A stretch of 64,000 nt of DNA from Candidatus Dadabacteria bacterium. GTDB taxonomy: Bacteria; Desulfobacterota_D; UBA1144; Nemesobacterales; CSP1-2. Position 1 is the stretch's first letter. Every line of letters starts with the position of its first letter. Both the position numbers and the translations under genes were made by a program. Of the stretch, positions 1 to 64,000 are shown in pieces. The stretch is from assembly GCA_963805855.1 (NCBI GenBank), contig CAWDVW010000007.1, positions 192,001 through 256,000 on the forward strand, read 5' to 3'. A model generated the notes under the pieces. It did no database searches. It was given only the letters and a program-made list of their open reading frames with translations, and had not been told where the DNA came from.

Positions 1-1022
1 CCGGTAAATCTCCGTTCTTCTGTAGTATGATCTTTGGGATCCCAGTTATTCGTACGATCCGAAGATTGCAGAAAAAATTGAGGCGACTTGCCCCTTTTTA
101 TGATCTTTAAACGGACTCGTGTAACAGAATCGACACCTAGGACGGCCAACCATCTCTCAGATGTTAATCCCGCATCAGCCAGTTTAAACTTGTTAATTCC
201 TTCCCGATGTTGTTTAGCATCGGCCAATAATTTTGCGAATATCTTTTCAGCGAGCTGCATTGGTGGTTCTGTGGGGAGACCTTTCAATCGTGCCCATTCT
301 TTGATTGTTTGAACTATGCCCGGTTGCCAGGCCTCTGCTTTGAATAATGAGTCGGGAATTCCCGGGTCGGTTTCGATCCCGTTTTTAAAACTTGGTAGCA
401 AATGGTAGAGAGCCGGGGTGATTCGAGCGGCCTCGCGTTCCCTCGAACTGGGTGGAGAGGTGCCCAGGTCGGCTGTACCGGTGGTAATCTTAATAACTGC
501 TTCAAAGGAGCCTTGATATGGCGTGGCCAAAGTTACTACTTTATTCACGGGTGAGCTTTCACCCCTCTTCCTCAGATAGCCTGTGATAATGAGTCCCCCC
601 ATTGAATGTCCGATGAGATTTACCTTGGGATTTTGGGAATAACCGGCCTGGTGATAGTGCTTTAAAAGTTTTGTTCGGTCGATAACCTCTTCAACAAAAT
701 CATCGAGCTGATCGTGGATGTCATCCAGTCTCATTCTCCAATCGTAGCTAAATGGATAAACGGGAACGGGTCGATCCTCTCTCGACCTAAGGTTATAGCG
801 GAGCTCTTCTACGATCTCTTTATAGGCAATTTCATACAATTGATCAGGTTTTAGTCGAGAAGGTTCTTCTACTTCGTAACGCAGGTCATTTGGATGAAGT
901 GCCACACGTTCATATTCTTTCCTTAAAACTGTCCATACATATTCGGGGGGTAGATTATATTGATCCTTCAAATAAACTGCGGTGATTCCCGGTATCAGAA
1001 TAACTGGGTCTATTAAGGCCAT
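1..1022 (-). CDS. LCAT/PGAP1-like alpha/beta hydrolase (lipase/acyltransferase), 3' end runs off the window
   Basis: Manual translation from ATG at 1022: MALIDPVILIPGITAVYL...FSYDWR...LIGHSMGGL...TLATPYQGS...RFTG. GxSxG nucleophile elbow plus YDWR and ATPxxGS motifs. No stop seen before base 1, which explains its absence from the ORF track. Confidence 0.85.
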   Translation of the reverse strand, partial: MALIDPVILIPGITAVYLKDQYNLPPEYVWTVLRKEYERVALHPNDLRYEVEEPSRLKPDQLYEIAYKEIVEELRYNLRSREDRPVPVYPFSYDWRMRLDDIHDQLDDFVEEVIDRTKLLKHYHQAGYSQNPKVNLIGHSMGGLIITGYLRKRGESSPVNKVVTLATPYQGSFEAVIKITTGTADLGTSPPSSREREAARITPALYHLLPSFKNGIETDPGIPDSLFKAEAWQPGIVQTIKEWARLKGLPTEPPMQLAEKIFAKLLADAKQHREGINKFKLADAGLTSERWLAVLGVDSVTRVRLKIIKRGKSPQFFLQSSDRTNNWDPKDHTTEERRFT

Positions 1023-1153
1023 TGGTCTGCTTTGTAATATTATATTTCAGAATAAACATACTAATCAATAGCGTGAATCCGATTGATCCAACTTGGAAAG
1101 CAATCTACAACTATCAATTGCATGCATTAAAATAAAAAAGTAATTTTATCAGC

Positions 1154-1882
1154 ATGAATGTTCAGAACAGGGTTGCGATTGTAACAGGCGCCTCGTCAGG
1201 AATTGGTCTTGCCATAGCAAAGCTATTAGTGGAGCGGGGCGCCAAAGTCGCTCTCGTTTCCCGTTCCAAAGAAAAGTTGGAAAGTATCTCGAAGTCGCTC
1301 CCCAATTCATTTGCAATTGCTGCAGATATGACAAAGGAAGGCGAAATTCGGAAAATGGTCGGAATGACAAAGGACCATTTCGGTCGCATTGATATTCTCA
1401 TAAACAACGCCGGGCAAGGATACGATGCTCCTGTCGAGAAAATCGATGTTGATACCTTCCGTCATGTCTTCGAACTTGACGTGGTGGGTCCTGTTATCGC
1501 AATGCAGAAGGTCATTCCCGTAATGAAGAGTCATGGCGGAGGGACAATCGTTAACATCAGTTCCGGCACCGCACTAATGTACCTGCCCAATATGGGCGCG
1601 TACTCATCTCTCAAACGGGCATTAGCTGCGATTAGCCTCACGGCAAGAGAGGAGTTAAAAGACGACAATATTGTCGTCAGTGTCGTGTATCCCTATATCA
1701 CACTCACTGAGTTTGAAAAGAATACCATTAAGGATGTTGCTGAAAGTGATGATGGTCAGGAAGGTGGACCCCCGTTTCCTCCCGACACTGCGGAGTATGT
1801 TGCGGAAAAAATACTTGAGGGTATGGAGAGTGGAGAGGTCGAAATCTTTGCACACGATTGGATGAAAAAGATGATAAGGTGA
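1154..1882 (+). CDS. Short-chain dehydrogenase/reductase (SDR)
   Basis: TGASSGIG Rossmann motif, NNAG, catalytic YxxxK (YSSLK). Confidence 0.95.
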   Translation: MNVQNRVAIVTGASSGIGLAIAKLLVERGAKVALVSRSKEKLESISKSLPNSFAIAADMTKEGEIRKMVGMTKDHFGRIDILINNAGQGYDAPVEKIDVDTFRHVFELDVVGPVIAMQKVIPVMKSHGGGTIVNISSGTALMYLPNMGAYSSLKRALAAISLTAREELKDDNIVVSVVYPYITLTEFEKNTIKDVAESDDGQEGGPPFPPDTAEYVAEKILEGMESGEVEIFAHDWMKKMIR

Positions 1883-1978
1883 AAAGGAAAAAATGAGTAC
1901 GAATCCCGTTGAAGGCTCTGGGTTGTTTCTGCGGTATTAGATAACCCCGCCTATCAAATAATATGACAAACTACGATA

Positions 1979-2000
1979 GGCGGGACATTCTTGTCCCGCC
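1979..2000. repeat. REP-like palindrome / possible terminator
   Basis: GGCGGGACA-TTCT-TGTCCCGCC, perfect 9-bp stem downstream of the SDR gene. Confidence 0.6.
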
Positions 2001-2218
2001 AATGTTTGGTGGAGTGAAGGGTGCTCTTTCCCCTTTCTACAAAAAAATGCGTTGTCGGCGGTAATTCTCACCTTCCAATACGTCTTCGATCACTCCATTT
2101 ACAATCCCATGTTATTCATATCACGGAGAATAAATAAAAAAATCTTTCCCTTGTGTATTTTGTTATCAACTGATAGCCTGAAAGCTAAGACTTGATTCGA
2201 TTCATATGTATTCTCAGT

Positions 2219-2911
2219 ATGAAACAGGTATCAACTTTTGGTGAACGCGCGTTCCAATTCTATACCTCTCTTGAACTGTGCAATAAACTGCCGCGGGGTG
2301 TGGTCGCCCTTAATCCATACCGTACGCCGCGTATTCCAGATTACATAAGATTGTTTTTGCGTAAGTTCTTTTCGGACAACCAGAAACGAGTGCTTGTCTT
2401 TGGGATTAATCCAGGAAGATTTGGTGCAGGTATTACTGGCGTCACTTTCACCGATCCAATAGCGCTCGAATCATTTTGCGGCGTTGCGAACGACCTACCA
2501 AAAAAGAGGGAACTTTCTTCGGTGTTTATTTACGAATTCATCAAATTATGGGGCGGTCCAGAGAAGTTTTATGGAGATTTTTTCCTAACGGCTGTTTCTC
2601 CGTTAGGATTTGTCAAAGACGGCAGGAACTTTAACTTCTATGATCATCCGGCTCTTCTCCGCGATATCAAACCGTTCCTTATCCGGTCGATCGAATCTCA
2701 ATTGGGGTTCGGAGCATGTCGCGAAGCAGCCATCGTGCTAGGCACGGGAAAGATTAAGCAAGTCTTCGAAGACCTCAACCGCGAATGTAGCTTTTTCAAA
2801 ATTGTCCACGCCGTAGAACATCCTCGATTTATCATGCAGTACCGACGCCGAAATGTTGGCGATTATCTCCGAAAATATTCTGAGCTGTTTGAGCGAGCTC
2901 TTAGAGAATAA
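2219..2911 (+). CDS. DUF4918 / SMUG2-like uracil-DNA glycosylase superfamily protein
   Basis: GINPGRFGAGITGVTFTDP and EHPRFIMQY motifs. ATG 2219 preferred over TTG 2192. Confidence 0.85.
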   Translation: MKQVSTFGERAFQFYTSLELCNKLPRGVVALNPYRTPRIPDYIRLFLRKFFSDNQKRVLVFGINPGRFGAGITGVTFTDPIALESFCGVANDLPKKRELSSVFIYEFIKLWGGPEKFYGDFFLTAVSPLGFVKDGRNFNFYDHPALLRDIKPFLIRSIESQLGFGACREAAIVLGTGKIKQVFEDLNRECSFFKIVHAVEHPRFIMQYRRRNVGDYLRKYSELFERALRE

Positions 2912-3011
2912 GTAAATCTCAGCTCGGAGTTTTCCTTGCGCTTCTGAGGAATTCTAAAGCCGCAAACATCTTCGGTCAAAAGGACCAGTAAAAGGTATTG
3001 AGCAGAATAAA

Positions 3012-3701
3012 TCACAACCATTCGAAGGCTTTCTCAATTGCTGGATGACCACGTTTTTGCATTATCTGCCCATGCGCCATAATTACACGATCAAACTCCC
3101 ACGAAAGAATTTTATCAATAGATGATTTTGCTTGCTCCCTGCTTCTGATGAGAAGGTATCGTTCTACTCGTGGAACACCGAAATTCTCGTAAACGCCATC
3201 CAGCCAAACAAATATCTTTGTCCACATTGGTAGCTCGGCTCTAAAATTGCAGATTAGATCGGTCAGTATGAGCGTGTGGCTCGAAATGTGAAAAAATACT
3301 ACTTCGTTAAGCATTGGCATCCCCCCAAATACTAAATGCTTTAACCCATCCTGACAGCCATACGTTTTTCCGTCCGTAAGTGCCCCATTAAAGGATAGAT
3401 CTGAGCGCTTCTTTTGAAGGCCACGTGCGGCAATAATCTCTGTCTTAGGGTAAGCGCTAAAATAATCTTTTAGGTAAACATGATGGAATCTATTTGGCGC
3501 GACCACGTACCGAACGGGGGCTATTGCGTCTAGATGTTTGCACGTTTCGCAAGTTAGCTGGATTGGTGAATGCAGAAAAAGATCGCCGGTCTCAAGACGG
3601 ACTATCGTCATCCGAACACCTATTTCTATACCCAGGAATCTGTGGGGTTGATCGAATATCCAGAGATTTGGGGCCAGTAAGGTTAGTTTATTTCTCAGCA
3701 T
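3012..3701 (-). CDS. DUF4336 domain protein (metallo-beta-lactamase-like fold)
   Basis: RMTIVRL..G.L.LHSP, VAPNRFHH, EVVFFH..S.TLILTD, RVIMAHG. Start at MLRNK inferred. Confidence 0.85.
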   Translation of the reverse strand: MLRNKLTLLAPNLWIFDQPHRFLGIEIGVRMTIVRLETGDLFLHSPIQLTCETCKHLDAIAPVRYVVAPNRFHHVYLKDYFSAYPKTEIIAARGLQKKRSDLSFNGALTDGKTYGCQDGLKHLVFGGMPMLNEVVFFHISSHTLILTDLICNFRAELPMWTKIFVWLDGVYENFGVPRVERYLLIRSREQAKSSIDKILSWEFDRVIMAHGQIMQKRGHPAIEKAFEWL

Positions 3702-3912
3702 AATGCTATTACCATACGAGAACTCTCTGTGAGTTAAATCTTCAAGAATTACCGTTAAATATAATCCTATAGGGTATGTATTAAAGGAAAAAATGATCAC
3801 GGCCGTGTAGGCTCCGCCACTCTAGTTTCTTTATAAAGGAGGATTAAGAAAGATTCTCCGAAGCCTTATCGTTGCCTTTCCTTAATCGAAGCTCCACAAG
3901 TCACCAGGATAT

Positions 3913-3935
3913 GTAGCGGAGGACTTTAGTCCTCC
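3913..3935 (+). repeat. GTAG-family REP element
   Basis: GTAGC followed by the hairpin GGAGGACT-TT-AGTCCTCC, intergenic. Confidence 0.6.
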
Positions 3936-4062
3936 ATTTATCCTGTAATTACTAACGAAAACAAAGGCTGGGATGAAAAACCCGGAGTTTAAAGAAAACT
4001 AAAGACTGAAAATAATTCATTTATTCACGCCACACCCCATATACATATACATTGTAGCGAAT

Positions 4063-4380
4063 ATGGTATCGAAGGAAGAGCAATACGCACGCAGCTGCTA
4101 TGCAGAAGTCGCATTAGTACCGCACTCGTCGATGGCACAATGGGTAAGGGAAGCTGATAAAATTATTTTGATTGATGGTTGTTTCTTGAAATGCATCGGT
4201 AGGGTTTTGAAAAACCTAGTTGATGAGCGGAAAATAGTTCACATCGATGCCCTGTCTTTGTACAAGAAGTACGCAGAGATTTTCTCTATAGATGACGTGC
4301 CCGAAGCAGAACGGAAAGAGGTAGCCAGCCAGGTTGCCGGTAAAATTCTTAGCATGCTCGACGAAAGGAAGGAACCGTGA
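4063..4380 (+). pseudogene. 5'-truncated DGC-domain putative zinc-binding protein
   Basis: IILIDGCFLKC motif and the C-terminal half are present. Similarity appears to stop just upstream (..ANMVSKEE) and the usual N-terminal Cys-containing segment is missing. Confidence 0.6.
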
Positions 4381-4581
4381 AAGATGTAAGGCTCGAATAA
4401 AAAGGAGGCTGACACCTTTTTCGACACCTTTTCGAATTCACCTTAATGCATCTCATCAACAACACCAGCTTCCATCAGTTCTCCAGCAATCAAATCCATG
4501 CCCCTCTGAGCTGGGTCATCGCCCGCTGTGGTATAATCCGCATAAAGTTACATGATCGCAGATGCGGCAAGGAGATTACAA

Positions 4582-5145
4582 ATGATGAACAACACAAAAA
4601 AGAGAACTGATTGGAAACAGAAAGTTATCCACGAACTGCTAGAGTACTGGATAAATGTCATTTATTTAGCTTTTTTTTTCGGCGTGTTTACATCGTACCG
4701 AAGATTAATACTGGCCCAGTATCAGATCAGCTACTTTGAGTACGGAGTCAGTATAATACAAGCGCTAGTGTTAGGCAAAGTCATTATGATAGGGAATGCT
4801 TTGAGAATTGGCCAAAGGTTTCAAGGAATGCCTTTGATTTTTCCAACCATATTCAGGGCGTTTATTTTTAGCATTTGGGTGATTCTCTATAAGATTCTCG
4901 AGCATACCGTCGTAGGACTTGCACATGGAAAAGGCCTAGCGGGAGGATTCAACGAGCTTATAGGGCAGGGCAGCTATGAATTGATTGCTGGATCTCTGGT
5001 CACATTTTTCGCTTTTATACCCTTCTTTGCTGTCAAGGAATTAGGACGGGTGATGGGTGCAGGTAAATTAGCTGAACTGTTTTTCCGAAGACGAATTGCT
5101 AAGGAATCCAATTTCGATATTGCAGCAACTCCTCCTTCTCCTTGA
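4582..5145 (+). CDS. Hypothetical integral membrane protein (about 4 TM helices)
   Basis: AAGGAG RBS 7 nt before ATG 4582; hydrophobic segments. Confidence 0.75.
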   Translation: MMNNTKKRTDWKQKVIHELLEYWINVIYLAFFFGVFTSYRRLILAQYQISYFEYGVSIIQALVLGKVIMIGNALRIGQRFQGMPLIFPTIFRAFIFSIWVILYKILEHTVVGLAHGKGLAGGFNELIGQGSYELIAGSLVTFFAFIPFFAVKELGRVMGAGKLAELFFRRRIAKESNFDIAATPPSP

Positions 5146-5422
5146 GGGAATAAGTGTTGTGCAAGAAAATACGCTACTAGAACCCATCAGTCGAGAGGTA
5201 TTCATAACGATCTGATCTCCCCCCATGATAGGTCTATAACTTTAGTTAGATTTTGGATAGAATCCCTTATATACAAGAGTCAACTTGAATAGCCAGGAAG
5301 CATTGCATTCTCGATATTACAACTTAAGCCAACCTTGACAAAAGGGGAGCAGTACATAAGAGGGTAAACACAATTTTAGACCGTGTCCCACTCTCGGACT
5401 CTCCCGTTTCTCTGATTGGCAG

Positions 5423-5684
5423 TTAACTCAAGATATCTTTCTTCATCTGTTCGAATTCATCTTTAGTGATTTCGCCTCTCGCATACCGCTTTTTTAATAT
5501 GTCTAATGCACTTTCCGACTCCCCACCTTGGCCATAGTACCTACCAGGACCTGACCATGGAGGCCAACAACCCCATCGTCGCCGGGCAAATAAAAACACA
5601 ACAATCATGATCACGGCGAACATAAGCATTGGGAATATCCACAGTACCAGCCCAAGGCCACCACATTGTCTGTTCTGGTCCCAT
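5423..5684 (-). pseudogene. SHOCT-domain membrane protein, frameshifted by a 1-bp insertion
   Basis: GGAGG RBS plus ATG at 5684 gives MGPEQTMWWPWAG. Removing one base near 5644 joins it to MWIFPMLMF...ALDILKKRYARGEITKDEFEQMKKDI (SHOCT). Confidence 0.8.
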
Positions 5685-5789
5685 CTTTTACCTCCATTCT
5701 CGTTAATCTTTGCTCAAACAGCACCTGACATAAATTCCGCAACTTTCTGACTGGGTTGAACTTATGCCATTCCCATCTTATGCTTGTAC

Positions 5790-6089
5790 TTACTCACCTA
5801 CATTTTGCGTAAACAAGATGGAAGCCATTTTCAATACAAAATCTTTTTTATCTTCTTCTGAGAGTTTTGGCAGCATCAGTTCAAGACAATGAGGCATCAT
5901 CTTCATCATCATTTGTGGCATCATTGGCATCTCACCTTCTTTACAAGAACCGCTCTTTATTTCTTCCGCCATCTTATGCTTCTCTTCCGCTGTCATATCG
6001 GCGCTGCACTTTGACATCATTTTGTCCATCATTTCATTCATGTCTTCTTTACCCATGTGTTCCTTTATGTTCCCCATGATTTCTTTCAT
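5790..6089 (-). CDS. Small Met-rich hypothetical protein (MMPQMMMKMMPHC), possible metal binding
   Basis: GGGGGGTG RBS before ATG 6089; alternative in-frame ATG at 6167 inside the duplicated leader. Confidence 0.7.
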   Translation of the reverse strand: MKEIMGNIKEHMGKEDMNEMMDKMMSKCSADMTAEEKHKMAEEIKSGSCKEGEMPMMPQMMMKMMPHCLELMLPKLSEEDKKDFVLKMASILFTQNVGE

Positions 6090-6126
6090 TTTTTCACCCC
6101 CCAAATATCGTTTTATTACTCTTGAC

Positions 6127-6142
6127 TGCACAAAGTACGCCA
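6127..6142 (-). promoter_or_regulatory. sigma54 (-24/-12) promoter, proximal copy
   Basis: TGGCGTACTTTGTGCA = GG-N10-GC. Confidence 0.6.
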
Positions 6143-6203
6143 AAACTAGTAATACAACCAGTTTCATTTTTTCACCCCCTAAATATCTTTTTTTACTCTT
6201 AAG

Positions 6204-6219
6204 TGCATAAAGTGTGCCA
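6204..6219 (-). promoter_or_regulatory. sigma54 (-24/-12) promoter, distal copy
   Basis: TGGCACACTTTATGCA, close to the TGGCAC-N5-TTGCA consensus. Confidence 0.7.
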
Positions 6220-6526
6220 GAACTATTAATACCGTATTTAGCAGGTGCTAGATAAATGAACACTTGATTTGAGAATAGAGATGTTGACTTGTGTCAGATT
6301 ATCGAACAGAGACGGGCTCTAGCAGCACCCTTTTTTGTTCAGTAGACCTAAGCAAGATTCTAGGTCATTCAGATATTAATTTAACAATTAGAACTTACTT
6401 CCACCCGGAAAATTCCCTAAGAGAAGCAGTTGAAAAATTAGCGAATTTCACTACCAACTGAAGCAAAAATCGTAGCAATGAATTGTCCAATAGTTGAGGG
6501 TCTATCATAACTTCTCGACATTATTG

Positions 6527-6600
6527 CGTCCCCGACTGGATTCGAACCAGTGGCCTCAGGATTAGGAATCCTGCGCTCTATCCTGCTGAGCTACGGGGAC
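6527..6600 (-). tRNA. tRNA-Arg (anticodon CCT), CCA not encoded
   Basis: GTCCCCGTAGCTCAGCAGGATAGAGCG CAGGA-TTCCTAA-TCCTG ...GGTTCGAATCC AGTCGGGGACG; cloverleaf intact. Confidence 0.97.
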
Positions 6601-6727
6601 GATTCGAAGATTTAAGCCATTATTATTAACAGATATAAATCGCTGCTTCAATAGCAAGTCTATTTTTGAGCGCTCTTTAGTCAATTGAAAATCGGTTTAA
6701 AAACGCGAAAGTAACAATTTTGAGTAG

Positions 6728-6767
6728 AAAAAAAACCCAGAGGCCTTTTTGTTTGAGGCCTCTGGGT
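6728..6767 (-). terminator. Rho-independent terminator
   Basis: ACCCAGAGGCCT-N9-AGGCCTCTGGGT, ending in a T8 run on the minus strand. Confidence 0.85.
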
Positions 6768-6805
6768 CAGGCGCAGAAGGGTGGGGTGAGAAGGAAGAAA
6801 ATATG
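6728..6805 (-). ncRNA. Candidate ~75-80 nt small RNA with a CU-rich anti-SD-like 5' region
   Basis: UUUUCUUCCUUCUCACCCCACCCUUCU directly precedes the strong terminator; no ORF; upstream box array. The 5' end is estimated. Confidence 0.5.
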
Positions 6806-6827
6806 AGGAACAGGTTAATGGCAATTT

Positions 6828-6866
6828 TTTAAGGAATTACTAAGGTAAGGTTAAGCTGGCGTTAAG
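6828..6866 (-). promoter_or_regulatory. Four direct repeats at 11-bp period (OmpR/PhoB-type response regulator boxes)
   Basis: Minus strand CTTAAC-N5-CTTAAC-N5-CTTAGT-N5-CTTAAA. Confidence 0.6.
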
Positions 6867-6965
6867 TCGATTTCCGAGAAAAACGAGCTTATAAACCCCT
6901 TCAAACAAGTTATCAATGCGCCGCTCGGGCTGGAGGTGTAATTCATGGATTTTTAGACTCTTTGG

Positions 6966-6990
6966 GTAGGTCACGAGTATTGCTCGTGAC
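6966..6990 (+). repeat. GTAG-family REP element
   Basis: GTAG followed by the hairpin GTCACGAG-TATTG-CTCGTGAC. Confidence 0.6.
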
Positions 6991-7017
6991 TATAGATTAT
7001 CTTACTTGTCTTTCTAA

Positions 7018-7180
7018 CTTCTTTGTCTTGATACAAAGAAGCAAACATCAAGGTTGCCCAGGAAGGTTGCTAAAAACTCCTGAACCTCCGACTACAAAAA
7101 GGTAATTCAACCACAACCCGCAAATTATTTCGCAGTCTTTATTCCTGATTTTCTTAACGCAATTTTTGGAAGGCCAATTA
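7018..7180. repeat. Dispersed ~160-bp structured repeat, copy 1
   Basis: Shares TTGTCTTGATACAAAGAAGCAAACATCAAGG...GCTAAAAA...CTCCGACTA...TCTTAACGCAATTTTTGGAA.GCCAATTA with 10189-10347. Confidence 0.9.
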
Positions 7181-7229
7181 TAGATAGATTAGTCATCTGC
7201 TTGTTCGAGGGCTATTGTTTTTCCTTTAC

Positions 7230-7568
7230 TTAAGGCTGTTCGTTTATGTCTTCCTCGATTGCATCGATTTCATCTTCGGTTTGCTCCTGATATTCAACAT
7301 CCTGCTCTTCATGGCTGAGTTCGTAGTCCAGCTCGTCCTCTTCACTTCCGCCTACAAACTCGTTCTGTTCTTCGTCGTAGGCCTCGTCCTGTTCTTCATC
7401 ACCATGATAAAGGTCCTCGTTAACCTGATTTTGCTCCTCCTCGAGACTATCTTCTATCGCGATCGATTGATCGGGTTCTTGGCGATTCTCCGAAAAGGAA
7501 AATTCGAGGGTAGTAATAGTCAATATTAAAGACAGTACAGACAGAACGATAAGGTTAAATGTACTCAT
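7230..7568 (-). CDS. Secreted, extremely acidic hypothetical protein
   Basis: AGGAG RBS; hydrophobic N-terminal signal; mature part about 40% Asp/Glu with no Lys. Confidence 0.75.
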   Translation of the reverse strand: MSTFNLIVLSVLSLILTITTLEFSFSENRQEPDQSIAIEDSLEEEQNQVNEDLYHGDEEQDEAYDEEQNEFVGGSEEDELDYELSHEEQDVEYQEQTEDEIDAIEEDINEQP

Positions 7569-7664
7569 ATATTAACTCCTTTTGCGTAATGTAATAACAT
7601 ATACCCTGGTTTCATCAAATATCCACCATTAACGATACCATAAAATAAAATTTGGATGTATCGT

Positions 7665-8375
7665 CTACATTACAAGACCCTTAAGTAAATGTCCCACCAA
7701 ATATGCGATCGCAGCCGCGGCACCACCCATAAATAATGTTCCTACTCCCGAGATGATCCAATTGGTTTCTAAAATCTTGCCTTTGATCGAGCCAACTATG
7801 AACAGCGCGCAGGACGTCAGAAGGAATGATATCGGAAAGGTTTGCGCGGCTATTAAGTCAAAAAAGTGAGAAAATAAGTATGCGAGAAGTGGGATTATGC
7901 CGATTATGTTAAAAGCGAAAAAGGTTACAAAGGCGCCTTTTAATGGTGATTTCTGCTCTTCAATAATCCCCAGCTCATCCTTCATCATTGTGTCTATCCA
8001 GATCCTTCTATCACTCGTAATAATCTCAACGGCATCATCGAGCTGCTTCCCTCTGAACCCTTTATCCCTAAATATCTCTCTGATCTCGTGTTTCTCTATC
8101 TCTGGCTCTTCGTCTATGTGAGCCTCCTCTATTCTTTTTGCTTTCTGAACATATTCATGTGTTGATTTCAGGCTCATGTAATTCCCTACGGCCATCGAAA
8201 ACCCGTCGGCCAGGAGATTGGCGAAGCCCAAAATAAGTACGATGGATGCGGAAAGCGATGCCCCTTCGACACCCGAGACGACAGCGAAAGTTGTGACGGT
8301 TCCATCCAGACCTGCAAACACGAAGTCGGATATGTAGGTGCCGCTTGATGATCCCGTGTATATATTCTCTGACAT
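7665..8375 (-). CDS. VIT1/CCC1 family iron/manganese transporter
   Basis: GLDGTVTTFAVVSG, ANLLADGFSMAVGNY, MMKDELG motifs. Confidence 0.93.
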   Translation of the reverse strand: MSENIYTGSSSGTYISDFVFAGLDGTVTTFAVVSGVEGASLSASIVLILGFANLLADGFSMAVGNYMSLKSTHEYVQKAKRIEEAHIDEEPEIEKHEIREIFRDKGFRGKQLDDAVEIITSDRRIWIDTMMKDELGIIEEQKSPLKGAFVTFFAFNIIGIIPLLAYLFSHFFDLIAAQTFPISFLLTSCALFIVGSIKGKILETNWIISGVGTLFMGGAAAAIAYLVGHLLKGLVM

Positions 8376-8515
8376 GCCAAATAAAAATCTATCCGTCTAG
8401 GAGAGATAAAACAATAGATTTTACACGACATTCTCTGGAGGTCGAGGCATTCGGGTAGGTATTAGAATCATGTTGTTGTATAATAACTACAATAGTTTTA
8501 GGACACTCAGAATTT

Positions 8516-9883
8516 ATGCAAATCGGTAAGGACTCGCACTTTCATCAAATTGGAGACATAGATCAGCCAATACCTGTTTCTGAGTACATTGAGTTTTTAA
8601 ATGAAAGCCTTCGGGGTTTTCATGCAAGTATTATCGGAGAGGTGGGACAGGTAAGTAAGAGTTCAAGAGGGCATGTCTACTTTTCGTTAAAGGATCAAAA
8701 AAAGGAAAGTGTCATCTATTGTGTGATATGGAAGGCTAATTATGAGCTATATGGCATCGAATTAGAAGACGGAATGGAGGTTGTTGCTACTGGTTATCCG
8801 GATATATACGAGCCGACAGGGAGGCTGACCTTTAAGGCAGATGCAATCGAACTTGTGGGTGAGGGTGCATTAAAAAAGGCGTATGAGGAATTGAAAAAGA
8901 AATTAGCAGGCGAGGGAATTTTTGATATAGGTAAGAAGAGACCTATACCAGATTATCCAAATCGAATCGGCGTCATAACATCTATCCATGGCGCAGTCAT
9001 TCATGATTTCATTAACAATCTGGGTAAGTATGGGTTCCATGTAAAGATAATGGATTCAAGGGTTGAGGGCCAGCGCGCGGTTAAGGAGCTTTTACTTTCT
9101 ATGAGGTCTTTCAGAAAGCAAGATATTGACGCACTTGTAATTATACGTGGAGGAGGCTCGCTTGAATCCCTGATGGCCTTCAACAATGAGTCTCTGGTGA
9201 GAGAGGTTTCAAGTTTTCCAGTTCCGGTGATAGCCGGAATAGGTCATCATCTGGATGTGCCTCTCGTATCACTGGCTGCGGATGCCATGGAGTCCACACC
9301 GACAGCTACGGCCAATCTGTTAAACGAGTCGTGGGAGCAGGCTGAAAATACAGTCGAAAGATATCAGAGGGATATTTTTGAACAATACAGCTATGGATTA
9401 AGGGAAACACAGATGCGATTAGAGGAGTCCATATCTGGGGTTCAGCGAGGATTGAATGTAATATTCGATTTTCATAGAGAGCTCGAGCGCGCATTAAAGA
9501 CTAGCATCGCCAAAGTCGGGTATTCAATCTTAATGGATAGAAGGTTTATAAAGAATGCTGTAGTATCGGTAAATAGGGGGTTTTTACGTTTAGTTAAGAC
9601 TTTTGAAGATTACATCATAAGCATTTGGCGGACTTCTCTGCACCCAGATTTCATATCTGAATTATCTTTTATAAACCAAAAGCTTGATTTTTTTGAAAAG
9701 ACGGTGCGCTTGAACGATCCGACTCGGCAGCTTCGTCTCGGCTACAGTATTACGAGACATAAAGGAAAGGTGGTGAGGGGTACAAGAGACGTTCAAATAG
9801 GGGCGTCTTTGAATACTCAGGTCTCAGATGGCGTGATCGATTCCATTGTTAAAGGTGTGCACAAAAATGAGCAAGAAAACTGA
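8516..9883 (+). CDS. xseA: Exodeoxyribonuclease VII large subunit
   Basis: GHVYFSLKD OB fold, IGVITS, RGGGSLESL..FN.E, GIGH, TPTA. Confidence 0.95.
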   Translation: MQIGKDSHFHQIGDIDQPIPVSEYIEFLNESLRGFHASIIGEVGQVSKSSRGHVYFSLKDQKKESVIYCVIWKANYELYGIELEDGMEVVATGYPDIYEPTGRLTFKADAIELVGEGALKKAYEELKKKLAGEGIFDIGKKRPIPDYPNRIGVITSIHGAVIHDFINNLGKYGFHVKIMDSRVEGQRAVKELLLSMRSFRKQDIDALVIIRGGGSLESLMAFNNESLVREVSSFPVPVIAGIGHHLDVPLVSLAADAMESTPTATANLLNESWEQAENTVERYQRDIFEQYSYGLRETQMRLEESISGVQRGLNVIFDFHRELERALKTSIAKVGYSILMDRRFIKNAVVSVNRGFLRLVKTFEDYIISIWRTSLHPDFISELSFINQKLDFFEKTVRLNDPTRQLRLGYSITRHKGKVVRGTRDVQIGASLNTQVSDGVIDSIVKGVHKNEQEN

Positions 9884-10139
9884 TAAAAAAGGTCTCAATA
9901 ATAATCTGAAAAGGCTTTCCGAGATAGCCGAGTGGTTTGATACACAGGAAGAGGTCGATGTTGAAGAGGGACTTGAGAAGGTGAAAGAAGCGGCAAAGCT
10001 TATAAAGCTTAGCAAAGAGCGTCTTAAAGAGATTGAGAATGAGTTTGAAGAGATCAAGAGGGAGATTGATGAAGAGATCGGGATTGAAGAAACGATTGAA
10101 GAGGGTGTGAACGAAGAGGGGGAGGAGGATGAAACATAA
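9867..10139 (+). CDS. xseB: Exodeoxyribonuclease VII small subunit, with an acidic tail
   Basis: Overlaps the xseA stop; LSEIAEWF...DVEEGLEKVKEAAKLI helical pattern. Confidence 0.85.
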   Translation: MSKKTDKKGLNNNLKRLSEIAEWFDTQEEVDVEEGLEKVKEAAKLIKLSKERLKEIENEFEEIKREIDEEIGIEETIEEGVNEEGEEDET

Positions 10140-10188
10140 TGCGGTAATTTAGAACAAGATATCGCTTTGGTATTGCGGGTTTTTAATT

Positions 10189-10347
10189 CTTCCTTGTCTT
10201 GATACAAAGAAGCAAACATCAAGGCATTCCAAAAATTCGCTAAAAATCATAAACTCCGACTAAAAAATTTAATCCAACCGCAACCCACAAATTTTTTTTA
10301 CGTCTTCGTTTCTGATTGTCTTAACGCAATTTTTGGAATGCCAATTA
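10189..10347. repeat. Dispersed ~160-bp structured repeat, copy 2
   Basis: Direct copy of 7018-7180; contains a perfect 15-bp inverted repeat GGCATTCCAAAAATT (10223) / AATTTTTGGAATGCC (10328). Confidence 0.9.
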
Positions 10348-10421
10348 AGATCTAAGAGGCTGTTACGACATCATTTCGCATCAACAGCGCTGAAACTCAA
10401 AAAGCCGTAAACCGTGGTTTT

Positions 10422-10874
10422 TTAGGGCTCTTTCCTGGGCTTATGGATCTGTGTTCTCTTTTCGTCAAAAATATGAATAACATCCCATCCGGTTTTTGTT
10501 AGAATAAAAGCAATCGAGCCGCGGTGGCAGCGAAACCAGAGGATCTCTGCACACATTATCGCTGTTCTTTTCTGTTTAGCTATTTTAATCAATTTATCTA
10601 ACGCCAATTTAAAGTCTTCCGAGTCCATATATTTCTCATATCCGCCCTCTCTAAAACCACCAAGTTCTTCAATCCAATAATACTGAATGCCACTTTCCGG
10701 GAGTTTAATTTCGAGATTCTTCTTATTGAACTGTGGATTTCGCCTTGAGCTAGGAAAGTGTCTGACATCGACGAGGGCTAATACGTTATGGCATCTTAAC
10801 AGCGCAACGAGTTCGTCGAGGTCTCGAGTAGAGTGCCCTATTGTAAATATTGTGCTTTGAACTTTTACGCTCAT
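10422..10874 (-). CDS. DUF488 family protein
   Basis: TIGHSTR, LVDVR.FP.SRRNPQF, MCAE..W.RCHR. Confidence 0.92.
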   Translation of the reverse strand: MSVKVQSTIFTIGHSTRDLDELVALLRCHNVLALVDVRHFPSSRRNPQFNKKNLEIKLPESGIQYYWIEELGGFREGGYEKYMDSEDFKLALDKLIKIAKQKRTAIMCAEILWFRCHRGSIAFILTKTGWDVIHIFDEKRTQIHKPRKEP

Positions 10875-10959
10875 CTGACCGTTAGCTATTACTACGCTAT
10901 ATAAAACTTATAGTATATTGTTTGTCCATATCTGATAACTTATATAATAAGAGACAGGC

Positions 10960-12015
10960 ATGACTGACATCTTATCAATCGCGAAGCAATTCGACATCGG
11001 CGATGTAGACAATATAACACCTTACGGTAAAGGCAGGATTAATGAGACTTTTCTGGTAACAACATTTTCAAAAAATGGGGAGGGATCTATCGATAATAGG
11101 TATATATTGCAAAAGCTGCACCAGATTTTTACACCTGCTGTGCTGGAGGATATTGAGGTAATTACGAGTCGGTTGGAAAAAGAGGATATTGTTACGCCTA
11201 AGCTAATTCGTACTATGAAAGGAGATTTGAGTATCAATTCTGAAGGCGAGACCTGGCGTATGCTCACATATATAGGGGCCAAGACATATGAATACGGTAT
11301 CGATAATCAAATGGCAGAAAGCGCTGCCGCCTTGATTGGGAAATTTCATAACGCATTAACCGGGTTGGATTATAAGTTTCTTCATAAGATACCCAATTTT
11401 CATGATACCCGGTCGATTATGGAGAACTTAACGAGGATTAATCTGCTATATCAAAATACCGATAAGTATAAGACTCTTTCCCCACTGACTGAGGAGATAT
11501 TGATACAGTATGAAAAGATTAAGGATTCGATCAAAGGTTTGCCTGAACGTATCATACACGGGGACCTTAAGCTGAATAACATTCGATTTGATGACAGAGT
11601 TAAAAAGGCAATTGCCATTGTTGATCTCGATACATTAGGGACCGGCAAGATTGTCATAGATATTGGAGATGCGATCAGAAGCTGGTGTCATAGGTTGATA
11701 GACCTAGATGGAGAAGACGATCTATTCGATCTTGATATGTTTAGGAGTATTATGTCAGGCTACCTGAGGACCGCGGTTTTTATGACAAGAGAGGAAATTG
11801 AATCTGTTCCGGATGGTGTGGTCATGATGATGTTAGAGCTTTCCGCTAGATATATTACAGATGCTTATGAAGAATCTTATTTTAGGCTAGACTCTGAAAA
11901 ATATTCAAATCTCTTCGAGCAAAATAAAACGAAGGCATTTGCTCAGATGCGTCTCTTTAATGACTTTCAGGAGAAGATAGACAAAGTGGAAAATATTTTG
12001 ATTCGTTCGAAATAA
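10960..12015 (+). CDS. Aminoglycoside phosphotransferase-fold kinase (NahK-like sugar kinase family)
   Basis: G.G.IN.T, IPNFHDT, HGDLKLNN, DLDT, D.GDAIRS. Confidence 0.85.
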   Translation: MTDILSIAKQFDIGDVDNITPYGKGRINETFLVTTFSKNGEGSIDNRYILQKLHQIFTPAVLEDIEVITSRLEKEDIVTPKLIRTMKGDLSINSEGETWRMLTYIGAKTYEYGIDNQMAESAAALIGKFHNALTGLDYKFLHKIPNFHDTRSIMENLTRINLLYQNTDKYKTLSPLTEEILIQYEKIKDSIKGLPERIIHGDLKLNNIRFDDRVKKAIAIVDLDTLGTGKIVIDIGDAIRSWCHRLIDLDGEDDLFDLDMFRSIMSGYLRTAVFMTREEIESVPDGVVMMMLELSARYITDAYEESYFRLDSEKYSNLFEQNKTKAFAQMRLFNDFQEKIDKVENILIRSK

Positions 12016-12121
12016 CAGAACGTGATCTTCAGATTAATTTCGAAACGCTGCCGAATCCCTTATTGAAAACATCAAGAAATCAGACATACTCAATCAGGCA
12101 AAAAAGGAGGAAGGCTGACCA

Positions 12122-13126
12122 ATGCCCGATGATAAACCGATCCTAGTTACAGGTGACCGCCCAACCGGACGCCTTCATTTAGGACACTTTGTAGGCTCAC
12201 TGTTAAATCGAATAAAGTATCAGGATGAATATAAGTGCTATTTTTTAATAGCTGATCTCCATATGCTCACTACACATTACGACCGGGTTAAAGAGGTGGA
12301 GGATAACGTTTTACAATTGGTAATTGATTGGTTGAGTGTTGGGTTGGACCCAAGCCGATCCACATTCTATGTTCAGTCACAGGTTCCCTATATAACAGAG
12401 CTCTATACAATTCTTTCAATGTTCTGTGCCGTTCCGAGGTCTCAAAGGATTCCAACGCTTAAAGAAAAGGCCCAGGACATGGGGGTGGGGGAGAACTATT
12501 CCGTAGGTTTACTCGGATATCCAATTTTGATGGCGGCAGACATATTGATGTTCAAGGCTACGAAAGTTCCGGTAGGAGAGGATCAGCTAAGCCATCTGGA
12601 ATTAACTCGTGAACTTGCGAGGAGGTTCAATTATTTGTACGGAGAATTTTTTGTAGAACCTGAGGCAATCGTTAGTGAGACTCCGCGTCTTGTTGGGACC
12701 GATGGGGATCGGAAGATGAGTAAAAGCCTCGACAATTGTATCTATCTTTCGGATGACTCGGGGACAGTCGAAAAAAGGGTCAGAAGTATGTATACGGATC
12801 CAAATCGTATAAGAGCCGATATCCCAGGTACGGTAGAGGGTAATCCCGTTTTCATTTATCATGATGCTTTTAATCCGAATAAAGAGGAAGTTGAGGATTT
12901 AAAGGCTCGCTATCGCGGAGGCAATGTCGGAGATGTAGAGGTAAAGAAAAAGCTTGCAGCTGCTATAAATAACTTGCTAGAGCCAATTCGTGAGAAGCGC
13001 AGCTACTATGAGAACCGAATGGATGAAGTCAGGGAAATTCTTCATAATGGGATTCTACGGGCAAACGAAATTGCTAAAATGAATATGGATACAATTATTA
13101 AAAAGATGGGCTTGTATCGTGCTTGA
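12122..13126 (+). CDS. trpS: Tryptophan--tRNA ligase
   Basis: [13 protein letters not shown] (HIGH), VPVGEDQ, KMSKS. Confidence 0.98.
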
Positions 13127-13234
13127 GTGGCTTCTCGGGGTCTTTACTTGATGAGACTTTGTATAAAAATTTATCTTTTGACCATTGTTAGTGCTAGGTG
13201 ATGGTATGTATCGGTTGAGGCTTGAATGTCACAC

Positions 13235-13262
13235 TTGCTTTTTCCCTTTTGCTTGTTAGAAT
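13235..13262 (+). promoter_or_regulatory. Putative sigma70 promoter of ccr
   Basis: TTGCTT-N16-TAGAAT with extended -10 TG. Confidence 0.4.
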
Positions 13263-13326
13263 TACGTCGCATCCAACTCTTGTGAATCACAAATAAGACC
13301 TAAAACGGCGTTTAAAAGGAGAGAAA

Positions 13327-14685
13327 ATGGTTAAGGGAGAACGGCTTTCCAAGCCATCAAAAACATCTGATATCGAAAGTATCGATATGGAAACTATTGC
13401 TTATGAGGAGAGTAGTAGAGGAATTGATGAACCACTTCCGTTAGGTGTAGTGCCCGATTTGGAAGTGCTGCCCAAATATATGCATGCGTGGGTAATACGG
13501 AAGGAAAGGCATGGTGACCCTAAGAAATCTTTCAAAAAAGAGATAGTTCCGGTTCCCGATATTGGGCCTAACGAAGTTCTAGTCATGGTCATGGCTGCAG
13601 GGGTAAATTACAATGGTGTATGGGCTGGGCTTGGAGAACCTATCTCTGTTTTAGATATCCATAAACACGATTATCACGTTGCCGGTAGTGATGCCTCTGG
13701 AATTGTGTGGAGGGTTGGATCTAATGTTAAGAGTTGGAAACCAGGGGATGAAGTTATTTTACATTGTAACGTAGAGAGCGAGGAGCACTCCACAAGAACA
13801 GAGTCCCCATCCGACTTTATATCCTATGATCCGATGGCAAGTGCCGGGCAGAAGATCTGGGGATACGAAACTCCTGACGGCTCATTCGCTCAATTTACAA
13901 AAGTACAGGCCCAGCAGGTATTACCTAAGCCAGATCATCTTACGTGGGAAGAATCTGCCTCATATGGTTTATGCTATTTTACCGCTTATAGAATGCTTAT
14001 TACGCAGGCTAAGCTGCAGCCAAGCGAGGTAGCGTTGATTTGGGGTGGAGCAGGCGGCCTGGGAGTATTTGCTATACAGATTTGTAGGATGCTCGGCGCC
14101 GACGCGATCGCGGTAGTGTCGTCAAAGGACAAAAAGGAACTCTGTATGGAGCTTGGTGCAAAAGGAGTAATAAACAGGCTTGATTTCCCTCATCTGATGT
14201 ATAAACATGGCGAAACCCCTGAAGAGCACGCGAATAGATTTAACGATATGAAACGCTTCGGGCGCGCTATTTGGGACATACTTGGAGAGAGGAGGAACCC
14301 GAACGTTGTTTTTGAGCACGTTGGAGAGGCAACATTTCCGACAAGCGTTTTTGTATGCAGCAGGTTTGGTCGAATTGTTATCTGCGCCGGTACTACGGGT
14401 TATAACCTGATGTTTGATGTAAGACATCTATGGATGCATCAGAAAAGGATAATCGGGTCTCATTTTGCCAATGCTTTAGAGTGCCTGCGAGCCAACGATT
14501 TGGTAACGAAGGGCATTATAAAGCCGGTGATTTCCGAAACTCTAACGTACGATGATATTCCCAGGGCACACCAGCTGATGTATGACAATAAGCATTCGGG
14601 CAAGATGGGGGTGCTGGTACAAGCAAGAAGGAAGGGGATGACAAACACGAAGGATGCGGTTAAAGCTCTTAAAAGTGTTTCTTGA
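13327..14685 (+). CDS. ccrA: Crotonyl-CoA carboxylase/reductase
   Basis: VMAAGVNYNGVW, AGSDASGIVW, IWGYETPDGSFAQF, LWMHQKRIIGSHFAN. Confidence 0.93.
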   Translation: MVKGERLSKPSKTSDIESIDMETIAYEESSRGIDEPLPLGVVPDLEVLPKYMHAWVIRKERHGDPKKSFKKEIVPVPDIGPNEVLVMVMAAGVNYNGVWAGLGEPISVLDIHKHDYHVAGSDASGIVWRVGSNVKSWKPGDEVILHCNVESEEHSTRTESPSDFISYDPMASAGQKIWGYETPDGSFAQFTKVQAQQVLPKPDHLTWEESASYGLCYFTAYRMLITQAKLQPSEVALIWGGAGGLGVFAIQICRMLGADAIAVVSSKDKKELCMELGAKGVINRLDFPHLMYKHGETPEEHANRFNDMKRFGRAIWDILGERRNPNVVFEHVGEATFPTSVFVCSRFGRIVICAGTTGYNLMFDVRHLWMHQKRIIGSHFANALECLRANDLVTKGIIKPVISETLTYDDIPRAHQLMYDNKHSGKMGVLVQARRKGMTNTKDAVKALKSVS

Positions 14686-14708
14686 TTGTTTGTGTTTTGG
14701 ACTATTCG

Positions 14709-15374
14709 TTAATTCCCGAGATAGGTTGTATTAATGTAACTGCCTTTCAGTTTCTCTTTTATTTTGACCAATAATACCGTCTCTATATAATTATTTGATT
14801 TGACCTCTCCCGCAAAATTTGCGGAATCTAAATATGGCCTGATAACATAATCAATATCGACCTTAGTTTTAGTGTTAGATAAACTGGTTACTTTTATTCT
14901 CATGATTTCCTGTGAAAATACAGGCCTGTGAGCATTGGAGTTGATATCATAAAATGCAACTTTGTTAAGGTAATCATCGATATCTGGAAAACTCTGAATG
15001 TCCCCGGTTGGCCATGTAAATGTCCTGATGATATTGCCCGACTTTTTATACACGTAAGCCTCTTTCAAAACTATTTCACCGGTCTTTTCGTCCACAAAAG
15101 CCGCGGGCCATTTTATCCACTGAACTCCTTCTAGTGTCGCGAACCACACATCTGTGAATGATGCATTAAATACATTATCCTCTTCGACTGTTTCTTCTTT
15201 ACCTGGTAAGGACGGCTTTTTTTCTTTAGTTGCAGGCGGGACTGTTCTTTCGGTTTTACGTTCATATTTTCTAGTTTGAGTACCTTTATCTGGCTTAACA
15301 TCTCTATAGGGATAAAAGGTGCTGCAACTCGCAATTAAGCAAATCATGGCGACTATGAGAATTATCTTGCCCAT
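14709..15374 (-). CDS. Hypothetical lipoprotein
   Basis: Signal peptide with IASC lipobox. Confidence 0.75.
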   Translation of the reverse strand: MGKIILIVAMICLIASCSTFYPYRDVKPDKGTQTRKYERKTERTVPPATKEKKPSLPGKEETVEEDNVFNASFTDVWFATLEGVQWIKWPAAFVDEKTGEIVLKEAYVYKKSGNIIRTFTWPTGDIQSFPDIDDYLNKVAFYDINSNAHRPVFSQEIMRIKVTSLSNTKTKVDIDYVIRPYLDSANFAGEVKSNNYIETVLLVKIKEKLKGSYINTTYLGN

Positions 15375-15526
15375 TTTATGTATCCCAACCTTAATTTAAT
15401 ATCTTATCACAAATAAATCTATACTTTAATTCTTTTGATTTCACGGAGAATCTTAATTATTATTCTGGGTGAGTTTTATGTTACAAAACGTTTGTATTAT
15501 CTGAGTAAAAAGTAGGTGTCCAAAAG

Positions 15527-16519
15527 CTGAAGAATTTCATTTTCCTTCAAATACTGATTGTCGTCTTTCTTATTTCGTGTGCCCAACAGTATGGAAAAAC
15601 CATAACAGATCAGGACTCTTTTACACTATTTCCGATTGAGATTGATGGAAAATGGGGATATATAGACAGAAGGGGAGGAAGAATAATAAGTGCAAAATAT
15701 GAAGGGGCATTTAAGTTTTCAGACGGAAGAGCGCTGGTGAAGTCAGATGGCAAGTGGGGTTACATAAATCGTTGGGAGGTTTTTGCCGTTAAGCCGGAGT
15801 TTATTGAAGCACACGAGTTTTCTGAAGGACTTGCCCATGTAAAGATAGGGGATAGCTATGGATATATAAATAAGTCAGGAAATTTCGTCATCGAACCGAG
15901 ATTCGAAGCCGCTTCTAACTTCTCTGAAGGTTTAGCAAGTGTTAAGATCAATGGCTGGTGGGGTTATATAGATAAGGACGGCTATATGGTAATACCTTCT
16001 AATTTCGGTGAGGCTTACAGCTTTTCTGGTGGATTGGCTTTAGTCGTGATAGACGGGAAGGGTGGATACATCGATAGGACTGGTAATGTCGCAATAGATC
16101 CAATATACGATTGGGCGGAGGGGTTTTCGGAGGGCCTTGCCTGTGTCAAATCAGACGGGAAGTACGTTTATATCGGCCAAACGGGCAAGGTGATAATCGA
16201 TCCGAGTGTCGAAGAAGCAAGGCACTTCTCAGAAGGATTTGCCGTTGTAATAAATGGAGGTAAGCAGGGATTTATTGATAAGAACGGTAAAATAGTTATA
16301 GAGCCGGTGTACCAAAAGGTCGGGGATTTTTCGGAGGGACTTGCTTCGGTGTTAATTGACGGGAAATGGGGGTATATTGACAAAACAGGGCAAATCGAAA
16401 TAACGCCACAATTCAAAACGGCAATAAAATTCGACGGTGGATTAGCATTGGTAGAAATTGATGATAAGACTTGGGGTTATATAGATAGAAATGGAACATT
16501 TGTTTGGAGATCGAAATAA
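15527..16519 (+). CDS. WG-repeat (KWG) lipoprotein, probable CTG start
   Basis: Repeats of FSEGLA.V..DGKWGYID. The frame extends 70 codons upstream of the called GTG, adding another repeat and an LISC lipobox. Confidence 0.85.
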   Translation: MKNFIFLQILIVVFLISCAQQYGKTITDQDSFTLFPIEIDGKWGYIDRRGGRIISAKYEGAFKFSDGRALVKSDGKWGYINRWEVFAVKPEFIEAHEFSEGLAHVKIGDSYGYINKSGNFVIEPRFEAASNFSEGLASVKINGWWGYIDKDGYMVIPSNFGEAYSFSGGLALVVIDGKGGYIDRTGNVAIDPIYDWAEGFSEGLACVKSDGKYVYIGQTGKVIIDPSVEEARHFSEGFAVVINGGKQGFIDKNGKIVIEPVYQKVGDFSEGLASVLIDGKWGYIDKTGQIEITPQFKTAIKFDGGLALVEIDDKTWGYIDRNGTFVWRSK

Positions 16520-16627
16520 TTCGGCTTTCCATTGGGTTGGTGATTATCTATTGCATCCGCAAAAGTCAATCTTAGATATTGCTTAGAATTCGGAGGCCTT
16601 CGGTATTATTTATCTTAAATCATTAAC

Positions 16628-17533
16628 TTAAAACGAAGAAGGATTTTCGGGAATAGAAGTTTCTCGCTTAACACTTCTTTGTGTATAGAAAAGCCACGTT
16701 GTCGATATCAGTATGAGTGAAATTCCGAGAAGTGTAGTTAGTCTAAAGGAATGTTGCCAGAAAATGAGATCATAAGAAGCCGCAAATCCGACTTTTACAT
16801 AACCTGCGGCCGCAATTCTTGGGGCTTTATCGAGTGCAAAGGCTTTGGTCATTCCAAGCTGCCCGATAGTTCCTAAAACCCCTACCCCTAAGAGCATAAT
16901 CACGATCTTCGGGTTTCCCAAGACTGCGAGATTAACATCATTTTTGAATAATACCAACGATAAAAACGCTATAAGTGTAGCGGTTCCTGAGAAGTGGGTA
17001 ACAATAACGCGCGGATCGATATCCCGAAGTAGCCTAAGGCAAATCATTACCACTGCTCCAGCAAATGCTGCTAGGAGCGCGATTAATACAGCATAATTTC
17101 TGCTACTAAAATATGGCTGTTCCAACAGTATCACCCCGAACATGCTGAGAATCAGGATCACCCATAATCTACCGCTTGAGCGCTCCCCGATTATGTATCC
17201 TGCTATCAATGTGACCAGGATTGGCCGCGTTTCTGTTATGACGGCAACATCTGAAATCGGCAGGTGTGTGAGGGCATAGAACGTACAAAGCATCGCAGCG
17301 CTGCCCATCATACTTCTCAACCACAGAAGGGGTTTGTTGAATAGGAATGGCATTAGCGTCGCCCGGGCTGCCAGGTAGGATGCTAATACGAACGAAAGCA
17401 GCATCCTAAAAAGTGCTATAAGCATCCAATCGCATTGCTTGCCTAGGGCGAAAGTAAGAGCACCCATCGAGGCAAATGAAAAACCTCCAATGACCATCCA
17501 AAACATTCCATGATAGTCGGCGCTATTCTTCAT
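16628..17533 (-). CDS. DMT/EamA family transporter
   Basis: About 10 TM segments in two EamA halves; FYAL..LP..D motif. Confidence 0.9.
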   Translation of the reverse strand: MKNSADYHGMFWMVIGGFSFASMGALTFALGKQCDWMLIALFRMLLSFVLASYLAARATLMPFLFNKPLLWLRSMMGSAAMLCTFYALTHLPISDVAVITETRPILVTLIAGYIIGERSSGRLWVILILSMFGVILLEQPYFSSRNYAVLIALLAAFAGAVVMICLRLLRDIDPRVIVTHFSGTATLIAFLSLVLFKNDVNLAVLGNPKIVIMLLGVGVLGTIGQLGMTKAFALDKAPRIAAAGYVKVGFAASYDLIFWQHSFRLTTLLGISLILISTTWLFYTQRSVKRETSIPENPSSF

Positions 17534-17789
17534 CCGGTATATTAATTGATTAATGAAGATCATTTATTTAATTATAGTGACACGATGCGGTATGTTAGAG
17601 TTGAATTTTAAAAAGGTTATTTGTCAAAATGAATTAGACTTAGAAATGCAATATGTCGCGCGTCTCAGGCCATAAAGTCCTGTATTGTTGGATATTAGAT
17701 TTCTCTAAAATAATATTTCTAGGGCAATTAAAGAACCGTCCATCCTGATAAATCCCCCATTCGCAGTGCCTTTTTAGCAACCGGAATAT

Positions 17790-18593
17790 TTAGGTTGCAC
17801 TAAAATCATATTCAAGTAGGAAGTTCAAAACTATTCTGTTAAACTCCTCTGGTTTTTCTATTGAAGGGGCATGCCCGGACCCCTTAATTATAGCAAGCCT
17901 AGACCCTTTGATTCCTTCATTAAGCAATTTAGAGTACTTCATCGGAATAAGGATGTCCTCTTCTCCGACGATGATCAGTGTTGGGGCTTTAATTTCTGAA
18001 AGTCTGTCGTTCGTGTTGTGCTTCAGGCAGCCGTGAGCAAGGTTTATAATAGCGTTCGCGGGGTTAATTTCTGAGCTCACATTTTTCATTTGCGCCAGGA
18101 TCTCTTTATTTTGTTTTATGAAATCTTCAGAAAATATAAATGGTATGGAAACATCATACCTAAATTCGCTTCCACCAATCTCTGTCGCTTTTATCCAGAG
18201 TGTAATGATTGAATCAAGAAGCGTGTCAATGTAACTGCAGGTATCAACGAGCACTAACGCACCTACCTTTTCCGGGAAATTTAGGGCAAAATGCTGGGCA
18301 ATCATACCGCCATTCGAAAGACCTACTACATGCGCCTTCTGAATATCGAGTTTATCCATGAGATTCTTTAGATCCTCTGCGTGCATAGGTTGGGAATATT
18401 CCATATCCGGTTTGTCAGATTTTCCCTGTCCTCTGCAGTCGTATCTCAGGACTTTGTGTATTTTTGAGAATTCTTGCACCTGGAAGTACCAGCCATTTAT
18501 ATCCATCGTTAGTCCATTGATGAATACTACTACGGAACCGTTTCCTTCGAGTTCGTAATTTAGATTAATCGAATTTACACTTAGCCTAGGCAT
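17790..18593 (-). CDS. Alpha/beta hydrolase (PcaD enol-lactonase-like)
   Basis: YDCRGQGKS, GLSNGG, GEED, SGH catalytic triad. Confidence 0.9.
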   Translation of the reverse strand: MPRLSVNSINLNYELEGNGSVVVFINGLTMDINGWYFQVQEFSKIHKVLRYDCRGQGKSDKPDMEYSQPMHAEDLKNLMDKLDIQKAHVVGLSNGGMIAQHFALNFPEKVGALVLVDTCSYIDTLLDSIITLWIKATEIGGSEFRYDVSIPFIFSEDFIKQNKEILAQMKNVSSEINPANAIINLAHGCLKHNTNDRLSEIKAPTLIIVGEEDILIPMKYSKLLNEGIKGSRLAIIKGSGHAPSIEKPEEFNRIVLNFLLEYDFSAT

Positions 18594-18675
18594 GGTTCCC
18601 CTTTGTCATTTGGATATTTTATGAGGATCTTCAGGCAACTAATTTTGTGTAGACACGTGAAAGATAACGATACAT

Positions 18676-19518
18676 TTATGGTAACTTGCCTCTTATTTTG
18701 CGATTCCAGGAGGTATCTATTTCTGATAGCAGCCCTGTTAAGTCATTTATTACGTAATCTGGGATAAGATCGCCGCTATAAAGATCCGCCTCTTTTGTGG
18801 AGCCACTGAGCACAAGAATAGTTTTGATACCTGCTCTTTTGCCTCCAATTATATCGGAGTCCAGTCTGTCCCCGATCACCCCGGTCCTCTCTTTTGGACC
18901 TAAGTGCTTTCTTGTCATTGCCACTTCGAATATTATCTTCTCCGGTTTTCCGCCAATAATTGCTTTTTGTCCTGATGCAACCTCAATTGAGGCAAGCAAT
19001 GCACCTGTTGCAGGAACTAAGCCTTCCTCCGTGGGTATATATGGATCTCGGCTTGTTGCGTAGAAGTATGCACCATTCCTGATTGCAAGGGATGATATTT
19101 TAATTTCCTCATAATGAAAACCCGGGTGGCCGCCAATTATCACGAAATCAGCACCTTTGGCCTCCTCGCCCGCAACGAGTTCGAGGCCTGTCGTCTTGAT
19201 TTCGTCTTTTAGCGCCTTGCTACCAACTACGTAGGCTTTTCTATGTCTTACATCTTTGTGTTTTGACTTTATGTAATATGCTATTGCCGCACATGAAGTT
19301 ATTATATCCTGCGGTTTGGCCGGGAAACCAAATTTGTTTAGTTTTTCTGAATAATCATCAACCGAACTTCTCGGATCATTTGTGAGAAATATCAAAGTTT
19401 TGCGAAGGTCTTTCAAAATTAGGAGGGTTTCTATCGAGCCAGAAATAGGTTTTTCGCCGATATAGACAACTCCATCTAAATCTACAAGAAAGTGGTCAAA
19501 TTTATCAGAGAGTTTCAT
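18676..19518 (-). CDS. HAD-IIA family phosphatase (NagD-like)
   Basis: DLDGV, LTN, GKP, IGDRLDSDI.G. Confidence 0.93.
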   Translation of the reverse strand: MKLSDKFDHFLVDLDGVVYIGEKPISGSIETLLILKDLRKTLIFLTNDPRSSVDDYSEKLNKFGFPAKPQDIITSCAAIAYYIKSKHKDVRHRKAYVVGSKALKDEIKTTGLELVAGEEAKGADFVIIGGHPGFHYEEIKISSLAIRNGAYFYATSRDPYIPTEEGLVPATGALLASIEVASGQKAIIGGKPEKIIFEVAMTRKHLGPKERTGVIGDRLDSDIIGGKRAGIKTILVLSGSTKEADLYSGDLIPDYVINDLTGLLSEIDTSWNRKIRGKLP

Positions 19519-19594
19519 CAAGTAAACAAAACGAATGAATGTTTTATTGTACTGAGGTATATTTGGAATTTAATTTTAGAAATGTCGATAAAGA

Positions 19595-19918
19595 TTATTC
19601 CCAGATAAACTTCTTTAATAATTCTTGTTTGTCATGTTCTGTAACCGTTCGTTTTATGCGGATAGTTTTCATCTCATGATCCTCTACTAATTCAAGACCC
19701 ATAAAATTTAGAATGTCAGTAGCGGCTTGTCTGTACCCCTCATAGAATTCCTGTATTTCACCAGCTGCTCTGACGGTTGCGGAGTCAAGATATAGGGCAA
19801 TGGCCGCAAATTCCTTTGGGACATCGTTTCCGATCTCAAGCGAGTAATCTTCGAGAGTTTCAACCAAAATGTATCTTTCCCACATTTCTACTACTTTATC
19901 AAAATCCTCTATTTTCAT
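19595..19918 (-). CDS. Hypothetical protein
   Basis: 107-aa ORF with natural composition; no recognised motif. Confidence 0.7.
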   Translation of the reverse strand: MKIEDFDKVVEMWERYILVETLEDYSLEIGNDVPKEFAAIALYLDSATVRAAGEIQEFYEGYRQAATDILNFMGLELVEDHEMKTIRIKRTVTEHDKQELLKKFIWE

Positions 19919-20049
19919 TCTCTGCTGATCCTTATTTTAGATTTTCTATAGGATGTTCTGTAAAACACCGTATATAAATTGTATAACATAATATTTAAAC
20001 TATAAAAAGTTAACAACCACTGGCGACTTAACCTAATCGCTGGCTAATC

Positions 20050-20460
20050 TCATTGCCTTTTATCAAGTAGCTTACTCGCAACGATAATATTGTCTCTACC
20101 AGCAGTCTCGGCAATTTTAACTGCTTCATCCAGCGTTACGGAGGAAGAAAGTGTGGCAAGCTTAAGCAGCATGGGTAAATTTACTCCTGAAATAACTTCA
20201 ACCCTCTTATCCTCTAAAAAAGTGAAACTGATATTTGAGGGTGTACCGCCGAACATGTCGGTCACAAGAAGGATACCATCTCCCTCGTCCACCTTTTTTA
20301 TGGCTTTTTTTATGTTCTGGGTAAAGGTCTCAAATTCCATTCCCTGATCAAGACATAAGCCTTCAATCTTCACATTTGGGTTTCCGGAAATAACAAATTT
20401 TACGACCGAAATGAGCTCATCGGCTAATTTGCCATGCGTAACTACGACTATTCCTACCAT
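20050..20460 (-). CDS. PTS EIIA component, mannose/fructose family
   Basis: VVVTHG, TDMFGGTPSN, GVNLPML. Confidence 0.95.
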   Translation of the reverse strand: MVGIVVVTHGKLADELISVVKFVISGNPNVKIEGLCLDQGMEFETFTQNIKKAIKKVDEGDGILLVTDMFGGTPSNISFTFLEDKRVEVISGVNLPMLLKLATLSSSVTLDEAVKIAETAGRDNIIVASKLLDKRQ

Positions 20461-20469
20461 ATTTTCGCC

Positions 20470-21324
20470 TTAGTTTTTGAGTATATCTCTGTGACTCACC
20501 ATCGGGGAAAAGTGTTTTAGCCTTTTTGAAATTTCATTAACCATGACAACGGATCTGTGTTTACCTCCGGTGCACCCGACTGCTATTGTTAGATAAGATT
20601 TACCTTCCTTTTTGTATCTGGGGATTAAGAATTCAAAAAGGTCAACTACCTTGTCGATGAACTTTGTTGTATCTTCCTGCTCAGTGACGAAATCTATTAC
20701 TTCCTTATCTAATCCGTTTAAATCTTTTAGGTGTTCGATAAAATATGGATTTGTGAGAAATCTGACATCCATTACTATATCTGCGTCATAGGGATAACCA
20801 TAACTCGTCCCGAATGACATTAAAGTAACATAAATATTATTGTTGGTCGATTCGCCAAATCTATCTTGGACCAGTGCCCTTAGTTCATGTACGTTTAAAG
20901 AAGACGTGTCGATTAAGTGGTCCGCAATCTTAGACACTATCGACAGTCTCTCTCTTTCCATGGCAATCACCTCAAGTATGTTACCATCTGTGGAAAGGGG
21001 GTGTTTTCTCCTGGTGTTCTTATACCGTTTAACAAGTGCTTCATCTGAAGAATCTAAAAATAGTATCTCAAAATTATATCCCTTCTCTCTGAGTTCTCTT
21101 ATCATGTTTATGGAATAATTGAAGAAATCTCCCTCTCTTATGTCTATCACAAGGGCGGCTTTCGCCATCTGACCTAAGTACGTAGAGCGTAGATCAATAA
21201 AATTAACAAGCAGCGGAGGGGGCAGATTATCAACACAATAATAGCCAACGTCTTCGAGTGCCCTCATTGCCGTGCTTTTTCCTGAGCCCGACATTCCACT
21301 TAAAATCAAAAGACGATCCATCAT
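20470..21324 (-). CDS. rapZ: RNase adapter RapZ (YhbJ/YvcJ) P-loop protein
   Basis: GMSGSGKS, DNLP, DVRFL.NP, GCTGGKHRSV. Confidence 0.96.
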   Translation of the reverse strand: MMDRLLILSGMSGSGKSTAMRALEDVGYYCVDNLPPPLLVNFIDLRSTYLGQMAKAALVIDIREGDFFNYSINMIRELREKGYNFEILFLDSSDEALVKRYKNTRRKHPLSTDGNILEVIAMERERLSIVSKIADHLIDTSSLNVHELRALVQDRFGESTNNNIYVTLMSFGTSYGYPYDADIVMDVRFLTNPYFIEHLKDLNGLDKEVIDFVTEQEDTTKFIDKVVDLFEFLIPRYKKEGKSYLTIAVGCTGGKHRSVVMVNEISKRLKHFSPMVSHRDILKN

Positions 21325-21346
21325 TATCCCTTTTTCGATAGCTTAA

Positions 21347-22282
21347 TTATCTGGTGAAATCTCCCACAGGAGCTGACTTATGCCTTTTTTTAATGAGTTG
21401 ATTTCTTACAGCGACGTCGACCACCGTAGAGGTATTCCTTCCCGGGCTTACCGGTATAACAAGATATGGCACTTCGACATCCATCACTTTATAACTTCTC
21501 TGATCCAGTCCCAGACGATCATAGTTTTCTTCAGGGTTCCATTGAGACATCTCTATTACCATATCAATTTCCCTTTTATCCATAACTGATGTGGTTCCAA
21601 ATAAGTCCTTTATATTAACTATTCCTATCCCTCGAATCTCCATTAAGTGCCGTATATTTCCTGGACCACTCCCCATCAATGTCGATATGCCGATCTTCCT
21701 TATTTCAACTATGTCATCTGCAATCAATTTAGATCCTCTTAAAATCAGGTCGAGTGCACATTCGCTTTTACCGATGCCGCTTTTACCTAGTATTAGTACC
21801 CCTAGACTATGTATATCTATTAACACTCCGTGCTTGGTTATAAAAGGTGCAAGCCTTTCTTCAAGGATATAATTTAGCGTTGAGATCAGTCGTCCCGTGT
21901 ACAAATCGGTGACGAATAATGGGACTTTTCTTTTTTGAAATGTTCTCTTCAGTAGGTCTGGCGGATTCAATCCCTTAGAGATGATATAACAAGGGATATC
22001 CTTCTCCGCGAGAACATCAGCAATCTTTTTCTGTTTGACCGGTGGAAGGCGGTCAAGGAAATTTAACTCTGTTCTACCAAAGATTTGTATTTTCCCATCT
22101 TCTAGCTGGATATTGGATTCGATCATCCTTAGACCAGGTTTCTGAACCCTGTCTAATTTGATATTTCGATTAAGCCCTTTCTTGCCGGCAACTAAGTTGA
22201 GTCCTAGATCTTTCCTCCATGAATTATATAACTCTTGAACCTTAAAAGCGGTATTTGCATTAGATCTTTGCATCTTCTTCAA
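21347..22282 (-). CDS. hprK: HPr kinase/phosphorylase
   Basis: HGVL, GKSGIGKSE, LIADD, EIRGIGI. Confidence 0.96.
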   Translation of the reverse strand: MKKMQRSNANTAFKVQELYNSWRKDLGLNLVAGKKGLNRNIKLDRVQKPGLRMIESNIQLEDGKIQIFGRTELNFLDRLPPVKQKKIADVLAEKDIPCYIISKGLNPPDLLKRTFQKRKVPLFVTDLYTGRLISTLNYILEERLAPFITKHGVLIDIHSLGVLILGKSGIGKSECALDLILRGSKLIADDIVEIRKIGISTLMGSGPGNIRHLMEIRGIGIVNIKDLFGTTSVMDKREIDMVIEMSQWNPEENYDRLGLDQRSYKVMDVEVPYLVIPVSPGRNTSTVVDVAVRNQLIKKRHKSAPVGDFTR

Positions 22283-22685
22283 TAATCATATTATATAGCT
22301 CTTCTTCTGTTTGCGCGTCCATTAGTCGAGAGCGGAATTCAGGATTTTTAAAGATCCGGGAAATTCTAGCCAAGAGCTTTAGATGTACACCCGAGGAACT
22401 TTCGGGAGCTAATAACAATATAAAAAGATGAGTAGGATTACCATCCAGTGACTCGAAATCGATTCCTTCAACACTCCTAGCAAAAGCCGCTACTATATTT
22501 GATAGACCGCTTATCTTGCCATGGGGTATGGCTACGCCTTCATCGACCGCGGTGCTGCATAGTTTTTCACGCTCGAGGAGCACTGAAACGAGGTTATCTC
22601 TGCTTAAATTTAGATACTGTTCGGTTACTCGTTCCGCGAGTTCCCGAATTGCATCCGGTTTAGACTTAGCTTTAAGGTTTAACAT
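22260..22685 (-). CDS. ptsN: PTS EIIA(Ntr)
   Basis: LLERE..STA...GVAIPH; operon position. The start may lie slightly upstream. Confidence 0.9.
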   Translation of the reverse strand: MLNLKAKSKPDAIRELAERVTEQYLNLSRDNLVSVLLEREKLCSTAVDEGVAIPHGKISGLSNIVAAFARSVEGIDFESLDGNPTHLFILLLAPESSSGVHLKLLARISRIFKNPEFRSRLMDAQTEEELYNMIIEEDAKI

Positions 22686-22738
22686 TGCTAATTCCTTCCC
22701 TAAAACATCCGCTATCCCTAAAACCCTTTTTTGAGCGA

Positions 22739-23281
22739 CTATGGGGTTATTAATTCTATGGTTCCCCCTTTTGTTTTATGCAGAATATTCATCGCTCCGG
22801 TTTCGCTATTTTTAAATGCGACAAATCCAAACTGTGACACATTTAACTGCAGCAATGCTTCTTCAACCGACATTGGTTTTTTGGGGAGCTTCCTGACCCA
22901 AATAGTACCAGCCTCTGTGTTTTCAGTTGGCTGATCCGATATCAGAGCAGGTTTTATTTTTATACTTTCTCTCCTTTTTGTTTTAATCTTTTTATCAGTT
23001 TGCTTTTTTAGTTGTTTAATTATTGAGTTGATGGATTTGTCAATAGCCAAATGCATAGCCTCCGAATTGACGGATGACGTTGCTTTAAAATTACCGCTGG
23101 TTAAAATCCCTTCGACAGAGTTTCTGAATTTCTCTACGGATAGAACAAATCTCAGTTCTGAAGGATCCTTAGCGGGATTTATGTATCGGTTAAATCTTTT
23201 GACCCTTTTCAGAATATATTGTCGCAAGCTTTCAGATTGTTTTTGATCGTTTATGTGTCTTACTGTTATCGTGATCTTCAT
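22739..23281 (-). CDS. hpf: Ribosome hibernation factor (long HPF/RaiA)
   Basis: MKITIT.RH, LSVEK.R, KPMSVEEALLQL C-terminal domain. Confidence 0.9.
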   Translation of the reverse strand: MKITITVRHINDQKQSESLRQYILKRVKRFNRYINPAKDPSELRFVLSVEKFRNSVEGILTSGNFKATSSVNSEAMHLAIDKSINSIIKQLKKQTDKKIKTKRRESIKIKPALISDQPTENTEAGTIWVRKLPKKPMSVEEALLQLNVSQFGFVAFKNSETGAMNILHKTKGGTIELITP

Positions 23282-23285
23282 TTCC

Positions 23286-24785
23286 TCATCCCTTTATTGA
23301 TGTTCGCTCATGTGAAGGCGGAATTTTCATCATTTTTCTATACTTAGAAATCGTTCTTCGAGCGAGCTTTATTTTCTTTCGTTCGAGTATCCTTGATATA
23401 TCCTCGTCCGAATATGGGCTTTCTGGTAATTCGTTATCGATAATATCCCTAAGAATCGACTTTACGCGCTCGAATGAGATGCTTTCTCCAACCAAAGTTT
23501 CTATTTTCCTCGAAAATAGAGATTTAAGCTCAATTAGTCCTTGTGGGGTGTAAATATACCTCCTACTCGTTATTCGACTTACTGTTGATTCGTGCACATT
23601 AACATCTTCATGCTGTGCTATGTCTTTTAACCTTAGAGGTTTTATATGTTCCCGACCGTGTTCGAAAAAATCCTTCTGATGATCGATGATCTTGGCTATG
23701 ACTTTCCTGATTGCCGAATCGCGTTCTTCGAGACACTTAATTATTCTCTGAGCTGACTCAAGCTTTTCTTTAATGTATTTTTTTACATCTGAAGGCAGTT
23801 TCCCCTTATTTAAAAGGTTTTTATAATAATGGCTAACCCTCACTTTCGGCCTGTCTCTATTTAACTGTAATTGCAGTTCATCTCCGACCTTATATATATA
23901 AAAATCAGGAACTATGTGTTTCTCCGAATCTTTGGAGTAAAACGGTCGTCCGGGTTTTGGTTCGAGCCTTGAGATTACATGTACGGCTTTCTTTGCTTCT
24001 TGTTCTTTAATACCCAAGCTGTTAGCGATTTCGTCATATCGTTTCTTACTGACATCATCCAGGTGATTATTTACTATGCTTGTTTCCACTCCGCTATCGT
24101 GATACCCAAGTTCCTTCAGTTGAATTAGTAGCGATTCTTTTAAGTCTCTGGCACACACACCCGGAGGGTCAAAGGAGGATTGAATTTTTTTTAGTACAGC
24201 CTCGATCGTACTAATGTCGATGTCCATCGGCCCTGGAGTATATTCTGGACCATCGTCTTCAACCGACAGATTTGACTCCGAGCCTCGATCCGCTTCGCGA
24301 ATCGATTTGCCTAACATTGAAACAATTTCATCTAACCCCGCCTCAAGATAACCATCTTCGTTTATGTTGCCGATTATGATGGATGCGATATGCCTTTCAA
24401 AAGCTGTTAAATCTAAAAGCGCAAGCTGCCACCTCAGGTAGTCTATAAGAGAGTCAGTCGAAGAAACGCTGTTTTCCCAAGAATAGTCATCTTCACTATC
24501 ATTGCTGAAATCTCTAGTAAAAGGTATGTCATCGTTTATACTTGGCATGGGTCCTGTGTCTTCGAGTTTAGAATCTACCTGACCTTCTGAACTGCTTTCT
24601 CCCTTATCACTTATTTCTTGGATCTCTTCCAACGCTGGATTTTCAAGCAGTTGTTCTTCGAGATACTCAGAAAGTTCAATGGTGGTCATTTGTATGAGCC
24701 TTAAGAATAACTGCAGGTCTTGGGTTAAAATGAGACGTTGTTGCTGGAGAAGCCTTGGAGTAGTTTTTAATTCGATTGAACTCAT
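23286..24785 (-). CDS. rpoN: RNA polymerase sigma-54 factor
   Basis: Q/L-rich region I, PPGVCARDL, PKPG, HESTVSR, ARRTISKYR RpoN box. Confidence 0.97.
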   Translation of the reverse strand: MSSIELKTTPRLLQQQRLILTQDLQLFLRLIQMTTIELSEYLEEQLLENPALEEIQEISDKGESSSEGQVDSKLEDTGPMPSINDDIPFTRDFSNDSEDDYSWENSVSSTDSLIDYLRWQLALLDLTAFERHIASIIIGNINEDGYLEAGLDEIVSMLGKSIREADRGSESNLSVEDDGPEYTPGPMDIDISTIEAVLKKIQSSFDPPGVCARDLKESLLIQLKELGYHDSGVETSIVNNHLDDVSKKRYDEIANSLGIKEQEAKKAVHVISRLEPKPGRPFYSKDSEKHIVPDFYIYKVGDELQLQLNRDRPKVRVSHYYKNLLNKGKLPSDVKKYIKEKLESAQRIIKCLEERDSAIRKVIAKIIDHQKDFFEHGREHIKPLRLKDIAQHEDVNVHESTVSRITSRRYIYTPQGLIELKSLFSRKIETLVGESISFERVKSILRDIIDNELPESPYSDEDISRILERKKIKLARRTISKYRKMMKIPPSHERTSIKG

Positions 24786-24954
24786 TGTTGAATTCTACAT
24801 TTTCGTTTAATGTATTTATTAGATAGATTAAATCTTTACTTCCTAAACTTCCAGCACCCTCGGTTTCGGATTTATCAATATTCCTGATAGATTGCGATTA
24901 AAGCTTACCATTATATAATTTACTGTAAAGATAAATATCAAGAGGGTTGGGTCA

Positions 24955-25179
24955 ATGGAAATTCAGTCTTTAGGGAAAATAATACTTTTAATGGGAATAT
25001 TTCTTGTGGTGTTTGGGTCGCTTATTTTATTATCCCCGAAGATCCCCTTCATCGGAAGGTTGCCTGGGGATATCCTTATAAAACGAGATAACTTTACATT
25101 TTTTTTCCCTCTAGCTTCCTCGATCGTTATCAGTTTGATAATAACGATAATTTTGAATCTCCTATTGGGAAGGAGGTAA
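24955..25179 (+). CDS. DUF2905 family small membrane protein
   Basis: GRLPGDI...NFTFFFPLASSIVIS. Confidence 0.9.
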   Translation: MEIQSLGKIILLMGIFLVVFGSLILLSPKIPFIGRLPGDILIKRDNFTFFFPLASSIVISLIITIILNLLLGRR

Positions 25180-25651
25180 TATCTAAACAAATTCTTTCAT
25201 TAGGTTCTTGGATGATTTCAAACTCAATGACGTTGAATTTGGTATACTTTCTCCCAACGATTTCGGATCCTAGGTGTGTGCAGGTTGTTTTTTGTAACAT
25301 GACGTCATCTGACGCTACCAACGACTGGCTTACTGTTTAATAAAAATAAGACGGTCTATCAATAACTATTTGCTATTTTTTGTTGTTGGTGGATTGAACC
25401 TCGGAATTGTTAAATAAATATTTTAAAAACTGTGGATCAATCTTGTGAAGATAAGTTTTCCGTTTAAGAATTGTGGAAAAAGATGGGGCGTCTGGCTTAA
25501 TATATGACTTTAAGTCTGATACTTAACCTCCAGAAATAAATATATAGTTAAATTAAATTCTACGAGCGATTTCGATTGCCTGATATTAAGACATCCGATA
25601 AAGTTATTTTAGCTTAAAGACAAGGGATTTTCCTGGCGAGATAATTATTTA

Positions 25652-26275
25652 TCAGGTATCAATTTCTGGAATTGCCCATTTCCGTTGATGCCAGATTTTC
25701 TCTTCATATGCTATGATTTTATCCTCATGTTGTAGGGTATGAGCGATATCATCCAGTCCTTCCAGCAGAGTCCTCTTCTTGAATGAATCTATTTCAAAAT
25801 TGATAACCCATCCCTCATAATCAGCTATGGTCTGTCGCTCCAAATCTACCGTCAGCGAGTACTCGTTTTTAGAGTGAACTTTCAGAAAAAGCTCATCAAC
25901 TGTACTCTTATGAAGAGTGATTGGGAGTATGGCATTTTTGAAACAATTGTTATAGAAAATATCGGCAAATGATGGGGCGATAATAACTTCAAATCCGTAT
26001 TCCCTTAGAGCCCAGGGCGCGTGTTCCCTGGAGCTTCCGCTGCCAAAGTTGTCTCTTGCAAGTAGTATCTTTGCTCCTTTATACCGTTTCTTATTCAATA
26101 CAAACTCTGGATTTAAAGATCCATCGTCGGTATATCTCCAGTCATAGAAGAGGAACTCGCCGAAACCGGTTCGTTCGATGCGCTTCAGAAACTGTTTGGG
26201 AATGATTTGATCGGTATCCACATTTATTTTGTCTAGGGGAACTACAATACTTGAGACAATCGATAATGGTTCCAT
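25652..26275 (-). CDS. leuD: 3-isopropylmalate dehydratase small subunit
   Basis: NVDTDQIIPKQFLK, NFGSGSSREHAPWAL; AAGGA RBS before ATG 26275. Confidence 0.97.
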   Translation of the reverse strand: MEPLSIVSSIVVPLDKINVDTDQIIPKQFLKRIERTGFGEFLFYDWRYTDDGSLNPEFVLNKKRYKGAKILLARDNFGSGSSREHAPWALREYGFEVIIAPSFADIFYNNCFKNAILPITLHKSTVDELFLKVHSKNEYSLTVDLERQTIADYEGWVINFEIDSFKKRTLLEGLDDIAHTLQHEDKIIAYEEKIWHQRKWAIPEIDT

Positions 26276-26286
26276 AATTTTTCCTT

Positions 26287-27711
26287 TTAAAGATCTCTGT
26301 CTAAGTCCCAATTCCGTATATCTATAAAATGTCCCTCAATTGCCGCTGCAGCGGCCATTATCGGACTTACTAAATGGGTTCTACCGCCTTTTCCCTGACG
26401 CCCCTCGAAATTTCTGTTTGAAGTGCTTGCACATCTCTCCCCGGGCGCAAGTATATCGGGATTCATCCCTAGACACATGCTGCACCCAGATTCGCGCCAT
26501 TCAAATCCCGCCTCTGTGAAGATCTTGTCAAGTCCTAACTTCTCGGCTTCAGATTTAACCATCTGAGATCCCGGCACCACCATTGCCCTTATGTTTGAGG
26601 CCACTTTTTTGCCCTTTACCACTTTCGCCGCCGCGGTTAAATCTTCAAGTCTGGAATTCGTGCAGGAACCAATAAACACCCTATCTAAGGCAATTTCTTG
26701 AATTGGTGTCTTTGGCTTAAGCCCCATATACTCTAGAGCGCTTTTGGCCGCCTTTCGAATTGCCGGATCAGAAAACGAAGTTGGGTCGGGAACAATTCCG
26801 ACTACGTCTGTCACCATTCCCGGATTAGTTCCCCAACTCACTTGAGGAGCCATGACAGATGCGTCGAAGGTAACCGACTTATCGAATACCGCGCCATCAT
26901 CTGTCTTCAGTTTTTGCCATTCTGAAACTGCTTCCTCAAATTCAATGCCTTTTGGAGCATAAAGTCTCCCGTCAATGTACTCGAAGGTCTTTTCATCGGG
27001 AGCGATCATTCCTGCTCGTGCGCCCGCTTCTATTGACATATTGCAAATTGTCATCCGTTCTTCCATTGATAGAGCCTCGATAGCTTTTCCTCTATACTCA
27101 ATAACCGTTCCAGTTGCACCCGCTGTTCCTATGTAGCCAATAATACTCAGGATTATATCTTTAGCTGTTACTCCTCTTGATCTGGCTCCGTTTACTTTGA
27201 CCTCAAAAACGCTGGGTCGGCTTTGCCTGAGACATTGAGTTGCGAGCACGTGTTCTACTTCGCTCGTGCCAATACCAAAAGCTAGGGCTCCAAAGGCACC
27301 ATGAGTTGAAGTATGACTGTCGCCGCAAACGATTGTCATTCCGGGCTTGGTGAGTCCAAGTTCTGGTCCAATTACATGCACGATCCCCTGTAAATGACTA
27401 TTTATGCTGAGGCCAAATAATTCGATTCCAAATTCTTTACAATTTGCTCTTAGCGTATCCATCTGCTTCTTTGATATGGGATCATCAATCGGTAAGTTTC
27501 TTGCGCTTGTTGGTACATTATGGTCCTTGGTTGCGAAGGTCAGGTCTGGCCTTCTTAGCATTCTTCCTGAAAGGCGGAGGCCTTCGAAGGCTTGTGGTGA
27601 GGTGACCTCGTGGACAAGGTGTAAGTCAATATAGAGAAGAGTTGGTTGACCCTCTTCCTCATAAACGACGTGGGATTTCCAAATTTTATCAAACAGTGTT
27701 TCGGTTGCCAT
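26287..27711 (-). CDS. leuC: 3-isopropylmalate dehydratase large subunit
   Basis: [42 protein letters not shown]. Confidence 0.98.
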
Positions 27712-27950
27712 ATGTCAGTCGGGTAATTTTGCTTTAACTCGTAATTATACATGAAAAATTTTTAAGTCTAATTTCGGCCATTCTGGCCGGGATCAAAATG
27801 GGGACTAGACAGGTTTGACGATCGTAAATAAACCATGTATTTAACACAGACGAAAGTCGGCGTTTTATTGCGCGGGCAGTCGTCACGGATAATTACAAAA
27901 TCTTTGCTTGAACAAAAGCAGCGCAGAACACTGGTTGCATGCAATTATTT

Positions 27951-27978
27951 GTAGAGACGCAAAATTTTGCGTCTCTAC
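27951..27978. repeat. GTAG-family REP, perfect 28-bp palindrome
   Basis: GTAGAGACGCAAAATTTTGCGTCTCTAC between eno and leuC. Confidence 0.8.
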
Positions 27979-28033
27979 GATTTAATGTGAATGCTGGATT
28001 TCCCATGCTGAAGTTGAATCAGCATCTGGAGGT

Positions 28034-29344
<1,311 letters not shown>

Positions 29345-29534
29345 TTACCATAATACTATACGGCTAGCAAATTTTCATGGGCGATAGCGAATTTATCGGT
29401 GATAATGGTTATTTCTGACATCCTGTGGATACTTCGTAATCTTGAAATTATAATGGTAAAGGAATCGGACGGTTTCCGAAGAGAATTATATTTAGTCTAC
29501 ATAGCATATTTGGTTAATAAAAACAAGAAATAAT

Positions 29535-30656
29535 ATGAAGGTCCTAATGCTCAGTTATGAATTTCCCCCATTGGGAGGGGGTGGAGCCAAGGTCGTTTAT
29601 GGATTAACAAATGAACTGGCCAGGCTGGGACATGAGGTTGATATTGTTACCATGGGATTTAGAAACCTGCCTAAACATGAAAAATTAGACGATACTAATA
29701 TCTATAGAGTTCCTTGTCTTAGAACTAGCGAGTCAATTTGCTCAACACCCGAAATGGTCTCATACGCATTGTCTGCAATTCCGTTTGTTTTAAGACTTAT
29801 AAAGAGCAAACATTATGATATCAATCATACCCATTTTATCTTCCCGGATGGTCTAGTCTCCTATCTGATGAAGAAGATAACAAGACTACCCTACATTATC
29901 ACGGCACATGGTTCTGATGTGCCCGGTTATAATCCCGATCGATTTAGAATTGAGCATAAGATTCTTTCACCGCTCTGGAAAAAGATTGTTAAGGATGCGG
30001 ATCAACTTGTTTGCCTTAGCGAAACCCTTAAATCACTCGTGAATGAACATTACTCCGGTGATAATGTCTCTGTGATCCCAAATGCAATAGATTTGGATAG
30101 ATTTGAGCCAGTCAAAAAAAAGCATAAAAAAATACTTATTGTAAGCAGGATGTTTGAAAGAAAAGGAATCCAACACTTTCTAAAGGCCTTGGATGGATTA
30201 GAAAATAACCATGATATAAACATAGTTGGTGACGGCCCCTATTTGCAAACCCTTAAACAGATGGTTGATGGCCAGAGTAAAAAGATTAAGTTTTGGGGAT
30301 GGCTTGACCATACATCAAGTGAATTAAGGGACTTATATCAGACTTCTAGCGTTTTTGTGTTTCCGTCTGAGTCTGAGAATTTTCCAATTGTCCTCTTGGA
30401 GGCAATGGCAGCGGGTTTAGCAATAATTACAACGAAAAATACAGGGTGTGAGGAGGTGGTTGGAGATTCGGCCTTATTGGTTGAATCAAGAAATCCCATA
30501 GCTATAAGTGGGGCGTTAACTATGCTTATCGATAATCCTGGGTTATGTAGGGAGTTGGGAAAGGCAGCGAGAAGTAGAGTCGAGAACAATTTCAATTGGA
30601 CTGCTGTTGCTGGGCAATATACTAAGTTGTATAAGAAATATGCAATTAACCAGTAG
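29535..30656 (+). CDS. Glycosyltransferase family 4
   Basis: EFPPLGGGG, HGSDVPG, ENFPIVLLEAMA. Confidence 0.93.
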   Translation: MKVLMLSYEFPPLGGGGAKVVYGLTNELARLGHEVDIVTMGFRNLPKHEKLDDTNIYRVPCLRTSESICSTPEMVSYALSAIPFVLRLIKSKHYDINHTHFIFPDGLVSYLMKKITRLPYIITAHGSDVPGYNPDRFRIEHKILSPLWKKIVKDADQLVCLSETLKSLVNEHYSGDNVSVIPNAIDLDRFEPVKKKHKKILIVSRMFERKGIQHFLKALDGLENNHDINIVGDGPYLQTLKQMVDGQSKKIKFWGWLDHTSSELRDLYQTSSVFVFPSESENFPIVLLEAMAAGLAIITTKNTGCEEVVGDSALLVESRNPIAISGALTMLIDNPGLCRELGKAARSRVENNFNWTAVAGQYTKLYKKYAINQ

Positions 30657-30703
30657 TCTTATATATGATATAATACAAATTGAGTTTTTTATTTGATTTC
30701 AGT

Positions 30704-31598
30704 ATGTTAAAAAGTTTTAAAATTGACTTTATTGGTATTGGGGCACCCAAATCAGGTTCGACCTGGTTATTTAATTGCTTAGGATTACATCCAAGGATAT
30801 GTTTATCAGTACCGAAAGAAATAAAATATTTCAATCACATAGACTATACGAAATATATTCGTAACTTTCAGGATAATAATTTAGTAAATAAAAATCATTA
30901 TAAACCACTTTCTTGGTATGAAAGATGTTTTAAACATTGCCATCAAGATTCTATTAAAGGAGAGTTTACACCATCATACCTCTTCGATGATAACGCTCCT
31001 TTATTAATCAGAAAGAACTTCCCCGATATTAAATTGATAGCATGCCTTAGAAATCCTATTGATAGAGCCTATTCAAGTTATTGGGCAAAAAGAAATTATA
31101 CGAAAAAGGAAAAATTATCCTTTGAAGAAGCGATAAAAGAGGGTCTAATGTATATCGAAGGCGGTTTGTATCACAAACATTTAACTCGATATCTAAACTG
31201 TTTTAGAAAGGAGCGAATTCTCATATTATTATTCGATGATATTGTTTTATGGCCAGAGAAAGAAATAAAAAAAGTATTTGAATTTCTAGATGTGGACTCA
31301 ACAGTCAAACTGAATTTGGGGGCAGTATCAATTAACAAAGTCTAAGAAAAGTTGGATTCCTTTCATTAGTTTAATCATGAAAGACTTTCCTAATTTATTA
31401 ATTGATAAGAATCTAGGGCACTTGTTACATATGGCTAGAATGGTTGGTATGAGGGAGTTTTTTTTTGGTCTGACGACAAGTCCTTTCACATATCCAGAAA
31501 TGAATCCCAATACAAGGCAATATTTGAGAAGCGTATTTGATGATGACATAAGGCAATTAGAAAAACTCTTAAATCGTGATTTATCTCAGTGGAAATAA
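30704..31598 (+). pseudogene. PAPS-dependent sulfotransferase (Sulfotransfer_1/3), split by a 1-nt frameshift
   Basis: GAPKSGST (5'-PSB), RNPIDRAYS (3'-PB). An extra A at 31337-31339 separates the C-terminal ...TRQYLRSVFDDDIRQLEKLLNRDLSQW. Confidence 0.85.
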
Positions 31599-31700
31599 AA
31601 AATACTGTCGGACAGATTGGTTGTTTCAATCTGAAAATTGCTAATCATAATTTAAAGACAGAGTGTGATAATTTCAAATATTTCATTTAATAATTACACT

Positions 31701-31781
31701 TTTGGGTTAAGTGTCGAAAAATTAAAAGATCACACGTGGCAAAATGCTCAGGTGATTAGAGAGTTTGTGCGAAAGGCATAG
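31701..31781 (+). pseudogene. Possible 3' remnant of a deleted glycosyltransferase
   Basis: Reads ...KDHTWQNAQVIREFVRKA* and stops 12 nt before the next ATG; resembles GT4 C-termini. Confidence 0.3.
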
Positions 31782-31793
31782 TCAAAAGTTATT

Positions 31794-32921
31794 ATGAGAA
31801 TATGTTTAATCTGCGTTGAGATATTCGCTTGGGGAAAGTATGGAGGGTTTGGACAAGCTACGCGGATAATTGGTCGTGAACTGGCGAAACGGGGAATTGA
31901 GGTTTTTGCCGTCGTTCCAAGGCGAAAAGGCCAGAAACCCGTAGAAGAGTTAGATGGGATTACTGTTTTAAGCTTTCAACCCAATTTCCCTTGGTCTTCA
32001 ATCGAGTTGTACAGAAAATGCAATGCAGATATTTATCATTCACAGCAACCTTCATTAGGTACTTACCTGGCGATGAAGGCAATGCCTGACCGAAAGCATA
32101 TCACTACATGCAGAGATCCAAAAAATACATATGATTGGAGAATTGAAATAGGTCTTGCTTCCCTCAGCAAACTCAAAGTTTTGGCTAGTTACCTATATGA
32201 GGACAATTTCTTAGTTAAAAAAGCTGTTATTCGTGCAGACGGTGTATTTTGTGCAGCTGACCATTTAGTCCCAAAGGTCAAATTCAAATACGATCTAAGG
32301 TCTGTTCCCTCTTTACTTCCTACACCTGTTGCCGTGCCTGGAAATGTGAAAAAAGCAATTACCCCAACTGTTTGTTTTTTAGCCCGTTGGGATAGAAGAA
32401 AAAGACCAGAATTATTCTTTGAACTGGCAAGGGAATTTCCACGAATTATATTCATTGGAATTGGTATAGCTCAGGATAGTAAGTGGGATAATTACCTTAG
32501 AAAAGCATATTCGAAGTTGCCGAATCTGGAGATGACTGGTTTTATAGATCAGTTTTCTACAAATGATTTATCTAGCATTCTTGAAAAAAGTTGGGTCTTA
32601 GTGAATACCTCAATGAGAGAAGGTTTACCCGTTTCATTCTTGGAGGCTGCTGCAAATAGATGTGCAATACTTAGTGGAGTGGACCCAGATGGTTTTGCAT
32701 CAAAGTTTGGATACTGTGTTAAAGATGATAATTTTGTAGAGGGGTTGGAATTTCTATTGGAGGATGACAGGTGGAAGGAAAGAGGAGAATACGGGTATGA
32801 ATACATAAAAGAAACATTTGAAATGAACAAGGCTATTAATAGGCATATCGATGTATATGAGCAAGTTTTAAGTAAAAAACCTCGTGCTTCTGTCACGGGG
32901 TTTTTTGCTCGTATTGTTTAA
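31794..32921 (+). CDS. Glycosyltransferase family 4
   Basis: GKYGGFG, RKRPE, REGLPVSFLEAAA. Confidence 0.92.
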   Translation: MRICLICVEIFAWGKYGGFGQATRIIGRELAKRGIEVFAVVPRRKGQKPVEELDGITVLSFQPNFPWSSIELYRKCNADIYHSQQPSLGTYLAMKAMPDRKHITTCRDPKNTYDWRIEIGLASLSKLKVLASYLYEDNFLVKKAVIRADGVFCAADHLVPKVKFKYDLRSVPSLLPTPVAVPGNVKKAITPTVCFLARWDRRKRPELFFELAREFPRIIFIGIGIAQDSKWDNYLRKAYSKLPNLEMTGFIDQFSTNDLSSILEKSWVLVNTSMREGLPVSFLEAAANRCAILSGVDPDGFASKFGYCVKDDNFVEGLEFLLEDDRWKERGEYGYEYIKETFEMNKAINRHIDVYEQVLSKKPRASVTGFFARIV

Positions 32922-32926
32922 ATAGA

Positions 32927-34549
32927 ATGAATAAGAAAACTGAAAAAGGTAACAAGGATAAGAATCCTGTATTCGTGATTGGATTAGATGGTGCTGAGTA
33001 CTCTCTAATACAGAAGTGGTCTCGGGACGGGTATCTACCGGCAATTACTTCGCTAATTGATAAAGGTTGCTGGGGGATTTTAGATTCAACAGGAGATATA
33101 TGCAGCGGTACCGTGTGGCCTAGTACTATTACTGGTCTATCACCATATAAGCACGGGGTTTTTTATGGACATCGGGAGTTTAAAAGTGGTACATATAGAA
33201 TATATAGGAAGTACCCTGATCAGGTAGATGGTATTCATTTTTGGTACTGGCTTAGCAAGGCAGGAAAAAGGCTTGCTATTTTTGACATACCTCATACATA
33301 TCCATTTAAGGGACTTGATGGGATCCAGATAGTCGCCTGGGGAGCTTTTTCGCCAAGCTGGAAGATGTCTTCTTGGCCCCCTGGACTTATCAAAGATCTT
33401 GTATCACGATTTGGAACTCATCCTCTATCGGGTTGGTATGAAAGAGTGCCTAAAACGATAGATGATTACCAGGAAATATGCTCAAAATTAATTTCTGGAG
33501 TGAAGAAAAGGAGTGAAATCTCTGCTTATCTTTTGAAAAAAGAAATTTGGGATATCTTTTTGGTGTCCTTTTCAGAAACTCATTGGGCCGGACATCTGCT
33601 TTGGCATCTGGTAGACGAGCGACATCCTTTTTACAAACCACAGTCTCCGGATTCCATAAAAAATTTAGTTCGTGACCTTTACTCGGCAATTGATTCTACT
33701 ATATCAAAACTTTTCGAAGCATACCCAAATGCTACTTTTCTAATATTCTCTCCAGAAGGTATGGGACCAAATTTTAGTGGAAACCATCTTTTGCCTGAAA
33801 TTCTAAACAGACTGGGTATGGGAAGAACCATGCAAGATAAAAAACTATCTGCAGGATTATCAATTTTTGCTGAGAAAATAAGCCAGTTAATGCCGGGTAA
33901 AAAAACGGGATCCAAGGTAATTAGGACTGTCGAAAGATTAATACCTTTTAAAGTAATAGAATTAGCAAAAAAAACGATTCCTAAAAAGATTTGGGATAAT
34001 TGGACTCGTCGCCTAGTTTATGCGGGAAATGATTGGCGAAGTAGCAAAGCCTTCATGATACCAGGTGAGTACTCTGGTGCGATCCGAATAAATCTCAAGG
34101 ATCGTGAACCCAATGGATTAGTACAACCTGGAAAGGAATATGATGAGGTCTGTGAAGAACTTATTGAAAGACTAACTTGTTTGGTCAATGTTGATACGGG
34201 GCAACCTGCCGTAGATGAGGTCGTGAGATTGGATAAGGTGTTCAACACTAATGATGTTAAGCACTTTCCCGATATTTTAGTGAAGTGGAAAGGAGATGCA
34301 CCTATAAAGCAGTTATACTCCGAACGAATTGGAACAATTCATGGGGAAAGCAATGAGGTGAGATCGGGAGCTCATAGACCTCATGGATTTCTGATAGCTA
34401 GTGGAAAGGGGATTTGTAAGGGGAAAGTTGTAACAGGGGGCAACATAATGGATTTGGCGCCTACTATTCTATATCTTCTAGGACAATCAATTCCCGCGGA
34501 AATGGATGGGAAGGTTTTAATGGATATGTTTGACAAAAAATCTCAATAG
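32927..34549 (+). CDS. Alkaline phosphatase superfamily (type I phosphodiesterase/NPP-like) protein A
   Basis: IGLDGA, W.S..TG..P.KHG, INLKDREPNG, GAHRPHG, DLAPTIL..LG...P..MDG. Confidence 0.9.
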   Translation: MNKKTEKGNKDKNPVFVIGLDGAEYSLIQKWSRDGYLPAITSLIDKGCWGILDSTGDICSGTVWPSTITGLSPYKHGVFYGHREFKSGTYRIYRKYPDQVDGIHFWYWLSKAGKRLAIFDIPHTYPFKGLDGIQIVAWGAFSPSWKMSSWPPGLIKDLVSRFGTHPLSGWYERVPKTIDDYQEICSKLISGVKKRSEISAYLLKKEIWDIFLVSFSETHWAGHLLWHLVDERHPFYKPQSPDSIKNLVRDLYSAIDSTISKLFEAYPNATFLIFSPEGMGPNFSGNHLLPEILNRLGMGRTMQDKKLSAGLSIFAEKISQLMPGKKTGSKVIRTVERLIPFKVIELAKKTIPKKIWDNWTRRLVYAGNDWRSSKAFMIPGEYSGAIRINLKDREPNGLVQPGKEYDEVCEELIERLTCLVNVDTGQPAVDEVVRLDKVFNTNDVKHFPDILVKWKGDAPIKQLYSERIGTIHGESNEVRSGAHRPHGFLIASGKGICKGKVVTGGNIMDLAPTILYLLGQSIPAEMDGKVLMDMFDKKSQ

Positions 34550-34649
34550 ATATCCTTAACCTTTCGTGTAATGACAGAGGTCATATTTAATACAGTCTTT
34601 TTCTCAAGTTTCTTTTTAATTTTATTTATACACAAAAGGTGGTTTTTAA

Positions 34650-36203
34650 TTGTATAAAAAGCCAAGGGTGCTTGTAATTTGTGTCGCTGAAGCTACCCTA
34701 GATCTTATTACTCCGTGGGCCGAATTCGGAAAGTTGCCTACATTTCGTACATTGGCGACGGAGGGGGTTTCAGGCCCCCTTCGCTCGCAGATTCCAATCA
34801 GTATTCCCCAGTTGTGGGGAACAATTGTCACCGGAAGGTCTCCAGGCCATCACGGACTGTTTGATTTTTGGCAGCGTGGCCCTGACGGAGCGTTTCATGA
34901 AATCAATAGCTCTCACATCCAATCAAAAACGGTATGGAAAATCATTAGTGAGAATGGACTAAGGTCTGGGATAGTAAATATTCCAATTGTTTATCCACCT
35001 GAAAAAATTAATGGTTTTATGATATCGGGAGAAGTTGCCCCCGGTGCCCATCGTTCTATAGCCTATCCATCCAGTCTATACGATGAGATCGTCGATAAAT
35101 TTGGCAGGTATCGTCTCAAGGACATATTTCCAGGCGGACGCCAAAAATCTGATTATCTTGGATTGATCGAGGAGGATGTCGCTAAGCAGACGGAGGTCCT
35201 TGAATATCTCATATCCAGGAAGGAGTGGGACTTTTTCTTTACTTTCTATAGTGCTACTGCTATAGCTCAACATTATTTTTGGTCAGATATGGAAACCGGA
35301 GATGAAAATAATCCCTTTCGAAGTGTAATTGAAAGTGCATACAGGTGTATTGATTCAGCACTAGGCCGTTTAATCAACGGGGCGGGCCCGGATACCACAG
35401 TCTTTGTAATCTCTGAATGTGGTGCAGGACCTTTGTATTCAGGTGTTCAGATCAATTCATGGCTAGAGAAAGAAGGCTTTTTAACTCGTAAGAGAAGAAC
35501 ATCAGAAGCATTGATTGGATCAACGCCATTAAGCTATATTCAATACTGGTTACGTGGAATTGTTGCTGAATTTAGAAAAGATGCTCAGGGATTCCTCCCT
35601 AAATCTGCCTTTTACTGGATGAATCATAATATGAAGAGTATCAAAGCATGGATTCAAACTTATTTATCTAGTTCGGATATTGATTGGTATAGAACTAAGG
35701 CCTTTTCACGAGGGAAGGAGGGAAACATATATATAAATTTGAGGGGGCGAGACCCCCATGGGGTTGTCAATCCTGGATCGGGTTATGAAAGCCTAAGGGA
35801 AGAGATTGTTAAACGTTTAAATCAACTTATCGATCCTAGTACAGGGATTAGGGCTGTTGAAAACGTTTACTGCCGCGAAGAACTTTACGATGGTCCGATG
35901 GTCGAATGGGCACCTGATTTGATTATCGAGTGGCGTGATACCGCTTACGAGCCAACAGAGAGCGATCGGGACAGGGACTCTATTTTTGTAACACGTTGGC
36001 GTGAATATATGAATTGGCCGACATCTGGAAGCCATAGGATTGATGGGGTTTTATTCGCAAAGGGCCCTCGAATTGATAAATCAAAAAAGGTAGAGGATGC
36101 GCGTATAATAGACATGATGCCAACGTGGCTATATTGTTTGGATCAACGAATTCCCTCTGAGTTAGAGGGCCGTGTGATTTTAGAGCTTTTCGATGATCAT
36201 TAG
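34650..36203 (+). CDS. Alkaline phosphatase superfamily protein B (divergent)
   Basis: TGRSPGHHGLFDF, INLRGRDP.G, GSHRIDG, DMMPTWL; TTG start. Confidence 0.88.
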   Translation: MYKKPRVLVICVAEATLDLITPWAEFGKLPTFRTLATEGVSGPLRSQIPISIPQLWGTIVTGRSPGHHGLFDFWQRGPDGAFHEINSSHIQSKTVWKIISENGLRSGIVNIPIVYPPEKINGFMISGEVAPGAHRSIAYPSSLYDEIVDKFGRYRLKDIFPGGRQKSDYLGLIEEDVAKQTEVLEYLISRKEWDFFFTFYSATAIAQHYFWSDMETGDENNPFRSVIESAYRCIDSALGRLINGAGPDTTVFVISECGAGPLYSGVQINSWLEKEGFLTRKRRTSEALIGSTPLSYIQYWLRGIVAEFRKDAQGFLPKSAFYWMNHNMKSIKAWIQTYLSSSDIDWYRTKAFSRGKEGNIYINLRGRDPHGVVNPGSGYESLREEIVKRLNQLIDPSTGIRAVENVYCREELYDGPMVEWAPDLIIEWRDTAYEPTESDRDRDSIFVTRWREYMNWPTSGSHRIDGVLFAKGPRIDKSKKVEDARIIDMMPTWLYCLDQRIPSELEGRVILELFDDH

Positions 36204-36239
36204 GTGATGAAACAAGTCACGGAATTTGGGGGAGTGAAA

Positions 36240-37226
36240 ATGAATTACAGATCATTTGGTAGTACAGGTTTAAAGGTTTCAGAGATAGGGTTTGGGTGTT
36301 CACGTATTGGCGGAGGTGTAATAAAAAAGGATAATACGGAATCAATTCGACTTCTGCTCAGGGCATATGAGCTAGGTGTGAATTTTTATGATACTGCTGA
36401 TACATATACAAATGGTCGAAGTGAAAAACTGATCGGAAGAGCCTTTAAAGATCTAAGAAGCCACATAGTAATTGCCAGCAAAGTGGGAATGGTACACTCG
36501 TCTCTTTATCGTTTAGGTAAGACTTTATTACCTGCTCTAACACCAATTCACCGTGTAATCGAACCTTGGAAGAGTACTCTTAAGAAAGTATCAAAACGCA
36601 GGCAAGAATTTTCACCTTTATATATAAAAAAATCTATAGAAGAAAGCTTAAGTAGGCTAAAAACAGACTATCTCGACTTATATCAGCTTCACAGCCCTCC
36701 GACGTCGATAATAGAACGGGGAGAAGTATGTGAAACTCTAGATCTTCTAAAGTCTCAGGGCAAAATTCGATTTTATGGGATATCTGCTAAAACGATCGGC
36801 GATGCTATTTTGTCTCTAAAATATATAAATATCTCTTCCCTCCAAGTTGAGTTTAATCTCTTACAGCAGGAGGCTTCAAAAGAGCTCTTTCCCCTAGTGG
36901 AGGAGGAAAAAATCGCAATTATTGTTCGAGTTCCTTTAGCAAGGGGGTTGCTTACAAAAAATATGACTGACAAAAGGGGCGAGGTCTTGAATAGAAGAGA
37001 GTTACAAATATCAAGGGCAAAGGCGACAGGACTATCCTTTCTGGTGAATGAGAAGCGTGACCTGGCTCAGGCAGCACTCCGATTTGTCTTAAGCCATCCC
37101 CAGGTCTCTGTGGCAATTCCGGGGATAAGCCAAGTAAAACACTTAGAGGATAATATCAGAGCCTTAGAAGCCCCACCGCTGACAGGAGAAGCACTGGAAA
37201 AGATTGCTTTATTGAATAATCACTGA
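36240..37226 (+). CDS. Aldo/keto reductase, catalytic tetrad intact
   Basis: G.TGLKVSEIGFG, YDTADTY, ASKVG, LYQLHSP. Confidence 0.92.
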   Translation: MNYRSFGSTGLKVSEIGFGCSRIGGGVIKKDNTESIRLLLRAYELGVNFYDTADTYTNGRSEKLIGRAFKDLRSHIVIASKVGMVHSSLYRLGKTLLPALTPIHRVIEPWKSTLKKVSKRRQEFSPLYIKKSIEESLSRLKTDYLDLYQLHSPPTSIIERGEVCETLDLLKSQGKIRFYGISAKTIGDAILSLKYINISSLQVEFNLLQQEASKELFPLVEEEKIAIIVRVPLARGLLTKNMTDKRGEVLNRRELQISRAKATGLSFLVNEKRDLAQAALRFVLSHPQVSVAIPGISQVKHLEDNIRALEAPPLTGEALEKIALLNNH

Positions 37227-37310
37227 TGGTTCTTTCAGGGAACGATTAATACAAAGAATTCGAAAGTATGCAATTAAAAGACAAATCAAATAGTGTAAAA
37301 AAGACCAGCG

Positions 37311-38894
37311 ATGAGAAGTGACCCTATAATAGTTATTGGATTCAATGGCGCGGAGCATCAGCTGATCCAAAAATGGTCAGACGAAGGATACTTACCGACA
37401 ATTGCCTCTCTAATGGAACGTGGCTGCTGGGGTAGGATAAATTCTACTGGGGATATATCCAGTGGGTCTGTATGGCCCACTTTTTTAACCGGCGTTTCTC
37501 CTGCTAAACATGGCGTATTTTACGGACATCGAGAGCTAAAGATAGGTACATATCAGATATACAAAAAATACGCCGACCAAATCAAAAGTAAACCCTTCTG
37601 GTACAGGCTGAGCAAAGCCGGGAAAAGGATAGCTATCTTCGACATTCCTTATACCCATCCGCTTAAGGGACTTAATGGGATTCAGATAGTAGCATGGGGA
37701 GCTTTTGCTCCAAGCTGGAAGATCTCATCTTGGCCTCCTCGACTTATCAAGGAAATTTTAACACGATTTGGCGACCATCCTCTCGCAAGTTGGTATGAGC
37801 AAAGACTTAAAACCATCAACGAGTATGAGGAGTTTTTCAAAAGGTTGATTTCAGGGGTGGAGAAAAGAGGTCTAATCTCGGCGTATCTCCTAAACCAAGA
37901 GCCTTGGGACTTCTTTTTAATGGCGTTTTCAGAAGCGCACTGGGCAGGACACCTACTTTGGCATGTCATGGATGATAAACATCCTGATCATAACCCTCGG
38001 ATAGCTGAGACCTTTAAAAATGCAATTCGAGACGTTTACTCGGCAATCTCAAGACTTATTGAAATTATCCCCCAAGCTACCGTTTTCATTTTCTCTCTGG
38101 ATGGTATGGGGGCTAACTACAGTGGGAAGCATCTGCTGCCTGAGATTCTTAAAAGAATTGGTATGATTGAAAGGCCCGCTCAACCTAAAAAGCAATCCAG
38201 AATCGTATCGAGCACACTTGTTACCATAAATCAGTTGATGCCGACTGGGAGATGGGGATATAACTCTATTAGAAATGTTGAGAGTTTAATCTCTATCAGG
38301 CTAATAGAGATCGCTAAGAAGTTGCTGCCACAGAAGTTTTGGGATTATTGGACTAGTCGCACTCTTTATGCCGGTAACGATTGGCGATGGAGTAAAGCCT
38401 TCTGTGTGCCAAACGAATTCCATGGATCAATCCGAATTAATCTTAGAGGCCGCGAGCCTAATGGGTTAATTGAACCTGGTATGGAGTACGACGAACTTTG
38501 TGAGGAACTCACCGAAAAACTTAGTAGCTTGGTAAACGTAGATACGGGAGGAAATGCTGTCAGTGAGGTTATAAGGTTGGACCGGTTCTATCAAGGAGAG
38601 AATATCTCTGAGCTTCCGGATCTCGTTGTAAAATGGGTAGGAGATGCACCGATCAGGGCACTGCATTCTCCACACGTGGGCACCATTAAGGGGGAACCTC
38701 TCGATTTTCGGACAGGAGCGCATAGACCGGATGGCTTTCTAATAGCTTCTGGAAAGGAAATCTGTAAGAGAAAAGTCTTAGAAAATGGGAGTGTTATGGA
38801 TATAGCACACACTATCTTATACCTAATGGGTCAATCTGTTTCCCGAGAAATAGAGGGTAAGGTTTTGATCGATATAGTAGCTGAAAACTTTTAG
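37311..38894 (+). CDS. Alkaline phosphatase superfamily protein A' (close paralog of 32927-34549)
   Basis: Long near-identical blocks, e.g. GIQIVAWGAF.PSWK.SSWPP, HWAGHLLWH, YAGNDWR.SKAF. Confidence 0.9.
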   Translation: MRSDPIIVIGFNGAEHQLIQKWSDEGYLPTIASLMERGCWGRINSTGDISSGSVWPTFLTGVSPAKHGVFYGHRELKIGTYQIYKKYADQIKSKPFWYRLSKAGKRIAIFDIPYTHPLKGLNGIQIVAWGAFAPSWKISSWPPRLIKEILTRFGDHPLASWYEQRLKTINEYEEFFKRLISGVEKRGLISAYLLNQEPWDFFLMAFSEAHWAGHLLWHVMDDKHPDHNPRIAETFKNAIRDVYSAISRLIEIIPQATVFIFSLDGMGANYSGKHLLPEILKRIGMIERPAQPKKQSRIVSSTLVTINQLMPTGRWGYNSIRNVESLISIRLIEIAKKLLPQKFWDYWTSRTLYAGNDWRWSKAFCVPNEFHGSIRINLRGREPNGLIEPGMEYDELCEELTEKLSSLVNVDTGGNAVSEVIRLDRFYQGENISELPDLVVKWVGDAPIRALHSPHVGTIKGEPLDFRTGAHRPDGFLIASGKEICKRKVLENGSVMDIAHTILYLMGQSVSREIEGKVLIDIVAENF

Positions 38895-38951
38895 AGTTTT
38901 TCGATGCTCGTTCGTTGGTGAAAAGAGCAATTGAGATTTGAGAGGGTTCGC

Positions 38952-39944
38952 ATGAATTATAGATTGTTTGGGCAAACTGACTTAAGCGTCTCTGAGATTG
39001 GATTAAGCTGTGCATCGTTGGCTGGAGGCCTATACTATAAAAATGATCGTGAGTCTCTAATGACTTTGCTGCAGGCTTTTGATTCAGGCATCAATTTCTT
39101 TGAGACCTCTGATTCCTGGGGTCAGGGAAACAGTGAAAGGCTTGTTGGTGAAGCATTTAGAGGCAGAAGGGATAGTATCATAATCACAGGTAGAGTAGGT
39201 GTTGATTTTTCGACCTTAGGAAATCTCGCTTTGAGAACGAGAACCCTGCTCCGGCCTGTAAGTCGCTTTCTTCGCCCAATGAGTGGCTACCTTTACAAGG
39301 TCCGCACATCGCAGAAGCGAAAGGATTTTTCACAAAAACACCTAACGGAAGCGATTCACGGAAGCCTGAAGCGTCTACAGACCGACCATTTAGATCTTTA
39401 CCAATTGTACGGACCGCCGTCATCTGTGTTAGAAGAAGGGGATTTCTGTGAAACATTTGAGAACCTAAAGGCTCAGGGAAAACTCAGATATTATGGTGTC
39501 GTCTGTGATACAGTCAATGATGCTTTAATCTGTTTAAGTCTTCCTGGCATCTCTTCGATTCAAGTCGATATTAGTCTATTAGACCAAGAGGCTATCACTA
39601 AGGTTTTACCTTTAGCATCGGAGAGGAAACTAGCTGTAATTGCTGGTCATCCCCGAGCAATGGGTCTTTTAACAAATGATCTTAGCGACATTATGGGAGA
39701 TACCTCATCATACAACCGAACAGAATTAGTAAATAGAAAAAACAGAGCCAGGTCGTTGCAGTTCCTTACCAAAGAAAATCGCACATTGGCTCAATCCGCA
39801 CTCCGGTTTGTCTTGCAGCTTGATGGAGTCTCAATTGCGCTGCCACGAGCTATAGATCGCGTGCAGCTCGATGAAAATCTCGGAGCGCTGTCTGCTCCGC
39901 ATCTGATGAAGGAAGAACTTGAAAAGATTCGCTTGTTGTCATAA
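38952..39944 (+). CDS. Aldo/keto reductase-fold protein with a substituted catalytic tetrad
   Basis: FETSDSW, TGRVG, LYQLYGP in place of DTADxY, K and H. Confidence 0.88.
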   Translation: MNYRLFGQTDLSVSEIGLSCASLAGGLYYKNDRESLMTLLQAFDSGINFFETSDSWGQGNSERLVGEAFRGRRDSIIITGRVGVDFSTLGNLALRTRTLLRPVSRFLRPMSGYLYKVRTSQKRKDFSQKHLTEAIHGSLKRLQTDHLDLYQLYGPPSSVLEEGDFCETFENLKAQGKLRYYGVVCDTVNDALICLSLPGISSIQVDISLLDQEAITKVLPLASERKLAVIAGHPRAMGLLTNDLSDIMGDTSSYNRTELVNRKNRARSLQFLTKENRTLAQSALRFVLQLDGVSIALPRAIDRVQLDENLGALSAPHLMKEELEKIRLLS

Positions 39945-40029
39945 TAGCAGGCTTACCAGAAATTAAGTAAATTGAGGAAGTTCACTAGCAAATCTCTTAA
40001 GAACCTGCATAATTAGGGTTTGTTAAGAT

Positions 40030-40875
40030 ATGACGAATTATTCTGAAGCCGGTAGTTGGCTAGCAAAGGAAGTAGGTCAGGTAGAAGAGCGAATAAGTCT
40101 ATCTAGGGCTTCACTTCGTCTGGCTAAGTGTGTCGAGTATCCAAACCTAATAGTTGATAACTATTTGCTGCGAATAGATGAGATGGCAGCCGAAATCGGG
40201 TCCCGCTTAGGCTGTGACACCAGCGATCCGAATTCGTTGATAGATTCAATCAATAATTATTTGTTTGTAGAACAGGGATTCCATGGTAATGCGGCCGACT
40301 ATTATGATCCTAGAAATAGTTTCTTAAATGATGTTATGGATAGAAAAACAGGAATTCCAATTACGCTTTCTACGCTCTATATTGAACTTGCAAGCAGGGT
40401 GGGGCTGAAATTAAATGGGGTAGGTGTCCCGGGACACTTTATTGTTAAATATTCGGGACCAGGCGATGAGATACTGATTGACCCCTTTAACAAGGGCAAG
40501 GTACTATCGGAGATAAACTGCCAGGATATTCTTAATAGGATGTACGGGGGTGGGGTCCGATTTAGAAGAGAAATGTTAGCTCCTTCCACGAATAAGCAAA
40601 TACTTAGCAGAATGCTGAATAATTTGAAAGGAATATATGTCGATTCTAAAAATCATCAAAAGGCTCTTTCAGTTGTTGAATTGATTCTTGAATTAAATCC
40701 TGATAGTGTTTCGGAAGTAAGAGATAGAGGATTACTTTACTATGAGCTGGAATGCTTTTCCCAGGCACTTCATGGTCTGGAAACCTATCTTAATCTATCT
40801 CCTGATGCTCCTGATCGTGACGTGATTACTAATATTGTTTCACGATTAAGGGATGTAGTGAAATTGATTAACTAA
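40030..40875 (+). CDS. SirB1/YchA family transglutaminase-like protein with TPR
   Basis: YYDPRNSFL..V..RKTGIPITLS, PGHF, IL.RML.NLK, RDRGLL. Confidence 0.92.
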   Translation: MTNYSEAGSWLAKEVGQVEERISLSRASLRLAKCVEYPNLIVDNYLLRIDEMAAEIGSRLGCDTSDPNSLIDSINNYLFVEQGFHGNAADYYDPRNSFLNDVMDRKTGIPITLSTLYIELASRVGLKLNGVGVPGHFIVKYSGPGDEILIDPFNKGKVLSEINCQDILNRMYGGGVRFRREMLAPSTNKQILSRMLNNLKGIYVDSKNHQKALSVVELILELNPDSVSEVRDRGLLYYELECFSQALHGLETYLNLSPDAPDRDVITNIVSRLRDVVKLIN

Positions 40876-41038
40876 GTAAAATTTAAAATTAGTATATACA
40901 TGGCTAGTTGCCTTTTCATAAGAATGCTAGGTTTATCTACCTACACCACAAAAAAATAATAATTTTTATCTGTTTATTGGATTATCTCCCTTACTTCGGT
41001 AGAATTCCTACATTTTGTATGCTTAGAGGATATCAGAT

Positions 41039-42838
41039 ATGAGACAATTCAAAGGTTTGAACCTTTTTTTTATATGGATATTACCCATTATCGTACTAAC
41101 AGTTTTATCCTGCAGCGTCGGCGATAACACCCCGCCGAGTACAATTACCGATCTTGGTGTTGACAGCGGGTTAAGGCTCTTAGAATGGACTGCCCCTGGC
41201 GATGATGGAAAAAGTGGGCAAGCCTCACTTTATTTTATCAGGTACCTTGACAATTCACAGGTCGAAGAGATCCTGGGCGTGCCAAATTTGGATGATGTCC
41301 CACCTGAAGTTATAGATGAAACGGTGATTAGTAATTTCGATGAAGGTATTCAAAACCCGACATTTGTTCCACCACAAAATAGAGGATTTCCAGAGAGTTT
41401 CTCAGCTCCGAGATTGGACATCACGGGTGAGATGCAATATTTCTACTCTATACAGTCAAGCGATGAAGTGGGTAGTAAGTCTAAGCCGTCCAATGTGGTC
41501 AAGGTTACGACTGAGCTGCAATCGTTAAAATTTCAGGGCCCGGATACTTTATGTCCCGAGGGACTCTCAATCGGAGCCGGGAATTTTACAAATACACAGG
41601 AAGATGACGATGATGGCCTAATAAGGAATGATATCCTAATAGGTGATCCATGTAACGGAATTGTTTATGTGTTCTTTGGCAGTAGTGATCTCTCTATAGA
41701 TATATCATCTCCCGATGTCACCATTATAGGGAATGAAAATGATAGATTTGGTGCATCGGTAACCGGGATCGGTAATATTGGTGGTCCTGGCCCCGCATTG
41801 GCTGAGATTGGCATAGGGGCACCAGGATTCGATGGCGATACCGGGGAGGTTTTTATCATTTTTGGAAATAATAGGTTTCCCAGTGTGATTGATCTCAACG
41901 CCGGTGATGAGCCTGACTTCTTGATTATGGGGGAAAATCAGAGTGATAATTTTGGAGTTAATACCGTCGGGTTTGCAAATGTCGGAAGAAGGGGCAGTGA
42001 GTTTTTTGTCGGTGCTCCCAATGCGGATTCCCAAACGGGAAAGACTTATCGATTTTCGGGAAATAGATTAAGTGACGGCGTTAGTTCTGCCAGTGATGCG
42101 CGAGGAATAATAATTGGTGAATCTGAGGGAGACCTTTTTGGTTCTGCTATTACAGATGCAAGTGGGATTAAATCTGGTGGCTCCGGTGAGTATGCAATCA
42201 GTTCTCGGGGCTCGGGAAAGGTGTATTTGTTTTTCGAGAATGTGTCTGGGGAAAAGGATCTTTCTGTTGATACATCGGATGTTTTGATCATACAGGGGAG
42301 TGTCGCAGACGAGTTTGGAGTGTCAGTGTCGGGGGGGGGTGATATCGACGAAGACGGGGATGGAAAAACCGATCTTGTTATTGGAGCTCCTGCTGCTGCG
42401 GACGACGCGGGTTCCGTGTTTTTTTATAGCGGAGACGATTTAAATGATGCCTTCGAAAACGGTACGGAACCGATGGCCGCAACAGAATTCGTTGGTTTAC
42501 CAGGCTCAAGGTTTGGACAGTCTGTTAGGGTTTTCAATCTTTTAACCCCTGACGTCACAACTAGGAAGCGTACCACTGCTGAGATCCTCCTTTTAGAGCA
42601 ATCGAACGCGGACTTTGGAGTGGGTGCGCCCGGTACCAGTAACGGTACGGATTTTATTTTCCTTGGAGGTAGTACTTTTCCCACGGTTGTGAGCGCATCA
42701 GATGCTGGTGTTACGATCGAAGGAGGCCCTGGTGAATCCGAATTCGGAGAGACCACAGCCGATTTGGGAGACGTAAATGGTGATCAGATAGAAGATTTTG
42801 CCTCATCAGGCTCAGGTTTTGTCAGAGTAGAATTCTGA
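41039..42838 (+). CDS. Surface lipoprotein with an FN3-like domain and FG-GAP/integrin-alpha propeller repeats
   Basis: VLSC lipobox; TPP..ITDL..WTAPGDD; repeated FG.SV...GD.D.DG..DL.IGAP. Confidence 0.85.
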   Translation: MRQFKGLNLFFIWILPIIVLTVLSCSVGDNTPPSTITDLGVDSGLRLLEWTAPGDDGKSGQASLYFIRYLDNSQVEEILGVPNLDDVPPEVIDETVISNFDEGIQNPTFVPPQNRGFPESFSAPRLDITGEMQYFYSIQSSDEVGSKSKPSNVVKVTTELQSLKFQGPDTLCPEGLSIGAGNFTNTQEDDDDGLIRNDILIGDPCNGIVYVFFGSSDLSIDISSPDVTIIGNENDRFGASVTGIGNIGGPGPALAEIGIGAPGFDGDTGEVFIIFGNNRFPSVIDLNAGDEPDFLIMGENQSDNFGVNTVGFANVGRRGSEFFVGAPNADSQTGKTYRFSGNRLSDGVSSASDARGIIIGESEGDLFGSAITDASGIKSGGSGEYAISSRGSGKVYLFFENVSGEKDLSVDTSDVLIIQGSVADEFGVSVSGGGDIDEDGDGKTDLVIGAPAAADDAGSVFFYSGDDLNDAFENGTEPMAATEFVGLPGSRFGQSVRVFNLLTPDVTTRKRTTAEILLLEQSNADFGVGAPGTSNGTDFIFLGGSTFPTVVSASDAGVTIEGGPGESEFGETTADLGDVNGDQIEDFASSGSGFVRVEF

Positions 42839-42877
42839 TTTAGTCGTGGGTTATTACCAACGCCTTGTTGTAGTTTA

Positions 42878-43606
42878 TCAATTTATATGGGAAGCGTGAT
42901 TTAAGTCAAAGTCGCTATTCTCATCTAATTTATTTTCGCTTATTATTTTACCGTCACTTAATATTATTATTCGCTTCGCATATTTAGCTATATCTTTTTC
43001 GTGAGTTATCATAACGATAGTTTTTCCCTGCTCATTCAGTGATTTGAAGATTTTCAGTATTTCTACGCTCATCTTCGTATCCAGATTCCCTGTTGGCTCA
43101 TCAGCCAGTATTATACTTGGCTTGTTAACAATAGCCCTTGCGATTGCAACTCTCTGTTGTTGACCGCCCGATAGTTGAGATGGCAGGTGGTGTTCTCTAC
43201 CCTCAAGGCCCAACACTCTCAATGCCTCTTTTGCCAGTTCGAACCTCTTACTCGACGGGGTTCCGTTGTATATGAGGGGAAGTTCGACATTCTCAATAGC
43301 TGATGTCCTGGGAAGCAGGTTAAAGCTTTGAAAAACGAAACCGATTTTCTCATTCCTTATTTCAGCAAGCTGATCTTTTTCAAGGTTCACTATGTTCTGA
43401 GCTTCGATAAAATAATTGCCACTCGTTGGTTTATCCAGGCATCCTATTATATTCATCAAAGTGCTTTTTCCTGAACCAGAAGGCCCAATGATGGATATAA
43501 ACTCCCCAGATTTTATGTTGATTGAAACACCCCTTAATGCGTGAACATCAACCTCTCCCATATTATAGACCTTGTGAATATCTTCTAAGGAAATAGCATA
43601 ATCCAT
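42878..43606 (-). CDS. ABC transporter ATP-binding protein (MacB/LolD-type)
   Basis: GPSGSGKST, LSGGQQQRVAIARA, ADEPTGNLD. Confidence 0.95.
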   Translation of the reverse strand: MDYAISLEDIHKVYNMGEVDVHALRGVSINIKSGEFISIIGPSGSGKSTLMNIIGCLDKPTSGNYFIEAQNIVNLEKDQLAEIRNEKIGFVFQSFNLLPRTSAIENVELPLIYNGTPSSKRFELAKEALRVLGLEGREHHLPSQLSGGQQQRVAIARAIVNKPSIILADEPTGNLDTKMSVEILKIFKSLNEQGKTIVMITHEKDIAKYAKRIIILSDGKIISENKLDENSDFDLNHASHIN

Positions 43607-43610
43607 ATTC

Positions 43611-44789
43611 TTAGAACCTCTTGGGCTTAGGAAGGACTATGGGACCCAATTCCTCTGAGCTTGACTCACCTTTCTGTGTCACTCCAATTACAATCTCCTG
43701 TCCTTTTTCAAGATCCCCACCTAGAATCTGGGTGAATTCATCATCGCTAATTCCTGTTTCTACGGACACGGCCCTGAGGCGGCCGTTCTTAAGCAAAGTC
43801 CAGACCATCGGACTGTTTTTGAGATCGCTAGAATCTTCTTCAATCAGAGATGATGGAGGAGGTATAAATCTTAATGCAGCCGTCGGTATTCGGAGCACGT
43901 CGTTTTGATTTGCTACAAGAATCTGTACCTCTGCTGTCATTCCCGGTTTTAGTCTCAACTCATCGTTTTTGTCGATAAGTATAACTACATCATAGGTCAC
44001 AACATTATTGTTTGTAGTTGGTACATTTCTTATCTGCTTAATCCTTCCCTCAAATTGTTGGCCGGGATACGCATCCACCTCAAAGAAGGCTTCCTGCCCT
44101 TCTCTTAATTTCCCGATATCGGCTTCACTCACGTGCGCTTCGACCTTCATTTTTGCTAGATCATTTGCTATTACAAATAGAGGATGGCTCTGGCTCGGGC
44201 TTACGAATTCCCCAACGTCTATATTCATCGAGACGACGACACCGTCAATGGGGGAACGAATCGCTGTAGAATTTAAATTGGATTCAGCCTTTTCTAGCTC
44301 TGTCTTGGCTATTTTGAGTTGCTCCGTAGCCGCGGTGAATTCTATTCTTGAATTTTCTAATTCAAATTTGGAAATTCTGTCTGGTGTGTTAATTAGCTCT
44401 TTATACACTTCGTATATTTTCCTTTTTTTCTCAGCCTCTGCCTGCGCCTTGTTCATGGTTGCTTCCGCCTGTCTAACCTGTAATTCATACAGAGCGGGGT
44501 CAATCTGAGCAACGATCTCTCCCTGTTTTACGATAGAGTTGAAATCTACGTGAATCTGATTCACTACCCCTGAAACCTGGGCTACGACATCGACCGTGTT
44601 GAGAGGGTTTACTGTGCCCGATGCCAAGATGTAGGCTGCAATATCCCCCTCGTCCATCATTGCAGTTTCATAGGAATAACTGGGCGAATTTGTTATTAAT
44701 TGACTATTTTTTAAAATCAAGACTACTATAAGGGCAGCAATGACGATCGTTAAGATAAGTATCTTTCTATTCATTACCTGTTTCGGCAT
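43611..44789 (-). CDS. MacA-type periplasmic adaptor (membrane fusion protein)
   Basis: ASGTVNP..V.V.AQVSG, IRSPIDG, V.EADIG, LKPGMTA. Confidence 0.93.
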   Translation of the reverse strand: MPKQVMNRKILILTIVIAALIVVLILKNSQLITNSPSYSYETAMMDEGDIAAYILASGTVNPLNTVDVVAQVSGVVNQIHVDFNSIVKQGEIVAQIDPALYELQVRQAEATMNKAQAEAEKKRKIYEVYKELINTPDRISKFELENSRIEFTAATEQLKIAKTELEKAESNLNSTAIRSPIDGVVVSMNIDVGEFVSPSQSHPLFVIANDLAKMKVEAHVSEADIGKLREGQEAFFEVDAYPGQQFEGRIKQIRNVPTTNNNVVTYDVVILIDKNDELRLKPGMTAEVQILVANQNDVLRIPTAALRFIPPPSSLIEEDSSDLKNSPMVWTLLKNGRLRAVSVETGISDDEFTQILGGDLEKGQEIVIGVTQKGESSSEELGPIVLPKPKRF

Positions 44790-45152
44790 CTAATTATCAG
44801 TTTTCCTAAGTACCAAGCACGCATTTCATTAGATTAAATGTTAACTATTTTACTCGTTAATTTGACTTTTAAAACTATGATGTCCCGTGGGTCATCCGTT
44901 ATTTAACTTTTATATTCCTCAGCTCGAATATCCTCCTATCCCTTCCGCATGACGATTTTGTAGTATTCAGGAATAATCAAGCAGCGGGCTCCGGGGGGTC
45001 CCGCGCGTAAACAAACAATCTCTTCAATCGCTAATGACAATCAAGATTGTGCCCGAATGGTGGTTGGTCATTGCTATAGCAAGTCACCTGGAATCCTCGA
45101 GTTCAAAGTAGCCCCCCCCCCACATTTATTCAGTGAAACTTTAATCTGTTTT

Positions 45153-46376
45153 CTATAAATCGCCTGTTACCATTTCAAGATTCGCAACTGAAATGTTATA
45201 TAGAAAGACAGTTTGATAATATTGTGCCCCTTCCCTGAGATAGGTTCCAAATGCGTTTATCAATTCGTTTAAGCTTCCGATACCCAGGTCATAATTGGAA
45301 ATAGAGTTTTGTAATAGTTTCTTGGCTTCTCCGAAGCCCTCGTTTTCATATTCAAGATTGTTTTTATTCTCTTTCATCTCAAGGTATGCCTTTTCCACTT
45401 CAAGATCTATATCTTGGAGTAAAGCGTCTTTCTCTTTCAGTGATTTTGAATATTCCGCCTTGGCCTCGCTCAAATCTGCAGAGATACCGTAATTGAGTAT
45501 CTGCCTTATGCCAATTCCGGCTCCACCGATTATTGTGTCTCTGAATAGTGTAGATTGATTATATCTCAGGGTTCCACCTACAAAAATGGTCGGATAGTAG
45601 TTGCTCTTCTCTCTGTGGACCGTGTGCAATTTCGATTCAACGACCGCATTTAAGGCCTTTAGCTTTGGTCTGTTTGCTTGGGTCTTATCCTGATAATAAT
45701 TTAACTCATCTGGCTCGAACTCAACGGGTTTTAAAGTGTGAGAATCTATATCAAAGGAATCCTTATCTTCAATCGCTAACATCTTTATTAGCTCGGCTCT
45801 AGCAACGTCTATCTCCTTTTCTGAACTGACAGCGTCTTTATTGACGTTGGACAGTAGAATTTTCAGGTTGAGCTTATCCATCTGAGTAGCCTTAGGGGAG
45901 CCAACTCTGATTAACTCCTCCACACTACCAAGAACCCTCTGAGCTTCATTCCTCCCTTCGATAGCCAGGTCATTAAGAGCGTATGCTAACTGCAGATTGT
46001 AGTAGCCTGTTTTCGCTTGTGTTATTGTGTCATTTTTGGCTTCGCTTATATTTGCAATCGTTGCTTCAAGCCCTTTTTCAGCCCTCTTTTCGTCTGAGCT
46101 TATCTTACCGAAGGTATAAATGGGCTGGAAAAGGTCTGCCCTTACAACTGTGAAAATGCCCCCGGTTACTACCGCACCATCGAATTGAGGATATTTTTCA
46201 GCCTTTGCCTTTTTTACCCTGCTCTCAGAAATATCTAAATCTTTGTCTTGAACGCCCAAATTTGGATTAGTAATCAATACTCTTTCCAAAATTTCGTCCA
46301 AGGTAAAGATGTTGTCATCAGCAATCGCATCAACACTAAGTATTAGAAATGTGCATAAAGTCAATAATTTTATCAT
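45153..46376 (-). CDS. TolC family outer membrane efflux protein
   Basis: Signal peptide; two OEP repeats; QPIYTFGK. Confidence 0.88.
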   Translation of the reverse strand: MIKLLTLCTFLILSVDAIADDNIFTLDEILERVLITNPNLGVQDKDLDISESRVKKAKAEKYPQFDGAVVTGGIFTVVRADLFQPIYTFGKISSDEKRAEKGLEATIANISEAKNDTITQAKTGYYNLQLAYALNDLAIEGRNEAQRVLGSVEELIRVGSPKATQMDKLNLKILLSNVNKDAVSSEKEIDVARAELIKMLAIEDKDSFDIDSHTLKPVEFEPDELNYYQDKTQANRPKLKALNAVVESKLHTVHREKSNYYPTIFVGGTLRYNQSTLFRDTIIGGAGIGIRQILNYGISADLSEAKAEYSKSLKEKDALLQDIDLEVEKAYLEMKENKNNLEYENEGFGEAKKLLQNSISNYDLGIGSLNELINAFGTYLREGAQYYQTVFLYNISVANLEMVTGDL

Positions 46377-46722
46377 CTGGAATCCTCCTTATCCTTCTCA
46401 ATAGTTACAGCTGTCATTATATAACAACTTTCATTAATTTTAATGGCCCTTTCCAATTATTATCTTCTTGATGGATAAAGGGAATCTCATGCAATTCATC
46501 CACTACTCGCAGCGGGTAACTTGACTGGGGTCACAATGAAATTAAAAACCTATAGGAAGTTATTCTTTTAAAATGCGAATGAGCGATCTCCTACAATCGA
46601 AATATGCGCCTTGTACGGATTCATATGCGCTATTTGCATAATTAAAACTTGTCTAAAACTTCAAAAATATGACTTTCCAAGATCACCGTTGCAACAATCA
46701 GCTTTTTCTTTAAAATAAAGAG

Positions 46723-47883
46723 ATGGGTTTTGGAATTTATATACATATTCCTTATTGCGTAAAGAAATGTCCATACTGCGACTTTAACTCTTATGGAGTT
46801 GGAAGACTCATTCCAGAGGTTGACTATACCGAGGCTTTACTCGCGGAATTAGACACATGTAGTGATGCGATTGCCCGCTATCCTCTAACGTCTATCTTCT
46901 TTGGCGGTGGAACTCCTTCATTGTTTTCATCTGAGAGTATAGGGAGAGTCATCAAAAAGATCCTGGGGATTACATCTCCATTGGAATCACTTGAGGTGTC
47001 TATAGAAGTAAATCCAAAGACAGCCGACCTCGGTAAACTCCTCGCTTTTAAGGAGGCAGGGGTAAACAGGGTGAGTTTAGGTGTGCAATCATTCTCTGAC
47101 AAAAAATTGCGATTTTTAGGAAGGATAAATTCACCCGAAGACAGCATCAGGGTGCTGGAGGATGCAAAAAAGGCGGGATTTGAAAATGTCAACGCTGATC
47201 TGATGTATGGTTGTTCCTTTGAAACGCCCGACGAGTGGGGATCGGAGCTCAATAAGATACTCGAATTCGATACAGCCCATGTGTCAGCATATTGCCTCAC
47301 TATAGAGGATGACACAGAGTTTTCGGGATTATACTCGAAGGGCGAATTAATTCTTCCCGATGAGGAAACGCTCTCTTATATGATCTCTTTAACCGGTAAT
47401 GTACTTGAGGGCGCAGGCTACAAACAATATGAAATCTCGAACTTTGCTAAGCCTGGATTTGAGTGTAGACACAACATGCTCTACTGGAGAGGTGAAAATT
47501 ATATCGGAATTGGCGCTGGTGCGCACTCACATCTTGATAGATGTTTAGATTCTGAGTGGGGGGTCAGATGGGCCAACTTAAAAAATCCTTCGGCGTATAT
47601 GAAGAGCGTTTTTAAGCGCAACAGGCCGATAGCTTTCACGGAGCTTCTTGACAGGCAAATGGCGCTTAAAGAGAGGGTCTTGATGGGGCTTAGATTAGGG
47701 GAGGGGCTCGACCTTGGAAAGATAGAGGATAGATTTTCAGTAAGCCTGATGTCTGAAGGGCTTGATTATCTAATCGGTGATGATTTCATTGACGTCTCGG
47801 ATAATAGGCTTCGCTTTAATAAAAAAGGGCTTTTGGTCTCGAATTCAATAATTTATAAGATACTTGAGGCCGTGGCTAGGTGA
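46723..47883 (+). CDS. hemW: Radical SAM heme chaperone HemW
   Basis: YIHIPYCVKKCPYCDFN, GGGTPS, YEISNF, HNMLYW. Confidence 0.93.
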   Translation: MGFGIYIHIPYCVKKCPYCDFNSYGVGRLIPEVDYTEALLAELDTCSDAIARYPLTSIFFGGGTPSLFSSESIGRVIKKILGITSPLESLEVSIEVNPKTADLGKLLAFKEAGVNRVSLGVQSFSDKKLRFLGRINSPEDSIRVLEDAKKAGFENVNADLMYGCSFETPDEWGSELNKILEFDTAHVSAYCLTIEDDTEFSGLYSKGELILPDEETLSYMISLTGNVLEGAGYKQYEISNFAKPGFECRHNMLYWRGENYIGIGAGAHSHLDRCLDSEWGVRWANLKNPSAYMKSVFKRNRPIAFTELLDRQMALKERVLMGLRLGEGLDLGKIEDRFSVSLMSEGLDYLIGDDFIDVSDNRLRFNKKGLLVSNSIIYKILEAVAR

Positions 47884-47893
47884 GGGGTAGCAA

Positions 47894-48355
47894 TTATTTT
47901 TTTGATTTTATCTGATACCTTTTATCGCCGAGTTCCAGATAATACTTACCGCTCTGTTCCTTCAGGTATTTGGTGAATTCGTAATATGCAGGCCTATTAA
48001 ATCTGGCATCAAATGTCCCGCCTTTCACCTTTGTGTAAGGTATGTTATCTCTGTTTAACACTAGCGTTCTGAAATCAAGTTTTTCCTCGGTCTCGTCATT
48101 CAGGATTAAGTAGATACCATCTTCGCGTTTATCTATCATTTTTACCACGAATGGCGTATCTTCGACTTGGACGTAAACCTTTCCTCGTCCCTCGTCTATA
48201 TAGTATCTGCCTTCTTTGTTACGCCTCAGCAGCCTGTTGTTGTAAAGGTAAGTCCATCTGTGGAGGACCGGGATCCCGTCCTGGAACCAGTTGCCTTCCC
48301 TGTCGATAAAGATCCTGGGCCTGACAGTCTCGTGTTTTTTTTCCTTTTTTCTCAT
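47894..48355 (-). CDS. DUF1285 family protein
   Basis: IDREG.WF.DG, VEDTPF, ARF.RPAYY. Confidence 0.7.
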   Translation of the reverse strand: MRKKEKKHETVRPRIFIDREGNWFQDGIPVLHRWTYLYNNRLLRRNKEGRYYIDEGRGKVYVQVEDTPFVVKMIDKREDGIYLILNDETEEKLDFRTLVLNRDNIPYTKVKGGTFDARFNRPAYYEFTKYLKEQSGKYYLELGDKRYQIKSKK

Positions 48356-48443
48356 CTACTTCTATGGTACTAAGTCGCCGGTTCTTGTTCAAGTTTAGAG
48401 CCTTCTAAGACTCCCAGAGAACCCTAATTTGCGAAGTTAATAA

Positions 48444-48818
48444 CCGTTCGCACTGAGCAAAGTCGAAGTGTGAACAATATCAGGCACTATTCCCCATATT
48501 GTCATGCTGCCTGCCTCTTGTTATTCCAAGCACTTTGTTTTGACTCAGTGCGCGATCTGGATGAAATCCATGTTTCGACTGCTATGAGTGCCCCTTTAAG
48601 ACTATTTGCTCTACTTAACACTACAAGATCTCTCACAGGAGTTTATGCTGAGTTCAACGAAGTATTCGAGATGACAGACTGGGGTATCATGACGACAGAA
48701 AAAGGGTGTCATTTCGAGCGAAGCGAGAAATCTTTCCTTTGTCTTTGAATTTACCAACTTAACTACAAGATCTCTCACAGCTCCTTCGCTTTAGCTCAGG
48801 ACAAGGTTCGAGATGACA
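48444..48818. repeat. Cluster of nested palindromic (REPIN-like) repeats
   Basis: ACTACAAGATCTCTCACAG...TTCGAGATGACA twice (48620, 48762); TGTCATTTCGAGCGAAGCGAGAAATCT at 48707; CTGAG..CGAAG modules in both orientations. Confidence 0.8.
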
Positions 48819-48846
48819 ATAAAAGATGCCGTCTGCCGGCCTTCTG

Positions 48847-49260
48847 TCACTCACCCAACACCTTCACAACAACCCTCTTCCTCCTCTGCCCATCGAATTC
48901 AGCATAGAAGACTCTCTGCCAGGGACCAAGGTCAAGATCGCCTTTTGTGATCGGCACAATTACCTGGTGGTGCATTATAAGATTCTTCAGGTGGGCATCA
49001 CCATTATCCTCTCCTGTCTGATGGTGTTTATAATCCTTACTATAGGGGGCGAGCCTTTCAAGCCATTCCCATATGTCTTCGAATAGACCCTCCTCATTGT
49101 CATTAACGTACACAGCGGCTGTTATATGCATTGCCGAGACAAGTACGAATCCCTCGTCGACAGAGCTTTTTTTCACAATACCCCTTACAGTATCTGTGAT
49201 GTGAATTATTTCCCTTCTCTTCTTTGTATTAAACCAAAGATATTCTGTATGACTCTTCAT
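48847..49260 (-). CDS. YjbQ/UPF0047 family protein
   Basis: [32 protein letters not shown]. Confidence 0.93.
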
Positions 49261-49355
49261 GTTATGTCCTCCTGCCAATAAAGACTTTTACCTCTAACGG
49301 TGACCAGCATTTGTCTATACTTTATCAATATAACTGTTGTATAATTAATATTGCC

Positions 49356-49973
49356 GTGGAAATAAAAAAATCAGGTGGAATAAATAGACGAGGATTCATT
49401 GAATTAATATCGTCGTGTTCATTTCTATTCTTTCTAATTCCCAGTAATTACGCATTCTCAGAAAGTAATCAAAAGGGGACCTCACCTCCACCTCTTGATT
49501 CCATCAAAGGGAGTTTTAAATTCTTTAACCCTAATCAGGCTCAGGTTATCGAGAATGTGACGTCGTTAATAATCCCAAGCTATGACAGCCCTGGTGCAAA
49601 GGAAGCGGGGGTAGTTTTCGAGATCGATAAAACCATAGCGGAAAATCAAAGGCTAAAGAACAGTTACACGAAGGGAATAGAATCGTTGAATCAGATGGCA
49701 AAACAATTAGGAGGTAAGGATAGTTTTCTCGATTTGAATCAGGATGAAAAGATGGAGATTTTAAATATGGCCTATGCGAGCAAATCTCTTTCCAGAAGGG
49801 GCGGTATTTCAAATCAGTATGGCAGTATGCTGCCGGGCATATTGCTTATTAATCATTTAATTCGGCAGACAATTCAAATCTTCTATACAAGTGAAGCAGG
49901 GTGGAAGGTTGTCGGTTATCAAGGGCCGCCGCAGTGGAAAGGGAATCTGGATTACGATAAGTGTGACTTTTAG
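49356..49973 (+). CDS. Gluconate 2-dehydrogenase subunit 3 family protein (Tat signal)
   Basis: NRRGFI twin-arginine motif; IIP..DSPGA.EAGV; FY.S..GW..VGY.GP. Start inferred. Confidence 0.85.
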   Translation: MEIKKSGGINRRGFIELISSCSFLFFLIPSNYAFSESNQKGTSPPPLDSIKGSFKFFNPNQAQVIENVTSLIIPSYDSPGAKEAGVVFEIDKTIAENQRLKNSYTKGIESLNQMAKQLGGKDSFLDLNQDEKMEILNMAYASKSLSRRGGISNQYGSMLPGILLINHLIRQTIQIFYTSEAGWKVVGYQGPPQWKGNLDYDKCDF

Positions 49974-51662
49974 ATGAGTGCAGAGAACGAAGTTGACGTG
50001 TGTATCGTGGGATCTGGCGCCGGAGGTGCTCCTGTAGCATATGCGCTGGGGAAGGCTGGATTCTCGGTTGTAGTTCTCGAAGCGGGTCCTCGATTTACGC
50101 CTAAAGAATACCACCTCGCTCAGGCGGACTGGGAGCAGTATCCCTATCCTCAGCCTTTTGTTGAGCGCGAATATGGTGCGAAGAAAGACGTTTATGCCTA
50201 CAGCCAGCCAGAAACATTAAATCCGAAATATAAAAAACTTCGCTCATGGTCCAAGGCGCAGGGTAATTACAATAACACTGATAGAAGAAGGCCGCCCCAT
50301 GTCGACAGGGCGAAAGGGGTCGGAGGGACAACTCTCCACTACCAGGGCGAAGCGCATCGTTTTTCCACATATGGGTTTAAGTCGAAGTCTCTCTACGGGG
50401 TTGGAGACGACTGGCCAATAAATTACGAAGACCTCGAACCTTATTATGAAAAGGCTGAAAAGTTACTGGGAGTTGCGGGGTTAAATGGGAACCCCTTCAA
50501 ACCGCCTAGGAGTCCATTTCCAAATCCGCCACATAGTCTTAGCTGCGCGAGTGAGAGGGTTAAGGTTGGTTTCGATAAGCTCGGGCTGCATCTCTGGCCT
50601 AATTCTCTGAACATCAACTCAAGACCCTTCGGCGGCAGGCCAGCCTGTAACTATTGTAATGGTTGTTTTCTCGGGTGCATGATGAAGGCAAAGGGCAGCA
50701 TGGATGTAAATTTGATTCCAATAGCGGAAGCAACCGGAAATGTCGAGGTCAGACCAGATTCGGTTGTAAGGGAGATTACAGTAAATAAAAACGGCAAAGT
50801 TGATGGAGTAATTTATTTTGACTCTGATAAGGTCGAAAAAATACAAAAGGCAAAAATAGTCGTTGTTTCAGCGAGCGCACTCGAATCCTCGAGGCTGCTT
50901 TTAAATTCGAAGTCTTCTCAATTTCGGGAAGGCCTTGCCAATACAAGTGGGATGGTCGGAAAGAATTTTATGGAAACAGTAATCTATAGTAATACGGTTC
51001 TTTTCGCTGAACCAATCGAATCGTATAAAGGGCTTCAGATAGATAGCCGCGCCTGGGATTATAATAAGCCGAGGAAGGAAAACAATTTCATGGGTGGACT
51101 TGTTTTTGGAGTGTCAGCCCTTGATTTGCTGGGGCCACTGAGCTACGCGCAGAAGATAGCGCCTGGATGGGGGAAGAAGCATAAGGACTTTATGAAAAGT
51201 TATTTCGGCCATGCACTAAACGTATTTGCGATTGGGGAGCAGTTGCCTCATCAAGAAAACATGATAAGCATTGACCCTGAAGTAAAGGATTATTATGGAA
51301 TTCCAGTTGCCAGGATCTCGACAGAATTAAGCGACAACGACCTCGAGATGTTGTCATTCATGCAGAGAAAGTGTGATGAAATTGTAGAGGCGGCAGGTGC
51401 CCTGGAAAAGGTCAGACAATTCGGCTCTTATGATCTGAGCATGATGTCCCATATGGGCGGTACCTGTAGAATGGGGACCGACCCCAAAACCTCTGTACTA
51501 AACCCATATTGCCAGAGCCATGATGTGAAGAATCTTTTTGTAATCGACAGTAGTTGCTTTGTCACGCAGGGCGGTGGGGACAGCCCATCTCTTACAATTC
51601 ACGCAATTGCATTCAGGGCGTCGGATTATATAATTGGGGAAGCGAAAAAGGGGGACCTGTAG
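49974..51662 (+). CDS. GMC family oxidoreductase flavoprotein subunit
   Basis: GSGAGG, GVGGTTLHY, CNYCNGCFLGC Fe-S motif, HMGGTCRMG, PSLTI. Confidence 0.93.
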   Translation: MSAENEVDVCIVGSGAGGAPVAYALGKAGFSVVVLEAGPRFTPKEYHLAQADWEQYPYPQPFVEREYGAKKDVYAYSQPETLNPKYKKLRSWSKAQGNYNNTDRRRPPHVDRAKGVGGTTLHYQGEAHRFSTYGFKSKSLYGVGDDWPINYEDLEPYYEKAEKLLGVAGLNGNPFKPPRSPFPNPPHSLSCASERVKVGFDKLGLHLWPNSLNINSRPFGGRPACNYCNGCFLGCMMKAKGSMDVNLIPIAEATGNVEVRPDSVVREITVNKNGKVDGVIYFDSDKVEKIQKAKIVVVSASALESSRLLLNSKSSQFREGLANTSGMVGKNFMETVIYSNTVLFAEPIESYKGLQIDSRAWDYNKPRKENNFMGGLVFGVSALDLLGPLSYAQKIAPGWGKKHKDFMKSYFGHALNVFAIGEQLPHQENMISIDPEVKDYYGIPVARISTELSDNDLEMLSFMQRKCDEIVEAAGALEKVRQFGSYDLSMMSHMGGTCRMGTDPKTSVLNPYCQSHDVKNLFVIDSSCFVTQGGGDSPSLTIHAIAFRASDYIIGEAKKGDL

Positions 51663-51793
51663 CACGCGGTTTATTAGCCTCAGCGAATAAGAAGTGTCTG
51701 TTGTCCCTGATTCTTGTCTAATCCATTCTGACCGTCCTTTTCAAAAAGGGGGATTCAGAAGAACTCTCTTTCCTGATTTCCAGGGCGCCGCTT

Positions 51794-51908
51794 TGTCATC
51801 TCGAGCGAATGCGAGAGATCTTGTAGTTAAGTTGGTAAAAGAAAAAATCAAAGGAAAGATTTCTCCTTGCAGTCGAAACATGGATTTCTCGCTCCGCTCG
51901 CAATGACA
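51794..51908. repeat. REPIN-like element, inverted copy of 48707-48818
   Basis: TGTCATCTCGAG...GAGAGATCTTGTAGTTAAGTTGGTAAA...AAAGGAAAGATTTCTC...GCAGTCGAAACATGGATTTC...ATGACA. Confidence 0.85.
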
Positions 51909-52009
51909 AAAAGGGGGACGAAAACCGATTTCTCATGGAACTCGCGCCGAATTAATGCCCGTTCCGTATGGCACAAATCTCCCTTACGGAAATTTCTCTT
52001 CTTGGCTCG

Positions 52010-52060
52010 TGTAACCCATGTACCCGGTCTATTCTGTTACCCAGGTGCCCGGTTTGGACC
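52010..52060. mobile_element. Orphan IS481-family-like terminal repeat
   Basis: TGTAACCCATGTACCCGGTCT-ATTC-TGTTACCCAGGTGCCCGGTTT-GGACC, an internal direct repeat at 25-bp period resembling IS481 ends; no transposase. Confidence 0.55.
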
Positions 52061-52209
52061 GGGGTGATACTACCCCCATCCTGCCCTTCCCCCTTTTGAA
52101 TGGGGAAGGGATTTTTATTGATTACCTGCTGGTTAATACTGACTTAAGGTAAGAGCCCTCGTAATCATTATTGAAATATCTCAGTTTTGGGGTTAAACCT
52201 TCCTGTATC

Positions 52210-53307
52210 ATGGAGGAATGGAAATACTGGTTGGGCCTGAGCTTCGTTCCAGGTATAGGTGATGTATGGTCTAAAAATCTAATTTCGAGGTTCCATAACC
52301 CCAGAGCAGTTTTTGAAGCCAGTGTGAAAGAGCTTGATCAGGTAGAAGGGATCGGTGGAAAGGCGGCAGAGGCAATCAAGAATTTCTCAGACTGGGGCAG
52401 GGTCGATACTGAGATCCAGAACTTAAGGAGGCTCGGCTTTAAGCTGGTCTCCATAACCGATAAAGAGTATCCGAGGAATCTCTCGAAGATTTACTATCCC
52501 CCTTCAATTCTCTATTTACACGGTGAGTTCTGCGCGAATGATGAGCAAGCTCTCGCAATAGTTGGCACGAGGGCGGCCGATCGATATGGGAGACTTGTAA
52601 CGGAGAGGTTAGCATCTGAACTGGCATCAATGGGCATCACCATCGTGAGTGGTATGGCGCGTGGGATTGATTCTGTCGCCCACACAGCGGCTTTAAAATC
52701 TGGAGGAAGGACCATAGCCGTTCTGGGGTCAGGCTTGGACGTTATATACCCACCCGAAAATAAAAATCTTTATAATCAGATTTCAGAAAACGGGGCAGTA
52801 ATATCCGAGTTCCCCCTGGGCTCTGATCCGGATGCGGTAAATTTCCCCAAGAGGAATCGAATAATAAGCGGTCTCTCGCTAGGCGTTCTTGTGATTCAAG
52901 CCTCCGAGAAGAGCGGGTCCTTAATCACAGCTTCGTTTGCGCTCGAACAAAACAGGGAGGTTTTTGCTGTGCCCGGTAATATCGCATCAAAACTCAGCCG
53001 TGGAACAAACGCGCTTATAAGACGAGGGGCGAAACTGGTCGATTCAATTGAGGATATCCTGGGTGAGATCGAAGCATTCAGGCGGCTTAAGCCAATGGAA
53101 CCGCCCGTTGATACTGGTCGTATTCTAGAAAGACTCAATGAAGATGGGAGAAGAATCTTTTCCACAATCACGAACGAGCCCATTCATATAGACGATATTA
53201 TCACGCAATCCGGGTTTGAGCCCCACAGGGTCTTATCCACCCTTCTCTCGCTGGAGCTCGAAGGTCTCATTACACAACTTCCTGGTAAAATGTTTCAGCT
53301 AAGATAA
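52210..53307 (+). CDS. dprA: DNA-processing protein DprA
   Basis: AIVGTR, VSGMARGID..AH, FP.RNRIISG, SGSLITA, REVFAVPG. Confidence 0.97.
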   Translation: MEEWKYWLGLSFVPGIGDVWSKNLISRFHNPRAVFEASVKELDQVEGIGGKAAEAIKNFSDWGRVDTEIQNLRRLGFKLVSITDKEYPRNLSKIYYPPSILYLHGEFCANDEQALAIVGTRAADRYGRLVTERLASELASMGITIVSGMARGIDSVAHTAALKSGGRTIAVLGSGLDVIYPPENKNLYNQISENGAVISEFPLGSDPDAVNFPKRNRIISGLSLGVLVIQASEKSGSLITASFALEQNREVFAVPGNIASKLSRGTNALIRRGAKLVDSIEDILGEIEAFRRLKPMEPPVDTGRILERLNEDGRRIFSTITNEPIHIDDIITQSGFEPHRVLSTLLSLELEGLITQLPGKMFQLR

Positions 53308-53453
53308 GTCCGAAGTTTTCAGAATGATTCTCCCCTTTACATAAGATAGGTGGTCTGATATTAATGGGGCTTCTGGTTTATTTTTTTTCGAAAATTCTTT
53401 AAGTTTATTGAATTTGTGATATCCTAGAATGACTTTGCAAACGGAGCAATGTG

Positions 53454-54845
53454 ATGAAAATAGGAATTGTCGGCACCGGGTATGTTGGTCTTGTTACAGG
53501 AGCATGCCTGGCATCTAGCGGGAGTAATGTAATCTGTGTCGATATTGATGACCGCAAGATAAAGGCTTTAAAGAAGGGGGTAGTTCCCTTTTACGAGCCG
53601 GGCCTTTCAGAGCTTGTCCGGTCAAACCTTAAGGAGGGGCGGCTCCATTTTACAACGGATATTTCCGAAGCTGTAAAAAAGTCGTTTATTGTGTTTGTGG
53701 CTGTTGGTACGCCTCCCAATGGCGATGGTTCGGCGGATACCGGCATGGTATTCAACGTGGCAAGATCGATCGCAGGGTGCCTGGACGATTATAAAATAAT
53801 TGTAACAAAGAGTACCGTACCCGTTGGAACAACCGAGATGGTCCGTGAAATAATCAGGGGAAATAGTGATTATGAGTTCGATGTGGCATCGAATCCCGAG
53901 TTTCTCAAGGAGGGGGCCGCTGTTGAGGACTTTATGAAACCTGACAGAGTGGTGATCGGCGTCGATAAGCCTTCTGTCGGGGGAATCTTGAAAGAGCTCT
54001 ATTCGCCTTTCATGAGGTCCGGCGACAGGGCTATGGTTGTATCCATAAGGTCAGCTGAACTTGCCAAGTATACTGCGAATGCGATGTTGGCTACGAGAAT
54101 TTCCTTTATGAATGAAATTGCAAATCTCTGTGAGCTTGTTGGTGCTGATGTTTCGGAGATTAGACAGGTCATCGGTAGCGATCACAGAATAGGACGCCAT
54201 TTCTTATTTCCTGGAATTGGCTATGGAGGCTCGTGCTTTCCTAAGGACGTAAGGGCGATCATCAAGACAGCTGGAGACCTGAATTTTGATCTAAGGATCT
54301 GTAAGGCGACGGATCAGGTTAACACACGGCAGAGAGAGCTTTTCTGGCAGAAGATTGAAGGGATTTTCGGGGGGAGGTTAAAGGGTAAAAAGATTGCTTT
54401 ATGGGGTCTCTCATTCAAGCCCAAGACCGACGACATAAGGGAGGCTCCGTCTTTATACGTGATTGATAGGCTGTTGTCGGCTGGCGTTGAGGTAACGGTT
54501 CATGACCCGGTTGCGATGGAGAAAGTAAGGGGAATTTACGGTAAAAAGATAAAATACGCGGAGTCTAACTATGATGCTTGCGTAAATAAAGACGCGCTGG
54601 TAATTAATACAGAATGGAACGAGTACCACCAGCCTGACTTCGCCAAAATGAAGAAAATGATGAGATCCCCAATCATAGTGGATGGCAGGAATTTATATAA
54701 TCCTAAGATGCTTAGGGACCTTGGGTTCATCTATATTGGGGTAGGTATCAATAATCTTGAGAATATCGGCGAGCTCGATGACGGGAGCAGTCTGGCTGAT
54801 CTTGTAAAGAAAACGCCGGGTGTTAAAGCACGACAAAGGATTTAG
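53454..54845 (+). CDS. ugd: UDP-glucose 6-dehydrogenase
   Basis: GTGYVG, KSTVPVGT, SNPEFLKEG, GYGGSCFPKD, FKPKTDD.RE. Confidence 0.95.
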   Translation: MKIGIVGTGYVGLVTGACLASSGSNVICVDIDDRKIKALKKGVVPFYEPGLSELVRSNLKEGRLHFTTDISEAVKKSFIVFVAVGTPPNGDGSADTGMVFNVARSIAGCLDDYKIIVTKSTVPVGTTEMVREIIRGNSDYEFDVASNPEFLKEGAAVEDFMKPDRVVIGVDKPSVGGILKELYSPFMRSGDRAMVVSIRSAELAKYTANAMLATRISFMNEIANLCELVGADVSEIRQVIGSDHRIGRHFLFPGIGYGGSCFPKDVRAIIKTAGDLNFDLRICKATDQVNTRQRELFWQKIEGIFGGRLKGKKIALWGLSFKPKTDDIREAPSLYVIDRLLSAGVEVTVHDPVAMEKVRGIYGKKIKYAESNYDACVNKDALVINTEWNEYHQPDFAKMKKMMRSPIIVDGRNLYNPKMLRDLGFIYIGVGINNLENIGELDDGSSLADLVKKTPGVKARQRI

Positions 54846-55211
54846 GGCGTAATATGGTTAAATAAATGTCATGAGATCATCGTATAAATTTACGATAGAG
54901 GCTATTACCAAACTTTAGAGATAGCTTGTAAATCTTAATCAAACACTTAACATACTTTATCAGGTATAATCTATAATGTGCTTAAATTACTCAATAAGCC
55001 ACAATCACAAATCTCTTTAAAGTCTGTATGCCGCCCGTGATTGATCCCTGAGCAAAAAACCAGTGTCGTTCAATTTCCAGACATGGGCACTCTCAGCGTA
55101 TTGCAAAAGGGTATATTATCAGGTAGAAGGTTCTACAATTTAAGAATAGGATTGAATCTTAAGCTTTTGTGATTAATCTAACAGTTAAAAGACATACAGT
55201 AAGGGGGGTTA

Positions 55212-57320
55212 ATGTCTAAGTCACTTATCATAGTTGAGTCTCCATCCAAGGCGAAGACCATAAAAAAGTATTTGGGTAATGATTACAGCGTCGAGGCTTC
55301 CTCAGGTCATCTAATTGATCTTCCACCCAGCAAACTCGGTGTAGATATAGATAAGGATTTTAAGCCAAACTACGTTGTGATAAAGGGAAAGAACAAATTT
55401 CTCTCTCAGCTTGCCAAGGCTGCAGAAAATGTCGATAGGGTATATCTCGCGTCGGATCCAGACAGAGAGGGAGAAGCAATAGCCTGGCATATCGTGAACA
55501 GGCTTAAATTGAAAGATAGGGCATACAGGGTGCTGATATATGAAATTACTCAAAAGGGCGTACTCGATTCCTTAGAACATCCAACGAACCTGAGCCAGGA
55601 TAGGTTTGAGGCCCAGCAGGCACGGCGAATACTGGACCGGCTCGTAGGATATCAGGTAAGCCCAATTCTTTGGAGGAAAGTAAAGAGGGGTCTGAGTGCG
55701 GGGAGGGTGCAGAGTGTTGCACTCAGGATGATTGTTGAGCGAGAGAGGGATATAGAGAGCTTTAAGACAGAGGAGTACTGGACGGTTGAATCCAATTTGC
55801 AGAAATTGGCAGATGGGCATAACGGGTCATTTCAAGCAATCCTTCATAATTATAATGGCAAAAAGATAAAGATAGGTAATGAAGAAGAGGCCACGAGGAT
55901 TGTGGATTCAATTAAGGGTGAAAGGTTTACGGTTGTTTCTGTCGATAGAAAAGAGAGGATCAGGAAAACACTCCCGCCGTTCATCACAAGTACATTACAG
56001 CAAGAGGCGTCGAGAAAACTTAGGTTTGCTGTGAAAAAAACGATGTCTGTTGCTCAAAAGCTTTACGAGGGCCTAGAACTAGGAGACGAAGGGCCGATGG
56101 GTCTGATAACGTATATGAGAACGGACTCTGTAAGGATATCTGAACATGCTATCGGCGAGGCGAGGTCATACATTAAGGATACGTATGGCGGTGAGTACCT
56201 TCCCAAGAAGCCTAATGTGTTTAAGGTAAAGAAATCTGCTCAAGATGCCCATGAGGCCGTTAGGCCGACTGCGGTGATCAAGACCCCCGACTCGATAAAA
56301 TCCTTTTTAACTGAAGATCAGTTTCAGCTTTATAAGCTCATTTGGAATAGATTTATTGCGTCGCAAATGAATCCTGCGATATATGACCAGACAACGGTTG
56401 ATATAAATGCCGGAAGGGGCGTGTTTCGCGCGACCGGTTCGATTATTAAATTTCCTGGTTTCAGTGTGGTGTACAGAGAGGGAAAGGAAGAGGAGGAAGA
56501 GGCGAAAGACTCCGAAGAAGGCAAGAAGCTGCCCGAATTAGCTGTTGGTGAAGAGCTCAGGGTATTAGAACTCGGCGGGAAGCAACACTTCACGCAACCT
56601 CCGCCTAGGTACACTGAAAGCTCGCTGGTAAAGGAGCTCGAGGAAAAAGGGATAGGTCGTCCGTCGACCTATGCAGCTATACTCTCCACCATACAGGAAA
56701 GGGAATATGTGCTGAAGGAGAAAACCAAGTTAAAGCCGACTGCTCTGGGCCGTTCGGTAAATGATCTTCTTATAGATGGTTTTCCTGAAATCATGGACAT
56801 TAAGTTTACGGCAGAAATGGAGGAAAAACTCGACGAGGTGGAAGAAGGTAAAGCATACTGGGTTGATATCCTGAAGGGGTTTTATAGCGGGTTCTCTTCG
56901 AGGCTCGATAACGCCGAAAGGTCGATGAGAAGCTTGAGAAAAGAGGGGATACCAACGGATATAGATTGCTCACAATGCGGAGCAAAGATGTTGATTAAAT
57001 GGGGTAAAAGAGGAGAGTTTCTATCATGTTCCAGGTATCCGGAATGCAAGAATGCGAAGAAGTTTGCTTACGGTAGGGACGGGGAGATTATGATAATAGA
57101 AAAATCGGAGCCTGAGGTAATGCATGATATCGTTTGCGATCTGTGTGGTAAACCTATGGCGGTTAGGACCAGCAGGTATGGAAAGTTTTTGGGTTGTACC
57201 GGCTATCCCAAATGTAAGAATGTAAAGAAAATCGATCACGTAAGCAAGGATATTGTTGATGGTGGCAAGAGCCATAAAGAGGAAGACGACACAAATCAAC
57301 TAAAAAGGAAGATTATTTAA
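55212..57320 (+). CDS. topA: DNA topoisomerase I with two C-terminal zinc ribbons
   Basis: IVESPSKAKTI, DPDREGE, SAGRVQS, LITYMRTDS, GIGRPSTY. Confidence 0.98.
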   Translation: MSKSLIIVESPSKAKTIKKYLGNDYSVEASSGHLIDLPPSKLGVDIDKDFKPNYVVIKGKNKFLSQLAKAAENVDRVYLASDPDREGEAIAWHIVNRLKLKDRAYRVLIYEITQKGVLDSLEHPTNLSQDRFEAQQARRILDRLVGYQVSPILWRKVKRGLSAGRVQSVALRMIVERERDIESFKTEEYWTVESNLQKLADGHNGSFQAILHNYNGKKIKIGNEEEATRIVDSIKGERFTVVSVDRKERIRKTLPPFITSTLQQEASRKLRFAVKKTMSVAQKLYEGLELGDEGPMGLITYMRTDSVRISEHAIGEARSYIKDTYGGEYLPKKPNVFKVKKSAQDAHEAVRPTAVIKTPDSIKSFLTEDQFQLYKLIWNRFIASQMNPAIYDQTTVDINAGRGVFRATGSIIKFPGFSVVYREGKEEEEEAKDSEEGKKLPELAVGEELRVLELGGKQHFTQPPPRYTESSLVKELEEKGIGRPSTYAAILSTIQEREYVLKEKTKLKPTALGRSVNDLLIDGFPEIMDIKFTAEMEEKLDEVEEGKAYWVDILKGFYSGFSSRLDNAERSMRSLRKEGIPTDIDCSQCGAKMLIKWGKRGEFLSCSRYPECKNAKKFAYGRDGEIMIIEKSEPEVMHDIVCDLCGKPMAVRTSRYGKFLGCTGYPKCKNVKKIDHVSKDIVDGGKSHKEEDDTNQLKRKII

Positions 57321-57542
57321 AAGAGGATACCAACGTATCGAATATTAAAGCATTATTAGTAGGAGTCTTCGGCGGGATGTGTGCTTAATATTGATAATGA
57401 TAGAAACCTTACTCGGAGAATTTTTTGAATTAAAGGTTAATTTCGCCCCCCGCTGAGAAGAGACCAGACTTAACGTTATTCCTCCGGTCCGGAATACCCC
57501 GCACTTGAAAAGATTGAACAACTCCCAGTAAAATCTTTAACT

Positions 57543-60023
57543 GTGACTGAAGGTCTACAGAAAATTTTGGAGTCCCTTGAGAAACCTCTCAGGTTTGCAT
57601 CCAGGACAAACTTTCACAATATCCATAAAGTAAAGGATCTGGACAAGGTGGTAGAAGACATAACTCTCAGAGCACTATCGCTCGACCTGAGCGAAAAAGA
57701 GGTTGCGATGCTTAAATCTTTAAGGGAGTCATTCGGCGCATATAATAGATTACAGCTTGACGGTAAGAAAAAATTAATAATGGACTCACTCGGTTTAATA
57801 ACTAGATTAAAGGGTTTTGACGACTATCCTGTTGATGAGACTTTGGCAACTCCAGAAGTCAATAGTCCTGCACCCGATAAAATGGATATATCGCAAATCT
57901 CGATCCAATATGTGAAGGGGGTCGGGCCCAGGATAGCTGAATTACTTTCAAGGAGAGGTATAAAGACAGTTGAAGATGCCCTTAATTACTTTCCGCGCAA
58001 ATATGAAGATAGAAGAAACATTAAGAGAATATCTACACTAAAGCCTAATACCCGCCAGACTGTAATGGGTAAAATTGTTCTCAGCGGAGTGGTGAGATCG
58101 AGGTCAAGGGGAATTTATCAGGTTATTGTTTCCGATGGAACAGGAACGCTCGCTCTTTCGTGGTATCAATACAGTCCTAAATATCTCAAGGCAACATATA
58201 AGAAGGGTTATACGGTAATATTGAGTGGAGATGTGACTTTAAATCGCTACAACAATACGCTTCAGATTGTCCATCCAAGTCCTGATGATGTAGAGGTTTT
58301 TGATGACATTGAAGGCATCGAAAAAGACATGCTCAATTTCAATAGGATCGTTCCGATTTACCCATTGACCGAGGGTATAAAACAGAGACGTATCAGGAAG
58401 ATTGAAAGCCTTGTATTGGATACTTATGCTAAAAGCCTATTCGATTATGTTCCATACGAAGTAAGGAAGAGAAATCATCTAATAGGTATAGATCAGGCAA
58501 TCTCAAGGGTTCACTTCCCAAGCAATTCGGACAACCCTGTAGATTTGTCGGATACGAGTTCTATTTATAATTCTCTCCCTCACAGGACCGTTTCATTCAA
58601 TGAATTTTTCCTCCTGGAGGTAGGGCTTGCCCTTAAAAAGCGCGACGTTTCGAAAATGCCCGGGATATCATTTAATCCTACGGGAGAGCTTACTAAAAAA
58701 CTGCTTTTAGGGCTTCCATTCAAGCTTACCTCTGCTCAATCACGTGTCCTTTCTGAGATAGAGGCTGATATGAGAGGAGATCGCCCCATGAACAGGCTTC
58801 TCCAGGGGGATGTGGGGAGCGGTAAAACCGTGGTGGCACTGTTGTCCATGTTAAAAGCGGTCGAGAGCGGATACCAGGCTGCTTTAATGGCGCCTACAGA
58901 AATCCTCGCTGAACAGCATTTGAGGTCTGTCCTCAAATATGTTGATGGATTTGGTATTAAGGTCGTACTCTTGAAGAGTGCTCAAACTAGAAACGAGAAA
59001 GAGTCGAATTATGATGCAATCAGTTCTGGAGATGCAAACATAGTTATTGGAACACATGCGTTGCTTCAAGGGAAGGTTGAATTCAGAGAGCTTGGCTTTG
59101 TGGTGATAGATGAGCAGCACAGATTTGGGGTGATTCAGAGAGCCCTACTGAGAAGTAAGGGTAAGAACCCCGACGTTCTTGTTATGACTGCTACACCTAT
59201 TCCAAGGACCCTTGCCATGACCGTATATGGAGATCTCGATGTTTCCATTCTCGATGAAATGCCCCCTCATCAACAGTCGATAAAGACCTTCGTCTTCTTC
59301 GAGGAAAAAGGCGCACGCGATAAAGCATATGACCTTGTCAGGCAGGAGGTTACCAAAGGGAGACAGGCATATATTGTCTATCCTTTGATTGAGGAGTCTG
59401 AAAGCCCCGACCATAGGGAGTTGAGGTTCGCAACTAAAATGTTTGATGAGTTGAAGGAGGATGTATTTCCTGAATTTCGACTTGGTCTACTTCACGGGAG
59501 GATGAAGACTGAAGATAAGAATGAGGTTATGAAAGGATTTATTTCGTGCCAAATTGATATCCTTGTCGCGACAACCGTGGTAGAGGTTGGGGTGGATGTT
59601 CCGAATGCGACGGTTATGGTAATCGAAAATTCTGAGAGATACGGTCTCTCACAACTCCATCAATTGCGGGGTCGGGTTGGGAGAGGGGAACATGAGTCTA
59701 TATGCATCTTAATATCCGCTGCGAGGAGATCCGTTGATGCTCACCAGAGGCTCTCTATTTTGAAGGGTACTTCTGATGGTTTTAGAATTGCAGAAGCGGA
59801 TCTCATGATTCGGGGTCCAGGGGAGTTCATTGGAACTAGGCAATCCGGTCTGCCGGAGTTCAGGTTTGCGAACTTGTTGAGAGACGCTAGAATACTTGGT
59901 GAGGCCAGAAATGAGGCTTTTAATATCATAAGAGAGGATCCGACACTTGCCAATTATCCGAGATTGTTTAAAGAAGTTCTCAAAAGATGGGGGGAGAGTC
60001 TGGAGCTTGCCGGTATTTCTTAG
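57543..60023 (+). CDS. recG: ATP-dependent DNA helicase RecG with an N-terminal extension
   Basis: GDVGSGKT, DEQHRFG, MTATPIPR, QLRGRVGR, RGPGE..GTRQSG. Confidence 0.98.
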   Translation: MTEGLQKILESLEKPLRFASRTNFHNIHKVKDLDKVVEDITLRALSLDLSEKEVAMLKSLRESFGAYNRLQLDGKKKLIMDSLGLITRLKGFDDYPVDETLATPEVNSPAPDKMDISQISIQYVKGVGPRIAELLSRRGIKTVEDALNYFPRKYEDRRNIKRISTLKPNTRQTVMGKIVLSGVVRSRSRGIYQVIVSDGTGTLALSWYQYSPKYLKATYKKGYTVILSGDVTLNRYNNTLQIVHPSPDDVEVFDDIEGIEKDMLNFNRIVPIYPLTEGIKQRRIRKIESLVLDTYAKSLFDYVPYEVRKRNHLIGIDQAISRVHFPSNSDNPVDLSDTSSIYNSLPHRTVSFNEFFLLEVGLALKKRDVSKMPGISFNPTGELTKKLLLGLPFKLTSAQSRVLSEIEADMRGDRPMNRLLQGDVGSGKTVVALLSMLKAVESGYQAALMAPTEILAEQHLRSVLKYVDGFGIKVVLLKSAQTRNEKESNYDAISSGDANIVIGTHALLQGKVEFRELGFVVIDEQHRFGVIQRALLRSKGKNPDVLVMTATPIPRTLAMTVYGDLDVSILDEMPPHQQSIKTFVFFEEKGARDKAYDLVRQEVTKGRQAYIVYPLIEESESPDHRELRFATKMFDELKEDVFPEFRLGLLHGRMKTEDKNEVMKGFISCQIDILVATTVVEVGVDVPNATVMVIENSERYGLSQLHQLRGRVGRGEHESICILISAARRSVDAHQRLSILKGTSDGFRIAEADLMIRGPGEFIGTRQSGLPEFRFANLLRDARILGEARNEAFNIIREDPTLANYPRLFKEVLKRWGESLELAGIS

Positions 60024-60041
60024 AAACAGGATTTTGAAATT

Positions 60042-60773
60042 ATGCATCTGAGTGTAATCATCCCGGCATTAAATGAACATCAATACATGTCCGATACTAT
60101 ACAGGCGGTGCGGCATAACGCCATTATCGGGGGGCCTCATGAAATCATAGTTGTAGATACCGGCTCGGTGGATGGAACTCCTAAAATTGCTAGGGAGCTC
60201 GGTGTGAAGCTTATTGAAATTAGACCCGAGATAGCTGGTCGGGCCCAAGCTCTGAACACAGGTGCCAGTATTTCAACAGGGGATGTGTATTTGTTTCTCG
60301 ACGCGGATACGATTCTTCCCTTGGGGTATGACGCGGCGATCAAAACCGTTCTGGAGAATCAGGATATAGCTGGTGGCGCATTTGAATTCGCCCTTGATGG
60401 AAAGGGTTTTGGTTTGCGTGTAGTTGAATTGATTAACCGTATTCGCTACAGAATCTCACATCAATTTTACGGGGACCAGGGTATTTTCGTGCGCGCCACC
60501 GTGTTTCGCGGAGTAGGTGGATACCCGAAAAAAGGGATTCTTGAGGCTTCCGATTTCTGCTCCTTATTGAAGAAGGTGGGAAAGTTGGCTCTGATCAGAA
60601 AAAAAATTAAAACTTCTCCCCGCCGATTCCTAGAGGGTGGGGTCTATAGAGTTCTCGCAGGCGATATAAAAATATGGTGGCTCGATCTAATGGGAAAGCC
60701 GGTCGATCAATTCGGTGATATTTACTGGAAGAAGAATATATACAAAGCCAAGAAATGCCCTTCGGAGAAATAA
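60042..60773 (+). CDS. GT2 glycosyltransferase (TIGR04283-like)
   Basis: SVIIPALNE, GRAQALN.GA, FLDAD, YGDQGIF, TS.RRF. Confidence 0.85.
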   Translation: MHLSVIIPALNEHQYMSDTIQAVRHNAIIGGPHEIIVVDTGSVDGTPKIARELGVKLIEIRPEIAGRAQALNTGASISTGDVYLFLDADTILPLGYDAAIKTVLENQDIAGGAFEFALDGKGFGLRVVELINRIRYRISHQFYGDQGIFVRATVFRGVGGYPKKGILEASDFCSLLKKVGKLALIRKKIKTSPRRFLEGGVYRVLAGDIKIWWLDLMGKPVDQFGDIYWKKNIYKAKKCPSEK

Positions 60774-60793
60774 TCCTCAAACGAAGTAAGTGA

Positions 60794-62110
60794 TCAGCCC
60801 TCTAAAAGCAGGGCTCCGGGGTCTTCTATAAGTCGCTTGATCCTTACCAGGAATAAGACTGCTTCTCGCCCATCCACTATACGGTGATCATAGCTTAGAA
60901 CCACGTACATCATGGGGCGTATCTCTATGTTTTGGTTTATTACCACGGGTCTGTCCTCAATTTTGTGCATACCCAGGATGCCCACCTGCGGAGGGTTGAG
61001 AATAGGTGTGCTCAGCAATGATCCAAAAACGCCCCCGTTTGTTATAGTGAAAGTACCTCCCAGTAAATCCTCGAGTGAAAGTGTTTCATCCTCGGTTTTC
61101 TTAACATATTCAGCAATTTGCTTTTCGATTTCAGCGAAGGACATCTTGTCGGCATCGCGTAAAACCGGTACTACCAATCCCCCTGAAGCTCCAATAGCTA
61201 CCCCAATATCATAGTAATTTTTGAGAACTATTTCATCTTCCTGTATTTCCGCATTCAAAAGTGGAAAGTCTTTCAAAGCTCCTATTGATGCCTTGACAAA
61301 GAATGAAACTATGCCAAGACCGATCCCGTATCGTTCCTTAAATGACTCCTTATGGCGTTTGCGGAGTTTCATTAGAGAGCTCATATCGATCTCGTTAAAC
61401 GTAGAGAGAATCGCCGCTGTCCTCTGGGCTTCCAGCATACGGCGAGCTATGGTCCGTCGGCGACGAGACATTCGGATTCTCTCTTCTTGCCTGGAAGGTT
61501 CTGCCTCGGGTTTGGGAGCGGTTGGCTCTTTCGAGACCTTCTGTTCCCTCTGTTCAATCTCTCGGGGTTTGGGCTCAGACCTCTTCTTCTCAAGGAAGTG
61601 TTCTATATCTTCTTTTGTGATTCTTCCGTTGGGCCCTGAACCTTCAATTAACCTCAGATCGACGTCATTTTCTTCGGCAATCCGTCTTGCCACAGGAGTG
61701 GCTTTAATCTCTGGTATTTCCTGTTCTTCTTTTACTACCCTAAGGGGTTCTCTCTCTTTTTTTTCAGATTCTTTACCCCTAACGTCAATTTTTTTGTCTG
61801 ATTCCTTTGCTGCTTTCTCACTTTTATCCCTTTCCTGGTCAGGCTTTACTTTTTGTTCTCCTTCTTCCTTTCGAGTTTCATCTATTACCCCTAATACGTC
61901 GCCTACCATGACATCGTCTTCTTCGGATTTGTCTATGCGTACGAGAATACCTCCCTTCTCAGCCCCTACCTCGAAATTTGCTTTCTCGGTCTCCAGCTCT
62001 ACAACAGCTTCACCTGGATTCACCGCTTCTCCTTCTTTTTTTAGCCATCTGACGACCGTGGCTTCGACCACTGATTCACCCATTTCGGGTACTACTATGT
62101 TGAACGACAT
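60794..62110 (-). CDS. sucB: 2-oxoglutarate dehydrogenase E2 (dihydrolipoamide succinyltransferase)
   Basis: Lipoyl domain ETEKA, ATPVARR E3-binding domain, [17 protein letters not shown]. Confidence 0.96.
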
Positions 62111-62128
62111 GAGTTTCGATTCTCCGGA

Positions 62129-64000
62129 TTATAAATTTGTCAAGCATAATATGTCATGCATTTCCCTTTCGCATTCTAACTTGAAAGCCTGCTCTATCAG
62201 TGTACCTTGATTTATCTTATGACGGGATATTGAACCTTCCGCAGGACTTGAATAGGGACGTCTCCCGATGAATTGCAGCGGCACATCGTTTACGAGCGTT
62301 TTTAATCCTGGCCGCATATAGTTCCACGCACCCATGTTCATTGGCTCTTCTTGCAGCCAGACGACTTCATCTATTTTATTGTATTTATCTAGAATATGCT
62401 TCAGTTCATCCTTTGGCAGTGGATAATATTGCTCCACCCTTGCCACTGCGACCGAATTGTTCTCATTCCGGAGATCGCTTGTTACGAGATCAACGTATAC
62501 CTTTCCACTGCAAAATATCAGCCGTCTGACTTTATCAACATTTTTTTGAATTGCCGGATCATCAATAACCGGCTGCCAAGAGCCTTCAGAAAGTTCGATC
62601 AAAGAGGATGTTACAGCAGGATTCCTCAATAGGCTCTTAGGGGTCAATATTACGAGGGGCAAGGGATCGATTCGCAGAAGAACAGCCTGACGCCGCAAGA
62701 GGTGAAAGTATTGTGCCGCTGTTGTACAGTTCGCAATACGAATATTAGTATCGGCGGCGGATTCTAGAAACCGCTCTACCCGAGCGCTAGAATGATCTGG
62801 TCCCTGTCCTTCATAAGCGTGCGGTAATAAAAGCACCAAAGATGGGGTTTGTCCCCATTTAGCACGTGAGGTAGTTAGAAATTCATCTATTACAACCTGG
62901 GCTCCATTTATGAAGTCTCCGTACTGCGCTTCCCAAAGAACAAGCCTTTGAGGCTCTTGGATGTTATAGCCGTATTCAAACCCGAGCGCAGCATTTTCCG
63001 ACAGCGGGCTGTTGTGTATTTCAAACGCGGCTTTTGCCTGTGACAACTCCTTTAGCGGAATATACCGGGCACCGGTGTTAATATCGTGGAAAACGGCATG
63101 TCTATGGCTGAAAGTACCCCTCTCACTATCCTGGCCGGTGAGTCTTATCGCTATCCCATCTGACAGTATTGACGCAAAAGCGAGTTGCTCGGCCATCATC
63201 CAGTCAATAGAGGGTTGGGCAGGATCTCCATCTAGAGCCTTGCTCCTTTTTTCCATTGTTCGCTTGAGCTTTGGATGGAGCTTGAAGTTATTGGGCACCT
63301 TAAGTAATTCCCCATAGTAGGTTCTAAGCTTTTCTACGGGAACCGCAGTTTTGATCTTTCTTGCAATACCGGGCGGCGGCGGCTCGGGATGCTTCCTTAT
63401 CGGGACTTCGGTGCCACTCAATGACTCCAGAGCCCTGTGGAGCTGGTCCATACTGTCAGTAACAAGTTCTTCAGGCCATGTCTTATCGATGATGTTTCGT
63501 GCGAACAGCGTATTTGTCCATAATTCTCGAACAGTCGGGTGTTCCTCAATCTCTTTGTACATGGTAGGTTGTGTAAAAGAGGGTTCATCGGCTTCATTAT
63601 GTCCATGACGACGATAGCCGACCAAATCTATCAGGAAGTCCTTTTGAAATCGAATTAGATATGCGAATGCAAGACGAGATGCCTCGATACAAGCCTCTGG
63701 GTCATCTGCGTTTACATGAACGATCGGGATTTCGAATCCCTTTGCTAAATCGCTTGCGAAAAGCGTACTCCGCCCGTCTTCCGGGTTTGTGGTGAAGCCA
63801 AGCTGGTTGTTAGTTATGATGTGAATAGTTCCACCGGTGCGATAACCGGGTAGGCGAGAAAGATTCAAGGTTTCTGCCACTACCCCTTGCCCAAGGAATG
63901 CGGCATCTCCGTGAATCAGTATTGGCAGACTAACTGTGTGGTCAAACTCGGGGGCCCCATGGTTATCGACCTTTGTTCCAGCCGCCCGCGCCATTCCCTC
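62129..64000 (-). CDS. sucA: 2-oxoglutarate dehydrogenase E1, 5' end beyond the window
   Basis: HGDAAF.GQG, GYRRHGHNE.DEP, WEAQYGDF, GPDHSSAR. The ATG at 63994 is internal (..EGMARA). Confidence 0.96.
   Translation of the reverse strand, partial: EGMARAAGTKVDNHGAPEFDHTVSLPILIHGDAAFLGQGVVAETLNLSRLPGYRTGGTIHIITNNQLGFTTNPEDGRSTLFASDLAKGFEIPIVHVNADDPEACIEASRLAFAYLIRFQKDFLIDLVGYRRHGHNEADEPSFTQPTMYKEIEEHPTVRELWTNTLFARNIIDKTWPEELVTDSMDQLHRALESLSGTEVPIRKHPEPPPPGIARKIKTAVPVEKLRTYYGELLKVPNNFKLHPKLKRTMEKRSKALDGDPAQPSIDWMMAEQLAFASILSDGIAIRLTGQDSERGTFSHRHAVFHDINTGARYIPLKELSQAKAAFEIHNSPLSENAALGFEYGYNIQEPQRLVLWEAQYGDFINGAQVVIDEFLTTSRAKWGQTPSLVLLLPHAYEGQGPDHSSARVERFLESAADTNIRIANCTTAAQYFHLLRRQAVLLRIDPLPLVILTPKSLLRNPAVTSSLIELSEGSWQPVIDDPAIQKNVDKVRRLIFCSGKVYVDLVTSDLRNENNSVAVARVEQYYPLPKDELKHILDKYNKIDEVVWLQEEPMNMGAWNYMRPGLKTLVNDVPLQFIGRRPYSSPAEGSISRHKINQGTLIEQAFKLECEREMHDILCLTNL

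Follow-up and report, generated by a model that had tools for sequence, protein, structure and literature searches.

A protein belongs to an aldo/keto reductase (AKR) family when it shares 40% identity or more with one of the family's named members. Kv-beta proteins (AKR6) retain Asp, Tyr and Lys at the catalytic positions and are redox-active, and KidO is an AKR without the catalytic Tyr. In the standard AKR mechanism, as set out in the excerpts of PMC8524200 used here, Tyr56 is the acid/base and is tuned by Lys, Asp and His; in the same excerpts, tetrad mutations almost abolish the activity of COR, and His>Glu at the tetrad His switches the chemistry of the steroid 5-beta-reductase AKR1D1. 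The Papaver 1,2-dehydroreticuline reductases (DRRs), with the tetrads DYMP, DYML and DYNP, are active NADPH reductases (excerpts of PMC11522673 and PMC8524200), and the substitutions Y56F or D51A lower DRR activity 168- to 4667-fold (PMC11522673, same excerpts). Nematode AKRs that lack the tetrad are described in PMC11296255, the consulted part of which leaves their activity untested, and KidO of Caulobacter is presented in the sections of PMC7083601 used here as a bacterial NADH-binding oxidoreductase homologue with regulatory roles. We found no literature on AKRs with DHKY, DYKY or EWRY tetrads, or on the type of gene cluster described below, in a search that covered the subscription journals, which are rich in AKR enzymology, only thinly.

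An intact AKR gene with replaced catalytic residues

The window, which is the whole 64,000-nucleotide stretch of Candidatus Dadabacteria DNA that was analysed, contains two AKR genes, AKR1 and AKR2 (45% identity in a pairwise alignment; Table 1). The frame of AKR2 is free of internal stops, and its product scores 123.5 bits against PF00248 (cutoff, 24; E = 1e-35), which makes it a member of the AKR superfamily. Alignment to AKR1, 1ynp and 1pz1 puts E51, W56, R81 and Y153 in the Asp, Tyr, Lys and His columns, so that AKR2 departs from the tetrad of canonical AKR carbonyl reductases at every position, each time with a larger residue. The motifs quoted in the earlier note, FETSDSW, TGRVG and QLYGP for AKR2 and YDTADTY, ASKVG and QLHSP for AKR1, match the translations exactly, and its claim that all four catalytic residues are swapped in an intact full-length frame is borne out by the alignments, the codons and the recurrence of the replacements in eight other protein clusters. 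By its sequence, AKR2 would be classed as a pseudoenzyme, as the catalytic motif is gone and the gene is intact and selected.

Structure modelling, also proposed in that note, gave a confident (beta/alpha)8 AKR barrel (AlphaFold; pLDDT 92.5, pTM 0.91). The top Foldseek matches of the model are all AKR-family structures (best, 1ynp at TM 0.76 and 1pz1 at TM 0.78), and matches in the ESM Atlas are generic AKR clusters only. Sequencing error as the origin of EWRY was ruled out by identical residues in independent records; in addition, one contig of run X1, which may be the source sample, covers all four codons with 0 differences. The reading of AKR2 as a pseudogene was ruled out by its dN/dS and by the absence of listed indels in four runs. 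A scan for promoters and terminators found 34 promoter-like sites in comparison with 31.9 expected.

Table 1 Positions in the window of AKR2, its replaced residues and the genes of its cluster
Feature	Positions	Strand	Basis
GT4 glycosyltransferase, opening the cluster	29535..30656	+	domain match
Sulfotransferase, PF00685, 221 aa	30680..31345	+	domain match
GT4 glycosyltransferase	31794..32921	+	domain match
PF01663 protein, GLDGAE type	32927..34549	+	domain match, motif
PF01663 protein, AEAT...SECGAG type; found ahead of the AKR array in most family loci	34650..36203	+	domain match
AKR1, canonical D-Y-K-H, same insert; distant paralogue, not the parent of AKR2	36240..37226	+	alignment, tree
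Alkaline-phosphatase-superfamily PF01663 protein, directly upstream of AKR2 and likewise of the EWRY gene in L100/L101	37311..38894	+	domain match
AKR2 (P0001), EWRY clade, AKR-fold protein, 330 aa	38952..39944	+	PF00248, AlphaFold, Foldseek
E51, tetrad Asp column, codon GAG	39102..39104	+	alignments
W56, tetrad Tyr (general acid) column, codon TGG	39117..39119	+	alignments
R81, tetrad Lys column, codon AGA	39192..39194	+	alignments
Basic amphipathic insert, residues 86–126, likely membrane anchor	39207..39329	+	sequence, model
Y153, tetrad His column, codon TAC; candidate relocated general acid	39408..39410	+	alignments
HPRAMG loop, H233–G238, with clade-gained R235	39648..39665	+	sequence comparison
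P298-R299 to E308-N309, retained segment at the predicted adenosine 2'-phosphate side of the NADP(H) site	39843..39878	+	motif mapping, COR numbering, excerpts of PMC11522673

Judged by profile, fold, tetrad and sequence identity, AKR2 is an AKR-superfamily member that is not a canonical carbonyl reductase, an AKR11, a KidO or a Kv-beta protein. Its best matches are AKR11 enzymes (E = 7e-29; AKR11C1, 1ynp/1ynq; AKR11B GSP69, 1pz1; AKR11A IolS, 1pyf), with which it shares the barrel (TM 0.76–0.78) and the layout of motifs. Its identity to 1ynp, 1pz1 and 1pyf is 21–29%, below the 40% that AKR11 membership takes. Unlike AKR2, 1ynp and 1pz1 show the D-Y-K-H tetrad in the alignments and lack a helix of about 30 residues, and strand 8 ends with P-R in AKR2 but with P-G in 1pyf. 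Kv-beta has the same fold (TM 0.74–0.76), and the score of AKR2 against the Kv-beta model TIGR01293 is 51.4 bits, under the cutoff of 365.4; given the tetrad residues and redox activity that Kv-beta retains, it is a poor comparator, although the earlier note had proposed it. The KidO model (NCBIfam PRK14863) gives no match to AKR2 at E ≤ 0.001 and 32.7 bits for AKR1 (cutoff, 244), and the context of KidO is cell division, in contrast to glycan synthesis for AKR2. In the excerpts cited above, the DRRs resemble AKR2 in having a naturally substituted tetrad and in having lost the nicotinamide-stacking residue, but these plant, iminium-reducing enzymes keep Asp and Tyr56, whereas AKR2 alters all four positions; mammalian AKR1D1 has one substitution and keeps the catalytic Tyr. 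By analogy, Papaver DRR is the nearest precedent for an active tetrad variant and KidO the nearest for a non-catalytic role.

The EWRY clade and its ancestry

Alignment of homologues, the first check that had been suggested, shows that E/W/R/Y defines a conserved clade of nine protein clusters (72–88% identity to the query; SH-aLRT 100); beyond the eight clusters other than that of AKR2, the combination recurs in loci L100 and L101. Among 12 further members of these clusters, all nine near-full-length proteins are EWRY and three fragments miss some of the sites. Our first tally, of AKR1 and the best 120 of 409 protein-search matches (121 sequences), comprises DYKH (60), DHKY (40), EWRY (9), DYKY (8), DYKQ (1), DNKY (1) and two fragments. 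A profile search (best 120 of 311 matches) recovered the same nine EWRY clusters at 675–700 bits, with the next match at 592, and added 31 new proteins, none of them an EWRY intermediate; the enlarged set (n = 152) contains 79 DYKH, 52 DHKY, 9 EWRY, 8 DYKY and 4 others. All 231 non-EWRY homologues of at least 290 aa have Asp and Lys, none of a further 148 50%-cluster representatives is EWRY (DYKH accounts for 125), and the best 12 of 61 shorter proteins include no further EWRY fragments and no intermediates of the EYKY or DWKY kind.

With AKR2 as the query, no EWRY orthologue was found in 60 related genomes, nor at E ≤ 1e-45 in 119 more genomes from the class, among which G006 alone has a family member (DYKH). 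On these sequence comparisons the gene is patchily distributed among its kin. Two related genomes carry broken insert-bearing AKR family genes (L008, G002:C137; L012, G011:C70). The DHKY lineage is widespread, occupying L021–L033, L037, L102, L104 and L106–L110 (for example, L024:10001-10993), mostly in tandem with one or two canonical paralogues; for experiments it may be preferable to EWRY. In a separate event, Nitrososphaerales AKRs in L088, L093, L095 and L099 have an E-Y-K-H tetrad, in which Asp>Glu is the only change.

We built a quick IQ-TREE tree from 115 family proteins (300 aa or longer) with six outgroups, dropping six shorter proteins and using SH-aLRT support only; it contains an 83-row clade (SH-aLRT 98) marked by P-R at 298–299. 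Nested within it is a 52-row lineage (SH-aLRT 98) that has Tyr at the His position in 52 of 52 rows and H (39), W (9), Y (3) or N (1) at the canonical Tyr position; most of this lineage thus shows a reciprocal Tyr/His swap (D-H-K-Y). The EWRY proteins form a single clade (SH-aLRT 100) inside this Tyr153 lineage, and AKR1 lies near the base of the family. His>Tyr also occurs separately in other insert-bearing branches (five DYKY rows outside the P-R clade). With the root set by distant outgroups, we infer that His>Tyr came first and that D>E, K>R and W56 followed on a branch whose length is 0.12 changes per site. The four changes were therefore not simultaneous, because His>Tyr is older and common to the large D-H-K-Y lineage, and they do not form a single event relative to AKR1. 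A recent tandem duplication of AKR1 as the source of AKR2 was rejected as well, as grouping AKR1 with five EWRY proteins gives p-AU = 3e-6 (29-row subset).

AKR1 and AKR2 are preceded by similar DNA (window 36150–36260 and 38862–38972), and in L100 near-identical leaders precede the AKR1 remnant and the EWRY gene. The similarity of these leaders points to past duplication or recombination of PF01663–AKR units.

Selection on AKR2

Comparison of the window with one independent coding sequence, that of L100 (L101 differs by one base), gives AKR2 a dN/dS of 0.21, and four neighbouring genes 0.17, 0.24, 0.17 and 0.25. AKR2 is thus under purifying selection, like its neighbours. Contigs from four runs list no indels within AKR2 and at least 39 strain differences, and those listed comprise 23 synonymous and 13 non-synonymous codons (pN/pS ~0.18). 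For DHKY pairs with pS <0.65, dN/dS is 0.09–0.16 in 22 of 23, and 0.34 in one close pair.

These data largely refute the explanation that AKR2 is a redundant paralogue drifting towards loss, its tetrad changes fixed by chance, which we regard as very unlikely. Its dN/dS is higher than that of most DHKY pairs (about 0.1), family genes are broken in the related genomes G002 and G011, and AKR2 has a private R154>G (GGA in the window, AGA in L100; Arg in eight of nine EWRY clusters). Against this, the frame is intact in nine clusters down to 72% identity, dN/dS matches that of neighbouring genes, the listed strain differences give the low pN/pS above, and the AKR2 pocket is more conserved than the remainder of the protein. 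The earlier note had held that orthologues keeping D/Y/K/H and relaxed selection throughout would count against it; we found the reverse on both points.

The PF01663 gene directly upstream of AKR2 reads FNGAE in place of the FDGAE of its L100/L101 orthologues, a private loss of what is likely a metal ligand. Together with R154>G, this hints at some erosion of the cluster in the source genome.

Across the nine EWRY sequences, 163 of 330 columns (49%) are invariant, so the invariance of the four tetrad sites alone is weak evidence. Conservation of at least 90% in 78 other P-R proteins marks 85 sites, nine of which (G19, D51, H55, K81, K111, H115, Y130, K154 and R232) are switched in every EWRY member. 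A list of cofactor-pocket residues, mapped by motif from excerpts of PMC11522673, holds five of the nine switched and 10 of the 76 unswitched sites (Fisher p = 0.007), and within the EWRY clade 21 of 30 pocket sites are invariant compared with 142 of 300 elsewhere (p = 0.014); both p-values are overstated and indicative, because the list was applied after the switched sites had been seen and related sequences are not independent. A conserved clade, its dN/dS and this enrichment agree with the proposal that the substitutions were selected and not random.

Cofactor site and pocket

Motif mapping from the same excerpts, on sequence only, indicates that AKR2 keeps the NADP(H)-site residues Q204, G238, R299, E308 and N309 and alters others (G19S, S184V, R232G and N>C185). 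Near the nicotinamide, EWRY members have G19>S/C, S184>V and R232>G/N; the stacking position itself is G232 in AKR2, where Arg stood, just before the HPRAMG loop. Four new polar residues (D186, D206, H233 and R235) are invariant and predicted to face the pocket in 9 of 9 EWRY members. The standard AKR mechanism is very likely closed to AKR2, as Trp cannot serve as the acid/base in place of Tyr56.

One explanation is that AKR2 carries out no chemistry and binds NADP(H), an anionic glycan precursor or both at the membrane, as a sensor, carrier or accessory subunit. We consider this a real possibility that remains less than probable. No canonical tetrad residue is left, every change adds bulk that could simply fill the active site, and contacts at the nicotinamide end are altered while the adenosine end is retained. 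The canonical Tyr position also tolerates H, W and N within the 52-row lineage. By contrast, a Tyr/His swap in 52 proteins and the conversion of Asp-Lys to Glu-Arg exceed what simple loss would need.

Insert and gene cluster

Both AKRs bear a basic, amphipathic insert, as had been noted, and a helix of this kind is common to the cluster-linked AKR family. Its length is about 30 residues (44 against 13–15 over the matching span in insert-less AKRs) and not the ~35 first given. Residues 86–126 include 10 K/R and 1 D/E, the hydrophobic moment (0.76) is the maximum within AKR2, and the model predicts a single helix at residues 88–120. These features suggest that the helix is likely a membrane anchor.

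AKR2 ends a co-oriented cluster (29535–39944) in the order GT4, sulfotransferase, GT4, two PF01663 genes, AKR1, PF01663 and AKR2. We mapped 48 loci (the window, L002, L021–L051 and L100–L114; the last few per series are distant AKRs, L024 and L107 are near-copies and a few AKRs were missed under longer opposite-strand frames), which contain genes for PF01663 proteins (31), GT4 (26), flippase-like PF03706 proteins (22), GT2 (15) and Gfo/Idh/MocA dehydrogenases (8). Their typical arrangement is GT4, GT4, PF01663, an array of one to three AKRs, PF03706, GT2, GT2, Gfo/Idh/MocA and PF01663, and such AKR-array clusters occur in Ignavibacteria, Bacteroidetes, Gammaproteobacteria and Omnitrophota. In genome G000, a PF03706 homologue (33% identity) lies on a separate contig, and tblastn gave no match to the Gfo/Idh/MocA protein of the clusters at E ≤ 1e-8.

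The window sulfotransferase may be truncated, as its L040 homologue has 295 aa; window positions 31346–31793 hold no ORF of at least 80 aa. The PF01663 protein encoded at window 34650–36203 belongs to a conserved type (for example, L024:8359-9957) with AEAT and SECGAG in place of the usual metal-ligand motifs DG and SDH, and the cluster may thus hold another enzyme that has been rewired or has lost activity. L106 encodes, at 7983–8270, an AKR of 95 aa that has a large internal deletion, and an intact DYKH paralogue follows just downstream. An apparent 1,017-aa AKR fusion in L049/L050 was not used, as its N-terminal part reads as an alternative frame in GC-rich DNA.

A further alternative is non-redox or cofactor-recycling chemistry, in which AKR2 would be an epimerase or dehydratase that binds NADP tightly, or a cofactor-free enzyme using E51, R81, Y153, D186, D206 and H233. 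The pocket-facing polar residues of the clade are compatible with it, and oxidation–reduction remodelling of sugars would suit clusters of which 8 of 48 include a Gfo/Idh/MocA dehydrogenase. Our searches gave no structural or literature precedent, G000 lacks a match to that dehydrogenase, and we judge the alternative unlikely.

A canonical AKR is also present in 19 of 24 DHKY/EWRY loci, the other five being contigs of 1.1–8.6 kb, and canonical family members are often alone in their loci. An accessory subunit would show this pattern, and it counts towards a pseudoenzyme. KidO, in the partial text of PMC7083601, offers a regulatory oxidoreductase homologue as a parallel, against which stands the lack of a KidO-model match for AKR2. 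In L100 and L101, which are otherwise colinear with the window, 36312–37310, the body of AKR1, is missing; the remnant (L100:4480-4600; L101:1077-1190) consists of the first ~25 codons running into the start of the next gene, and the EWRY gene is intact. Persistence of an EWRY gene where AKR1 is deleted speaks against a pseudoenzyme and weakens the suggested scaffold or partner role with AKR1; the two contigs span only 7.7 and 5.5 kb, and a further AKR could sit past their ends.

A possible rewired enzyme with a migrated tyrosine

We propose that AKR2 may be a membrane-attached NADP(H) oxidoreductase with a rewired site that acts on the membrane-bound anionic sugar precursor of the cluster, a reading to which we give just short of an even chance. 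The insert helix would dock the barrel onto the cytoplasmic face of the membrane, and NADP(H) would be held by Q204, R235, G238, R299, E308 and N309. In an ancestor, the tyrosine serving as general acid would have left position 56 for position 153, formerly that of His, producing D-H-K-Y. In the EWRY clade, Asp-Lys would then have been lengthened to Glu-Arg, which would retain an ion pair that could polarise Tyr153, and Trp at position 56 would have become a platform on which the substrate stacks. Hydride transfer would take place on a lipid- or nucleotide-linked sugar, in a reaction unlike that of the canonical paralogues of the same cluster.

The choice between a rewired enzyme and a pseudoenzyme is close, and we lean slightly to new chemistry. 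The rewired enzyme is favoured because Tyr153 is constant in the lineage while position 56 has been freed, because the exact Tyr/His swap in 52 of 152 homologues is under strong purifying selection, because Asp-Lys became Glu-Arg with acid/base character retained in place of inert residues, and because the EWRY gene outlasts AKR1 in L100/L101. The enrichment of switches in the pocket, the dN/dS of AKR2, the active DRR variants of Papaver and the migration of catalytic residues in other families (pseudokinases, in excerpts of PMC10211241 that leave AKRs unmentioned) also count for it. Counted against it are the bulkier residues, the eroded nicotinamide contacts, the canonical AKR in most DHKY/EWRY loci, the private G154 of AKR2 and the invariance of about half of the clade's columns; in addition, the known active tetrad variants in the consulted parts of PMC11522673 retain Asp and Tyr56, and the losses of activity in tetrad mutants of DRR and COR weigh in the same direction.

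For the family as a whole, we regard it as possible, and somewhat short of probable, that these are membrane-anchored AKRs in which the tyrosine migrated (D-H-K-Y) and EWRY then replaced the rest, and that they are active in a new lipid-linked sugar-tailoring step.

Implications

D-Y-K-H is taken to be the hallmark of AKR catalysis, and Asp and Tyr are kept in the active variants compared here from excerpts of the published work. Our analysis adds a selected AKR clade in which all four tetrad positions are replaced, inside a wider lineage with a Tyr/His swap. DYKH, DYKY, DHKY and EWRY form a natural series on one scaffold (45–88% identity), often beside canonical paralogues, which makes the mobility of the tyrosine and the boundary between rewired enzyme and pseudoenzyme testable. 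The locus also draws attention to an uncharacterised surface-glycan cluster of GT4, PF01663 proteins, an AKR array, a flippase-like protein and GT2. If AKR2 is inactive, it would represent a conserved family of bacterial AKR pseudoenzymes that is unrelated to KidO by the profile test. If the reading of a migrated tyrosine holds, AKR2 would catalyse its reaction without any canonical tetrad residue.
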